From: Squalus acanthias
Taxonomy: Eukaryota
Direction of reading: 5' to 3'
Assembly (NCBI GenBank): GCA_030390025.1
Contig: CM059431.1
Location: 106,518,001 to 106,582,000, forward strand
DNA length: 64,000 bases
Positions 1-64,000 of the stretch are shown here, piece by piece. The notes under the pieces were generated by a model. It was not told where the DNA came from, searched no databases, and saw only the letters and a list, made by a program, of their open reading frames with translations. Within the stretch, counting starts at the first letter, position 1, and each line of letters begins with the position of its first letter. The position numbers and the translations under genes were made by a program.

Positions 1-326
1 AGGAGGCCATTCGGCCCGTCGTGCCTGTGCTGGCTCTTTGAAAGAGCAGTCGTGCTGAGTCCCACATCCCCCGCTTTTTGTCCGTAACCCTGTCAGTTCC
101 TCATCCTCCAGAACCTGTCCAACTCCCATTTAAAATTATTGATGGAATCAGCTTCCACCACCTTTTCAGGTGGAGTGTTCCAGATCCCCACAACTCTCTG
201 AGTGAAAACATTCCTCCTCATCTCCCCTCTAGATCTTTTGCCAATGATTGTGAATCTATGGCCTCTGGTTATTGACCCACTCACCAGAGGGAATAGTTTT
301 TCTCTCTCTACTCTATCAAAACCTCC
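1..326 (-). mobile_element. CR1 LINE 3' fragment (ORF2 C-terminus)
   Basis: Minus ORF GFDRVEREKLFPL...RRNVFTQRVVGIWN, typical of the CR1 ORF2 end; matches other CR1 copies in the window. Confidence 0.85.
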
Positions 327-1505
327 ACGCTGACTTTGGCAGGAGTCTGTCAGAATGGCTGGAAAATAGACCAGGATCCAAATGCACCTGGTCCCAACCT
401 TGCACCGAAGAATCCGGCTGACATTTTGGGGGTGGAGCCTCCACTGGCCCCCAAAAAGGCGACTGTCATAAAGGAACACGGCAGTGGGTGGGGACTCCCT
501 GCGCCAGAGTTCAAGAACCTTGGGGCCTCAAAGGGCTATCGTGTGTGATTAGCAGAGGTACAACTAGTTATACTAGGCATACCTGACTGACAGAGGCGGA
601 AGAGGAGAACACCTACGGTTTTAGGTCAGGATCAAGGCACGAAGCTTCGAAGAGGAGTGACATTATTTTAAAACATTTATCAATGCACCACCACCCCCCT
701 TTCCAAGGCCTCAGTTTCTCTGCCAGACTTATTGAAAGTCTGCTTCTTAATGTTAGTTCCTGTAGTAAGTTTCCTCCTCCATTTGACATTGCCTTGTGTA
801 AGTCTTTACTCATCCACACTGAGCAGTCAAGTGCACGCTTCACAGTGCATATGACACCTAATAAACATCAGTCACGATAGCAGTCGGTCTATTTTTCTTT
901 GGATATTTGTAAATAAAAAGCTTGAACCTGCTGTGCAACAACTCCAGCCAGGTATGTGCTTGCTGCCACCTGACACATTAATTAACACAAAAATAAGTGT
1001 CAGCCATGCATCATTTTTGTGTATTAGTAGCTGTTGTTTATTATGTTAATAGTCTTGGTCAGCCACACAGCCACCTAACACTTAGCCTGATGATCTAGGA
1101 TGCACTGTGAGGGAACTGAGTTTATTTATGTGTTAAGTGGGTAGAGTATATAAATCTTAATATTTATGGATATTACTTGTTCCAAGCCTGCATTGCTATA
1201 TGAATTTTATCTATTCTGTAATCAATATATATCATAAGACTATGAAACATTGATGTTCTTCACAATCCAAGTTGCCCATATATCCATTTCCTTTCATATG
1301 AGATCAAGAGAAATGTACATGATTACATACCTGAAGCTGACATATATTGAATACATTAGTTTTACAGGATGTGTTCAAAAATGTCAAGAGATAATTCTGA
1401 ATAATTGTACAGTTGTAGTCGTGGTTAGTGACCCATGATGCCTTTTCTTGGGAAGGGCAGTTAAATATGTGTGTATCTGGAGCTTTGGTGATTGGTAATT
1501 ATTCT

Positions 1506-1747
1506 TGATGCGGAGATGCCGGTGTTGGACTGGGGTGGACAAAAATGAGAAGTCGCACAACACCAGGTTATAGTCCAACAGTTTTATTTGAAATTACGAG
1601 CTTTCGGAGCGCTGCTCCTTCGTCAGGTAAAGTGAGGGAATATCTGATTTGTATTCCCTCACTTTACCTGACGAAGGAGCAGCGCTCCGAAAGCTCGTAA
1701 TTTCAAATAAAACTGTTGGACTATAACCTGGTGTTGTGCGACTTCTC
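1506..1747. mobile_element. Penelope-like element terminal fragment (inverted pLTR pair) with hammerhead motifs
   Basis: TSD GTAATTATTCT (1495-1505/1748-1758); perfect 96-bp arms 1547-1642 and 1652-1747; 41-nt tail on one arm only. Confidence 0.8.
1664..1700 (+). ncRNA. Minimal type I hammerhead ribozyme (mirror copy on - at ~1594-1630)
   Basis: TTAC-CTGACGA-A-GGAGC(AGC)GCTCC-GAAA-GC-TC-GTAA: core boxes, stem II, 4-bp stem I, palindromic AGCT stem III. Confidence 0.75.
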
Positions 1748-1886
1748 GTAATTATTCTAACATGGTTGTATACATCTACGGTCCGTGTCATTCTAACATT
1801 GTTTATCTCAGCATGAAGATCCAAATATAGGGCAATAAATGGCCTAAGTTGACAGTTAGTAAAGCCACCCATCAGGAAACCAAAGA

Positions 1887-2365
1887 GTGTCAGCTGTGGC
1901 TCAGTGGGCAGCACCCTTGCTCTCTCAGTCAGAATAGTTGTGGGTTCAAGTCCCACTCCACAGACTTGAGCACAAAAATCTAGGCTGACACTCCCCAGTG
2001 CAGTGCTGAGGGAGAGCTGCACTGTCGGAGGTGCCATCTTTCAGATGAGACAGTTAAACCGAGGCCCCGTCTGCTCTCTCAGGTGGACTGTAAAAGATCC
2101 CATGGCACTATTTCGAAGATGAGCAGACGAGTTGTCCCTGATGTCCTGGCCAATATTTGTCTTCAATCAACATCACTAAAAACAGATTATCTGGTCATTG
2201 TCATGTTGCTGTTTGTGGGAGCTTGCTATGCGCAAATTAGTTGCTGCGTTTACTACATTACAACAGGGACTACACTTAAAAAAAAGTACTTCATTGGCTG
2301 TAACGCACTTTGGGATTGTTCGGTGGTTGTGAAAGGTGCTTATATAAATGCAAGTCTTTCTTTTT
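1887..2365 (+). mobile_element. DeuSINE (SacSINE1-like), full length
   Basis: tRNA-like head (GGCTCAGTGG, GGTTCAAGTCCC), Deu-like core, tail AAAGGTGCTTATATAAATGCAAGTCTTTC. Confidence 0.85.
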
Positions 2366-2520
2366 CCTTTTAGGTTAGGCCTTGGTGAATGAAGACACAT
2401 TTAATGGCTAATCATTAGAGTAAGTGACTAATTTGTGCCTTTCCAGCATTCCATCTATTCTCCATCTACAGGAGCTTCACAGGTGTTTGGTGTGAGTTGT
2501 ATTTGCTTCAGGATTTCTTG

Positions 2521-3036
2521 ATGGATTACTCTCCATTTGCCTGGATGAGTGCAGCTCCAACAACACTCAAGGAGCTCAACATCATCCAGGACAAAGCAGC
2601 CCGCTTGATTGGCACCCCATCCACCACCTTAAATATTCACCCCCTCCACCACCGGCGTACCGTAGCTGTAGTGTGTACCATCTACAAGATGCAATACAGC
2701 AACTCGTTAAGACTTCTTCGGCAGCACCTCCCAAACCCACGACCTCTTCCACCTAGAAGGACAAGGGCAGCAGGCGCATGGGAACACCACCACCTCCAAG
2801 TTCCCCTCCAAGTCACACACCATCCTGACTTAGAAGTATATCGCCGTTCCTTCATCGTCTCTGAGTCAGAATCCTGGAACTCCCTCCCTAACAGCACTGT
2901 GGGAGTACCATCACCACACGGACTGCAGCGGTTCAAGAAGGTGGCTCACCACCACCTTCTCAAGGGCAACTAGGGATGGGCAATAAATGCTGGCCTTGCC
3001 AGCGACGCCCACATCCCATAAACGAATTTAAAAAAA
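2521..3036 (+). mobile_element. Non-LTR LINE 3' end (CR1/L2 group)
   Basis: ORF AWMSAAPTTLK...SWNSLPNSTVG...; A-rich tail; further copies at 33362-33955 and 34828-35078. Confidence 0.75.
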
Positions 3037-4391
3037 GATTAAGTAAGGTGGGAGAATGCCTGTGTGGAGCATGAACACCAGCATAGACCTGTTGCACCGA
3101 AAGGCCTGTTTCTCTGATGTAAATCCTTTACTCACCGAAAACACCTCAAAGTTTGCAGGAATTTATGACTGAAGTGTCTGTGTGAAGCAAGACTGCTTTG
3201 CACCATTGTCGGAGCTTGAGTTTAAATGTCCCCGTACCCTGTATCTAATCAGTGCTATCTCTGACCTGCTTGACGCTGCCACTGGTTGAAAAAGTGGGCA
3301 AGTGTTCCATTCTCCAACATGATGGATATCCCAGCAACAAAACTAACCCTATCAGGATTTACACAGAGGGTCTGTTGGAGCTTGGGGTGCTTTGCTGCAG
3401 GCAATGGTTCATGCAGAGACCTTTGCATCTTTTATGAGGAAAATGAATAAATATTGGAAGCAGGAAGAGAGCAGGGCAGTGGGAATAATTTAGGATTGCG
3501 CCAGGCATAACGAATCAAAAGACCACCTCCCGTGCTTTAAATTCCAATGGCTCTATGGTCCCTCATCATGGTGCCAGGCAGCGTCCTGTACCGCAACCTG
3601 GTATCCCGTTAATATCGCACCCTTGTGAGGTCTCTAGATGGATCATATCCTGCAAACTCTTACACTTAAGAGGTCATATGTCACTTGGCATTAATCCACC
3701 ATTTCAATAAAAATGACTGCTGTCAAAATAATTGAAAAATGCCCAAGACATTAAAAAAAAATGCCATACATCCGTCCATCAGTGAATTACAGGCAGCAAT
3801 CTAATCTCAGGATTCAGGTGTTTGAGCTTTGCTCTGTGGTTCAAAATTTGAACCCCTCAGTTAGATTAGATGCTTGTTATCCATTGCCAGCAGCCAGTAT
3901 TCGCCGCGTTCAGTGTCGTGCAGTGAAGACTCCATCAGTACACTCCCATTCTTGCATACCAGTGAAATGTGGGAAAATACACTGTAAAATGCCAGTCGTG
4001 GAATTTTACAGAAAGACCTAATTGTGCCACAAAATAATGTACTTGTTAGCACTTAAAGCTGCAGGGCGGCACAATCACATTGAATCTGTTGATGGGGCAA
4101 AAGTGAAGGAGATTAACTACAGGAAGAAAGAAAACACATTCCTAACATGATTAGTTCTGGAGTTATTTAGCAGCAGAGATCGAAAACGTGAAATGCAGGT
4201 TTTTAATCTTTACAGCGATGGCCTTTCACTCTTTGCCCCTATTTGTAACCAATCACAGAGTTGGCATTTGGGACAGCAGAGTGCTGTAGGCATATAGAAA
4301 CACACACTTTCTGGAAAGTCTTCAAAAACTAATCATGTTTGGAATGACAGGTCAGCTGCTCTCCCTCCAACAGAAAATATATAGAGCCTAC

Positions 4392-4725
4392 CTGCTGTCT
4401 TTCAGCTGAGACGTTAAATCGAGGCCCCGTCCGCTCTCTTGCGTGGACGTAAAAGATCCCGCGGCACTATTTCGAAGAAGAGCAGGGGAGTTCTCCCCGG
4501 TGCCCTGGGCCCAATATTTATCCCTCAATCAACGTCACTAAAACAGATTATCTGGTCATTAGCACATTGCTGTTTGTGGGAGCTTGCTGTGTGCAGTTTG
4601 GCTGCCGCGTTTCCTACATTACAACAGTGACTACACTTCAAAAGTATTTAATTGGCTGTAAAGCGCTTTGGGGCATCCGGTGGTCGTGAAAGGCGCTATA
4701 TAAATGCAAATCTATCTTTCTTTCT
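4392..4725 (+). mobile_element. DeuSINE, 5'-truncated
   Basis: Core and tail match 1887-2365. Confidence 0.8.
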
Positions 4726-5051
4726 TTAACAATAACCAGAACTAAATGATTTTCAGCCAATTTACGAACCACATACATTTCTGATGGTATCCATCCATCA
4801 TATATGAAAAGTCTTGCCTATATTTTCAATTCCTGTACCTGTCACACCCATTTTGATAGACTTTTGTCATAGTTAGATTTTTGTTAGGAAAGGATATGAA
4901 GGGATATTGACAAAAAGTGGGTAATTGGAGTTGAGGCACAGATCAGCCTTGATCTAATAGAATGGCGGAACAGGCTCAAGGGACTGAATGGCTTACTTCT
5001 GTTCCTATGCTCCATGACACCCTTTTATCACCTTAGATCTTACCTACTCAG

Positions 5052-5880
5052 GTGTCAGCTGTGGCCCAGTGGGTAGCTCTCTCACCTCTGAGTCTGAAGG
5101 TCATGTGTTTCAAGTCCCACTCCAGAGACCTGAGTACAAAAATCTAGGCTGACACTCGTAGTGTCAGACTGAGGGAGTGCTGCACTGCCGTCTTTTGGAT
5201 GATGCATAAAATTATGAGGAGCCTAGATAGAGTGGACAGGAAAGACCTATTTCCCTTAGCAGAGAGGTCAATAACCAGGGGCATAGATTTAAAGTAATTG
5301 GTAGAAAAATTAGAGGGGAGTTGAGGAGAATTTTTTTCATGTGGTGGGGGTCTGGATCTCACTGCCTGAAAGGGTGGTAGAGGCAGAAACCCTCATCACA
5401 TTTAAAATGTGCTTGGGTATGCACTTGAGGTGGTGTGACCTACAGGGCTACGGACCAAGAGCTGGAAAGTGGGATTAGGCTGGATAGCTCTTTTTCGGCC
5501 GGCGCGGACACGATGGGCCGAATGGCCTCCTTCTGTGCTGTAAATTTCTATGATTCTGTGAATCTATGATTCCGGGATGAGGTGTTAAACTGAGCCCCCG
5601 TCTTCCCTCTCAGGTGAACGTAAAAGATCACTTGGCATTATTTCCAAATAAGAGCAGGGGCATTTTCCCCAGTGACCTGGTCAATATTTATCCCTCAATC
5701 AACATCAGGAAAACAGATTATCCGGTCATTATTTAATTGCTGTTTGGGGGACCCTGCTGTGCGCAAATTGGCTGCTGCGTTTCTCTACATTACAACAGTG
5801 TCTGGACTTTAAAAGTACTTCATTGGCTGGAAAGCACTTTGGGATGTCCTGAGGTCATGAAAGGTGCTATAGAAATCTTT
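5052..5880 (+). mobile_element. DeuSINE interrupted by a CR1 3' fragment (~5203-5572)
   Basis: SINE head to 5202, CR1 end with CTATGATT-type tail, SINE resumes; GGATGA duplicated at the junctions. Confidence 0.8.
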
Positions 5881-6059
5881 CTTATATCGTTATTCACTCC
5901 TGCTTTACACTGGATGGCAATCATGCTGTGTAAAAACAGGTATCCAGAGATGCTAAGTGCTACTTAAAGGTGGAAGTGGATTTAAAGAGGTACTGGCAAA
6001 AGTGCTGTAACAATTTCTTCCCCAGCTAACAGCAGCCTCAATGTCTATCTTTCAACCTT

Positions 6060-6215
6060 TCACCCCATGTCCGCAGCTGATGTTGCCAAGGGCAGCATGC
6101 AGATGAGGAATAGGAGAGGGCCAGGGATAGATCCTTGGGGGACTCCAGAGGTAATAGTGAAGAGAACCCATTGCTGAAGACGCTTCAGCTATGATCAGAT
6201 AGGTAAAAGTAGAAC
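6060..6215 (-). mobile_element. L2-like RT fragment
   Basis: Reverse strand encodes ITSGVPQGSI-like RT motif. Confidence 0.6.
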
Positions 6216-8248
6216 CAAGTCTTATTACTGAAAAAGAAAGTCCCTGTCGCCTCATTATTCTGGTCTGAACTCGTTCTGCTTTTACATTTACAGCATTCCC
6301 TTCCCAAGTTCCAGTCCCCTTCACATTACGCTTCATACCCTGTGTGGCTGCTGGACTAATAATTGCATTGATATTCTACCAGAATATTTATGTCCTGCAC
6401 ACACACGACACGATGTATTTCAATATAAGTATGTTAAGCGAACACACTTGATGCATCAATTACATTTTTGCAGCAAACAGATTACGCCCTCAAAAGAAAT
6501 CAACTGCAATACTAATTTTGTCCTTGCTTTATTCAGGAAATTGTGCTTGCAGTGATACATCTTCTCAAAGGAATTAAGTTCTTCTGACAAAAATGCATAA
6601 AATTCCCTTACAAGCTTCTGAAAGGACGGTGTCAGCAGCAAGATATTTTATGATTAATTGTGTAACAGAAACAAACACACTGTTAGCAGTTTAAAAAAAA
6701 GTGATCCGTCCGCTAATGAATTCCCTTGAAATGTTGGACATTCGCACCTGTCTGTCCAGTTTTATTTGTGTTAGATCCCCTGCTCCTGAAAGCAGAACTT
6801 TATGCCTCAGAGTAAAATTAAGGTGTTTGATGAAATTTTGGGGGTTATGAGATGACTTGAATTAAGTGCTGTCTAGACGTGCACGGAAAACACTGAATAG
6901 AAATATTAGACTCCATAGTGACCCATGCTCGTAAATTACCAGCACAATGCATCAGATCCTACACCGGTAATTTCATCAAGATCAACAAGATGTAATCTTG
7001 AAAACCATTTGCACAGCACGAGGACAAATAGATGTCCTTGTCCTTCCAGACTGGTGGATTTGATGCTTAGAAGCCTGACTACTTCGCTGTCTGTAAGCAG
7101 CTATAGAGGGCAATTGTAAATAATTAAATAGAAATTTGTTACCCTTTGTCAAATGTATTTCTGATGTCACTCTTCCTCTCCTTCCATTAAGCGATCCCTT
7201 GATTAAATTTTAAAGTCTGAAAACAATTTGAAGGGCTGGAAATGCAAGGAGTGAACTAGAACTCGAGCGTCTGCAAAAGGAAAGTCATATTCTCTTAGGG
7301 AGCTGCTTGCAAAGTGGCAGGTGTTTTGTATGCGCTTTCCATGATGCTCTTTTCAGCCAGTGCGTAACACTGCTAAGTGCTGGTCATGCAGATGTTCCCT
7401 GTAGGTCATCTCTATTTAAAATCTTTGGTCCCCTTTCAGCCTCTCCCTGCACCACGGCTAGATGTTGTGCAAGGACCTGGATTTGTAGCCAGAATGGAAA
7501 TTTCAGCACATAGCCTGCAGCAGCCTCACATTAAAGTGAGTTCAGTAGTTGATGGCTCCTTATTGCTTATTAAATGTTTAATAGGCTCTGTGATTCACTC
7601 TAGGCTCTTATCTCTGCCCCAGGTGAATGAGGTGCTGTTCACCAGGGGCTGGACACATGAATTTCTCCAAGGAATCGTAAAACAGGGTAAGGAAAGGGCA
7701 CTGTGATTTAAATCCGCAGAGTCAGCCCAGCAGAGCTGAGCGGCAATTTAACGCTCAAAGCTGACGTTCCCAATCTTTTATGGTTAATCGAATTTAAATA
7801 TTTTAAAATCAAATGTTCCAATGTCGTTTGTTTCACAAAGAAAAATGACAGGTTCATTCATTCACTTGCTACAGGTGTAATCAGTAAAAGTGCAGTATTC
7901 ATTTTTGATTGTGTCTCCAAAGATTTAAGTGCTGCAGGGCTCATTTTAAAATACTTGTGTGATCTGAGAACAGTAGAAATGAGCCATTTTTTGTTCTTGG
8001 AGGATGTGCTTCCTTAAGTCACTCGCATGCAAGATAGGAAAAATGTATTGCCAAAAAGTTAACTGCAGCCGCACGCTGCATAATCATTCGTGTGGCAAGC
8101 TGCACAGACGATGGAAAAACTGGCTGAACTCTACCCAGAACGCACTGCCTGAGGCCTAGTTCTGTTAAAATGAGGCGACTGCAACTTCTGCCGTAATGCA
8201 TCGCTAAAGAGGTGTGGTGCAAAGTTACGGTATTCTGAGTGTTACTTA

Positions 8249-9073
8249 GGGGGCGATTTTGCCAGCCCTGGGGAGGCGGGTTTGGAGGCGGGACTGCTGG
8301 GAAAATGGCAGAATCTGGGGGCGGGTGCCCATCCCGCCTCCGTGCCATCTTCCCAGGAGGCGGGCAGCCGACCCGCGCCGGGTCCCGTCTTCTGGAGGCG
8401 GGAAGGGGATTACAGCCACTTAACTGCCTGTTAACAGGTAGTTCACAGGCAGTTAAGAGGATTATCCCCATTTTTCCAGCAGAGGCGCGGGCTTCCCAAC
8501 ATCGGGAAACCCCGCCAGGGTCATCGAAGCGAGCAGTGGGTCTGCAGGGTCCAAAAGTACGCTGTGGAGGTAAGTGATGGGTGCAAGTGTGGAGAGGTTA
8601 GGATATGAGGTGAGTGAAAAGTGATAGAAAATGTTTACTTACCTTTGTTTCTTCCTGCAGGCTTCAACAGTTGGGGATGCGGAGACTCTCGTATCTCACC
8701 GGCAGAGATGACAGATGGCTGCTGCATTCTCCGATGCAACAGCCATCTGACTTCTGCTCCGCAGATAGGTTTGATGAGTCTTGAATACAAGGACTCATCA
8801 AACAACAGAGAATGTCAATGTTTGACAGCTTCACAGAGCTGTCAAACGATGACAATTCATCTGCCAAAAATCTTTGCCAGATGAAACGTCATACGCTGAC
8901 GTTCTTTGTAACCGACTTCCCGTTAATTGGCCTGCTCAGCCCGCTGGGCAGGCTTAACAAAGTCAATCAAGGGAAAATAGCGTGGGTTGGCCACAAGTCG
9001 ATGGAGGTGGGACTAAAACCCGACAAGCAGCAGTCCCGCCTCCAACGCGCCCCCATTGGCAAAAATTACCCCC
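8249..9073. mobile_element. Harbinger-type MITE, subfamily A
   Basis: TIRs GGGGGCGATTTTGCCA / TGGCAAAAATTACCCCC; 3-bp flanks TTA/ATA; homologous to 59318-59898 and 50738-51602. Confidence 0.8.
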
Positions 9074-9346
9074 ATAGAATTTACAGCACAGAAACAGGCC
9101 AATCGACCCAACTGGTCCGTGCTGGTGTTCATGCTCCACACGAGCCTCCATCCACCCACTTCATCTAACCCTATCAGCATAACCTTCTATTCCCTTTCTC
9201 CCTCAATGCTTTATCTAGCTGCCCCTTAAATGCACCTTTGCTATTCGCAAGTTCCACATTCTAAATGCTCTCTGCATCAAGAAGTTTCTCCTGAATTCTT
9301 ATATTTGTGTCCTCTAGTTTTGCACTCCCACCCACAAGTGAAAACA
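9074..9346 (-). mobile_element. CR1 3' fragment (continues at ~12111-12163), split by the long CR1
   Basis: CR1 3' UTR on -; sequence resumes after 12110. Confidence 0.7.
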
Positions 9347-12110
9347 TAGAAGAGACAGGCAAAATGGAAAAGGAGCAGGGGTAGCCCTGATAATAAAGGA
9401 TGGGATAAAGACAGTAGAGAGAAAGGATCTTAGCTCCGAAAATCAAGAAGTAGAATCAGTTTGGGTGGAGCTAAGAAACAGCAAGGGGCAGAAAACATTG
9501 GTGGGAGTTGTTTATAGGCCCCCAAACAATCGTTGTAATGTAGGGGCAGAGTACAAATCAGGAAATTAGAGGCGCATGTAACAAGGGTAATACAGTAATC
9601 ATGGGGGACTTTAATCTACATATAGACTGGACAAACTAAATTTTTAGTAATAGTGTGGAGGATGAATTCATGGAATGTATACAAGATAGTTTTCTAGATC
9701 AGTATGTTGAGGAACCAACTAGGGAGCAGGCTATTTTAGATCTAGTATTGTGCAATGAGAAAGGGTTAATTAATTCCCCTTTAGGGAAGAGTCACCATAA
9801 TATGATAGAATTTTATATTGAGTTTGAAAGTGATTTAGTTAAATCTGAAACTAGGGTCTTAAATCTAAACAAAGCAAACTATGTAGGTATGAGAGGTGAG
9901 TTGGCTAAGGTAGATTGGGAAATGACATTAAAAGGTATGTCAGTAGACAAGCAATGGCTAGCATTTAAAGAATTAATACATAATTTACAACAAAGATACA
10001 TTCCTTTAAGGCACAAACCCCATAGGAAAAGTGGTCCAACCGTAGCTAACAAGAGAAGTTAAAGATAGTATTAGATCGAAGGAAGAGGCTTATAATGTTG
10101 CCAAAAAAAATAGTAAGCCTGAGGATTGGGAGGATTTTAGAATTCAGCAAAGGAGTACCAAGAAATTGATAAAGAAAGGGAAAATAGAATATGAGAGTAA
10201 ACTCACGAGGGACATTAAAACAGACTGTAAAAGCTTCTTTAGGTATGTAAAAAGGAAAAGATTAGTGAAAGTAAATGTGGGTCCTTTACAGGCTGAGACA
10301 GGAGAAATTAGAATGGGGAATAAGGAAATGGCAGAGAAATTAAACAAATACATCTTGTCTGTCTTCACTGAAGAAGACGCAAAAAACATTCCGGAAATAT
10401 TGGAGAACCAAGGCTCCAGCGAGAATAAGGAACTGAAAGAAAATAGTATTAGTAAAAAAATAGTACTGGAGAAATTAATGGGACTGAAAGCCAATAAATC
10501 CCCTGGACCTGATGGCCTGCATCCTAGGGTTTTGAAAGAGGTGGCTATAGAGATATGATGCGGAGATGCCGGTGTTGGACTGGGGTGGACAAATAGAGAT
10601 AGTGGATGCATTGGTTGTCATCTTCCAAAATTCCATAGATTCTAGAACGGTTCCCGCGGATTGGAATGTAGCAAATGTAACCCCACTATTTAAGAAAGGA
10701 GGGAGAGAAAAAACGGGGAACTACAGACCAGTTAGCCTGACGTCAGTAGTAGGGAAAATGCTAGAATCTATTATTAAGGATGTGGTAACAGGGCACTTAG
10801 AAAATAATAATAGAATTGGGAAGAGTCAACATGGATTTATGAAAGGGAAATCATGTTTGACAAATCTGTTAGAGTTTTTTGAGGTTGTTCCTAGCAGAAT
10901 AGATAAGGGGGTACCAGTGGATGTGATGTATTTGGATTTTCAGAAGGCATTCGATAAGGTGCCATACAAGAGGTTATTAAACAAAATTAAGGCTCATGGG
11001 ATTGGGGTTAAGATACTAGCATGGATTGAGGATTGGTTAATGGACAGAAAACAGAGAGTAGGAATAAATGGGTCATTTTTGGGTTGGCAGGCTGTAACTA
11101 GTGGAGTACCGCAAGGATCAGTGCTTGGGTCTCAAATATTCACAATCTATATCAATGATTTGGATGAGGGGACCAAATGTAATATATCCAAGTTTGCTGA
11201 TGATACAAAGCTAGGTGGGAATGTAAGTTGTGAGGATGATGCAAAGAGGCTTCAAGAGGATATAGACAGACTAAGTGAGTGGACAAGAACATGGCAAATG
11301 GAATATAATGTGGAGAAATGTGAAGTTATCCACTTTGGTAGGAAAAATAGAAAAACAGAGTATTTTTTAAATGGTGAGAGATTGGGAAATGTTGGTGATC
11401 AGAGGGACCTGGGTGTCCTTGTACACAAATCACTGAAAGTTAACATGCAGGTAATTAGGAAAGCAAATGGTATGCTGGCCTTTATTACAAGAGGATTTGA
11501 GTATAAGTGTAAAGACGTCTTACTGCAATTATATAGGGCCCTGGTGAGACCACACCTGGAGCATTGTGTACAGCTTTGGTCTCCTTACCTAAGGAAGGAT
11601 ATACTTGCCATAGAGGGAGTGCAACAAAGGTTCACCAGACTGGTTCCTGGAATGGGGGGATTGTCATATTAGGAGAGATTGAGTAGACTAGGCCTATATT
11701 CTCTCGAGTTTAGAAGAATGAGAGGTGATCTCATTGAAACATACAAAATTCTTACAGGGCTTGACAGGGTAGATGCAGGGAGGTTGTTTCCCCTGGCTGG
11801 GGAGTCTAGAACCAGGGGTCATGGTCTCAGAATAAGGGGTCGGCCATTTAGGACTGAGATGAGGAGAAATTTCTTCACTCAGAGGGTGGTGAATCTTTGG
11901 AATTCTCTACCCCAGAGGGCTGTGGAGGCTCAGTCATTGGGTATATTCAAGACAGAGATCGATAGATTTTTGAATATTAAGGGAATCAAGTGATATGGGG
12001 ATCAGGCGGGAAAGTGGAGTTGTGGTAGAAGATCAGCCATGATCTTATTGAATGGCGGAGCAGGCTCGAGGGGCCGAAAGGCCGACTCCTGCTCCTATTT
12101 CTTATGTTCT
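9347..12110 (+). mobile_element. CR1 LINE, 5'-truncated; disrupted ORF2 (APE endonuclease + RT)
   Basis: EN motifs (YRPP, MGDFN, ILDLVL); RT motifs NYRPVSLTS, LDFQKAFDKV, SGVPQGSVLG, FADDTK; stops, frameshifts and an internal insertion; CR1 3' UTR. Confidence 0.95.
10556..10592 (-). mobile_element. Solo Penelope 3' tail insertion (37 nt)
   Basis: Identical to 1506-1542; flanked by TSD ATAGAGATA inside CR1 ORF2. Confidence 0.8.
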
Positions 12111-12656
12111 TCCCTACGGCTACCTTATCAAACCCCTTCATAATTTTGAAGGCCTCCATTAGTTATGACTGCTGTGTAACACTTAGGATGTTGTAGGATA
12201 AGTCAATCCAGTTGTGTGTTAAAATGTTGTTGATATGCCTGGGATAGCTGGATGTGAGCACATGCTGTCAGTGGGGGACCTCTCTCACCAGCAAAGTATG
12301 TCGGAAATCACTCACAAATAAAGCCCCGTGATTGTCAAAATCAGAGAGGTTTTCCATTTCCTGTTACTAGTGGCACTCGATGTCTCTAGCACAAAAGAAT
12401 TGCCTCCTAAGTAAACAGAAATAATTTTAAAATGTGGATTAATAAAGCCAGACCAATTGGAAAAACTTACAGCGGCAGTTATCTTTTTTCCCGCCCTTTT
12501 GCGGGTGACCCCTTGCACACATTGCAACACAACTTTGGACCCTGCAACTACCAACGTACGGCCAGAGTTCCCCCCCCCACACCCCAACACCCTCAACCTG
12601 CCCTTATCACCGCCCCCCTGCTCCTAAAAGAGAGTGCCAACTACTCAAAGAGAAAG

Positions 12657-12980
12657 CACAACTTGCATTTATATCGCGCCTTTAACGTACGAAAGCATCC
12701 CAAGGCTCTTCACATTTATCAGATTTGGCACCGAGCCACTTGAGCTATTCGGACATGTGACCAAAAAGCTTGGCCAAAGAGGTAAGTTTTACGGAGCATC
12801 TTAAAGGGGCAGCGGGGCTGAGAGGTTTTGGGATGGAATTCCAAAGTTTAGGGCCAAGACAGCTGAAGGCACGGCCAGCAATGCAGGGGTGAAGGAAATC
12901 GGGGATGCGCAAGAGGCCAGAATTGGGGGAACGCAGAGTTTTCAGAGGGTAGTAGGGCTGGAGGAGCTTACAGAGATAAC
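12657..12980 (-). mobile_element. L2-type LINE 3' end
   Basis: Matches L2-like ends at 15147, 30640 and 56915. Confidence 0.7.
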
Positions 12981-13577
12981 ACTTCTATTATTGCAGAAAA
13001 CTTTTATTTAAATCGGTGTTCCAACAGAAATGACATCTTATTAAATCAATAAATCTAGAAAAAATATCTAAATGTGATGTTAGAATAGAAATCTGATCAC
13101 CTTATGGATGTCCCAGGATCCCTTTGAGGACTCCTAGGCTACTTTGAAGATCTATGATCTAGATCTCCAATGCACAAATTAACCTGTGTTTGAATCAGGC
13201 TATGTGCTGATGATGCTGCAATAGGTCCTAAATCAGATGATCTCAAGAAGGTTTCTTGTGTATGTGACAATTCTGTGAATCTGTTCCTTGTGACAGTTTT
13301 ATTCTATGTTGCCTGATAACAATATGCAGAGGATAGAGCCTTTATTTTGACATAATGTCTTCTAAGCATCATGCAGATTAGCAGAGTAACAGAGAAGAAA
13401 CTCAACAGCATACCTGCCCTGTATCACCCACAGTTTGATTTATTACGTTTAGCCAAAGGACTGAAACTATTTATCCTATACCCTCATCAGGACTGATATT
13501 TGTCTTCACTTTTATTTGACCATGCAAGTTGACTTTAAATGAAGTCAACTAAAGATCTTATTGCACCTTTGATCATA

Positions 13578-14031
13578 GTGTCAGCCGTGGCTCAGTGGGT
13601 AGCACTCTCGCCTCTGAGTCAGAAGGTCGTGGGTTCAAGTCCCATGCCAGAGACTTGAGCACAAAAATCTAGGCTGCCACTCCAGTGCAGTGCTGAGGGA
13701 GTGCTGCACTGTCGGAGGTGCTGTCTTTCAGATGCGACGTTAAACCAAGGTCCCGTCTACTCTCTCAGGTGGATGCAAAAGATCCCGCAGCACTATTTCG
13801 AGGAAGAGCAGGGGAGTTATCCCCAGTGTCCTGGCCAATATTTATCCCTCAATCAACATCACAAAAACAGATTATCTGGCCATTATCACATTGCTGTTTG
13901 TACGCAAAAATGGCTGCCACGTTTCTTACATCACAACAGTGACTATATTTCAAAAGTACTTCATTGGCTGTAGAGCGCTTTGGGATATCCAGTGGTCGTG
14001 AAAGGCGCTATAGAAATGCAAGTATTTCTTT
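13578..14031 (+). mobile_element. DeuSINE, full length
   Basis: Head, core and tail match 1887-2365. Confidence 0.85.
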
Positions 14032-14827
14032 ATTGGAGCTAGAATCTTCGACAGAATTCTTAAAAAAAAACAGAGCTTTATCAAGGTTTGTTTCCTTATT
14101 GTGCACATAGGCTCAAGATGGTGAGAGATGACAGTACTGGAGGATGGAACAACTGAATTAAGGAATTCAGTGTCAGTTAAGCCATAGGTGCAATGCAATG
14201 CTAAGCTTCCTCTGCTATGCCGTGATGATACATATTGACACTAACCCCAAAGAGGGCTCTCATTAGACCAGTTAGACATTCTTACCTTTTTTTTGTGCTT
14301 CATCTGTCAGGTCTGTCAATGTTGAGTCCCATAACCCCTCCTGTGGATGGATTGAATACAAAGGAAAAACCTACTCTAATTGTCCCTCTGTGCACTCTGC
14401 CCTGACAACCCCTCTCAATGATTTATATCCATCAAAGCCTAGATACCTAATCAGAGTTGCAGTACAAACTTCACAACCCAAGATAGTCCAGTGTCCTCCT
14501 TTGCATGGTACCTGGCTGTCTCAAAACAACCGGTAGAAGCGAAGAATTAATAAAATATAAGGGTAAATCTTAGAAATGAAAGGATCCGCAATCACGGGAG
14601 GAATATGTGCAAATTATCTGTGCTTGGTAGGTGGGAGGGCACGGGGGTAGGTGGTAGAGATCAAGGTTCCCCGACTGAAATGCAATTTCAAAAAAATACC
14701 TCTTCAATGCACACTCTCCATATTGCTTTCTGTTAACCACCTCTCGTTATCACTGAGTAAAGTTGCAGTCAATAGATCATGAACAAGACTCCTTCAGTAT
14801 TATGAAGTGGGGTGTTTTTGGTATCTG

Positions 14828-15086
14828 CAGTAAACTCTTTCGTATCCGGCACCTATGGGACCAGGATGGTGCCGGTTGATGAAAAGTTCTGGATAACAGA
14901 GAGGTATACCTACCAAGGCAATTTTTAACAAAAAAAATAAAAACCACTGACTAACTTGGCCACCGCGGGAGACTCGGACTCGGCAAAACGAGTGCTGGAT
15001 GGATTCGGCAAGATTACCAGTTATCTATTTTGCCGGTTATTAAAGTATTCCGGATGATTAAGTGCCGTTTAAACAAGAGTTTACTG
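14828..15086. mobile_element. Tc1/mariner (pogo/Tigger-like) MITE
   Basis: TIRs CAGTAAACTCT / AGAGTTTACTG; flanks TG/TA consistent with a decayed TA TSD. Confidence 0.7.
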
Positions 15087-15146
15087 TACCATGACAGCTA
15101 CTTTAGATGGGGTTGGGGGGCGCGGTGGGTGTGTGAGGGGCGAAGA

Positions 15147-15605
15147 AACAACAACAACAACAACGTGTATTTATCTAGCACCTTTAACGTAGTAAAACGT
15201 ACCAAGGCGCTTCACAGGAGTATTATAAGACAAAAAATTTGACACCCAGCCACATAAGGAGAAATTAGGGCAGATAACCAAAAGCTTGGTCAAAGAGGTA
15301 GGTTTTAAGGAGCATCTTTAGGGAGAAAAGAGAGGTAGAGAGGCGGAGAGGTTTAGGCAGGGAATTCCAGAGCTTAGGGCCAAGGCAACAGAAGGTACGG
15401 CTGCCAATGGTTGAGCGAATATAATCAGGGATGCGCAAGAGGGCAGAATTAGAGGAGCGCAGATATCTCAGGGCAGGGTGGGTGGGGGGGGGGTTGTGAG
15501 GCTGGAGGGGATTACAGAGATAGGGAGGGGGGGCGAGGCCATGGAGTGATTTGAAAACAAGGATGAGAATTTGGAAATCGAGGCGTTGTTAACCGGGAGC
15601 CAATG
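15147..15605 (-). mobile_element. L2-type LINE 3' end
   Basis: LHWLPV motif on -; (CAA)n tail. Confidence 0.8.
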
Positions 15606-16493
15606 AAGGCGCTTAATTGAATGAATCCAACCCTTGGAGTATGTTAGGCATATTATAAAAGTGATAGACATCCTGGAGTGATTTCAAGGCTGTAATGTCA
15701 TCTCAAGTTTTTTAAAACTGATTTTAACACCAGATAAATAAAATATTATCACATCAAAGGTTTATCTAGTTAGGAAATCAGGAGTTTGAATCTAACCTTA
15801 TTCCCTGCAGCTGCAACGACCTCTGACAACTGCCCTGATGGTGCTTCCTACATACTAATATTGTGTGTTCATCCTTCATGCCTCTTTAAGGAAAATTGCT
15901 GAATTAATATAAGTTTGTGTGACATATAAAGCAGGATTTGTGCGGCTGAGTCGTCTACTGGGAACTGACTGAAACTGCCTGAACTCATTTCACTTAGCAT
16001 GTTTAAGAGCCATGAAAGGCATTCTTGGTTGGATTTGAACCGAGCTCCCTAAGGTGAAAGGATAGACTTCGAACACACTGTACCACTCAGACTAACGATC
16101 TTGCATATGCAAAAGACTGTGTCAGTAACTTAATTGGTGTCATCAAGTAGGCTACTGCAAAAATGGCTAGTTAATCAACACATCATACTTTCCCGTGCGT
16201 TTATTTGTCACAGATATAGTCGCCAGGATGCTCTGAAAATGGTATTCGCTTGAAGGTAATGAAAATTTAAAAATATTTGCCAGTTGCCACGTGTTTTGTT
16301 TTGGAGGTATTTTTTCCAGAAGTACTGTAGAGCCGTACTTTGTGTGTATCTAGTAGGTACTGGTATATTCACTAATCCCATTGTAAATTGTGTGTTTTTA
16401 GTATATATTGGTAAATTCTGCAGTTCCCGCTCCACTCAAAGGGGACATGAGTCGGAAGATTGGTGCCACAGTGTCCTGGCCCTCTGCTGTGAA

Positions 16494-16950
16494 GTGTCAG
16501 CTGTGGCTCAGTGGGTAGCACTCTCACCTCTGAGTCAGAATTTTGTGGGTTCAAGTCCCACTCCAGAGACTTGAGCACAAAAATCAAGGCTGACACACCA
16601 GTGCAGTGCTGAGGGAGTGCTGCACTGTCTGGAGGTGCCGTCTTTCAGATGAGATGTTAAACCGAGGCCCTGTTTGCTCTCTCAGGGGTATAAAAGATCT
16701 CATGGCACTATTTCGAAGAAGAGCAGGTGAGTTATCCCCGGTGTCCTGGCCAATATTTATCTCTCAACCAACATAACAAAAACAGGTTATCTAGTTATTA
16801 TCACATTGCTGTTTGTGGGAGCTTGCTGTGTGCAAATTGGCTGCCGCGTTTCCTACATTATAAAAGTTACTACACTTCAAAAGTACTTAATTGGCTGTGA
16901 AGCATTTGGGACATCCGGTGGCACTATAGAAATGCAAGTCTTTTTTTCTT
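16494..16950 (+). mobile_element. DeuSINE
   Basis: Head, core and tail match. Confidence 0.85.
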
Positions 16951-17279
16951 TCTCCCTTTGAATATGGCTCCCCACTGGGATTGTGGGATCGATGAATGTA
17001 CCCGGTAATCTGTGGGACATCTTCAGTAGTATTGACCAGATTATCTATTACATATTCTTACTGTATTGGAAAGCTTAGTGCAGTAAATCCATTGGATTAT
17101 ATAAGGGCGTTGTCTCTTTAAGGATGGAATATAGTCCTTTTTGCACCGTCAAACATCAGTTATGAAGAATTATGACTAGGTTTAATGTTCTTTTTTTTAA
17201 TTTCACTCTATTTCTGTTAATCTTCTGAATACTTTTGTTTAAGCAATTATGTACTGATAACTGTAAAAACTGACTATAC

Positions 17280-18378
17280 TTTCCACCACATGCCCCACCC
17301 AAATAGCTCTGGTGGCAGTGTGGCTCTCATCAAATCTTGCTCTCTCGCTCTTGCTCTCTACTCCTTAGAACACCTCACCTTGTTCCATCTCTCTCAACTC
17401 TCCTTTAAATTCCTCGTTGTCTACCACCCTCCCAATCCCTACTGAGATAGCTTCCCTTCTTTTCTCCCTCAGCCTCTGAACTGAGCGACTCCTCACCCGC
17501 CGTGATTTCAATCTCCGTCTTCGCACCCCTTGTCTTCTGATTGCATTGCCCTCCTGTTCTCCCTAAACCCCTCTCTCCATATAGAGTCTCCTACCCATAC
17601 TCATGGCCACTCCTTTGATCCAGCCATCTCATGTAGCTTCTATACTCCCATGGTCTCAAGAACAAACAAGACCATCTGTGACCATTGCCTTATATCCCTT
17701 ATCATCCACATCCCCCTACCTCCTTCCAATTCCTCTTCCTTTTGCATCCACCCCTTGCAAAAACCATGGAGTCATCTTCTACATACATACTGACGACAAC
17801 CAGCTGTATCTCTATCCTACCTCTTTTAAACCCTCCACTGTCTCTGTGTTATCAGATTGCTTGTCCAACATCCAGTCTTGGATGAGTTGCAAATGTTTCC
17901 AATTAAACATTAGGAAGACCCAAGTCATCATCTTCAGCCCCTACCACAAACTCTGTACCATGAGCACTGATCCAGCCCCCACCCAGCCATTGTCTCAGGC
18001 TGAACCAGACAGTTTGCAATCTCAAGCTGAGCTTCTGACCCCATGTCCTCTCCATTACAAAGACTGCCTACCTCCATCTCGAACATGACATGCCTTCCCC
18101 CCACCTCAGTCCATCTGCTACTGAAAGACTCATCCATGCCTTTGTCACTTGCAGACTCAACTATTTCAGTGCTCTCCTGGCTTGCCTCCTATCCTACACC
18201 CTGAATAAACTGTCAGTAATTCAAAACTCTTATGCCTGTATCCTATCCTGCACCAAATTCCACTCACCCGTCACTCCTGTTTTTGCTGACCTACATTGGC
18301 TCCAGTCTCTGAATACATTCAATTAAAAAAATTCTCATCCTCCTGTTTAAATCCCTTCACCACCTCACCCCTTCCTAA
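17280..18378 (+). mobile_element. Degenerate L2 LINE with internal deletions
   Basis: EN remnants; HTDDNQLYL (YADD-like); LIHAFVTCRLNY; ADLHWL. Confidence 0.75.
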
Positions 18379-18394
18379 ACTTGCACATTCCCTA

Positions 18395-18400
18395 TCTCTC

Positions 18401-18443
<43 letters not shown>
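18395..18443. repeat. (CT)n(CA)n microsatellite
   Basis: Direct reading. Confidence 0.95.
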
Positions 18444-18445
<2 letters not shown>

Positions 18446-18616
18446 ACTACACTGTCTTGTTCTTAAGAGGACCAATGTTCACAGTACAGAGTTCCCGAGA
18501 CTGACTCTCTCACTGAGAGACTGTTACAACTTAGGCTCTCTCCCAAATCTTTCTCTATTCAGAGCAAAATATAGCTTTCCATAGGCAGAACCACATCTTC
18601 TATGATCAGAAACGTA

Positions 18617-19404
18617 GAAAAAGAAAGACTTGCATTTATATAGCACCTTTCATGACCACCGGACGTCTCAAAGTGCTTTACAGCCAATGAAGTACTATTT
18701 GAAATGTAGTCACTGTTGTAATGTGGGAAAAGCAGCAGTCAATTTGCACACAGCAAGGTCCCACAAACTGCAATGTGATAATGACCAGATCAACTGTTTT
18801 TGTTATCACAGAATCCCCACAGTGCAGATAGAGGCCATTTCGGCCCATCAAGCCTGCACCGACACATTTCCCACCCTATCCCCATAACCCCACGTATTTA
18901 ATCCCCCCCTAACACTAAGGGTCAATTTATCATAGCCAAATCAACCTAACCCGCACATCTTTGGACTGTGAGAGGAAACCGGAGCACCCGGAGGAAACCC
19001 ACGCAGACACGGGGAGAATGTGCAAACTCCACACAGACAGTTACCCGAGGCTGGATTCGAACCCGGGTCCCTGGTGCTGTGAGGCAACAGTGCTAACCAC
19101 TATGCCACCGTGTTGCCCTTTATGTTGGTTGAGAGATAAATATTGGTCAGGACACCAGGGAGAACTCCCCTGCTCTTCTTCGAAATAGTGCCACAGGATC
19201 TTTTATATCCACCTGAGAGAGCAGACAGAGCCTCGGTTTAACGTCTCATTCAAAAGACGGCACCTCCGACAGTGCAGCACTTCCTCAGCACTGCACTGGA
19301 GCGTCAGCCTAGCTTTTTGTGCTCAAGTTTCTGGAGTGGGACTGTGAACCCACAACCTTCTGACTCAGGGACGAGTGTGCTACCAACTGAGCCACAGCTG
19401 ACAC
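18617..19404 (-). mobile_element. DeuSINE hosting an HE1-like SINE
   Basis: Reverse-complement tail at 18617, head at ~19404. Confidence 0.85.
18807..19118 (-). mobile_element. HE1-like V-SINE
   Basis: tRNA head GGGCAACACGGTGGCATAGTGG...GGGTTCGAATCC; V-domain GTGGAGTTTGCACATTCTCCCCGTGTCTGCGTGGGTTTCCTCCGGGTGCTCCGGTTTCC; CR1-like tail. Confidence 0.85.
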
Positions 19405-19504
19405 TGTAGATGATTACGTGTGTTGTGCAAATGGCAATAGTGTGCCACATTACAAGCCTAACTTGCACAGTGCTTTGACCTATCTTAAGTGTGTCTAAAA
19501 TATT

Positions 19505-20190
19505 GGCCCGTAATTTCTACAAACTTACCTGAGGGCTCCCGAGGTCCGGACACTTCCGATCCTGGGCCTCTCCACAGTCGAAATGCGCAGGGCCCAGGTA
19601 TCCCAGAGGCGCAGGCAGTTCGCAAGCGTCCCTGGGATCACGTGGGCCATGGGGAGCCAATAGGAGAAGGGAATCTCCCTTCATACTTTTGACAGATAGA
19701 CCTGTCAAATATATGAATGGAGATCACCCCAAAAAGACACTAAAACATTAAATAAATTTTAAAAAACCAGCACGTTTTTAAAATGAGTTAAAATTACATT
19801 AAATTAAATATTTTAAACAAAAATTTAATTTTTTGAAAAAAATAATTAAAAGATTTTTACGGGGCTAAAAATAAACTTACCTTTTTTAAAAGTATTTTTA
19901 AATTTTAAATGAATGAATTCTTTTTTATTTTTTTTACTTTTTTCAACTCTTATGCTGGTAAAAGCAGGCCTTACGCCTGCTTTTACCACGCGTAAGGTTT
20001 CTAAGGGTTTTCTGCAGGCGGAGTTTCTGCAGAAAGCGGAACTCTCCCCCCCTCAGAGGCCCTTCTCCAGGGCAGGTGTCCGATCTGTCAAGAGCATTCA
20101 GGCTTCGCATGCCTGAAACCTGCATTTCCGATGTCCCTACGGGTGTGTACACAGCTCATACACACCCGTAGGCATCGGAAAATACGGGCC
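19505..20190. mobile_element. Harbinger-type MITE, subfamily B
   Basis: TIRs GGCCCGTAATTT / AAAATACGGGCC; perfect TSD ATT; AT-rich centre. Confidence 0.85.
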
Positions 20191-22070
20191 ATTGAGTCCT
20201 TTCCAAAATCTTGGTTGTTGATGACCATAACATGGCCAGCTCTTCGCTCCATTGGAGTACTATCTCACTGCAGCAACATAGGAAACAAGTGGCTGGCACA
20301 AGATAACTCTGAAGTACAGAATAGGAAAAGCCAGCGGCACTGCTATTTCTCCACGTCGGCCTTTCACATTCCAATTCAAAGGAATACTTTCACACAAGGC
20401 ATGTAAACATGCTATTAATCAGTTTCAGTTTTCGGGCAGATAGCTCGTGAACTGCCAACTTACAGCACTTGGATGGATATCTTTATCTTGTAAAACCCAA
20501 CTTGCATTTCAAATAGTTTGAATGTAGAAACAACTCTTTGTGACCATTATAAATCTGTAACATTCATACGCAACCAACATTTCAAAGCCAGGAGAGAATT
20601 CCTGAAGGAATTAATATGTAATGACCCCTCCCCGCACCCTCTCCCCGCACCACCGCCCCCCCACCCCCCCCACCGCCCCCCACCAACACTGGTTAGATAG
20701 CTCCCCAGAAATATAAAAGCAAAATACTGCACACGCTAGAAATCGGAAATGAAAAAATATATATCCCGAGGCAGTATTTGTGTATCACTATCACTCATTT
20801 CACTTCCCCGACATACAGACAAAAATGTCCCTTCAGAAAGGAGCTAAGAGTTTCATTTTAAATTCACAATCTGTTGGTATATCTACCATTTCATATGGAG
20901 AAGGCATAACCAAAATTTTAATGTTTGAAATAAGACTGCTCCTGTCACAGGGACCATGGAGGAGATAGTATGGGAAATGTCACACTTGGACAATAAAAGG
21001 CGCTCTTCTGAGATTGAGGTTAGGGCACACTGTTGGGGTAGCATAAAGGAAGCTTCAGTCGGCATCTGGTTGGGGTTCAATGGTTATGGTGTCAAAAAGT
21101 AAAAGGAATTTCACACCATGGCATGAATGTCTCTCACTGTTTGAGGAGAACATTTGTACTGTGACTTTCTGATACTGATCGCCAGTTTGATTCTTTTAAA
21201 GATAGCTATTCATTTAAATCCTTTAATCTTCTGTGGAACAGTGGAGGCCATCATCAACTCACTTTACATTCATGTCACACATACACATTGCCCGTCTTAG
21301 AATAGGTGCCATTGCGCACATACAAACAACGATGGACAGGAAAAGAATCTCTGGTCTATCCAGCCTGTCCTCCACAACTGCAATGTCTTGTTCATCACAA
21401 TATATACACTCCCCACCCGAAACCAACGTGATCTCCTGGGAGAGGTAGTAAATCAGATTAAAAGCCCAGGCCAATTGGGGGGAAAAAAATCTGGGAAATT
21501 CTTCTCCGACCCTTTTGAGGCAATCAAAACTCGTCCAGGAGACCACTCTGGCCCTGATTAAATGTCATGCAGTACCAACTTTTATTTATGTGGTACGAAT
21601 CACGTACATGGGCCTTATATAATTTTATTGATATTCCTCAGTTCTGACTTTATCTATAACTTCAACCCTTTTGTTCCCCTCTTGCTTGAAAAGACCTGTG
21701 CTGAGCTCCAGTGAGATCGTTCTTAGTTTGCGATCCATCAATAAAGTCCCTTAAGGCCTCTTTTGCATGTCCAGTTGCTTTATGGAGTACCTATGGCTCG
21801 GATTAAGATGCCTTCAGCAATCGTCCCTGGCATTCTTGAGCTGGAAGATTATATTCATTTTCAAAGAACTCTAATTACATCTCTTTTTTTCGATTATGTT
21901 GGAACCATTCTTTTTCTCTCTCTCTTCTAGCTTCTCGTCAATTAAGAGACCCACACATCTGTCACAAAACAGTCAATTTCACAGCATCTCAGTAGTTACA
22001 TTTGCACCCTTGAAGATCTGTGGTGGCTCTCAACGGAACTAAATTGTGATGCACGTTAAAGGAATCATGT

Positions 22071-23469
22071 GAGGTAGAGTTTCCGCTTTGAGCGCAATCC
22101 AGAATTGGGCGCAAATTGCGATTGAAATTGGACTGCTTAGGTTCCAGTTCAGGTTTCCGCTAAAACTTATTTGCATAATCACAAACAATAGAAATTCGGC
22201 TCCTTTGCGCCTGCCGTTAGCACCTCCTGGGGGCACAAAGGGCACCCGGGGAAAGCACCTCCCAAGAAATCCGGCGGGGCGTTGCTGAGGCGCTACCCGA
22301 TAGCGCCGTGCCCCCGCCGGTAGCGCCCTGGGCCACTGCGCCGCCAGCCCCTTACCGCCCCATGACAGAAATTTGGCTGTGCCCCACGAGGCTGCCACGG
22401 GCGATGTCAGCGCCAGCCTCGCGGGTCGTGAACCAGGCCGACCTCTGCTCACGGGGCAGTATTTAAAGGGGAGGTGCGGCCGCGACCCGAACCGCCATTT
22501 TCTTTTTTTGGCCGACCTCCAGGTCGGCCCTCTGTGGTGGGCCGTGGCGTGGTCCTGGCTGCCATTGCGCAGCCTGGCAATGCATCTAGCCCTGGTGGCC
22601 TAGTGTGGGCCAGCAGAGTGCGCAACAGCCCTCCCCTTTAACTGAAGGGGAGGGGCGTTGAAACGCGGCAGCACTCCGCGAAGCGCTGCCGATCATGCCC
22701 TGACATCGCCTCGGTTACCACCCCACCAGGAAGTGGAGCGCCTGAAATTGCCTCCTGTGCGGGGCGGTAAGCCGAATTTAGCGGGCGGAGCGGTACTTCG
22801 GCGCGGGCGCTAAATGTCAGGCCTTAACTCGGTTACCGCCCCCAAACGAGGCGTAACCGAATTTCGCACCCAAAATCTTCTATGAATCGGGCAGCATAAT
22901 AGAATGTCATTATTTTTCTTTCTTTCTATTAAAAAGTATTCCTTGATATATTTAAGAGCAGTAACCTGGTGCAGGTTTATTAATACAGCTGAAAATGGGT
23001 TTATCACCAAAATAAGCATTTTTAATAAGAGTGTCCAGTCCTCCACCTGAGTAATCGGATTTTAAATCACTGAAAATGATTTTGAAAAAACAATACTGAA
23101 CCATTTACTAGTTTAATTGGTGTACCCAAGTCAGTTTCTTAGTAAATTAAATATTTTTTCATATGTAAAAACTTTTAAAACGTGCCGACTAGTGCCATTG
23201 CGTCTAAGAAAACCAACTTCATTTGAAGAGCCTCCTCGAATGGTCGCTATCGGCGGAAACTTGCCATCCTCGTTATTTCGATCTGAGGGCGTGGCCAGTT
23301 TTATGGACGGGGTCAGCTTTGGGCGAAATGATTTTTCGACCAGCGTTAAAAATTGCGAAAACTTGATTTACGTTTGACGTAACTTACGTTTAAAATTCCC
23401 GAAATCTTTTGAGCTGGTTTGCCTGATTTCACCTATTTTTGGATAATAATACGAGCGAAAACTCTAACC
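22071..23469. mobile_element. Harbinger-type MITE, subfamily D (hosts C)
   Basis: Ends GAGGTAGAGTTTCCGC / GCGAAAACTCTAACC; TSD TGT. Confidence 0.65.
22185..22871. mobile_element. GC-rich Harbinger-type MITE, subfamily C, nested in D
   Basis: GAAATTCGG / CCGAATTTC inverted ends; similar in style to 48086-48974. Confidence 0.65.
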
Positions 23470-23807
23470 TGTCACCCCGTGATTTATATAATTCGCTGGA
23501 AATGGAAATAAGCGTAGTTTTCAGAGACCTAGCAAGGAAGTGGAGAGCATGCTGCCAAGGGAAGAGCGAAGATGAAACTGCCTTGTTAAGGGCCAGTAAA
23601 TAATCTTAAGAGACAAGCCAGAAAGGTGAATGACTTATTAATGTTCCTACCTTCATATGTTCTTCTAAGTTGCTATACTTTGTTCAAATCTATGAATACT
23701 CCTCCTTCCAGCAGGATATGTACAATGCTTCTTAAAATTCAATGAGCTGGGCCAGTTCACATTGTTAATGTTTGGATCCACTGATATCATTAAGCTCTTT
23801 TTTTTTG

Positions 23808-24218
23808 AGAAAAGAGAAAGCTGAGGGATGACCTAATAGAGGTATTTGTGATTATGAAAGGGTTTGATAGGGTAGACGTAGAGAAAACGTTTCCACTTGT
23901 TGGGGAGACCAAAACTAGTGACCATAAATATAAGAGAGTCACTAATAAATCCAAGAGAGAATGCAGGAGAAACTTCTTTACCCAGAGGCTGGTGAGAATG
24001 TGGAACTCGCTACCACAGGGAGTGGTTGAGGTGAATAGCAGAGATGCATTTCAGGGGAAGCTAGATAAACACATGAGGGAGAAAGGAATAGAAGGATACA
24101 CTGATAGGGTGAGATGAGGAGTGGTGGGAGGAGGCTCGTGTGGAGCATAAACACCGACATAGACCATTTGAGCTGAATGGCCTGTTTCTGTGCTGCAACT
24201 ACTATGTTATTCTATGTA
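23808..24218 (+). mobile_element. CR1 3' fragment
   Basis: GFDRVDVEKTFPLV...RRNFFTQR plus 3' UTR. Confidence 0.85.
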
Positions 24219-24374
24219 AATTGGAAGGTGCAGCAGCATTAGCAACCAACATTTCACCTCAGCTACCCAAGTTTGAACCCACCAACCATGAATAGACTGA
24301 CAGTCTGTTGGGGTCCGATGTGAAATGAAAAGTCTCAACTCAATTAGGAGTGGACGTGAACCCACCGTGCTCAA

Positions 24375-25122
24375 GGGACAGAAATTCGGCCCTTGTCGGG
24401 TGAGTACGCGCTGTGTACTCACCCGTAAGGCCACCTGAAGTGCCGGTTTCACGCATGCACTGCGCATGCGTGGGAAACCGGAACTTCCGTTCCCCTGAAG
24501 GGAGGGGTTCAGAAGTCGAACGCGTGCGCGGGAGAGGCTGCGCGTACGCAGCGAACTTCGTTTTTTTTTTCAGGTTTCTCCGGGAGGGTAAGTACGGAGA
24601 AGCTGCACTTTTAAAAAGGAGGCGCAAGGCCTGTTTTTAACAAGGTAAGTGGTTAATTAATTACAATTTAAACATTTTTTCAACATTTTAGATACTTTAA
24701 AGAAAGATAAGTTTATTTTTAGCACCGTTAAAAAGTATAATTAATTTTTTCAAAAATTTAAATTTTTGTTTAAAGTAGTTAATTTATGTAACTTATAGTT
24801 ATTTTAAAAATGTGATTAAAAAAAAATTATTTGAAGTTTAAGTGTGGTTTTGGGGCCGATCTCTATTCATAGATTTGACAGGTCTTCCTGTCAAATCTAT
24901 GAATGACAATGCCCTGCTCCGATTGGCTCTCCATGGCCCACGTGATCCCAGGGGACGCTTCGAACTAACTGCGCCCCTGGGATACGCAAGCACTGCGCAC
25001 CGGCAGCTGCAGGAGGCCCAGGATCCGAAGTCCTCGTGGGCCCGAAGCACAACGGCAGGCGCGGTAGGTAAGTACTCGCGCGATGCTTGCACCCGCAGGA
25101 AGCCAGAGAGCCGAATTTCTGG
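24375..25122. mobile_element. Harbinger-type MITE, divergent B
   Basis: GGGACAGAAATTCGG / CCGAATTTCTG ends; interior homologous to 52828-53505. Confidence 0.75.
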
Positions 25123-26500
25123 AAAGTGTCTTTGAGTGAGATTGCCAACTTCAGGCCAAATTTCAAAGAGGCCGTAGTATGGCTTTGTGTGGAAAATGGA
25201 AAATGTCACATTGATACGAGGTTGGATGTCAATGCACATTGTTCTGGCAATGCTGATGGAATAAATGTACCCTGTCTCACTTCGGAGTTATCGATTCCGA
25301 CTGGCGCTGCGCAGCAGAAATTTCCCAGCACTAGCATCCCTTCATTTGATGAGTTCCAAATTAACTGGAAAATTGAGAGCGCGGACATTAGATTTATTTT
25401 TTAAAATACACAATGACAACATTTCTAACTCTTTGAAAGAAAAACAGATTTTCTTCCTGGTACTAAAAGATCGTACACGGGGAAGGTTCCCAAACAGGAA
25501 ATTGGTAAGACTTTTAGAGAAAAGACGGACATGGTATTGTGATACAAACTTGTCAACAAACCCATGGAAGTTATGCTGTTGGAACATGGGGAGGAGCACA
25601 GCATATTGAATACATTTCTGCTATCCCATTTATGTTTCCGCTATCTTGAGTACAGTATTCATTATACCTCTTGCTTTTACGTTTCACTCTTTACCGGTTG
25701 TGTCAGGGGATTGTGGAGGTTTCGAGTAGGAGCAGGCATACCATCGGGAAAATCTGCTGATAAAATGAAATGTAGACACTTACAGGGTATGTGCGCAGCA
25801 TGCATCTAGTCCTTGAATTGTGCAGCTGAGTACATCTACTTCACTGCCAACCACATTGAATAAAGTATGCACACGCTAAGAGGACAGAGCTCTGTACCTA
25901 CAGAGTGTGCACTGACCGAGAGACTGTAGCTCTATCGCCATGCTCTGCACTGATCACAGTTGCAGAACACTTGCCTCTTTACAGCCACACTTTGCTCTGG
26001 GCTTTGTAACCTGCTGGAAGTCAGGTCGCTTCTGGGAGCCTCAGATACGAAGACACCTTCCCTGACAGGGTTCACTTTCCTGTCGGCCAAATGAGCTGAG
26101 ACGCGGAGTCCCAATTAATATTAAGTGTAAGCATAATGGTAATTACCAGGTACACTACTTCATTAGGGCCAGCTGTTGTGGCATTAATATGTCCTCATAA
26201 TGAGCAAATTCTGCATAATTGCTGACTCTACAATTTACCAGAGTGAAAGGAGTTATTAAACAAAATCACCACAGGAATCATGCAGCTCTACATAAAGCTT
26301 TTTCAAAAATAATATTTCGACTCAAACTCAAGTAGCAGTCTATGGTAGGAGAAGTTACAGCAGTGGCAGTAATTGGCTCAGGAACATCAAGAGATAGTAA
26401 ATTGCCACTCTATCAGCCAAATAAAAGAACTACAGGTGTCAGACTTGTTTAGATGAAGTTCTTGAAAGTGTGATCTTCATATTAGAGATAAAGGAGGGGA

Positions 26501-26995
26501 GCAAGAACATCGAAGCATCGAAGCTCTGACCACGCTCGATCAGCTCCGATGGACGGGCCACATCGTCCACATGCCCGATACGAGACTCCCAAAACAAGCG
26601 CTCTCCTCGGAGTTCCAACATGGCAAGAGAGCTCCAGGTGGGCAGAGGAAACGCTTCAAGGACACCCTCAAAGCCTCCTTGAAAAAAGTGCAACATCCCC
26701 ACCGACACCTGGGAATCCCTGGCCCAAGACCGCACAAAGTGGAGGAGAAGCCCATCCGGGAAGGCGCCGAACACCTCGAGTCTCTTCGCCGGGAGCAAGC
26801 GGAAGCCAAGCGGAAGCAGCGCAAGGAGCGCACGTCAACCCAAGCACCCCACCCACCCGTCCCTTCAACCACCATCTGCCCCACCTGTGACAGAGACTGT
26901 AGGTCCCGCATTGGACTCATCAGTCACCTGAGAACTCATTTTTAGTGTGGAAGCAAGTCGTCCTCAGTTCCGAGGGACTGCCTAAGAAGAAGAAG
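26501..26995 (+). mobile_element. RTE LINE 3' end with C-terminal C2H2 zinc finger
   Basis: LRWTGHIVHMPDTRLPKQ...GGQRKRFKD; CPTCDRDCRSRIGLISHLRTH; (AAG)n tail; TSD AAAGGAGGGGA. Confidence 0.85.
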
Positions 26996-27043
26996 AAAGG
27001 AGGGGACAATCAACATTGATTTAATTAGGAGAGCTTGTTTTCA

Positions 27044-27425
27044 GAAAGAAAGAAAGAAAGACTTGCATTTCTACCGTGCCTTTCACGACCTCAGTATGTC
27101 CCAAAGCGTTTTACAACCAATTAAGTACCTTTTGGAGTGTAGTCACTGTTGTAATGTGGGAAACGCGGCAGCCAATTTCCGCACAGCAAGTTCCCACAAA
27201 CAGTAATGTGATAATGGCCAGATAATCTGTTGATTGAGGGATAAATATTGGCCCCAGGGCACGGGGGAGAACGCCCCTGCACTTCTTCGATATAGTGTCA
27301 TGGGATCTTTTATGTCCATCTGAGAGAGCGGACGGGGCCTCGGTTTAACATCTCATCTGAAAGATGGCATAGCCGACAGGAATAGCACTCCCTCAGTTCT
27401 GCACTGGAGTGTCAGCCTAGATTTT
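27044..27425 (-). mobile_element. DeuSINE, 5'-truncated
   Basis: Reverse-complement tail and core. Confidence 0.8.
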
Positions 27426-27685
27426 TAGAAGCGAGTTTCAAATAACAGCAGAGGAAAGTTTCAGATACGTCTGTTTGCTGTTGTCAAAAATAAGTTAATT
27501 TGGCAAATAAGGCAAGTTATCCAAGGTTTTGATTAATTATTCAGGCAAAAAAAAAAATCAATTGATGGGCTAGTTAGCTCCTCTTCTCCCAATGACTGTC
27601 ATTATCGAGTTTCAGTAGGTTTTGACTTTTCAATGTTAACTGGCTTAAAGGGGCATTCCTCTCCTGAAAATTGTCTTTCAAGAGA

Positions 27686-28703
27686 ATTTACAATCTATAT
27701 TAATGATTTGGATGAAGGGACTGTTGCCAAATTTGCTGACGATACAAAGGTAGGTGGGAAAGCAAGTTGTGAGGAGTACACAAACAGTTTGCAAAGAGAT
27801 ATAGATAGGTTAAGTGAGTGGGCAAAAATTTGGCAGATGGAGTATAATGTGGGAAAATGTGAGGTTATGGCAGATGGAGTATAATGTGGGAAAATGTGAG
27901 GTTATCCACTTTGGTAGGAAGAACAAAAAATCTAAATATTATTTAAATGGGAGAGAGACTACAGAATGCTGCGGTACAAAGGGATCTGGGGGTCCTCGTA
28001 CATGAAACACAAAAAGTTAGCATGCAGGTACAGCAAGTAATGAGGAAGGCAAATGGAAAATTGGCCTTTATTGCAAGGAGGATGGAGTATAAAAGTAGGG
28101 AAGTCTTGCTACAACTGTACAGGGCACTGGTGAGACCACACCTGGAGTACTGCGTACAGTTTTGATCTCCTTATTTAAGGAAGGATATACTTACATTGGA
28201 GGAAGTTCAGAGAAGGTTCACTAGGTTGATTCCTGAGTTGAAGGGGTTGTCTTATGAGGAAAGGTTGAGCAGGTTGGGCCTATACTCAGTGGAGTTTAGA
28301 AGAATGAGAGTTGATCTTATTGAAACATATAAGATTCTGAGGGGGCTTGACAGGGTAGATGCTGAGAGGATGTTTCCCCTTGTGGGGGAATCGAGGACTA
28401 GGGGGCATAGTTTCAAAATAAGGGGTTGTCCATTTCAAACGGAGATGAGGAGGAATTTCTTCTCTCAGAGGGTTGTGAATCTTTGGAATTCTCTACCCCA
28501 GAGAGCTGTGGAGGCGGAGTCATTGAATCTATTCAAGGTGGAGATAGACAGATTTTTGAAAAACAGGGGAGTCAAGGGTTATGGGGAGCGGGCAGGGAAG
28601 TGGAGTTGAGACCAAGATCAGATCAGCCATGATCTTATTGAATGGCGGAGCAGGCTCAAGGGGCCGAATGGTCTACTCTTGCTCCTATTTCTTATGTTCT
28701 TAT
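27686..28703 (+). mobile_element. CR1 LINE 3' part (RT C-terminus + 3' UTR)
   Basis: FADDTK, RPHLEYCVQF; 37-bp internal tandem duplication. Confidence 0.9.
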
Positions 28704-29108
28704 AGAATCTATCAGGCTAGTGACTGGGAGAGCTCAAACAATGAAAACATCATCATCTCACTAAATGCATCCAAGAAATAGCAGATTCTGTTCTGAAAAA
28801 AGCAACCAAATCTGCTGCTTGGACACAGCCAGTGAGATGATGATGTTCTCGCTTTTTGAGCTCTTCTATTCACTAGATTTAATAGGAACTATCTAAAGGC
28901 CCAGGAAGGTCGCAGGTTCAATCTCCACTCTGGGCTGAAGCAGCTGATCACTGCTGCGGCCTTGTAACTGACCTCTCTGTTGCTGGGGCTGAGAAGGTGG
29001 GGGGGGTGGTGGGGGGAGAAAAGCAACCAGGCCCGATTATTATCTAGCTTGCCAACATCGTTGTCTAGTCACACCTGTGAGGGAATGTTACTTAAGTGAA
29101 GTATTAGA

Positions 29109-29509
29109 TTTTATTTCAGATTTCCAGGAACCGCAGTATTTTGTTTTAATTTTGGACCATAACCACGGCCCCTATTTTTTCGGACAGCAGGCGCTAGTAA
29201 TGATTCTGCTGTTGCCATTTACACCTCCTCTAGACCCATCTTTTGTTTCTTTACTTGTAGCATTACCACCCCCTTTTGCCTCGCACCATCATCCCTCTTG
29301 TCATTAAATCTCTCCTATCACAGACCTTCCCTTTTGTTCTTTCCTCCCCTCCCACCTTTCCCGCCCTCTGCACTTGCTTAAAACCTGTCACATCTCTCAC
29401 TTCTTCCAGTTCTGATGAAAGGTCATCGACCTGAAACGTTAACTTTGTTTCTCTCTCCACAGATGCTGCCTGACCTGCTGAGTATTTCCAGCATTCTCTG
29501 TTTTTATTT
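29109..29509 (+). mobile_element. Penelope-like pLTR unit, circularly permuted, with hammerhead
   Basis: TSD AAGTATTAGA; begins with the segment that follows its own 3' end in the 31225 copy. Confidence 0.75.
29408..29444 (+). ncRNA. Minimal type I hammerhead ribozyme
   Basis: AGTT-CTGATGA-A-AGGTC(ATC)GACCT-GAAA-CG-TT-AACT; palindromic ACGT stem III. Confidence 0.75.
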
Positions 29510-30639
29510 AAGTATTAGAGGGCAGTCACTGTCCATGGAGTGACACTGAACTATGCGTTAGCACCTTCTGGAGAGGAGGAGAAAATAAATCGCACAAATA
29601 AAGCCTTGTAAAAGTTTCCATTGTCAGAGATACAAGTGGCAGTCTTGCTAGGCTCTTCTCCCAGCTTGGAGCTTTGCATGAGGATATCTTAGGTTAGAGA
29701 TGGGCTTTAACATGATTGGAACGATTTTGCAACCTACAGTCCCATTTATTTAGGCTTCAAACCAGGAGCAAAGCTTTGCTAAATAATCCCTATAGCATTT
29801 GCTGCAATGTATTTATGATTGCGGTTATAAGCTCTCGGGCCTGGCAATAAAGTTCTCAGAAGTGGGCCTACCTGAAAACTCTTCATTGAAGCAGTGATAT
29901 CCCTTTAAAAACAATTGACAATAATGTCCAACTTGTTAGGTTTTTGTCTAATGTAACCCATTTCTAATTGTTTTTCAATTTTTTTGTATTCATGTTTCTT
30001 AATTAGTATTGCATAAAGGTTCACAACATATAATACGCATCACTGCATACAGTTATAGCAATGCAAAAAATCCATTCCTGGATCCATTCCAAACTGTCAT
30101 TGTAGATCCATTGCAGTAACATTCAGGCAAGATTAGGAGATTACTATATGTCAGTCTGGCACATAATGGCAGACTGGAGTGCTACTGGCTGATTTTTTTT
30201 TTCCAGTTGATTTAATTCCTGTTTACTACTAAGAGAAAGAAAGACTTGCATTTATATAGCGCCTTTCACGACCACCGGACGTCTCAAAGCTACAAGCAGG
30301 GTTTGGTATTGAATCAAGACATTTTACTTGCGGGGTTAGATTAGATGGGAGGGCCATAGTATCTACATCAGAATAGTCTTGTCTGCCTTGTATCACCACT
30401 ACTCAAACTGCTAGATTGGTCCTGTGTCGTCAATGTCAGGATAACATTGGTCTTAATGTTGTAGATGGGTATGTAGGCCTTCCTTCATATTGACTCCCAT
30501 TGTGAATCTGTGATTGCTGTTTAGATCCATTAGCCATACCAGTTGAGGGTATGCCGCTCTTGAAGATGATGTTTTTTGGCCCTTCCTTATCATACATGGT
30601 TAAGACTGAATGTCTAATCTGTAGATATTGGGCAGAGTA

Positions 30640-31031
30640 TATTGCCATGTTTTCACATCCCTCCACGCCCTCGCCCCTCCCTATCTCATTATCTCCTCCA
30701 GCTTTACAACCCTCCGAGATCTCTGCGCTCCTCCAGTTCTGGCCCCTTGAACATCCCCGGTTTTAATTGCTCCACCATTGGTGGCCGTGCCTTCAGCTGC
30801 CTGGGGCCTAAGCTCTGGAATTTCCCCCCCCCCCACCCCCCCAAACCACTCCGCCTCTCAACACCTCTCTCCTCCTTTAAGTCGCTCATTAAAACCTACC
30901 TCTTTGACCAAGCACCTGTCCGTATATCTCCTAATGTGGCTCGGTGTTAAATTTTGTTAGATAACGCTCCTGTGGAGCGCCTTGGGACGTTTTACTACGT
31001 TAAAGGTGCTATATAAATACAAGTTGTTGTT
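30640..31031 (+). mobile_element. L2-type LINE 3' end
   Basis: GGRAFSCLGPKLWN...FKSLIKTYLF; (GTT)n tail. Confidence 0.85.
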
Positions 31032-31323
31032 ACCCTGCAAATTTACAAAATACTGAAATGAATCAAACAGAACATGGACTTGTCGTATCTGTATCCATGA
31101 TTTAAAATAAACAGCTATCTCCAATCAGAATGGTGGACTATTACTTCCTTAATGTTGCGGAGACTGGTTTAAATTCAATTGAAATATGATGGACTCTTGC
31201 TTGAATGCATCTTTTATATTTACAAAAGCAAAATACTGCGGATGCTGGAAATCTGAAATAAAAACAGAAAATGATGGAAATACTCAGCAGGTCAGGCAGC
31301 ATCGGTGGAGAGAGAGAAACAGG

Positions 31324-32889
31324 GGCCCGGAATTTGCGGTCCGCGGCGAAGCAAAGGCGCTCGCCGCTGGCCACGAAGAAAGCCGCCCACAGACATCTCG
31401 CGATCTCTGCGGCGAGGAGTTTGCCTCTTTCGACGTTCAATTGATTTCAGCGCTCTGTAATGGGGATTCCTAGTGCGATGCTGCTGTGACGTCAACACGC
31501 TGTCTAAGCAGCCAATCACAGTGCAGAATTATCACAGGCAGCAAACCAGGAAATGAGAAGCTGCTTTTATCCGGACTTTTTAAAAATGTTACAGAGAGCG
31601 AAACAAAGACTGGGACTCTCACATGGGGATGAGGTAGAACCTGAAGCATCAGGAACAAACTTTAAAAAAAAAAGTAAAAGATTTTTAAAAATTGTGATTT
31701 TTATCATAATGGAGAAATTTGACACTCCACAAATATAAAAATTAGTTGTTCAGGGCCAATGATTGTCTAGCAGTCAATATATTGTTAAAACCCAAGTTAC
31801 ACCTATTCCAACAAGGCTTAACAGTTAATGGGGTATTTAACAGTGATATTACTGCAGAAAAGCCCAAGTTTTCGTCAGTTTCCATGGGCTGGATTTTCCG
31901 ATCAGAGGCTTCCTGCGGTCGGATGCCTCCGATCGGAAAAAATCTACGCACTTACCCGTTGGTTCCGTAGGTCCCGAGACTTCCGATCCTGGGCTTCTCC
32001 ACTACGAAATGCGCAGAGGCCCAGGTATCCCAGGGGCGCAGGCGATTCGCAAGCGTCCCTGGGCTCACGTGGGCCATGGGAAACCAATCAAAGAAGGGAA
32101 TCCCCCTTCACACTTTTGACAGGTCTCTACGCACAGAACTGCCAAAAGTATGAATGGTGATCACTTAAAAAACACAGTTAAACATTAAATAAATTTTAAA
32201 AAGAAATCTCGTATTTAAAATTAGTTAAAATTACATTAAATTAAATATTTTAAACCAAAATTTAATTTTTTGAAAAATATAATTAAAGTTTTTTATGGGG
32301 CTAAAAATAAACTTACCATTTTTAAAAGTATTTTTAAATTATACATGAGTGGAAAAAAATTATTTTTTAATTTTTTTAAACTCTTATGCTGGTAAAAGCA
32401 GACCTTACGCAGGCTTTTACTAGCTGTAAGATTTCTAAAGGTTTTCAGCGGACGGAGGTTGTGCAGAAAGCGGAACTCTCCACCCGCGGAGGCCCTTCTC
32501 CCGGGCAGGCGGAGGATCAGTCAAGAGGATTCTTCACAGATCGCAAGTGCCGGGTTTTAGCGCATGCGCTTCGCGTACCTGAAACCGGCACTTGCGAGGC
32601 CCCTACGGGTGTGTACACACCTCGTACGCACCCGTGGGGGTATGGAAAATCCGGCCCCATGATTTCACAGGTTACACTGATATCCTGCTATGGGGTGGGG
32701 TGGGGGAGGGAGGGAAGGGGCGGGGGCACAGTGCAGCCAGTGTCGGAGCAGTGAATGACCGACAGCAACTTCAGGATTTCCGTGTCTCGATACGGTTGCG
32801 CTACATCCTGAAGTTGCGGTCAGATTCAGAGGGGTAATAACGGCGAATGCTGTTAGATCGCCGTTATTACCAACCGTAAATTCCGGGCC
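31324..32889. mobile_element. Harbinger-type MITE, subfamily E
   Basis: TIRs GGCCCGGAATTT / AAATTCCGGGCC; flanks AGG/AGA. Confidence 0.8.
31886..32657. mobile_element. Harbinger-type MITE B nested in E
   Basis: TIRs GGGCTGGATTTTCC / GGAAAATCCGGCCC; TSD CAT. Confidence 0.85.
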
Positions 32890-33361
32890 AGAGTCACCAT
32901 TTCAGGTCGTTGACCTTTTAAGGTCATCAACCTGAAATGTTAACTATGTTTCTCTCCCCACGGATGCTGTCTGACCTTCCTATTTACAGTATTACAAAGT
33001 ATCTTTTTTTTTATATTGTGCATCATTCTAGAACTACCCAAGATACTTAAAAATTAAGTAGTTACAAAGTATTATGATAAACTTCATTTTTTTACCTCTC
33101 GGTGTTAACTTTTGAGTTATTTTGTTGAAACTATTTTCACCAACGAGATTTTCATGGAAACTGACTCAGTAAAATTAATGGCCCTTCATATGAGGGAGCT
33201 GAATCATTGTACGAGAGTTGCATTATTTATTAAATCATCAGTAATGTCCCTTTACAATACAACAGCACCGTCCGCACCAAAGCTTCAGTGTCAGTGTCCT
33301 GGCAGCAGCCCTTCTCAGGAGGGGATTTTTGTTGGACACCCCTGACAGAAAGTGTGAGGAT

Positions 33362-33955
33362 TTTTTTTTGTTTATAGGATGTGGGCGTCACTGGCAAGGC
33401 CAGCATTTATTTCCCATCCCTAATTGCCCCTCAGAAGGTGGTGGTGAGCCGCCTTCTTGAACCGCTGCAGTCCGTGTGGTGAAGGTACTCCCACAGTGCT
33501 GTTAGGGAGGGAGTTCCAGGATTTTGACCCAGCGACGATGAAGGATCGGCGATATTCTTCTAAGTCAGGATGGTGTGTGTGACTTGGAGGGGAACTTGGA
33601 GTTGATGGTGTTCCCATGCGCCTGCTGCCCTTGTCCTTCTAGGTGGAACAGGTCGCGGGTTTGGGAGGTGCTGCCGAAGAAGCCTTGGCGAGTTGCTGCA
33701 GTGCATCTTGTAGATGGTACACACTGCAGCCATGGTGCACTGGTGGTGGAGGGAGCGAATGTTTAAGGTGGTGGATGGGGTGCCAATCAAGCGGGCTGCT
33801 TTGTCCTGGATGGTGCCGAGCTTCTTGAGTGTTGTTGGAGCTGCACTCATCCAGGCAAGTGGAGGGTATTCCATCACACTCCTGACTTGTGACTTGTAGA
33901 TGGTGGAAAGGCTTTGGGGAGTCAGGAGGTGAGACACTCGCTGCAGAATACCTAG
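33362..33955 (-). mobile_element. Non-LTR LINE 3' end (same family as 2521)
   Basis: IYKSQVRSVMEY..AWMSAAPTTLKKL on -. Confidence 0.8.
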
Positions 33956-34024
33956 CAGAGTTGCAACAAAGTTAAATGCCTCTTGCTGATCACACTTACT
34001 GCCGAGACTGCGATTCTGATCATG

Positions 34025-34437
34025 AGTTTCAACCGTGGCTCAGTTGGTAGCACTCTTGGCTCTGTGTCAGAAGGCTCGTGGGTTCAAATCTCACTTCAGA
34101 GACTTGAGAGCAAAAAACTAGGCTGACACTCCAGGGCAGTGCTGTGCAGTCTTGCGGATGAAATGTTAAACTGAAGCTCTCTCATGGCACTATTTTGACG
34201 AAGAGCAGGAGAGTTATCCCCGGTGTCCTGGCCAATATTTATCCCTCAATCAACATCACTAAAAAACAGATTATCTGGTCATTATCACATTTGCTGTTTG
34301 TGGGATCTTGCTGTGCGCAAATTGGCATTCCCTACATGACAACAGTGACTACACTTCAAAAGTACTTCACTGGCTGTAAAGCATTTTGGGACTTCCGGTG
34401 GTTGTGAAAGGCGCTATATAAATGCAAGTCTTTCTTT
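34025..34437 (+). mobile_element. DeuSINE with internal deletions
   Basis: Head, core and tail match. Confidence 0.8.
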
Positions 34438-34704
34438 ATGTGATGGACAGATCAGTAAACTCATCCAAACCGGCAATGCACTATCACCATGACAAGTTTA
34501 TTTGGACCTGCTCCCATGCATCTGAAAAGTATTCTGGAGGACATTCCCGACGAGGATAAATCAACTAATGTAAACCACACATTTTTAACTTTTTAATAAA
34601 TTCTGCGGATTATCATTTTGCAATGTTAAAAATATTATTGTTTTAAGTTTGTTCAACGACTGACTATTTACAGGTATAAGTAACATTACTCTAATTATGC
34701 TTGG

Positions 34705-35405
34705 CAGTAGTGCAGCGTAGATTAACCAGAATGATACCGGGGCTTAGAGGACAGGTTGCATAAACTTGACTTATTTTCCCTTGAGTATAGGCGATTGAGG
34801 GGTGACGTGAAATGGATTCGATAGCGTTTTTTTTTTATTCGTCCATGGGATGTGGGTGTCGCTGGCAAAGCCAGCATTTATTGCCTATCCCTAATTGCCC
34901 TTGAGAAGGTGGTGGTGAGCCGCCTTCTTGAACCGCTGCAGTCCGTGCGGTGAAGGTACTCCCACAATGCAGTTAGGGAGGGAGTTCCAGGATTTTGACC
35001 CAGTGACGATGAAAGATCGATGATATACTTCTAAGTCAGGATGGTGTGTGTGACTTGGAGGGGAACTTGGAGGTGGTGGGTAGATACAGAGAAACTGTTT
35101 CCTCTGATGGGGGAATCAAGAACAAGGAGACATAATCTTAAAATTAGAGCTAGGCCATTTAGGAGGAAATCCTGAAGCACTTTATCACATAAAGGGTAGT
35201 AGAAGTCAGGAGCTCTCTCCCTCAAAAGGCTGTTGATGCTGGGTAAATGAGAGCTTTTAAGACTGAGATTTTTGTTGGACAAGGGTATCAAGGGATATGG
35301 AGCTAAGGTGGGTAAATGGAGTTGAGGTACAGATCGGCCGTGATCTAATTGAATGGTGGAACAGGCTAGCGGTGTTGAATGGCCTACCTCTGGTCCTATG
35401 CTCCT
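34705..35405 (+). mobile_element. CR1 3' fragment interrupted by a minus-strand LINE end (~34828-35078)
   Basis: CR1 RT-end and UTR motifs on both sides of the insert. Confidence 0.75.
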
Positions 35406-36116
35406 AATTAATCAGTATTTCAATTAAAAAATTTGCTGTGTACATTTTATATAATGAAAATGCATAAATTTGGTAGGCTGCAAAGAAAAAGGATTAAGTA
35501 AGCAGTGTCGCAGTCATTTACTGTACATGTGAGTAAAATCATTCTAAATGAGCAATGTAGGAAAATAAAGTAGAATTTAATGAAGATGGCCTATAATAAA
35601 AAATAACTTGTTAATGTAATATTTTTACTTATTAAGTATTGTGCGATAATCCATATTCAGCTACCACAAAAAGAAACCTTAATATTGATTTTGGAACCTT
35701 TTACCCAAAGGTGACCCAATCGAGCTACAATTTTCCAATTAGGCTAATGAGGGTTTCAAAACCTTGAGGTCTTTTTGTTAAAGTACACAAGATTACATGC
35801 ATGCACGTTGCAGATCGAAGACTTTGGAGTGTCATTGTCTCCTAAAGAACTCTTCGACTTGATGTTTCTTCAATGCAATATTTTTCTTCTCTTGTCGGAA
35901 AATACTGAATAGAACTGAAATAGTTTTCTTGTATGTTTTTCCACATCCTTTCCTGTTTCTTTAAAAGTAGCCAAATTGCCTTTTATGGAGAGATGAAGAA
36001 AACTGATAAAATGTAAAACGATGGGGGTAACATTCCCTATCCAGAAATGCACTTAATTATCTATTGAATCCATTTATAACATCCACTTCAATGGCCTTCC
36101 CCAGCGATTTATTCTA

Positions 36117-36526
36117 AAAAAGAAAGACTTGGATCTATATAGTGCCTTTCACGACCACCGGACGTCTCAAAGCGCTTTTCAGCCAATTAAGTACATTTGG
36201 AGTGTAGTCACTTTTGTAAGGTAGGGAACGCGGGAGCCAATTTGCGCACAGCAAGCTCCCACACACTGCAATGTGATAATGACCAGATAATCTGTTTTTG
36301 TTATGTTGATTGAGGAATAAATATTGGCCCAGGACACCGGGGATAACTCCCCTGCTCTTCTTCGAAATAGTGGCCGTGGGATGTTTTACGTCCACCTGAG
36401 AGAGCAGACGGGGCCTCGGTTTAATGTCTCATCCTAAAGACGGCACCTCCGACAGTGCAGCACTCCCTCAGCACTGCACTGGAGTGTCAGCCTAGTTTTT
36501 TATGCTCAAATCCCTGGAGTGGGACT
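36117..36526 (-). mobile_element. DeuSINE
   Basis: Reverse-complement tail and core. Confidence 0.85.
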
Positions 36527-37095
36527 ATCCGGTGGGACTAAGCCTATTCAAACATTTTGCCTCACTTCCCTTCTTACTATATACTTCAGAATTCTTAGCT
36601 TGTATTAATTGGAGTTTGAACTCTTCATCATTGTGAACAACTTGCTTGGCTCACTTTTGCCAATTCCTTTCATAATCTTTATTTCAAACAAGTTAACCCT
36701 TCCATTAGACGAGCTGATAAAGCAAGGGTTTACATGTTAATATTCACCCCACGTAATTCCAAGATCCTGATTCTTAAAATGCAGCATTACAGCAATAATT
36801 TGTAGTTGTCCAGTGAGTCCTTGCCTATAAAATTCTCGATTTAATTAAACGCATCAATGTTTAATCTTTACAGTGAGTGTTTATTGCCTTACACATTCCT
36901 GATGAATGAAAATCAACACTTCATTGTTTTACATATAACGAAAATGGGTCAGATCTTCACAGCATGGACGGCGGAATATTCAGTACCACACTCAGTATCA
37001 TGGTGCACGAACGTACTGTCATGGAGTCTTCAAGAAAGAACTCCATTCAACTGCCGGAATAATGTGGTCTGTGAAAGGGATTCATCTATTGTTGA

Positions 37096-37368
37096 TAGGG
37101 TTGTCAACCCTCCAGTGTTGCCCTGGAATCTCCAGCAATTAATGATTCATCTCCAAGACTCTGCTGTGAGCAAACCCAGGAGAAAAATCATAGGGGCATT
37201 AAAATAAATGTATTTTTTTCATTTTCTTTGAACACTTTTGTTTATTAGTTACAAAAATATTGGAGAAAGGGTAAAAAAAAAGGCTGTTTGACCGGGCAGG
37301 GTGTTTGGAAGTGGGAGGTCTTGTGATGAAACCTCCAAGAATATGTCCAACCAGAGCTGGCAACCCGA
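37096..37368. mobile_element. hAT (Tip100-like) MITE
   Basis: TIRs TAGGGTTGTCA / TGGCAACCCGA; perfect 8-bp TSD ATTGTTGA. Confidence 0.85.
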
Positions 37369-37649
37369 ATTGTTGACCTCACGGAGTCCATCTGACGGAC
37401 ATTGAGAGCGAGTCTCAGACAAACGATAATAAGCACATTTAATGCACGAACTATGCTGGAGGGCAACACTGCACTCTCTGTAGAATATTCCCTCTGTTTT
37501 TAAAAACTTTTGTTTCAACCGGCAGTTCAGTATAACCTGGGAGAATCATTCGGCTAAATTAGGAGTTCTGAAGGAGCTCTGTTTTAGACCAATTCACGCG
37601 CACTTCTTTGTCACTGTGAATTGCCCATTGTGTTACTGTTTAAAACATG

Positions 37650-38369
37650 GGCCCTGAATTTTGCGGTCGGATGCTTCCCCGCGGGGAAAAGCCTCCGATC
37701 CGCAAATAAAATACCTGGTCATCCGGGAGGCACAGAGACTCGCGGTCCTGGGCCACCCCGGGTACCCGCGGGCAGAGGCCCGTGTATCCCATCTGGGATC
37801 ATGTGGGCCGGCCCAACCAATGAAAGAAAGGAATCCCCATTCATGCTTATGGGGATTCCATACGTAGAGAAACCCCATAAGCATGAATGGGAAAAACTCC
37901 AAAAAATACATCTACAGTTAAAATAAATAAAAAAATAACATATTTTAAATTAATTAAAATGCCATTTGGTTAAATATTTAAAAGAAAAATTTAGTTTTTT
38001 GAAAAATAAATTTAAATCTTTTAAAGGGGCTAAAAATAACCGTAACTTATTTAACAGTTTTTTTTAATGTTTAAGTGATTGAAAAAAATTTAGTTTTCTG
38101 TTTTTCAAAACTCTTACGCTGGTAAAAGCAGGCCTTAAGCCTGCTTTTACCAGGTGTAAGAATTTCACGGGCATTCGCTGGGCAGAAGTTGGGCAAATAG
38201 CCCAACTCTCCGCTCGCGGATTCCCATTTCCCGGAGATGCGGAGGATCTGTCAAGAAGATCACAAGTTCTGGGATTTCGCAGATGTGCTTCGCGTGCGAA
38301 AACTCGGAACTTGTGCGGCCCTTACGGGCACACCTTGCACACGCCCATAGGGGCCGCAAATTACGGGCC
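37650..38369. mobile_element. Harbinger-type MITE, divergent B
   Basis: TIRs GGCCCTGAATTT / AAATTACGGGCC; flanks ATG/ATT. Confidence 0.8.
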
Positions 38370-38523
38370 ATTACATCTGATCTGTAAAGGGAGTTTTAGC
38401 AAATGTTTTGAAAGGCATGCTGTAATGGGCAACTCTCACATTAACAGTCCAATTGGATTTTACAGTTGGTTATATAAAACCTGAGGATGTATCCCAGAGA
38501 ATAATCTATGAATGATACACAAT

Positions 38524-38760
38524 GGGGGCGGTTTTAACCCTACTCGCTCAGCAGAAACCTGGCGGGTGGGCTGTTGAAATCGCCCAGGCTTTTACCTGTC
38601 CGAAGGCCGCCATGATCGCAATTTTAACCTGCTCTCCCGAGCAGGCAGCAAGGACAGGCGCTCAGAGCCAACGGGGTCCTTCTTTACATATTGCGGCCTG
38701 ATGACATCATGAGACCCGACTGTAATTTTAACTCAGGCCCGAGCGGGGAATCCACCAGGA
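38524..38760. mobile_element. Harbinger-type MITE end fragment
   Basis: GGGGGCGGTTTT terminus and GC-rich subterminal sequence; no partner TIR found. Confidence 0.45.
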
Positions 38761-39489
38761 GTTAGTCTGCTTCTATTAGGTACTTAATCAATGGGCAGAT
38801 GCATTGAATGATATCCGAGTGACAAAAGTATTGAATCCAAAATGTATAAGAAGAAAAATAAAAATTATATAAATATTTAGGTTGGAGTAGGCAAGAAAGT
38901 AGCAATAAAAGTGAGCAACACTTACTACCGATATATTCACTGCAGCACAAGTATATATTTTTTTAATGGAATAAGGTGTAATAAAATCAGAAGGAGTAAA
39001 TGGACAAGGACTGCTGATTACTATCATAAATTACTCCCAACATAATTGCAATTTTGAGAATTCCACCCATGGGTATGATGCTGAAAGGCAAATAATGAAA
39101 GCTTAAAGGGAAAAAGAAACCTTGTTAAGAGCTTGTTAACTGCTTGTTAATGGTCATTGAAGTCAGATGGAGAGAAAAAAAATGCAGCTTTTCAAAGTGG
39201 ATATTAAATTTAGAGAGGTAAATATTTACTCCTACTCCGACCTGCTGCTAGTTTAAGAGCTGTAGGTCAAGCTGCCCAAGAGAAGCCACCATACTTTAAA
39301 AAACATGTACAGTAGTGTGAACCTGTTCCTAGCTATAAAAAAATGTGTGGTACCTATTGTGGGCTATCAGATTGCAAAGGAGCATTGAGGGTAGAGGAAG
39401 ATCACCACTGAAAGAATAAATGTCCGAGGGTGAAGCATCTCCAGGCTAGGTACAGCTACCTGGACCTTACTCAAGAGCAGTGTTTCTGT

Positions 39490-40320
39490 ATCCTTTTGTA
39501 TCTTTGTAACCTTTTCCAGCCCTACAATCCTCTGAGAACTCTGCATTCCTGACACTGCAGTGTCAGCTGTGGCTCAGTTGGTAGCAGCCTCACCTCAAGA
39601 GTCAGAAAGTTGTGGGTTCAAATCCCACTGCAAGGACTTGAGCACATAAAGCTAGGCTGACACTCCAGTGCAGTGCTGAGGGAGTGCTGCACTGTCGGAG
39701 GTGCCATCTTTCAGATGAGACGTTAAACCGAGGCCCCGTCTGCTCTCTCTCAGGTGGACGTAAAAGATCCCAAGGTACTATTTTGAAAAAGAGCAGAGGA
39801 GTTATCCCCGGTGTCCTGGTCAATATTTATCCCTCAACCAACATAACAAAAACAGATTATCTGGTCATTATCACATTGCTGTTTGTGGGAGCTTGCTGTG
39901 CGCAAATTGGCTGCCGCTTTTCCCACATTACAACAGTGACTACACTTCAAAAAGTACTTCATTGGCTGTAAAGCACTTTGAGACGTCCGGTGGTCGTGAA
40001 AGGCGCTGTATAAATGCAAATCTTTCTTTCTTTTCCTCAAACTCTGGCCTCTTGTACATGCCTAATTCCCTTTCACTCCAATATTGGCGCCCATGCCTTC
40101 AGTCATCGAGGCCCTACTCTCTGGAGTTCCCACCCTAAACCTCTCCAACTTTAAGACCCTCCTTAAATTACTTTGTCGACCAAGCTTTTAGTCACTGCTC
40201 CTAATATCTCCTTCTTTGGTTCGGCATTGATTTTTCTTTGCCTGAGTACGCTTCTGTGAAGCACCTTGGGTAATTTTTCTACATTAAAGGTGCTATATAA
40301 ATGCAAACTGTTGTTGTTGT
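39490..40320 (+). mobile_element. L2 3' end interrupted by a full DeuSINE (~39560-40032)
   Basis: L2 sequence resumes after the SINE tail; TTCCT duplicated. Confidence 0.8.
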
Positions 40321-43300
40321 TCTATTTGCTAAGACTCGGGGTGAGGAAGGATGCAGTTCCTGAACTGTCTGGTCCACATTCACTTGCAGCTCTACCCTAT
40401 CAGTGGAAGGAAGGTCACCACAACATTAGCTTCTCTGTGCCGTCGTGTCATACTTGATGCAAATATCGCGCAACACCTCTTTATAAAATGCCCATCTTAC
40501 TTAGGACGTCTTTCGGTCACATCTGTTTGAGTATGGCACTCTCACTTTCCATCACTAGCTTTACACTGCCTTAAGCTGTCAGGTTCAAATATATCTTTGC
40601 AGATCCATAGTAGAGCAGGCAGCATTTTCGCTTGAATGTTTGCATTACCTTTGCAGCTTTCCTCAATCCAACTTTTGTTCCTGATGTCCTTCCAAGACTC
40701 TCTGTTTCTGAGCTGGAACTGATATGCTCAGCAATTTACATCCAGGCACCCCAAAAAAGGTGATCCTGTTTATTAAAGAGGTGAATGAAAATATGGGGGA
40801 TAGTGCCCAATGCTCATTGTTGGAACCTCCTGATCCCACCCCCTCCCCCTCAGCTAGGTCCACTCTCATTTCACAATATATATTTGTTAAGTAACTCATT
40901 ACCTGCTTCAGATGTGTGAAACTGACAGCCATTGCAGAGACATTTTGATTGGCCATTTTCGCACAAGACAGATTTACAACTTGGAGGTGTAAGAAACCTG
41001 GAAGCACCTGTCAGTTTGATTGACAGGTGCTAAACATGACCAGAAAAGTACTTAATAATTTTGCACAGCCAGCAGGAAATATACCCCAGAGATGCATGGA
41101 AATGATGAGGTCATCTCGAAGCAGTGAAAAATGTCATTGGCACTCTCTGTGTCATCATAGATATAATTGCGGAGACTACAATACTTGGTTACTTCAGGTC
41201 TTCTGTTCATTGGTAGCCGTGGCTTGCTAAGGATTGTTTGGCGTGCTATTTTCTGTATCAGGTGGGTGAAGACAACTGTTTAAAATTGTGAGCTGATTCT
41301 TTTAAACCTACAGGCGCAACACTGAAAAACGTGTGTTGGGAGTGTTATCCAACAGGGCAAACAATTCTGCCAATATGAGCACCATAGAGGGAGGTCAATA
41401 GGATAAATCAGCCTTTGTGATACTTCTTATTTTTTCCTGATTTGGAAAACCTTTAGTAGAAAGCATTTTAATGTAACATTAATTATTAGTTTCTTAAAAG
41501 GAAGTATCACCCAGTTTTTTTTAAGAGAATGTTGACTTGTATGTAAAACTCTTTGCCAGATGTATTGGACAAGTACTGATGTTTGGAGAAATTGAACTTA
41601 TAAAGTCGGGAAGGCCACCATCATGGGGAAGCAATTATCTGTCCTTCCTGCGATACAGTCTTGGTGTAATGACATCACTGTGGCTATCCTGTGCGCTGTT
41701 GCTGTGCTAAGAGCACCTCATAAATAATATAGTAGGCAGGCGACAGGAAGATGTCTGAAATTACATGTATATATGTTCCTGTCTCCTTTATATTTTATGA
41801 GCTAAAATTTTGTGGAAATGTGTTTAGCACAGCTACAAAGCATAAACGACCCGCAATGATGTCATTTTGCCCCCAATTCAGTACAACGGAACAAACAGTA
41901 GCGTCCCTCTGGTGACCAATTAACAGTTGTGTTGAGAACTAAGCATCCTGTTTTTGATGTGATATTATCATGTTGCAAGGGATCCACCTGGAAGAGGGAC
42001 TGAAAATGCATTGGGACTGGGATGGCTAGCTTCACGGCAAATTGAAATAGTAAGAACAGAGGGACAACAATTCCTACGAGAGGAGGATGCAATCTCTTCG
42101 ATATAATGGAAGTAGAATATATCTTACTTGAGAGTAAAAGCAATGTATATCAAGCAGGGAAGGGGCATGTAAACGTTTACCTTTGATTATTAAAGGAAGA
42201 AGATGTAGGGACAAACATTCAGAGATAAAACCAGCCAGGAAGGACTAGTGAAGAAAGACGTTAGGAAAATAAATGAAGCATTCAGGGTTTTTTACCCAAA
42301 AACTGTTCAAATAAATGTGTGAAACTGAGGAGGAGGGATATGGCCCATTTTTCAGAAACCAGAACTCTCAATTCTCGAATGGAGACAAAAGCAAAGCTTA
42401 CAAGAAGCCATATAGAGAATAAAATCAAAAGCACAAAGTGGGAATTCGTGACAGGAAAAGCCTTGGGATGGGCTGCTTTCTACGGTGTTTGACTGCTCTA
42501 AGAGAAGGACTGCTGCTAAGACTACAAAAGATATAAGAAGAGTTACAAGAGAACAGACGTCTGCCAGCTATCCTGAGACAGGCAACAATATCCCGCTTCA
42601 CTCCATTGTTGATGGCCACTAAGGATCAATTGGAATGTGATAACTGCCACCCTACAATGCCTCCTTTCAAAATGCCACTTAAAGATTCGCTGCTTTGAGC
42701 CCACAATGCCATCAAGACTCATGGGTGGAAGACGTATGGACCAGGTATGTTGTCTGCTTTAAGAACATGTAACCTTTCAAGAACAATACATTACTGGGTT
42801 TTTATGATTATTTGGTAGATTGTAAATCTGGAAGATCTACTGGGGTGGGGTGTTGGGGGTTGGGGAGGGGACTGGGGGAAGAGAGTCAGATTCTGGGGAC
42901 TTAATATGCAGGCTTAGCTCATCGTTCAGTTCTGCCCTAAATTCTACTGGAATTGAGGCAGTGTGTCAAATCAGATGCAGCTAAATGCAAATTATGGGTT
43001 TAGATTAGGATGACATCGTAAGTCCTGAATTCTGACTTAAGATTCAGCAACCTATGTCACCATAAACAGGGGTGACATGGATCAGCAGCTGAGAAAAGCT
43101 GATGTTGAGATCCTAGAGGTATATTGCTGTATTTTATTGTGCTGTTAGAGGTTCATTATGTTGAATTAAGCTTTTGTCAATATTTTGCTCTTTAGTTTAG
43201 AGGCTTCTATCTACTACCTTGAGTCTATTTCTTGTTTGGGGAATTTTGCTAAAATGAAGTAGATGACTAGAACACATTCATCGCCATGGGGATTTTCCCA

Positions 43301-43844
43301 TCTTTTACTTTTTGGAGGAGGAAGAGAAGGAGGAGCAGTAGGCAACCCAGGAAGCAAGCCTTGTAATGGAGCACAGTGAGATCCAGGCCCTCCTGCACGT
43401 ATAGCCCCAGAATATAATCCCTCACTGTATCCTTGGAGTTACGTGTCGGATAGCCTCTGTGTTCTGTGGCCATGTACAGAAGATCTGCATCTTAGAGAAT
43501 TCCACTCTGATAATTTCGCAAAGGATGGCACTGGAGTTCGTTGTGCGTCTTCATAGAGTCCTTGCAGTGGCTTCATTTGGTTCCAATACTCTGCAAGAAT
43601 TGGTCTTTCCATGGGTCAACATCTGTGTGCTGTATCTGACATCTCAGGTAGATCGTGTTCCACCTCCAATATCCTCATCCTTTGGGTTCCTAATGAGTAG
43701 TGAATTAGTCCATGTCAATCTCTCTCTCTGTGTGTCTCTCTCTCTCCCTCCTCCTCCCTCCCCTCTACCACCCATCTTCTGTAGAGATAAGAAGCATGAA
43801 AAATTTAATGAGTTTTCTGCTGTCCATTTTTACCTTCCTGTTAG

Positions 43845-44286
43845 GCTCAGCCATGGCTCAGTGGGTAGCACTCTCGCCTTTGAGTCAGAAGGTTGTTGGT
43901 TCAAAATCTAGGCTGACACTCCAGTGCAGTGCTGAGGGAGTGCTGCACTGGCGGAGGTGCCGTCTTTCAGATGAGACGTTAAACCGAAGCCCCGTCTGCT
44001 CTCTCAGGTGGATGTAAAAGATCCTATGGCACTATTTCGAAGAAGAGCAGGGGAGTTCACCCCAGTGTCCTGGCCAATATTTATCCCTCAATCAATACCG
44101 CAAAAACAGATTATCTGGTCATTATCACATTGCTGTTTGTGGGAGCTTGCTGTGCGCAATTAGCTGCTACGTTTCCTACATTACAACAGTGACTACACTT
44201 CAAATGTACTTCATTGACTGTAAAGCGCTTTGGGACAACTTGAGGTTGTGAAATGCGCTATAGAAATGCAAGTCTTTCTTTCTTTC
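43845..44286 (+). mobile_element. DeuSINE
   Basis: Head, core and tail match. Confidence 0.85.
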
Positions 44287-45304
44287 ACGTAAGGGTCCTC
44301 TCAGGAAATGAGCCTTAAAAAAAAGAAGCCATTTCTGATCCTTGATTATGAACAGTTAGTCAGCAGAAAACCAACTATGGGTGCAGGCCCTTGCACATCT
44401 CCACCTCCTATCGCATTAGCTGACTGACTTCCCAGGATTTGCTTCAGCCTCCTTCTCCTGCTGTTCCTCCTCTTCTACTCTGTCCTTGGGAATTGCCTGT
44501 AATCCGTTCCTGCATGACAATCGAATGCTTATTATCATCAGTCACTGACTGTTGAATTTGCCAACTATTTGAGAACCCTCATCACTTTTCTTATGAAAAT
44601 CCCACAAAAATAGCCAAGCTTCTACAGGCATGCATACACAGCAGGATTCCAAATCCATGTAATTTAAATGTTCCATGTGCAGGTGTCACTATGCATCCTG
44701 TAATGTGCCGGTTGACGCCCTTAGGTTTGTGAAATCACTTTCAGGGTAAATATTGGTTTACTATCTGAATTGTACAAAATGTTTATTAACGGCAGCTTGC
44801 AGCCATTGCACTTAGGTTTCCTGACCTTGTGAGATCATTAAACTTCATCCTCATTGGTGAGGGGTCCTGGGGATTAGGGAATTGTCACTCACTACCTGTG
44901 ATACCGCTTTCCACATGATGCTAGCTATCATATTGGCACTTCACTTCTTCCCGGTTTCTTTTTGATCCATGGTTTGAAATTACTGCATGCTAGAAGTGAT
45001 TTACAAGCAGTCCAGCTTTAAGAGTAGCATTTCAGTCCTTATGATTGATTTATTTGCCCCGCGCCAAACCTCCCACCCAACAAAAATTCCTCCTGGTGTA
45101 CCTGGACAAGCCATATACATTGGTCTCACCGAACTATATTGACATTTGATGACCCTGGCATTTAGGACAGGATCAGCATAGGGCTGGTTGAGTGGACAAG
45201 TCTCTCATTTCAGCAGTGGATTACAGGACCTAGAATTTCAGGGCCATGCTGTCTAATGCCTCCTGTACTATTCTTGGAAATGTGGTAACTGACTTAGGCA
45301 ATGT

Positions 45305-46414
45305 TGAGTCAGAACCATTTCATTTCCTGTAGAGCCATTACAGCCATAAGACTTTCATCTCATCAGTTTGGGCTGCATTTACATAGAATGACGTAGAATT
45401 TTACAGCACAGAAAGAGGCCATTCGGCCCAACTGGTCCATGCCGGTGTTTATGCTCCACACGAGCCTCCTCCCACCCCTCTTCATCTCACCCTATCAGCG
45501 TAACCTTCTATTCCTTTCTCCCTCATGTGCTTGCCTCGCTGCTCCTTAAATGCATCTATGCTATTCGCCTCAGCCACTCCTCGTGGTAGCGAGTTCCACA
45601 TTCTCACCACTCTTTAGGTAATGATGTTTCTCCTGAATTCCTTTGACAGAGGTCCTAGAAGTCTAACCTACTGCATCACCCAGTTCCCCTGAGAGATTTT
45701 CAAATACATGCAACGTTAGGGCTGAAATTGTGCTGTTAATGAATTTCTATGAAATTCCTTTATCTGCTATTTTAAGTAAGGATGTTAACCCATTTATTTT
45801 ATACAGATTAACACTATTGTGAAACAGACAGAAGAGTGTCATATGAATGGATTAACATGTCTGTTCCTAATATCACACGGCACAATTTTAACTTGTTTCC
45901 ATTCTCTTTCTTAAAAAGATAAATGTGAAACAACTACTGTTATTTCTTTGTCATGGGATTCCAGCTTCCCACTGTTATTCTTACTCTATTTACACAGTTT
46001 ATGGATTTGAAAATCCCTCAGGGGACCTGAGTGATGCAGCAAGTTAGACTTCTCACTTCTAAGACCTCTATCAAAGAAATTCAGGAGAAACATCAGTACT
46101 TAGAAAGTGGTTAGAATGTGGAACTCGCCATCACATAGAGTGGGTGAGGCTAATAGAATAGATGCATTTAAGGGGAAGCTAGATAAGTACATGAAGGAGA
46201 AAGGAATAGAAGGATATGCTGATAGGGTGAGGTGAAGTAGGGGTGGGAGGAGGCTCGTGTGGAGCATAAACACCGGCAAAGACCATTTGAGCTGAATGGC
46301 CTGTTTCTGTGCTGTAAATTCTACGTCATTCTATGTAAATGCAGCCCAAACTGATGAGATGAAAGTCTTATGGCTGTAATGGCTCGAGAGGAAATGAAAT
46401 GGTTCTGTCTCAAT
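45305..46414. repeat. Inverted duplication (~400-bp arms, ~290-bp spacer), each arm an old SINE containing a CR1 3' fragment
   Basis: 45305-45710 is the reverse complement of 46001-46414, including both CR1 junctions. Confidence 0.85.
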
Positions 46415-46717
46415 CCACGCCAATGGCAATAGAGTCACAGCGAAAAATAATTTAATGGTTCAAAAAGTAACTAATCTGTTTTGCATGCCCCATGATGTTA
46501 CCAGGCCGATACTATGATGCCAGAGTGTCATCAAACGAGCATACTCAGACTGGGAGTTGGGGATGCTACAATGAATTGGATTTCCAAATCCAAAAACAAG
46601 TTTTGGAGCAATTTACTTTGAATCTGATAGCTGCTGTGGGAATGTGCCGTAAGAAAGATCTGACCCAGTACAAGTGAAAAGCATTGATAAAAGAAGAAAA
46701 ATTGAAAGGAACTCATA

Positions 46718-47203
46718 AAGAAAGAAAGACTTGCATTTCTATAGCGCCTTTTACGACCTCGGAATGTCCCAACGTGTTTTATAGCCAATGAAGTACTTTT
46801 GAAGTGTAGTCACTGTTTTAACGTGGCAGCCAAATTGCGCACAGCAAGCTCCCACAAACACAATGAGATAAATGACCAGATTACCTGCTTTGTATGTTGG
46901 TTGTGGGATAAATGTGAGCCATGATAACGGGAAAACGCACTTGCTCTGCTTCGAATAGTGACGTGAGATCTTTTACGTCGGTTTAACGTTTCATTCAAAA
47001 GCATCTCCGACAGTGCAGCACTCCCTCAGTACTGCCAGCCTGGATTATGTGCTGAAGTCTCTGGAGTGGATAGTAGATAGTAACTAATAGATCCAATAAA
47101 GAACTCAGGAGAAACTTTCTTACCCAGAGAGTGGTTAGAATGTGGAACTCGCAACCTTCTGACTCAAAAGTGAGAGCGCTACCCACTGAGCCACTGCTGA
47201 CAC
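46718..47203 (-). mobile_element. DeuSINE with an internal CR1 patch (~47076-47151)
   Basis: Reverse-complement SINE; tail-less CR1 segment inside the head. Confidence 0.75.
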
Positions 47204-48085
47204 TTGGAAAAAGGTCTAACAATTGGAAAATTTGAACGGGTTTTGCCTTGTCCAGCTGAACTGGCACATGGAGCATACCTGCTACCCAGGATGGCTATGA
47301 ATGGTAGGGATTATGTCGCATGCAGAAGACTGGAAACGTGCAATAGAGGAAGCAGATAATGTCTGTATGTTGTGGGGTTTCCAGTCCTTGTAGCCTGTCG
47401 ATGAGGTATTTGGTCAAAATGGAGGAAATGACTGAAATTATATTCAAACCTGCATTCCATCTGGCGGTCCTGGAATTTTACCAGTGAAACTCTGGCACAA
47501 TAAGGAAAAGGGAGAGATTGATTTCACTTCTGTTCCTGCTTACTACAATATTGGACGGAGACAGAGAAACTTAACAAATAGTGTGATGCAGCGCCAGTAG
47601 CAGCTGGTACAGAAAAGATAACATACAGTACTGTCATGTTTTGGAATCTTTTGACCATTTTTCCACAGGATTTGTAAAAAAAAGAGTTACTTTAAATGTC
47701 AAGTTATAAAGCATGCTAATGAGCTAGATTTGATGTTGCATTGTCACCTACTGTAAACAACAAGCAATGTGTTACCTTGTCTTGGCTATCAATTAACACA
47801 TCACACCCATCGTGTTGGGGAGTCGCTACTCTCAGGCATGGGGTAGGAGGCCGAGCAGGCAAAAAGTGTGAGAAAACGCATAGACACAGACACTCGAGCA
47901 GAAGTTTTTGTGAAACAGAAGGCTGCAAGTCCGGCAGCAAAAATCCATGAGAAGGTTGAAAAGCAAGGAGAGAGTAGTCAGAAATGATTGGGTCCATGTT
48001 CACTAAGATATCCCACTGATGTGGGGAAACATGGTGTTCTTGATGTTGTATGAGACAAAGATAAGTTGCACTGATTAAATTAAGT

Positions 48086-48974
48086 GGGGGAAAAATTCAG
48101 TTGGTTGCGCCTCCCGTTAGCGCCTTAAGAGGGCGCTAATGGGGCGCAAAGCAGCTAGCGCCCGGGCGCGGCAATGTTTGCGCCGCTCGCAAAATTAACT
48201 AGACATTTTGCGGCGGCGCTAAACACTACCGTCACGATCTCCTGCGCCGGCAGTTCGTGACGTCAGTCGAGAGCGCAACGCCCCGGTAGCGCCCCAGAGC
48301 GGATATTGAGTGGTGCCCCCTGCCTTACCGCCTGCCGCTAGCAACGACAGGTTGAGGGGAGCGTTTTGCAGTCAGGAAGGGACTGGGGGAGTGCTATTTA
48401 AAGGCGAACGCTTCCTGCCTTTTTTTGTTGGTGACATTTTTGCACCACGCATTCTGAGAGAGAGAGAGACTTCTGGAGAGATTCAACGCTGTGTGAAGGA
48501 GTTTTGGGTACTGAGCAGCACTTTGCAGGTTCATTTTGATTTGCCCTTCCTTGCATCTATTTAGAAGAGACTGTGGGGGCTGCACTCTGAGCTCTTTCCC
48601 TGGACCTCTCCATTGTTCTTTCCAGCAGATTTGATGTACAGGGCTCTCCAGACCGAGATTCAAGGCTGCAATGAGCAGGATGTGGATGGAGAGCAAGATC
48701 AACCCTCTCCTTTAAGAACTGGCCGACGCCATTGTGTCTCTGTTCCATTGCTGACTGACATCACATGAGCTTCGCCAGCGCTCTGAGGTAACGCCTCACT
48801 CCTCGGCCTTTGCGCCTTAAGACAGGTGTGAAGCGCCTGATTTAGCACTCCAATCACCTCCAGGGGCGATAAAAGCCAAGTTTGCAGTCGGAGGCGATAA
48901 TTAGCGCCAGGCACTAATCTTTGCGCCCGGCCGATAATTGCGCCCCAAATGGGGCGATACCGAATTTTTCCCCC
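48086..48974. mobile_element. Harbinger-type MITE, subfamily F
   Basis: TIRs GGGGGAAAAATTC / GAATTTTTCCCCC; perfect TSD AGT. Confidence 0.85.
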
Positions 48975-49061
48975 AGTGAGTTTAATCATAACTGCTGCTT
49001 AGTATGTTCACTTTGCTGTGGAATCAAGTAACTTAATGATTTGTATCAAGCTTCATCTTGA

Positions 49062-49735
49062 AAGACTGAACAGGCTGGGGCTCTTTTCTCTAGTAAAGAG
49101 AAGGCTGAGAGATGTCCTAATAGAGGTCTTAAAATTATGAACATAAGAACATAAGAAATAGGAGCAGGAGTAGGCCATTCGGCCCTAGAGCCTGCTCCAC
49201 CATTCAATATGATCATGATTGATCTTCGACCTCAACTCCACTTTACTGCACTATCCCCATATCCCTTGATTCCCTTAATATCCAAAAATCTATCGATCTC
49301 TGTCTTGAATTTTCTCAACGACTGAGCCTCCACAGCCCTCTGGGGTTGAGAATTCCAAAGATTCAACACCCTCTGTTGCTCAAGATGCTTGATAGGGTAG
49401 ACCTAGAAAATATGTTTCCAATTGTGGGGAGTCCAAGACTAGCGGTCATGAATATAAGATAGTAACTAATATATCCAATAAAGAATTCAGGATAAACGTC
49501 TTTACCCAGAGAGTGGTTAGAAGGTGGAACTCGCTACCACAGGGAGTGGTTGAGGCGAATAGCATAGATCCATTCAAGGGGAAGCTAGATAAGAACATGA
49601 GGGAGAAATGAATAGAAGGATATGCTGATAGGGTGAGGTGAAGAAGGGTGGGAGGAGGCTCGTGTGGAGCATAAACTATTTGGGACTACTTGGGCTGAAT
49701 GGCCTGTTTCTGTACTGTAAATTCTATGTAATTCT
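49062..49735 (+). mobile_element. CR1 3' fragment with a nested minus-strand CR1 end (~49139-49374)
   Basis: CR1 motifs; AGAACATA-type tail of the insert. Confidence 0.8.
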
Positions 49736-49737
49736 AG

Positions 49738-49915
49738 GGCCTGGAATTTGCAGTGGGTAATAATACCCCTTTGAAACGGTCTGAAACTTCAGGATTTAGC
49801 TCATATGCATTCTAATGCGGAAACCCTGAAGTTGCGGTCAGTCATTCACTGCTCCGACACTGGCTGCGCTGTGCACCCCCCCACCCCCCTCCCCTTAACC
49901 CGTCATCGGAGAGAT
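49738..49915. mobile_element. MITE E end fragment
   Basis: Reverse complement of ~32700-32889. Confidence 0.7.
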
Positions 49916-50737
49916 TGAAAAAGTTCGCACTGAAGAGGCACGAATATCTAGTTCATGTCACAAGGAAGTACTATTGTTATGCTGCTGTATAATGCAGATA
50001 TGGGGCAGCGAGTCAACTTCCACAAAAGTAAGGCACCCAGACTAGTGGAAGTGACTGAACCCAGGAAAGTATCTACGGCAGACTCGGGTTTCCAGCAGGT
50101 GAAGATGGGTCTGAGAATGCATGGCACCTTCTGCACCCCGCTGTGCGAAAGGAAATCACATTAAGCGCAATATAAAGAAAGATGAGTGAATGAATAGAAT
50201 ATGGGTGGAAATAGCTAATGAGTTTATATATAGATTATACGTAAATATATAATTAGTACGTTACATATCACTGCACCTGAAAGTTATTTTATACTGTTGA
50301 TATAATTATATTCTACCTACGAAAATAAGAAAATACAGTAAAGATCTTAATTAAAAATAAGCGAAGATTCGATCTGATCATTTGGATTTTTGTACCACAT
50401 GGTTCGAGTTCATCAAGTAAATTATTGACGTTCATCATTTTTAAAAGTTAACTTGTCCACGGATTTATTTTCCTCGGTGGTATCTTATTGGAAAATAGCT
50501 TTATTTTAAAAAAGTTAGCTGCACTTCTATTATGTGTGGACAATTGCTTACATTGGACAGAACCTTGAACAAATCTAAACAATGGAAAACCCTGCAGAGC
50601 ATATTGAAATGCTGATATGTGTGCCTGGCACATAACGACCTTCCCGAGGAATGAGAATGCGTGAAGTTATTGTATAGCGTTCAATAGTAAGCCTGTTGTT
50701 TCTGAAGGAGGTTAATGCCTCTTTGATCAAACAGGTA

Positions 50738-51602
50738 GGGCTGGATTTTACCAGCCCTGAGGAAGCGGGTTTGGAGGCGGGACTGCTGGGAAAATCAAAA
50801 AGAATGGGAGCGGGTCCCGAACCCACTCCTGACCCGCCTCCAACCAATCCTCCCGGAGTCGGGTCCCCGATTTGCGCAGGGACCCGACTCCTAGCGGCGG
50901 GAAGAGGATTATAGCCACTTAACTGCTTGTTAACAGAAAGTTAACAGGCAGTTAAGAGGCTTTTTCCAATTTTTAGACTTCTGCTGCGGGCTTCCCGACG
51001 TCGGGGAACCCCGCCAGGGTAAGTGAGGCGTGCTGTGGGTCTGTTGTAATGTTTGTGTATAGATGACAGCTGCAGAAGTGGTGTGAAGGATGCAATGGGA
51101 CACTGGTGAGTATCAGAGGTAAGGAAATGTTGGGAAAGTCATTTTTAATGTGTTTAGATTTTTCTGTAGGTGACAAGCTTTGAAGTGTTTGTGTGGCCTC
51201 ACCTCAATGGGAGAAGTGACAGATCGCTTCTGTACCCTCATCTGCAGCTGCCATCTGTTTTATCCTAAGGAGAGAATCATTGGAGAGCCGGGGTGCAAGG
51301 GCTCACCTTTGTACAGTGACTGTCAGTGTTTGACAACACCTCAATGCTGTCAAACACTGTCAAATCATCAGTCAAAAATAAATGGTTCATTGCCTTTAGG
51401 AAAACCGACAGATGAAGCGTCATCAACTGACGTCATCTGACACCGGCTTTCCCTTAATTGGCCGGCAAGCCCACAGGGCGGGCTTAACAAGGCCAATCAG
51501 GGGAAAATGCCGTCTGTGCGTCGGACGTCGCTGGAGGCGGGACTAGAACCCGGAAGGCAGCAGTCCCGCCCCCAACTCGTCTCTGTGAGTAAAATCCAGC
51601 CC
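50738..51602. mobile_element. Harbinger-type MITE, divergent A
   Basis: TIRs GGGCTGGATTTTAC / GTAAAATCCAGCCC; flanks GTA/ATA; same TIR as the autonomous element's right end. Confidence 0.85.
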
Positions 51603-52189
51603 ATAGTGTCCATTGTAAGCAATGGATTTTCGTTTGGGATTCATGGTTTGAAGACTCAGATGAGTGGAAGCATTAAACCTGAGCAACACAATCAACTGCA
51701 GCATCAACTACAACATATCGGCATGGACCTGTTGGGCCGAATGGCCTGTTTCTGTGCTGTAAATACTATGTAATGCTTGATCAGCTGTAGCATTATAGCA
51801 GGAAGCTAGCATTATAACCCCACTTGGGGAAAGCTTTTAATAAATTTGTTGCTATCAACTAATTTGTACCTTTTAAGATAGCGGAATCTTAGAATTGAGC
51901 ACTGGGATCAGCTGGGGTTGGATTGTGATTGTGCGCTACTGCTTTTTGCACAGACTGAGGTCTGTTAATGCACTGGGCAGACTCGAAATGTAGTTAAAAG
52001 TCTCATTAATGAGCGCCTATAACATGGCTCTTGCTGCCTGCAAAGGTGGTTCAGCAGGAATCCAGTCTCGTGTCTCAGCTTTGCCTTGCTTTGTTCTTGG
52101 CTGCGACTGGATGACCTTCCCTAGATTTATGCTTCTTTGCATGGCAAAGGTGTGGGCCACACAACTAAGGGTAGTGAGCTTGGCGTATT

Positions 52190-52827
52190 GTAAGATACCC
52201 CCCTTGACCTGTTCAGGCATTTGAAATGCTGCTTCAAGATGCCTATAGCATGTTTCAGGATGATCCTCGTTGCCTTGTTTTATTTATGAAGCCTGCAGGG
52301 GATAGCCAGGCCTCCAAGGAGCTATCCTTGCATTCCTCATCCTCTCTCAAATAACCCTGGCACGGTGGATTGACTTCAAATGACGATATCATTACTGCCA
52401 TCTGGGAAGCAGGCATTCCCTTGCATGATCAAGTTTTGCTTGTCACAGCCAACTGGTACATTGATGGGGTGGAAGCTCTTGCGGTTCATGAAGCTCACAT
52501 GGGATTGTGCTCGGGGCCTGTAAGACCACACGAATGGCGTCAGTCCTGGTCTTTGAGGAATCCTGCCACGTAAAAAAAAGAAATCACACAGTGGTCCCAC
52601 TCTGCTGCCGGGGAACTGATGGAATTGTTTAACTTAGCAAATACTGCATCAGTCACCTGGTCGATATGTCTGTGAACTGCAGATCGGCTGATCTTGTCAC
52701 TGGTAGCTTGATTGCATAACGGTTCAGGGCTGTAATGACCTTGACGGGTACAAGGCACTGCCATCCATTATAGGAGGTGGCACAACTCTGTCAGTACCAT
52801 TCATGTCATTATCTGAAAAGACAGTTT
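52190..52827 (-). pseudogene. Old Harbinger transposase relic (N-terminus continues beyond 53506)
   Basis: VPVKVITALNRYA, ISRSAVHRHIDQVTDAVF and FMNRKSFHPINV align with the 60285 transposase. Confidence 0.8.
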
Positions 52828-53505
52828 GGCCCGTATTTTCCGATGCCTACGGGTGTGTACGCGCTGTGTACACACCTGTAGGGACATCAGAAATGCCGGT
52901 CTTTCCGATCTGTCAATGCTCTTGACAGATCGGACGCCTGCCCGGGAGAAGGGCCTCTGCGGGTGGAGAGTTCCGCTTTCTGGAGAACCTCCGCCCGCAG
53001 AAAACCCTTAGAAATCTTACGTCTGGACGGCGTACTTTTACCAGCATAAGAGTTGAAAAAAAGTTTTAAAATTTCACTCAATTATAATTTAAAAATACTT
53101 TTAAAAAAGGTAAGTTTATTTTTAGTCCCGTAAAAAACGTATTCTTGTTTAAAATATTTAATTTATTGTAATTTTAACTCATTTTAAAAACTTGATTTAA
53201 AAAAAAAATGATTTAATGTTTTACTGTGTTTTTGGGGTGATCGTCATTCATATATTTGACAGGTCTATCTGTCAAAAGTATGAAGGGAGATTCCCTTCTG
53301 CTATTGGCTGGCCTGGCCCACGTGATCCCAGGGACGCTTGCGAACTGCCTGCGCATCTGGGATACCTGGGCCCTGCGCATTTCGAGTTTGGAGAGGCCCA
53401 GGAGCGGAAGTGTACGCACCTCGGGAGCCCTCAGGTAAGTTTGTAGATGTTTTTCCAATAGGAGGCATCCGCACGCAGGAAGCCTCCTATCGGAAATTAC
53501 GGGCC
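52828..53505. mobile_element. Harbinger-type MITE B
   Basis: TIRs GGCCCGTATTTTCCG / CGGAAATTACGGGCC; TSD TTT. Confidence 0.85.
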
Positions 53506-54548
53506 TTTATCTCCAACATTCCACGGGTATGTGTGCTTCAAGCTTCTGCAGAGGAACAGCATTTTGAGTCGTTAACAGTTCACCTCTAATACAAGCTGCC
53601 CAGCTTTGCCTCCCTCCTTTTCTCCTTTTCTTCATCCTCCAAGTAACCCAAAAGGAGTGGAATATCCATTGGAATATCCCTTATTTCAGGACAATACCAG
53701 CAACGAGAAATCCAATGCCAAAACTCTTAGCCAGGAGCCTCTAAAATTAAACAGACAGAAATTAACATGAAAAAAACAACACCCTGCTTATGAAAATGCT
53801 ACTTTCTGCGATTCTTCTAGGGTCCCCTTTAAATGCTGACATCCTGTCATCTCAAAAAGTGCCTGACCTGGTAGTGCAACGTTAGGTAGGTGCGTTATTG
53901 ACGTCTCCGCTCTCCTGTCAGCTTGATATCTTGAGGGTACACTGTGTTGGGCTATGCTCTCAGCAAGGAACCTCACTCAACAAAGCACGGATAAGAAAAT
54001 TGGGCACGTAGGTCAGCATGCCTGCTTCGCTGATCTGTGCCCCTGTGGTGAGGCTCCCTGCCGGTGCCGTGTACTGACTGCATTTATCCTTCTGCCTCTG
54101 TTTGGTGTTGATCCTCTGCTGATGACCCTGCTGAGATTGGCAACTCGCTTTCATTGCAAAGCTCAAATGGAAATGTCAGCTGCCAAGGTTGATTTGAACC
54201 CAGATCTGTTAGTTCGCAGAGCATGCATTAAGGATGTATTTGTTGTTTTTATAGAGTTTTAGCTTCCTGAAATACTTGGCTTGTGCTAAACGTGCTATTA
54301 AAGGGGAACACCGCTGTATGTTTGATGCCTTCAGGGCAAAGCTCTCCCTCTCTTAAATCTTCCATGCAAAGGTGTTGAAAATTTCTTGTACCTGAATGGA
54401 AAATTCCTTATCTTAATCTATGTCCTACATCCACGTGGAAAACTGACAATTCAGAAGTTGGTAGAGTTGCACTTGGCTGATGCCAACCAATGGTTCAGTC
54501 AAGAAGCATTTTCATTGACTTGATATTTCAGACTCCCTGTTAGCCCTA

Positions 54549-54997
54549 AAAAAGAACTTGCATTTATATAGCGCTTTTCATGACCTCAGGAAGTCCCAAG
54601 CACTTTGCGGCCAATTAAGCACTTTTAAAGTGTTGTTACTGTCGTAATGTAGGAAACGAGGAAGCCAACAGCAAGGTCCCAGAAATAACAATGAGATAAT
54701 GACCAGATAATCTGTTTTTGCGAAAGAAGTTGAGGGATAAATATTGTTCAGGACACCAGGGAGAACTCCTCTGCTCTTCTTCGAAATAGTGTCATGGGAT
54801 CTTATATGTCCACCTGCGAGGGCAGATGGGGCCTTGGCTTAACATCTCACCTGAAAGATGGCACCTCCGACAGTGCAGCACTCCCTTAGTTCTGCACTGG
54901 GAGTGTCAGCCTAGATTATGTGCTCAGGTCCCTGGAGCGTGACTCAAACCCACAACCCCTGACTCAGAGGCGAGAGTGCTACCAACTGAGCCAAGCT
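54549..54997 (-). mobile_element. DeuSINE
   Basis: Reverse-complement head, core and tail. Confidence 0.85.
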
Positions 54998-55789
54998 GCT
55001 TGTTTAAAGCCACTCCTGTGTTCATATAATGCGATTTAGTCCCAAACGCAAAAGAGCACAGAGCATGGAGTTGGTGCACCGCACAGGGATACTTAAGTTA
55101 AATAAAAGGAGAGATTACAATAAATAGATAAAGCACATAACAAAATGAGGTCATGCTAATTGAGACTGATCCTGGATTCAAATGGTTAACAGTACATTTT
55201 CAATGAACGATACTTTGGATATTATTTTTAATTACAGCAGCGCTAGATCAGCGTACAACTGTCCAAGCTGTGTGGGTGTGTTTGTGTAGACCGAATGACA
55301 CGGTAAGATGGACACGTAGATCGTGTTTGGAGGATCATATTCTGTTCAGAGCAGAATGACCTGGCCACCCAAGGTTTATAGCAGGACTGTCATAATTCAC
55401 TTCACACCTAGGCAGGTGTTAAATTACTTATCTAATGCAGCAGCTCACTGTTTCTCATCAGCTGAAAATGGCAAAATACTCATATTAGTCATGGTGGGGG
55501 GGGTCGCCAGCTTTGCAGCTGAATGCAACTTTGGAGTCCAGGGTAAATTTTTAATTTGGAGACACAGCTAGAGAAAGCAAGTTCCCACTGCTTATACAGG
55601 ACTGTAGAGACCAATCCAGTTGTAGATTCACAATAAACTTAAATTTGTTGTTCAGTACAGAGACAGAGAAAGTCCCGACAGTATTATTACTGTGCCATTC
55701 AGCCTCTGAATTCAGCCTCTAAAAATCACCAGGATTTAAGGAGACAGGGTCTGGAATCTCATCAGTCTGGGAGTCTAGTGACAGCAACC

Positions 55790-56172
55790 CACGCGTGCGC
55801 ACACAGACACGCACGACCCAGACACGCACACACGCATGACACAGACCCGCACAGGTAGACACGCACGACACAGGCACACACGATGCAGACACGCACGACA
55901 CACATGCACAGGTAGACACGCACGACACAGGCACACACGATGCAGACACGCACGACACACACGCACAGGTAGACACGCACGACACAGGCACACACGATGC
56001 AGACACGCACGACACACACGCACAGGTAGACACGCACGACACAGGCACACACGATGCAGACACGCACGACACAGGCACGCACGATGCAGACACGCACACA
56101 CAGACCCGCACAGGTAAACACGCGCGACACAGACACGCACACGAGACATGCAATGCACAACACACACAGACA
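55790..56172. repeat. CA-rich minisatellite, 57-bp unit (~4 core copies)
   Basis: Unit GCACAGGTAGACACGCACGACACAGGCACACACGATGCAGACACGCACGACACACAC. Confidence 0.9.
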
Positions 56173-56914
56173 CAATATCCACAATAACTTTGAATGTTCT
56201 GTGTTAGTTTGCACCAGCTTGTTTATTGGACACATCTCTGAAGAAGAGCTTGCCTGCAGTCTCTGAGTCACTTGATTCATGAAGCCTATGCACGTCAGTA
56301 CAACTGAATTCATCTGGCAGGTTGTCAACACATGTTCTGCAAAAGCAGTAAAAAGTTTTTACAGACGCAGGTTATTCACAACACGTGGAAATGATCCCTG
56401 GCTGCAGATATGTTGTGACTTGCAGTGTTAAACAGAGATTTTCGCTATCAGTAAGAACCAGATTTAAAAAAACAAATTATTAGCTTTAATGTGTTTCTGT
56501 TATCTCCTGTCTGGTCCTGGTGATTTTTATTTTGTAATTGGTGAAGGCCTGGGCACGTGTGTCTCACCTGCCCCTCTCAGACATGGGTGGTGGGATGGTT
56601 TGGGTCAGAAAATTGGGACAGGCCCATTCACTTCCAAACAAATGAACTAGAAAAAGAACTCTTCCAGCGGCAGATGACATCTTCCAGGGGATTGGTTTGG
56701 AAAAGCTACTGAACCCGACATGAAAGAGCTGAATAATGAAAGCAAATAAAACACCAAACCTCAGCTCCTTGTCATCTCTAGCTATTTAAGAAAAAATGTT
56801 CTTACATTTAATTTTGGTAAAAAGCCATTTGTATTTTGAAGCACAAATAAGGGCATGTTTGCACTGTGAATTTAAAGCAGATAAGAAGCAATTCCTCCTT
56901 TGTTTTCTTGTTCC

Positions 56915-57287
56915 TTGTTTTCAAATCCCTCCATGGCTTCGCCCCCTCCCTATCTCTGTAATCTCCTCCAGCCCCACAAACCTCCGAGATATCTGCGCTC
57001 CTCTAATTCTGACCTCTTGAGCATCCCCGATTTTAATTGTCCCACCATTAGCGGCCTTGCCTTCATCTGCCAAGGCCCCTAAGCTCTGGAATTCCCTCCC
57101 TAAACCTCTCTGCCTCTCCACCTCTCTTTCCTCCTTTAAGACGCTCCTTAAAACCGACCTCTTTGACCAAGCTGTCCTAATTCTCCTTCTGTGGCTCGGT
57201 GTCAAATTTTGTTTCATAACGCTCCTGTGAAGCGCCTTGGGACGTTTTACTGTGTTAAAGGTGCTACATAAATACAAGTTGTTGTTG
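56915..57287 (+). mobile_element. L2-type LINE 3' end
   Basis: PPYLCNLLQP...LRSS; (GTT)n tail. Confidence 0.85.
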
Positions 57288-57531
57288 CTTTGCTCACATT
57301 GTGAATCCCGTGCCAGGTCCCGACCTGATTCCGGAGTGAGGCTACACCAGTACAGAAGTATCAATCTAATGTGGTGTAAAACCTGGTCTACAAAGTGCTC
57401 TGGGCGGGGGTTTCATTAGCTTTTAGCTCCTCCCTGCTCCAAGCATTTACTTTTCTATCTATTGGGAGAGAGCTTCACCCGATGTCTGTATCCAGCCATG
57501 CACACATACAGTCCGAGAATGGTAGCTGCAG

Positions 57532-57830
57532 GTGTCAGCCATATCTAGCCTCAGAGTCAGAAGGTTGTGGGTTCAAGTCCCACTCCAGAGACGTTATCCC
57601 TGGTGTCTGGGGGCCAATATTTATCCCTCATCCAACATCACTAAAACTGATTATCTGGCCATTATCACATTGCTGTCTGTGGGACCTTGCTGTAAACAAA
57701 TTGGCTGCTGCATTTCCTACATTACAACAGTGTCTACACTTCAAAAAGTACTTAATTGACTGTTAAGTGCTTTGGGACGTCCTGAAGTCGTGAAAGGCGC
57801 TATATAAATGCAAGTCTTTCTTTCTTTCTT
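57532..57830 (+). mobile_element. DeuSINE with large internal deletions
   Basis: Head remnant, 3' core and tail. Confidence 0.75.
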
Positions 57831-58637
57831 AAGTGCACTCTTAGTTATTCCATCTCCTCCATCTGCCAAGGTACGTATCTGTTACAGATGCACCGCGAAG
57901 GAGGAACCAGAGTTCAATTCAATACGACAGCCCTGTGTTCCCAAACTGATTTCATTCCTTTAAAAGGAACTGTTAAGCTGAGAGATTTTCTACTCCTCTC
58001 TGTGTACTTGCAGCATATTTAATACAAGTACAATATTTATTGCTTGTCCCTCACATTGCCTGAATCTCTACGGAATTCTGTACCCTCTGGGCAAGCCTTT
58101 TTTTATAAACCTTTTACCTCAAACAGTATGAGGCTTAAAAAATCACTTACGAGTAGAACAATTATTCTACTGGGATGTTAAGAATGGCTTGACTATATTA
58201 ATAAAATCTTCAATAACAATAAATTTATCAAATTATTTCCATGCGGATTTTTTTGCCTAGTCTTTACTTCTTTTTATTTTCCTATTGTCCATGTTCTCGA
58301 TTTGTTCCTTAATATCAATTGTTTTTTGTTTTCCTATCCATAATTGCTGAACTTCGTTTCTGGCACCCACCAATACATTGTCCACTTTCCGAGGGAGGAT
58401 TACCTGGCTGAAAGATCTGCCTCTGACTGGTTGAAAAATGGATCCGCCTAGTTTTTTTTGTTCAGCCAATAAGAAGATAGTTTAGTCATGTTTAACCTGA
58501 TGGCATTATCAGAGGGATAGGTGAAATATCATCGGGTAAATTCCACAATGTTCTGCTGCTGGTTGGAACTTTGTTCGTAAGTGCGGATTGGAGAACTGGG
58601 TGTAGAGATTAAAGCACCTGGTTAAAGGATCAAATCA

Positions 58638-59320
58638 GAACATAAGGACATAAGACGGAGGAGCAGGAGTAGGTCATTTGGCCCCTCGAGCCTGCTCCGC
58701 CATTCAATAAGATCATGGCTGATTTGATCATGGCCTCAACTCCAGTTTCCTGCCCGCTCCCCATAACCCTTGACTCCTTTATCATTCAAAAATCTGTCTA
58801 TCTCCACCTTAAATATATTCAATGACCCAGCCTCCACAGCTCTCTGGGGTAGAGAATTCCAAAGATTCACGACCCTCTGAGAGAAGAATTTCCTCCTCAT
58901 TTCCGATTTAAAAGGGTGACCCTTATTCTAGATTCCCCCACGAGGGGAAACATCCTCTCTGCATCTACCCTGTCAAGCCCCTTCAGAATCTTATATGTTT
59001 CAATAATATCCCCTCTCATTCTGCTAAACTCCAATGAGTATAGGCCCAACCTGCTCAACCTTTCTTCATAAGATAACCCCTTCATCTCTGGAATCAACCT
59101 CGTGAACCTTCTCTGAACTGCCTCCAATGCAAGTATATCCTTCCTTAAATAAGGAGACCAAAACTATACGCAGTACTCCAGGTGTGGTCTCACCCAACGC
59201 CCTGTACAGTTGTAACAGGACTTCCCTACTTTTATACTCCATTCCCTTTGCAATAAAGGCCAACACTCCATTTGCCTTCCTAATTACTTGCTGTACCTGC
59301 ATGCTAACTTTTTGTGATTC
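58638..59320 (-). mobile_element. CR1 3' part
   Basis: AVQRRFTRLIP...GDIIETYKIL on -. Confidence 0.9.
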
Positions 59321-59898
59321 CCGACGTCGGGAAACCCCGCCAGGGTCACCGAGGCGGGCAGTGAGTCTGCGGGGGTTGGAGGGGTGCAAAAGTGCACTGT
59401 GGAGGTGAGTGATGGGTGCAAGTGTGGAGAGGTAAGTATGTGAGGTAAGTGGAAAGTGATAGAAAATGTTTACTTACCTTTGTTTCTTCCTGCAGGCTTC
59501 AACAGTTGGGGATGCGGAGACTCTCGCATCTCACCGACAGAGATGACAGATGGCTGCTGCATTCTCCAATGCAACAGCCATCTCATTTCTGCTCACAAAA
59601 GAGGTTTGATGAGTCTTGAATACAAGGACTCATCAAACAACATAGAATGTTAGTGTTTGACAGCTTCACAGAGCTGTCAAACGATAACAATTTCTCTGTC
59701 AAAAATTTTTGACAGATGAAACGTCATACGCTGACGTTCTCTGTAACCAGCTTCCCCTTAATTGGCCTGCTAAGCCCGGTGGGCGGGCTTAACAAAGACA
59801 ATCAAGGGAAAATAGAGTGGGTTGGCCACAAGTCGATGGAGGCGGGACTAAAACCCGACAAGCAGCAGTCCCCGCCTCCATTGGCAAAAATGCCCCCC
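59318..59898. mobile_element. Harbinger-type MITE A, left end missing
   Basis: Highly similar to 8493-9073; right TIR TGGCAAAAATGCCCCC. Confidence 0.85.
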
Positions 59899-60284
59899 CA
59901 GTGATGGGAGAGGCACTTAAGGTAGTTGACAAGCTTGTTAACTACTTGTTAACTGCTATTTTGACAAGGTTTTTCAATGTTGCCACATTTTCAGCGTGTT
60001 CTACGTCGTTCGGCAAACACGGCAGCTGATTGTGTCGGGTCTTCCAACAAGCTGAATCGTTCACAGCTGCAACTGTGGCTTAAAAGCTAACCTGTCACAT
60101 CAGTTCAATTTCAAATGCCAGAACTTTCTGATTTCAGGATTTGGAAGACATATTTCAGGTGTATTGAGGTTGTAAGTGTGTGTTGTGAGATCTATATGTA
60201 CTGTGACCTCCTTGGAATAACCTCGCTCCACATTGACTGAGCGCTTATTACATCTCATCCTTAACTGACATATAGACCAGCAAA

Positions 60285-61493
60285 ATGGGAACCATTTATT
60301 TCCTTTCATCCTGGTCCTCAGATTCGGAGGAACAGCAGCCGTGGCAGCAGCAGAACCAGGCTCACCAGCAGCACCAACAACAGGAGCATCAACCTTCTCC
60401 TCAGCCACCTGATGCTGCACAGGGCAGAGGCCATCAGCGCAGGGCTGCACTGCGCTGCAGGAGATACCCCCAACACAGGGTTTACAGGCAGAGGATGAGC
60501 TTCCTCAGCATGACTGAGCAGCAGTGCCAAAGGAGGCTGAGACTTTCGTGAGAGATTGTAGCAGACATCTGCACAATGCTGCACCAAGACCTGCAGCCCA
60601 GAGGAGCGGGTGGACACTCCTTACCAGTGGCTGTCAAAGTCACCACTGCCCTCAACTTCTTTGCTTCAGGATCCTTCCAGGGATCAGCAGCAGACATCAG
60701 TGGCATCTCCCAGTCGGCCGCCCACAGATGCATCACGCAGGTTACCGATGTCCTGTTTGCCAAGTCGGCCAATTACATTCACTTCTCAAAGGATGAAGCA
60801 AGTGTTACTGCACGGGTGGTTGAGTTTGCCAATCTGGCAGGCTTCCCAAGGGTGCAGGGCATCATCGAATACACCCATGTGGCCATCAGGGCACTCCATC
60901 ACAACCTAGCTGTATTTGTGAACCGCAAGGGCTTCCACTCCCTTAACGTCCAGCTGGTGTAGAACCACAGGAAGAACATTATGCATGTGTGCGCGAATTT
61001 CCATGACTCGTACATCCTGCGCCAGTCCACTGTGCCTCAGCTCTTCAATCTGCCAACCCAATGACCGAGACAAGGGCTATCCCCTGAAGACATGGCTAAT
61101 GACACCGATGAGGAGGCCATCAAATGAAGCTGAGAGCGCTACAATGACAGCCACATTTCCACCAGAAGCATCATGGAGCAAACCATAGGGTTGCTCAAAA
61201 CACACTTCAGGTGCCTGGACAGATCTGGTGGAGCCCTACAGTAAGCACCAGCCAGGGTTTCCAGAATCATCGTGGTCTGCTGTGCCCTGCACCACATCGC
61301 ACTGCAGCGTGGCTTACCACTGCCTGAGGAACAAGTGGCAGAGCGCACAGCCTCCTCAGAGGAGGAGGAGGAAGAGACGAATGAGGCTGCAGATGAAGAC
61401 CTGGCGTCAGCGGCTGTCCCAGTGCGACTAGCACATGAGCACATTGCTGGCCGTGAGGCAAGGGATGGACTAATCCATGCCAGATTTGCGTAA
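60285..61493 (+). pseudogene. Harbinger (HARBI1-like) DDE transposase, disrupted
   Basis: [67 protein letters not shown]; stops, deletion and frameshifts. Confidence 0.92.
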
Positions 61494-61788
61494 CTTTACA
61501 CAGCACAGACATATGGTTAGCACATGCACATGAGGGTTGGCAGGACCTCCCTTCCACACCATAGAGCATCTGAACAATGAACCATGCATTCCTATCACTC
61601 TCCACACCATTACTGCAGATGAAAGGCGCCCTCACCTCTCAGTGTGCCACTTCCAATTTTGAGCACACATAGGGCAACGCATTGAAACATTCACGTCGCA
61701 TTACTTTAATACAATAAAAATGAAGAGCACAAACGTAACTTGTTTATATGAAAAAACCCAAGTGACTACCCTTGTGACTATTTGTGTG

Positions 61789-63337
61789 TTAGCTTTCTCT
61801 TATGTGTACTTCTACGTGGTGCTTCCCCTGTGGCTTCAGCAGATGTAGAGGCAGCCTGCTCACTTCCCTGCTGTGCCTGCTTAGACGCCTTTGGCGATCG
61901 TTCTCTGGGTTTGGGAGCCTTGGAAGGTCACGCCAAAGTCTGCTCCTCCTGCGGCTGTGCAGGAAAGAGTTGGCCATCTCTGTTGGCTAAGGCATCTGGG
62001 GCTCTGACCTAGGGCTCGGCAGTGGCATGGGAGTGTGAGTACTTGGAGAGGAGCCCCCACTTCCTTGTTCTCGACCACCACCATCTCTCTCATGGGTAAC
62101 CCACACTTCACTGCTAGCAAGTAGCTGGAGAGCATCTTGCTGCACATCAGTGGGGCCATGTGGACCCGTCTCTGTACTGACAGTCCTCATAACGGGGACA
62201 TCTATGTACCCCTGGTTCCTCTCCTTTATGGATGCCCATCTATCCTCCATAGCTGATCATCCATCTAGAAGAGTCACCATGTTGGTTTGTGTCTGGCGAT
62301 TTATGTCCTCCATGGAGGTTGCCATCCTTTCCATGGTGGCACCTACATTCGCCATTGCCTCCACCACAGCATTGCTCATGTTTGAGATAGACTCCCCCAT
62401 TCTCTGCACACTCACAGTTACCATGGATGCAAACCCAGACAGAGCCTCCTGCACTTGTTCCTGAAGCTCCAGCACCACTCTCTTTCTGGATGGCCCCCAA
62501 GGCACAGGGTCCACATGCAGCTGAGCAGAGCTAGGAGCGTCCTGCGGCCTCCAACGAGGACTTTCCACTGCTGCCCCTGTCTCCACCATCTGCTGATGCT
62601 CACTTGTGAGCTGTGATGCACCAGGTGACAACACTACTCTATCTCGCAAACGACCCACTGAGGTGTGCATCTCTGCGCTGGTGCAGGGTGCACTCATTTC
62701 TGCTGACACTGCTCCCTCAGAGGCTGGAGGCTTCTCTGAGAAGGCCTCCTACTCTTCCTCCAGCACAGTGGGGAGGTAGGCTTTTGATGGTCCTGTGGGG
62801 GAGTAAAGGCATGAGTTAGACATGTGATATGTAGGTTGCAGACACATCCCATTGTGCAGATGATCAGCATTCAATTTCTATGAACATCAGATCCCATATG
62901 AGTCATGAATGCAAAATCAGTGGGTTGGAAATCAATTCTGTCACCAGCTTGCTGTACTGCGTCCGTCCCTCTGTCCCCCACTTCCAGCTCCTCTGCACCT
63001 CCCACGATCTCCAGAGGTACCTCCTCAGCGTGCGTTAGATGCGCCACGGATGGTGGGCCTCCTCCTGTCCTCCCCCTCTCCCTCTTATTGTGGGCTCTCT
63101 TTTCCTGCAATGAGGGAGACAAGTGGAGTTTCAGAGAGATTGATGGAGTGAGTGTAAAGAATGGATAACACTGACCTCCTCAGCAATTTTCAGCCAGGCT
63201 GCCTTGGTGTGCTGAGAAGACTTCCTCCTTCCATCGGAAGGGAAGAGGACCTCCTTGCTTCCTCTTACTCCCTCCACAAGAGCATGGAGGGAGTCATCAG
63301 CAAACCGGGGAGCAGCCTTGGTCCCTTGCACTGCCAT
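61789..63337 (-). pseudogene. Harbinger Myb/SANT-like partner ORF, spliced, disrupted
   Basis: APRFADDSLHALVEGV..KEVLF..AWLKIAEEV; exon 63104-62945 EKRAHNKRERGRTGGGPP; acceptor before 62792; 3' boundary approximate. Confidence 0.8.
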
Positions 63338-63567
63338 GCCTGCAGAAAAAAGAAAGTCCTAATCAAAGGGGACATGGCCCCCTTAAATATAGAGGCTCCC
63401 AGCGCGTCATCAAGCTTGATCAGCTGACCCGCACCCACCGATTGGGTCTTTAATGAGGCCAATCTGGGGGAAATCATTATTGTAGGGTGGCTGGAACTGG
63501 GAGCGGGACCGGAACCCGCCAAACGCGGACTCGCCATCATCCCGCCTCCGGGTGGAAAATCCAGCCC

Positions 63568-63737
63568 TTCGTCTCTTCTGCGATACCCCTGTTAAATACC
63601 CCATTAAAAGTTAGACCCTTTGGATTAGGTGTAACTGGGGTTTTAACAGTGTATTGACTGTTAAACAAAGGTTATGGCCCTGAAAAATTCATTTTAATTT
63701 TGTGGAGTTTCAACTTTATTCATTTTAATAAAACTTA
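63568..63737. mobile_element. MITE E internal fragment (target of the Harbinger insertion)
   Basis: Reverse complement of ~31700-31870. Confidence 0.7.
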
Positions 63738-64000
63738 GGGGTAGAAATTAGGCCGCGCCCCATTTGGGGCGCAAATATCGTCTGGATGCAAATATTAGCG
63801 CCTGGCGCTAATTATCGGCACTGACGGGAAACTTCACTTTTACCGCCCCGGGAGGTGAGTGGAGCGCTAAATCAGGCGCTGCACACCTGTCTTAAGGCGC
63901 AAAGGCCAAGGAGTGAGGCGCTACCTCAGAGCGCTGGCGAAGCTCATGTAATGTCAGTCAGCAATGGAACACACACACAATGGCACGGGCCAGTTCTTAA
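63738..64000. mobile_element. MITE F end (runs off the window)
   Basis: GGGGTAGAAATT terminus; reverse complement of ~48711-48974. Confidence 0.85.

Follow-up and report, generated by a model that had tools for sequence, protein, structure and literature searches.

What does it mean when a transposon that encodes nothing carries a run of covarying hairpins next to splice signals? The question is raised by an 825-bp element lying in the window analysed here, a stretch of 64 kb (64,000 nucleotides) from the 3.7-Gb genome of Squalus acanthias (Table 1). A preliminary description of the window had seen in it a Harbinger MITE whose five hairpins formed a structured non-coding RNA cargo maintained by selection. 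We find that the hairpins are leftovers of the transposon's own two genes, rebuilt stepwise into matched stems as the family diversified, and our results suggest that the interior of the family was tuned for spread.

The name given to the element was right, as by every feature testable here it is a PIF/Harbinger MITE. The TIRs of subfamily B are GGGCTGGATTTT and AAAATCCAGCCC, and they are degenerate in subfamily A. The 3-bp target-site duplication is exact in 30 of the 52 copies scored among the 60 fetched from A and B, and the target of these copies is palindromic (RAYAC-NNN-GTRTY), A/T-rich and not strictly TWA. Coding capacity is absent, the Myb-like relic having lost its start and showing a stop at codon 6. 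Used as queries, the A and B copies of the window drew 7,858 and 6,924 first-look candidates respectively, which are not copy numbers, and at least 40 scored full-length matches each, from which 30 copies of A and 30 of B were fetched; a 30-mer lying to the right of the array finds 6,483 exact matches in the genome, against none for the reversed control.

Several observations on the surroundings of these copies can be added. The left TIR of subfamily A exists in two alternative types, GGGCGCGATC and GGGCTGGATT (8249-8260 in the window copy; termini of L001-L030), the right TIR in several, and the end types vary independently of the interior, as if ends had been swapped between lineages. Related Harbinger elements lie no more than 1.5-3 kb from many fetched copies (flanks of L023, L028, L039, L042, L006 and L098), and L006 has a long element with a subfamily-A copy inserted close to its right TIR. 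In the window, the truncated A copy and the decayed two-gene Harbinger (together 59316-63567) both lose their left parts at one LINE piece, which we take to be CR1-like; the transposase piece of this Harbinger draws 76,359 first-look candidates genome-wide. The window also holds a tandem repeat of TG-rich units with a 57-bp period (55784-56125) and two inverted copies, 87% alike, of a GC-rich repeat with a GGGGTAGAAATT-like end (63738-64000 and 48712-48974), possibly a further DNA transposon.

Table 1. Features of the window referred to in the text (position 1 is its first nucleotide).
Feature	Positions	Strand	Remarks
Non-autonomous Harbinger MITE, subfamily A	8249-9073	+	Consensus 826 bp; 12-bp imperfect TIRs; flanks TTA / ATA
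Left palindrome	8416-8460		TTAACTGCCTGTTAAC-5 nt-GTTAACAGGCAGTTAA; same sequence in the consensi of A and B; subterminal, like several other stems beyond the array
GT-AG intron-like signals	8570-8660	+	Transposase 5' UTR relic; consensus A has three GGTRAG donors, CTTAC, pyrimidine tract, CAG
AAG/GTAAGT	8637-8645	-	Plus strand reads ACTTACCTT; in F, D, A, G, E; complements the plus donor (extra stem, consensus A)
Sixth small hairpin of subfamily A	8674-8697		Two G-T pairs; additional to the five of the preliminary description
H1	8706-8755		Last ~50 nt of transposase 5' UTR, just before the lost ATG
Internal deletion junction (approximate)	8757-8759		AGCA common to both sides in the longer relative P1
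H2	8769-8803		Relic of Myb-like ORF codons ~1-18, minus strand
H3	8813-8854		Myb-like 5' UTR relic; TTTGACAG dyad
H4	8849-8892		In C0, C, B, H the loop holds CCTTTAA of the Myb gene; in F, D, D2, A, G, E 25 nt deleted
H5	8885-8903		Remains of tandem palindromes TGACGCGTCA and TGACGTCA, Myb-gene promoter
Right subterminal stem	8999-9047		A-T / G-C double change, A vs B; outside the array
Subfamily B copy	50738-51602	+	72% identical to A; nearer the coding ancestor; H1/H2 weaker; TATA loop retained
Subfamily A copy, left-truncated	59316-59898	+	Within left end of autonomous-type element
Decayed two-gene Harbinger	59899-63567	+	Transposase on + strand, ~60285-61493; Myb-like gene on - strand from 63337

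The five stems first described are all present in the window copy, with arms at 8706-8727/8734-8755 (H1), 8769-8780/8792-8803 (H2), 8813-8830/8837-8854 (H3), 8849-8868/8873-8892 (H4) and 8885-8891/8897-8903 (H5), and both their number and their folding lie far beyond those of shuffled sequences. Indeed, 8661-8915 contains six stems of score 7 or more, against a mean of 0.74 and a maximum of 4 in 300 shuffles, and its RNA fold reaches z -9.69 on the plus strand and -9.15 on the minus, equalled by none of 200 shuffles on either strand. What did not hold is the idea of a bounded five-hairpin module, as stems span the whole of the A and B consensi: at score 8 or more there are 18 in consensus A (44% of bases paired; shuffled A 0.55, maximum 3, 100 shuffles) and 14 in consensus B (32% paired), compared with 3 in the left 594 bp of P1 and 0-4 in four autonomous-type ends.

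Other details of the preliminary description stood in part. The closure of H1 by TGCGGAG/CTCCGCA exists in the window copy but fails elsewhere, being found in one of 30 subfamily-A copies; in consensus A, TGCGG pairs locally in the sixth hairpin instead. The paired changes reported for H2 between A and B amount to four double-sided changes, with 3 of 12 pairs broken. H4 of the copy starting at 59316 does pair, but rather than a variant it is the consensus form, a 30-bp perfect palindrome without loop, relative to which the window copy carries private breaks; after the 25-nt deletion H4 is a loopless palindrome in A, D and D2. H5 is a genuine stem, but in B it descends from two tandem CRE-like palindromes. 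The Myb-gene promoter labels used here, including the TATA-like CCTTTAA and the CRE-like sites, are those we presume.

Where do the stems come from? A profile built on A and B picked up two long elements by their left ends. The proteins of one long element (L061) match DDE_Tnp_4 (E 4.3e-38) and Myb_DNA-bind_5 (E 2e-08); a 38-aa piece of L092 alone gave no Pfam hit, nor did the 136-aa piece of the window's decayed Harbinger. A motif search aimed at places where the Myb-like frame passes into B-like letters gave 114 in the genome (control 0). Thirteen were fetched, of which four are of a type that we call P1 and most others of a type, P2, with an intact Myb-like start. P1 is a non-autonomous Harbinger of ~1.55 kb with both gene relics and the shared stop at Myb codon 6 (L097:2707-3901 with L084; L098); the element is multi-copy. 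C0, the earliest MITE subfamily, has a consensus that matches P1 at 91% identity as far as the transposase 5' UTR reaches, and at 87% beginning with Myb codon ~18. Translated from the minus strand, the region of H2 gives MTAQRQRAAPRFSNDSLH in the intact-start P2 elements, ITAQR-stop-TLAPRLSNDSLH in P1 and ITVQR-stop-ALAPRLSNDSLL in B, and the Myb-like reading is unrecognisable in A.

These alignments show the MITE to be an internal-deletion Harbinger in which the transposase 5' UTR is fused to the Myb-like start, UTR and promoter. The chain of homology from the MITE through P1 to the intact-start family ties it to a parent with a DDE transposase and a Myb/SANT protein, and since each hairpin maps to the element's own transposase UTR or Myb-like gene, the notion of an RNA "cargo" falls. 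P1 itself is a close relative and not the literal parent, because its far-left end differs from that of C0. The window's own autonomous-type element was rejected as parent, having only short end matches, and is by this comparison a distant relative. In P2 copies (L092:1-200) the Myb-like start GTGCAGTCA is complemented ~40 nt away in the 5' UTR, and this complement could cover the start codon in the mRNA.

The history of the stems can be followed along ten subfamily consensi (copies: A 30, B 30, C 8, D 8, E 7, F 7, G 7, H 7, C0 7, D2 2), bearing in mind that the consensus of C contains a gap at H5 which is an artefact, that D2 derives from two copies and that five of 20 sampled loci, truncated within the array, were left out. 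The consensus tree, rooted by likeness to P1, branches in the order C0, C, B, H, then (F,(D,D2)) and (A,(G,E)), with supports of 0.915-1.0; we take gains and losses from comparing present-day consensi in pairs. Along this ladder the plus-strand fold z (60 shuffles each) goes from -4.0 for the P1 pieces, -4.7 for C0 and -3.8 for C to -5.5 for B, -8.2 for H and -8.5 to -11.7 for D2, D, G, F, E and A. The minus strand mirrors it at -3.6 to -9.9 (60 shuffles each), and the plus strand is the stronger by 1-3 units in all six derived consensi. Hand-read Watson-Crick pairs in H1 grow from about 10 in C0 to 22 in F, and left-half pairing rises unevenly, from 0.13 in P1 to 0.15-0.40 in the MITEs.

This gain exceeds that of neutral simulations. 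When one consensus was mutated by the number of its differences to the neighbouring consensus, the derived fold energy beat all 60 simulations in nine of nine consensus pairs (H to A: -114.9 vs -65.6 +/- 7.5), and the paired-base count exceeded all 300 in five of nine. RNAalifold finds double changes in 8 of 49 pairs; its covariation term is only -0.89 and H2 is under-called because H1 and H2 shift register by one base on the fixed alignment. The covariation announced in the preliminary description is therefore found among subfamily consensi, by double changes and by neutral simulations alike. The outer stem of H2, for instance, comes in three forms, GTTTGAT/ATCAAAC (A, G and E), TTCTAAGT/ACTTAGAA (F) and TCTAACT/AGTTAGA (D, with D2), and a G-C pair of F is C-G in D; H1 forms distinct long stems in F/D and in E; and in H5 an A-T pair of A corresponds to C-G in G/E, both sides having changed.

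Two classes of stems can be distinguished, sequence-fixed dyads (H3, H4 and H5) and sequence-free stems (H1 and H2). Among the six derived consensi (F, D, D2, A, G and E) the 22 core and six loop bases of H3 are unchanged, 28 out of 28, and changes per site are 0.17 in the arms of H4 and H5, 0.61 in those of H1, 0.75 in those of H2 and 0.73-1.25 in loops and linkers. The fixed dyads hold TGACAG and TGACG sites at fixed spacing. Taken as a series, the consensi show an interior which, freed from coding, was rebuilt across at least ten subfamilies into short inverted repeats.

At what level was this pairing constrained? In 101 copies, which are the best matches to the queries and in which columns with shared variants were set aside, private non-CpG changes fall on paired positions (107 of 9,174, 1.17%) as often as on unpaired ones (204 of 15,577, 1.31%; p 0.34), and a single compensatory double change stands against 107 stem-breaking ones. 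Purifying selection on structure was thus not detected in single genomic copies among these 101; the structure is not maintained after insertion, and the copying of one arm from the other is infrequent per copy. The selection on structure proposed earlier would then belong to another level: pairing is constrained among amplified lineages, as the consensi show, while single copies decay neutrally, and we infer that the constraint acted in cis on lineages then being mobilised.

Whether it acted on DNA or on RNA is a separate issue. A preference for G-U over A-C mismatches, expected by the preliminary description of an RNA on one strand, did not reach significance, with a slight plus lean and low power. 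On the consensi a strand-symmetric finder gave 16 G-T, 13 A-C and 52 other mismatches, these counts not being independent; hand-defined helices of the consensi gave 9, 3 and 9, corresponding to five against two independent events; and shared sub-lineage variants, few in number, gave three G-T against four A-C. Fold energies computed with DNA parameters lie within 5 kcal/mol between strands. The loopless palindromes of A, D and D2, together with covarying subterminal stems, favour a DNA-level reading. Combined with the lack of G-U bias at this low power and with stems running over the whole element, they point to a strand-neutral, cis-acting feature.

However, one aspect of the ladder is unexplained by DNA alone, namely that plus-strand donors and acceptor were kept and strengthened along it. 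All the splice signals pointed out in the preliminary description (GT-AG at 8570-8660 and 51019-51169, minus-strand AAG/GTAAGT at 8645-8637) are in the sequence. The plus-strand acceptor is kept in all ten subfamilies and passes along the ladder from TTTAG/T to a branch-like CTTAC, a pyrimidine tract and CAG, and the nine MITE left halves each have at least one GGTRAG donor on the plus strand (1-4, at positions that turn over), compared with one in P1. Simple inheritance of the intron holds only partly, as P1 has one donor and a weaker acceptor and L061/L062 have other sites; the first donor was found in one other long element (L042:1135-1500). At 8637-8645, ACTTACCTT is placed like a branch point, a role suggested by the branch-point consensus, and ACTTACCT, found in the F/D/A/G/E clade only, resembles the 5' end of U1 snRNA and complements the element's own donor.

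The splicing implied by these signals was not seen among the joints listed from RNA. Two raw RNA runs of uncertain species, tissue and strandedness, read to about 24% and 31%, contain 4,385 and 14,620 reads on the element, mostly 85-95% alike, so that one highly expressed copy could dominate. No GT-AG joint occurs among the 15 joints listed of 141, depth is highest inside the 8570-8660 intron, and no discrete starts or ends were called in these runs. Run X17 is skewed 13:1 in strand over 8572-8726, a skew that reverses right of 8850; a library of the usual stranded type would make this divergent transcription from the relic Myb promoter, with minus-strand RNA over 8572-8726 rather than the plus-strand RNA proposed. 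An Rfam scan of 8200-9150 returned ten sub-threshold matches and none at gathering score; the best had E 0.036 and 23 bits, where 49 are needed.

From the origin, the ladder, the covariation, the invariance of the dyads and the neutral decay of the copies we infer what the interior may do. Our preferred reading, held tentatively as it may well prove wrong, is that of a strand-neutral DNA feature acting in cis, its palindromes selected among transposing lineages for mobility. The fixed dyads would be putative protein-binding sites remodelled from the promoter of the Myb gene, recognised by host factors or by the element's Myb-like protein, and the free stems would act as strand-neutral DNA structure, be it cruciforms, single-strand hairpins or nucleosome-poor DNA. 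Together they may raise the odds that the helper transposase engages the copy or that it is restored after excision. Some of the mutations were probably supplied by template switching, such as the A opposite a bulged T in H3 and the H4 loop deletion, and the products would then have been retained by selection. The TGACAG cluster, central in the element, is absent from the eight sampled copies of the intact-start autonomous family, and so is probably not a site that the element's Myb-like protein requires; likelier candidates for its sites are the GGCGGG repeats, of which an element carries 8-10.

The same constraint could have been exerted through a transcript. A left promoter would drive a short plus-strand RNA, and structure selected in this RNA would act on its own template, the U1 and splice signals and a hairpin-packed exon 2 keeping the copy open or unsilenced, or blocking antisense pairing. 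The conserved acceptor and multiplied donors, the concentration of the pairing gain in the would-be exon 2, the slight plus lean in fold z and in G-T, and the RNA reads on the element all speak for it. Yet the runs give no GT-AG joint, a depth that peaks in the intron and no discrete ends, and the X17 skew points to a minus-strand RNA if the library is of the common kind; moreover, a palindrome without a loop cannot form an RNA hairpin in its middle, and pairs broken by shared variants turn into A-C no less often than into G-T. We regard this close rival as somewhat unlikely, and rather unlikely the bolder claim that a MITE lineage evolved de novo, from dead gene parts, a densely structured, spliced unit of non-coding transcription which works on its own template to license or protect transposition, with about ten stages preserved. 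The strong form of the preliminary description, a structured RNA carried as cargo and acting in trans, can draw on the strong folding and on the covariation among consensi, but what it consists of is UTR, ORF start and promoter of the element itself, it has no Rfam match at gathering score and its copies decay neutrally; a trans-acting RNA would in addition not be expected to be selected on each of many non-autonomous lineages, and we consider it highly improbable.

Nor need anything have been selected if template switching, during synthesis linked to transposition, perfects quasi-palindromes and copies arms, a process known to create and maintain hairpins (PMC8794818). Several steps have this character: between C and B, H3 gained the very base that pairs with its bulge; H4 lost its loop while its right arm became the complement of its left; in the F clade the left arm of H2 keeps 1-3 of 8 letters of H and the right arm 5-6 of 9; and the arms of H1 and H2 change at the rate of loops. 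That A and F overwrote opposite arms of H2 was rejected, only the F side being supported, since in A the changes fall on left and right arm alike (3 of 8 and 3 of 9 letters of H kept). A purely neutral process fits poorly with the lone compensatory double change, with an H3 that is invariant down to its loop, with the step from B to H, which gained two pairs in H1 and left two mismatches between them, with H2, H3 and H5 loops none of which is inverted, and with splice signals that were conserved as well. As a full explanation it seems to us improbable.

How does the family compare with known systems? Like the Tourist-like PIF/Harbinger MITEs and mPing of rice, it is a non-coding deletion derivative with short TIRs and a 3-bp duplication, and those elements are mobilised in trans (PMC9921582, PMC13668399). 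Internal sequence raises or lowers mPing mobility, an effect put down to GC content and nucleosomes, hairpins not being mentioned in the accessible text (PMC9921582), and a deletion origin of Harbinger MITEs is likewise documented (PMC13668399). A hairpin array, covariation and stepwise gain of stems are not reported in the available parts of these two papers; in our family the interior goes back to known gene parts, and there is a ladder of structure gain. In zebrafish, Harbinger3_DR has a palindromic target of ~15 bp, AAACACCWGGTCTTT (PMC3016246), where ours is RAYAC-NNN-GTRTY, and both systems have a two-gene parent; its Myb-like protein binds a 9-bp subterminal motif (PMC9710019), whereas the invariant dyads described here are central and absent from the intact-start family sampled. 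The mosquito MITEs Gnome, Elf and Goblin were born from Ozma by microhomology deletion (PMC3814204), as here between short words shared by both sides (6-8 bp in those elements, the 4-bp AGCA in ours), and in both cases an intermediate is still in the genome; they are Tc1/mariner elements, and the available text describes no later build-up of internal stems. Finally, bulge-filling insertion, arm extension and multi-base matched changes recall template-switch hairpins (PMC8794818), which are described there in RNA genes under selection, while ours lie in a cut-and-paste element without RNA intermediate and show no loop inversion (H2, H3, H5). Internal control of mobility, birth by microhomology deletion, subterminal binding of the Myb-like protein and the deletion origin of Harbinger MITEs are thus already known. 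Among the open-access papers listed by our searches we found neither this MITE family nor a Harbinger MITE hairpin array built stepwise, nor any MITE interior built stepwise from gene relics into covarying hairpins.

The family bears on the question of why MITEs out-amplify their parents, and of the mechanism by which internal sequence, known to matter, does so. It offers a natural polarised series from coding relic to strongly self-complementary interior, each stage of it represented by many copies. It also calls for caution, as covarying hairpins beside splice signals need not mean an RNA gene.
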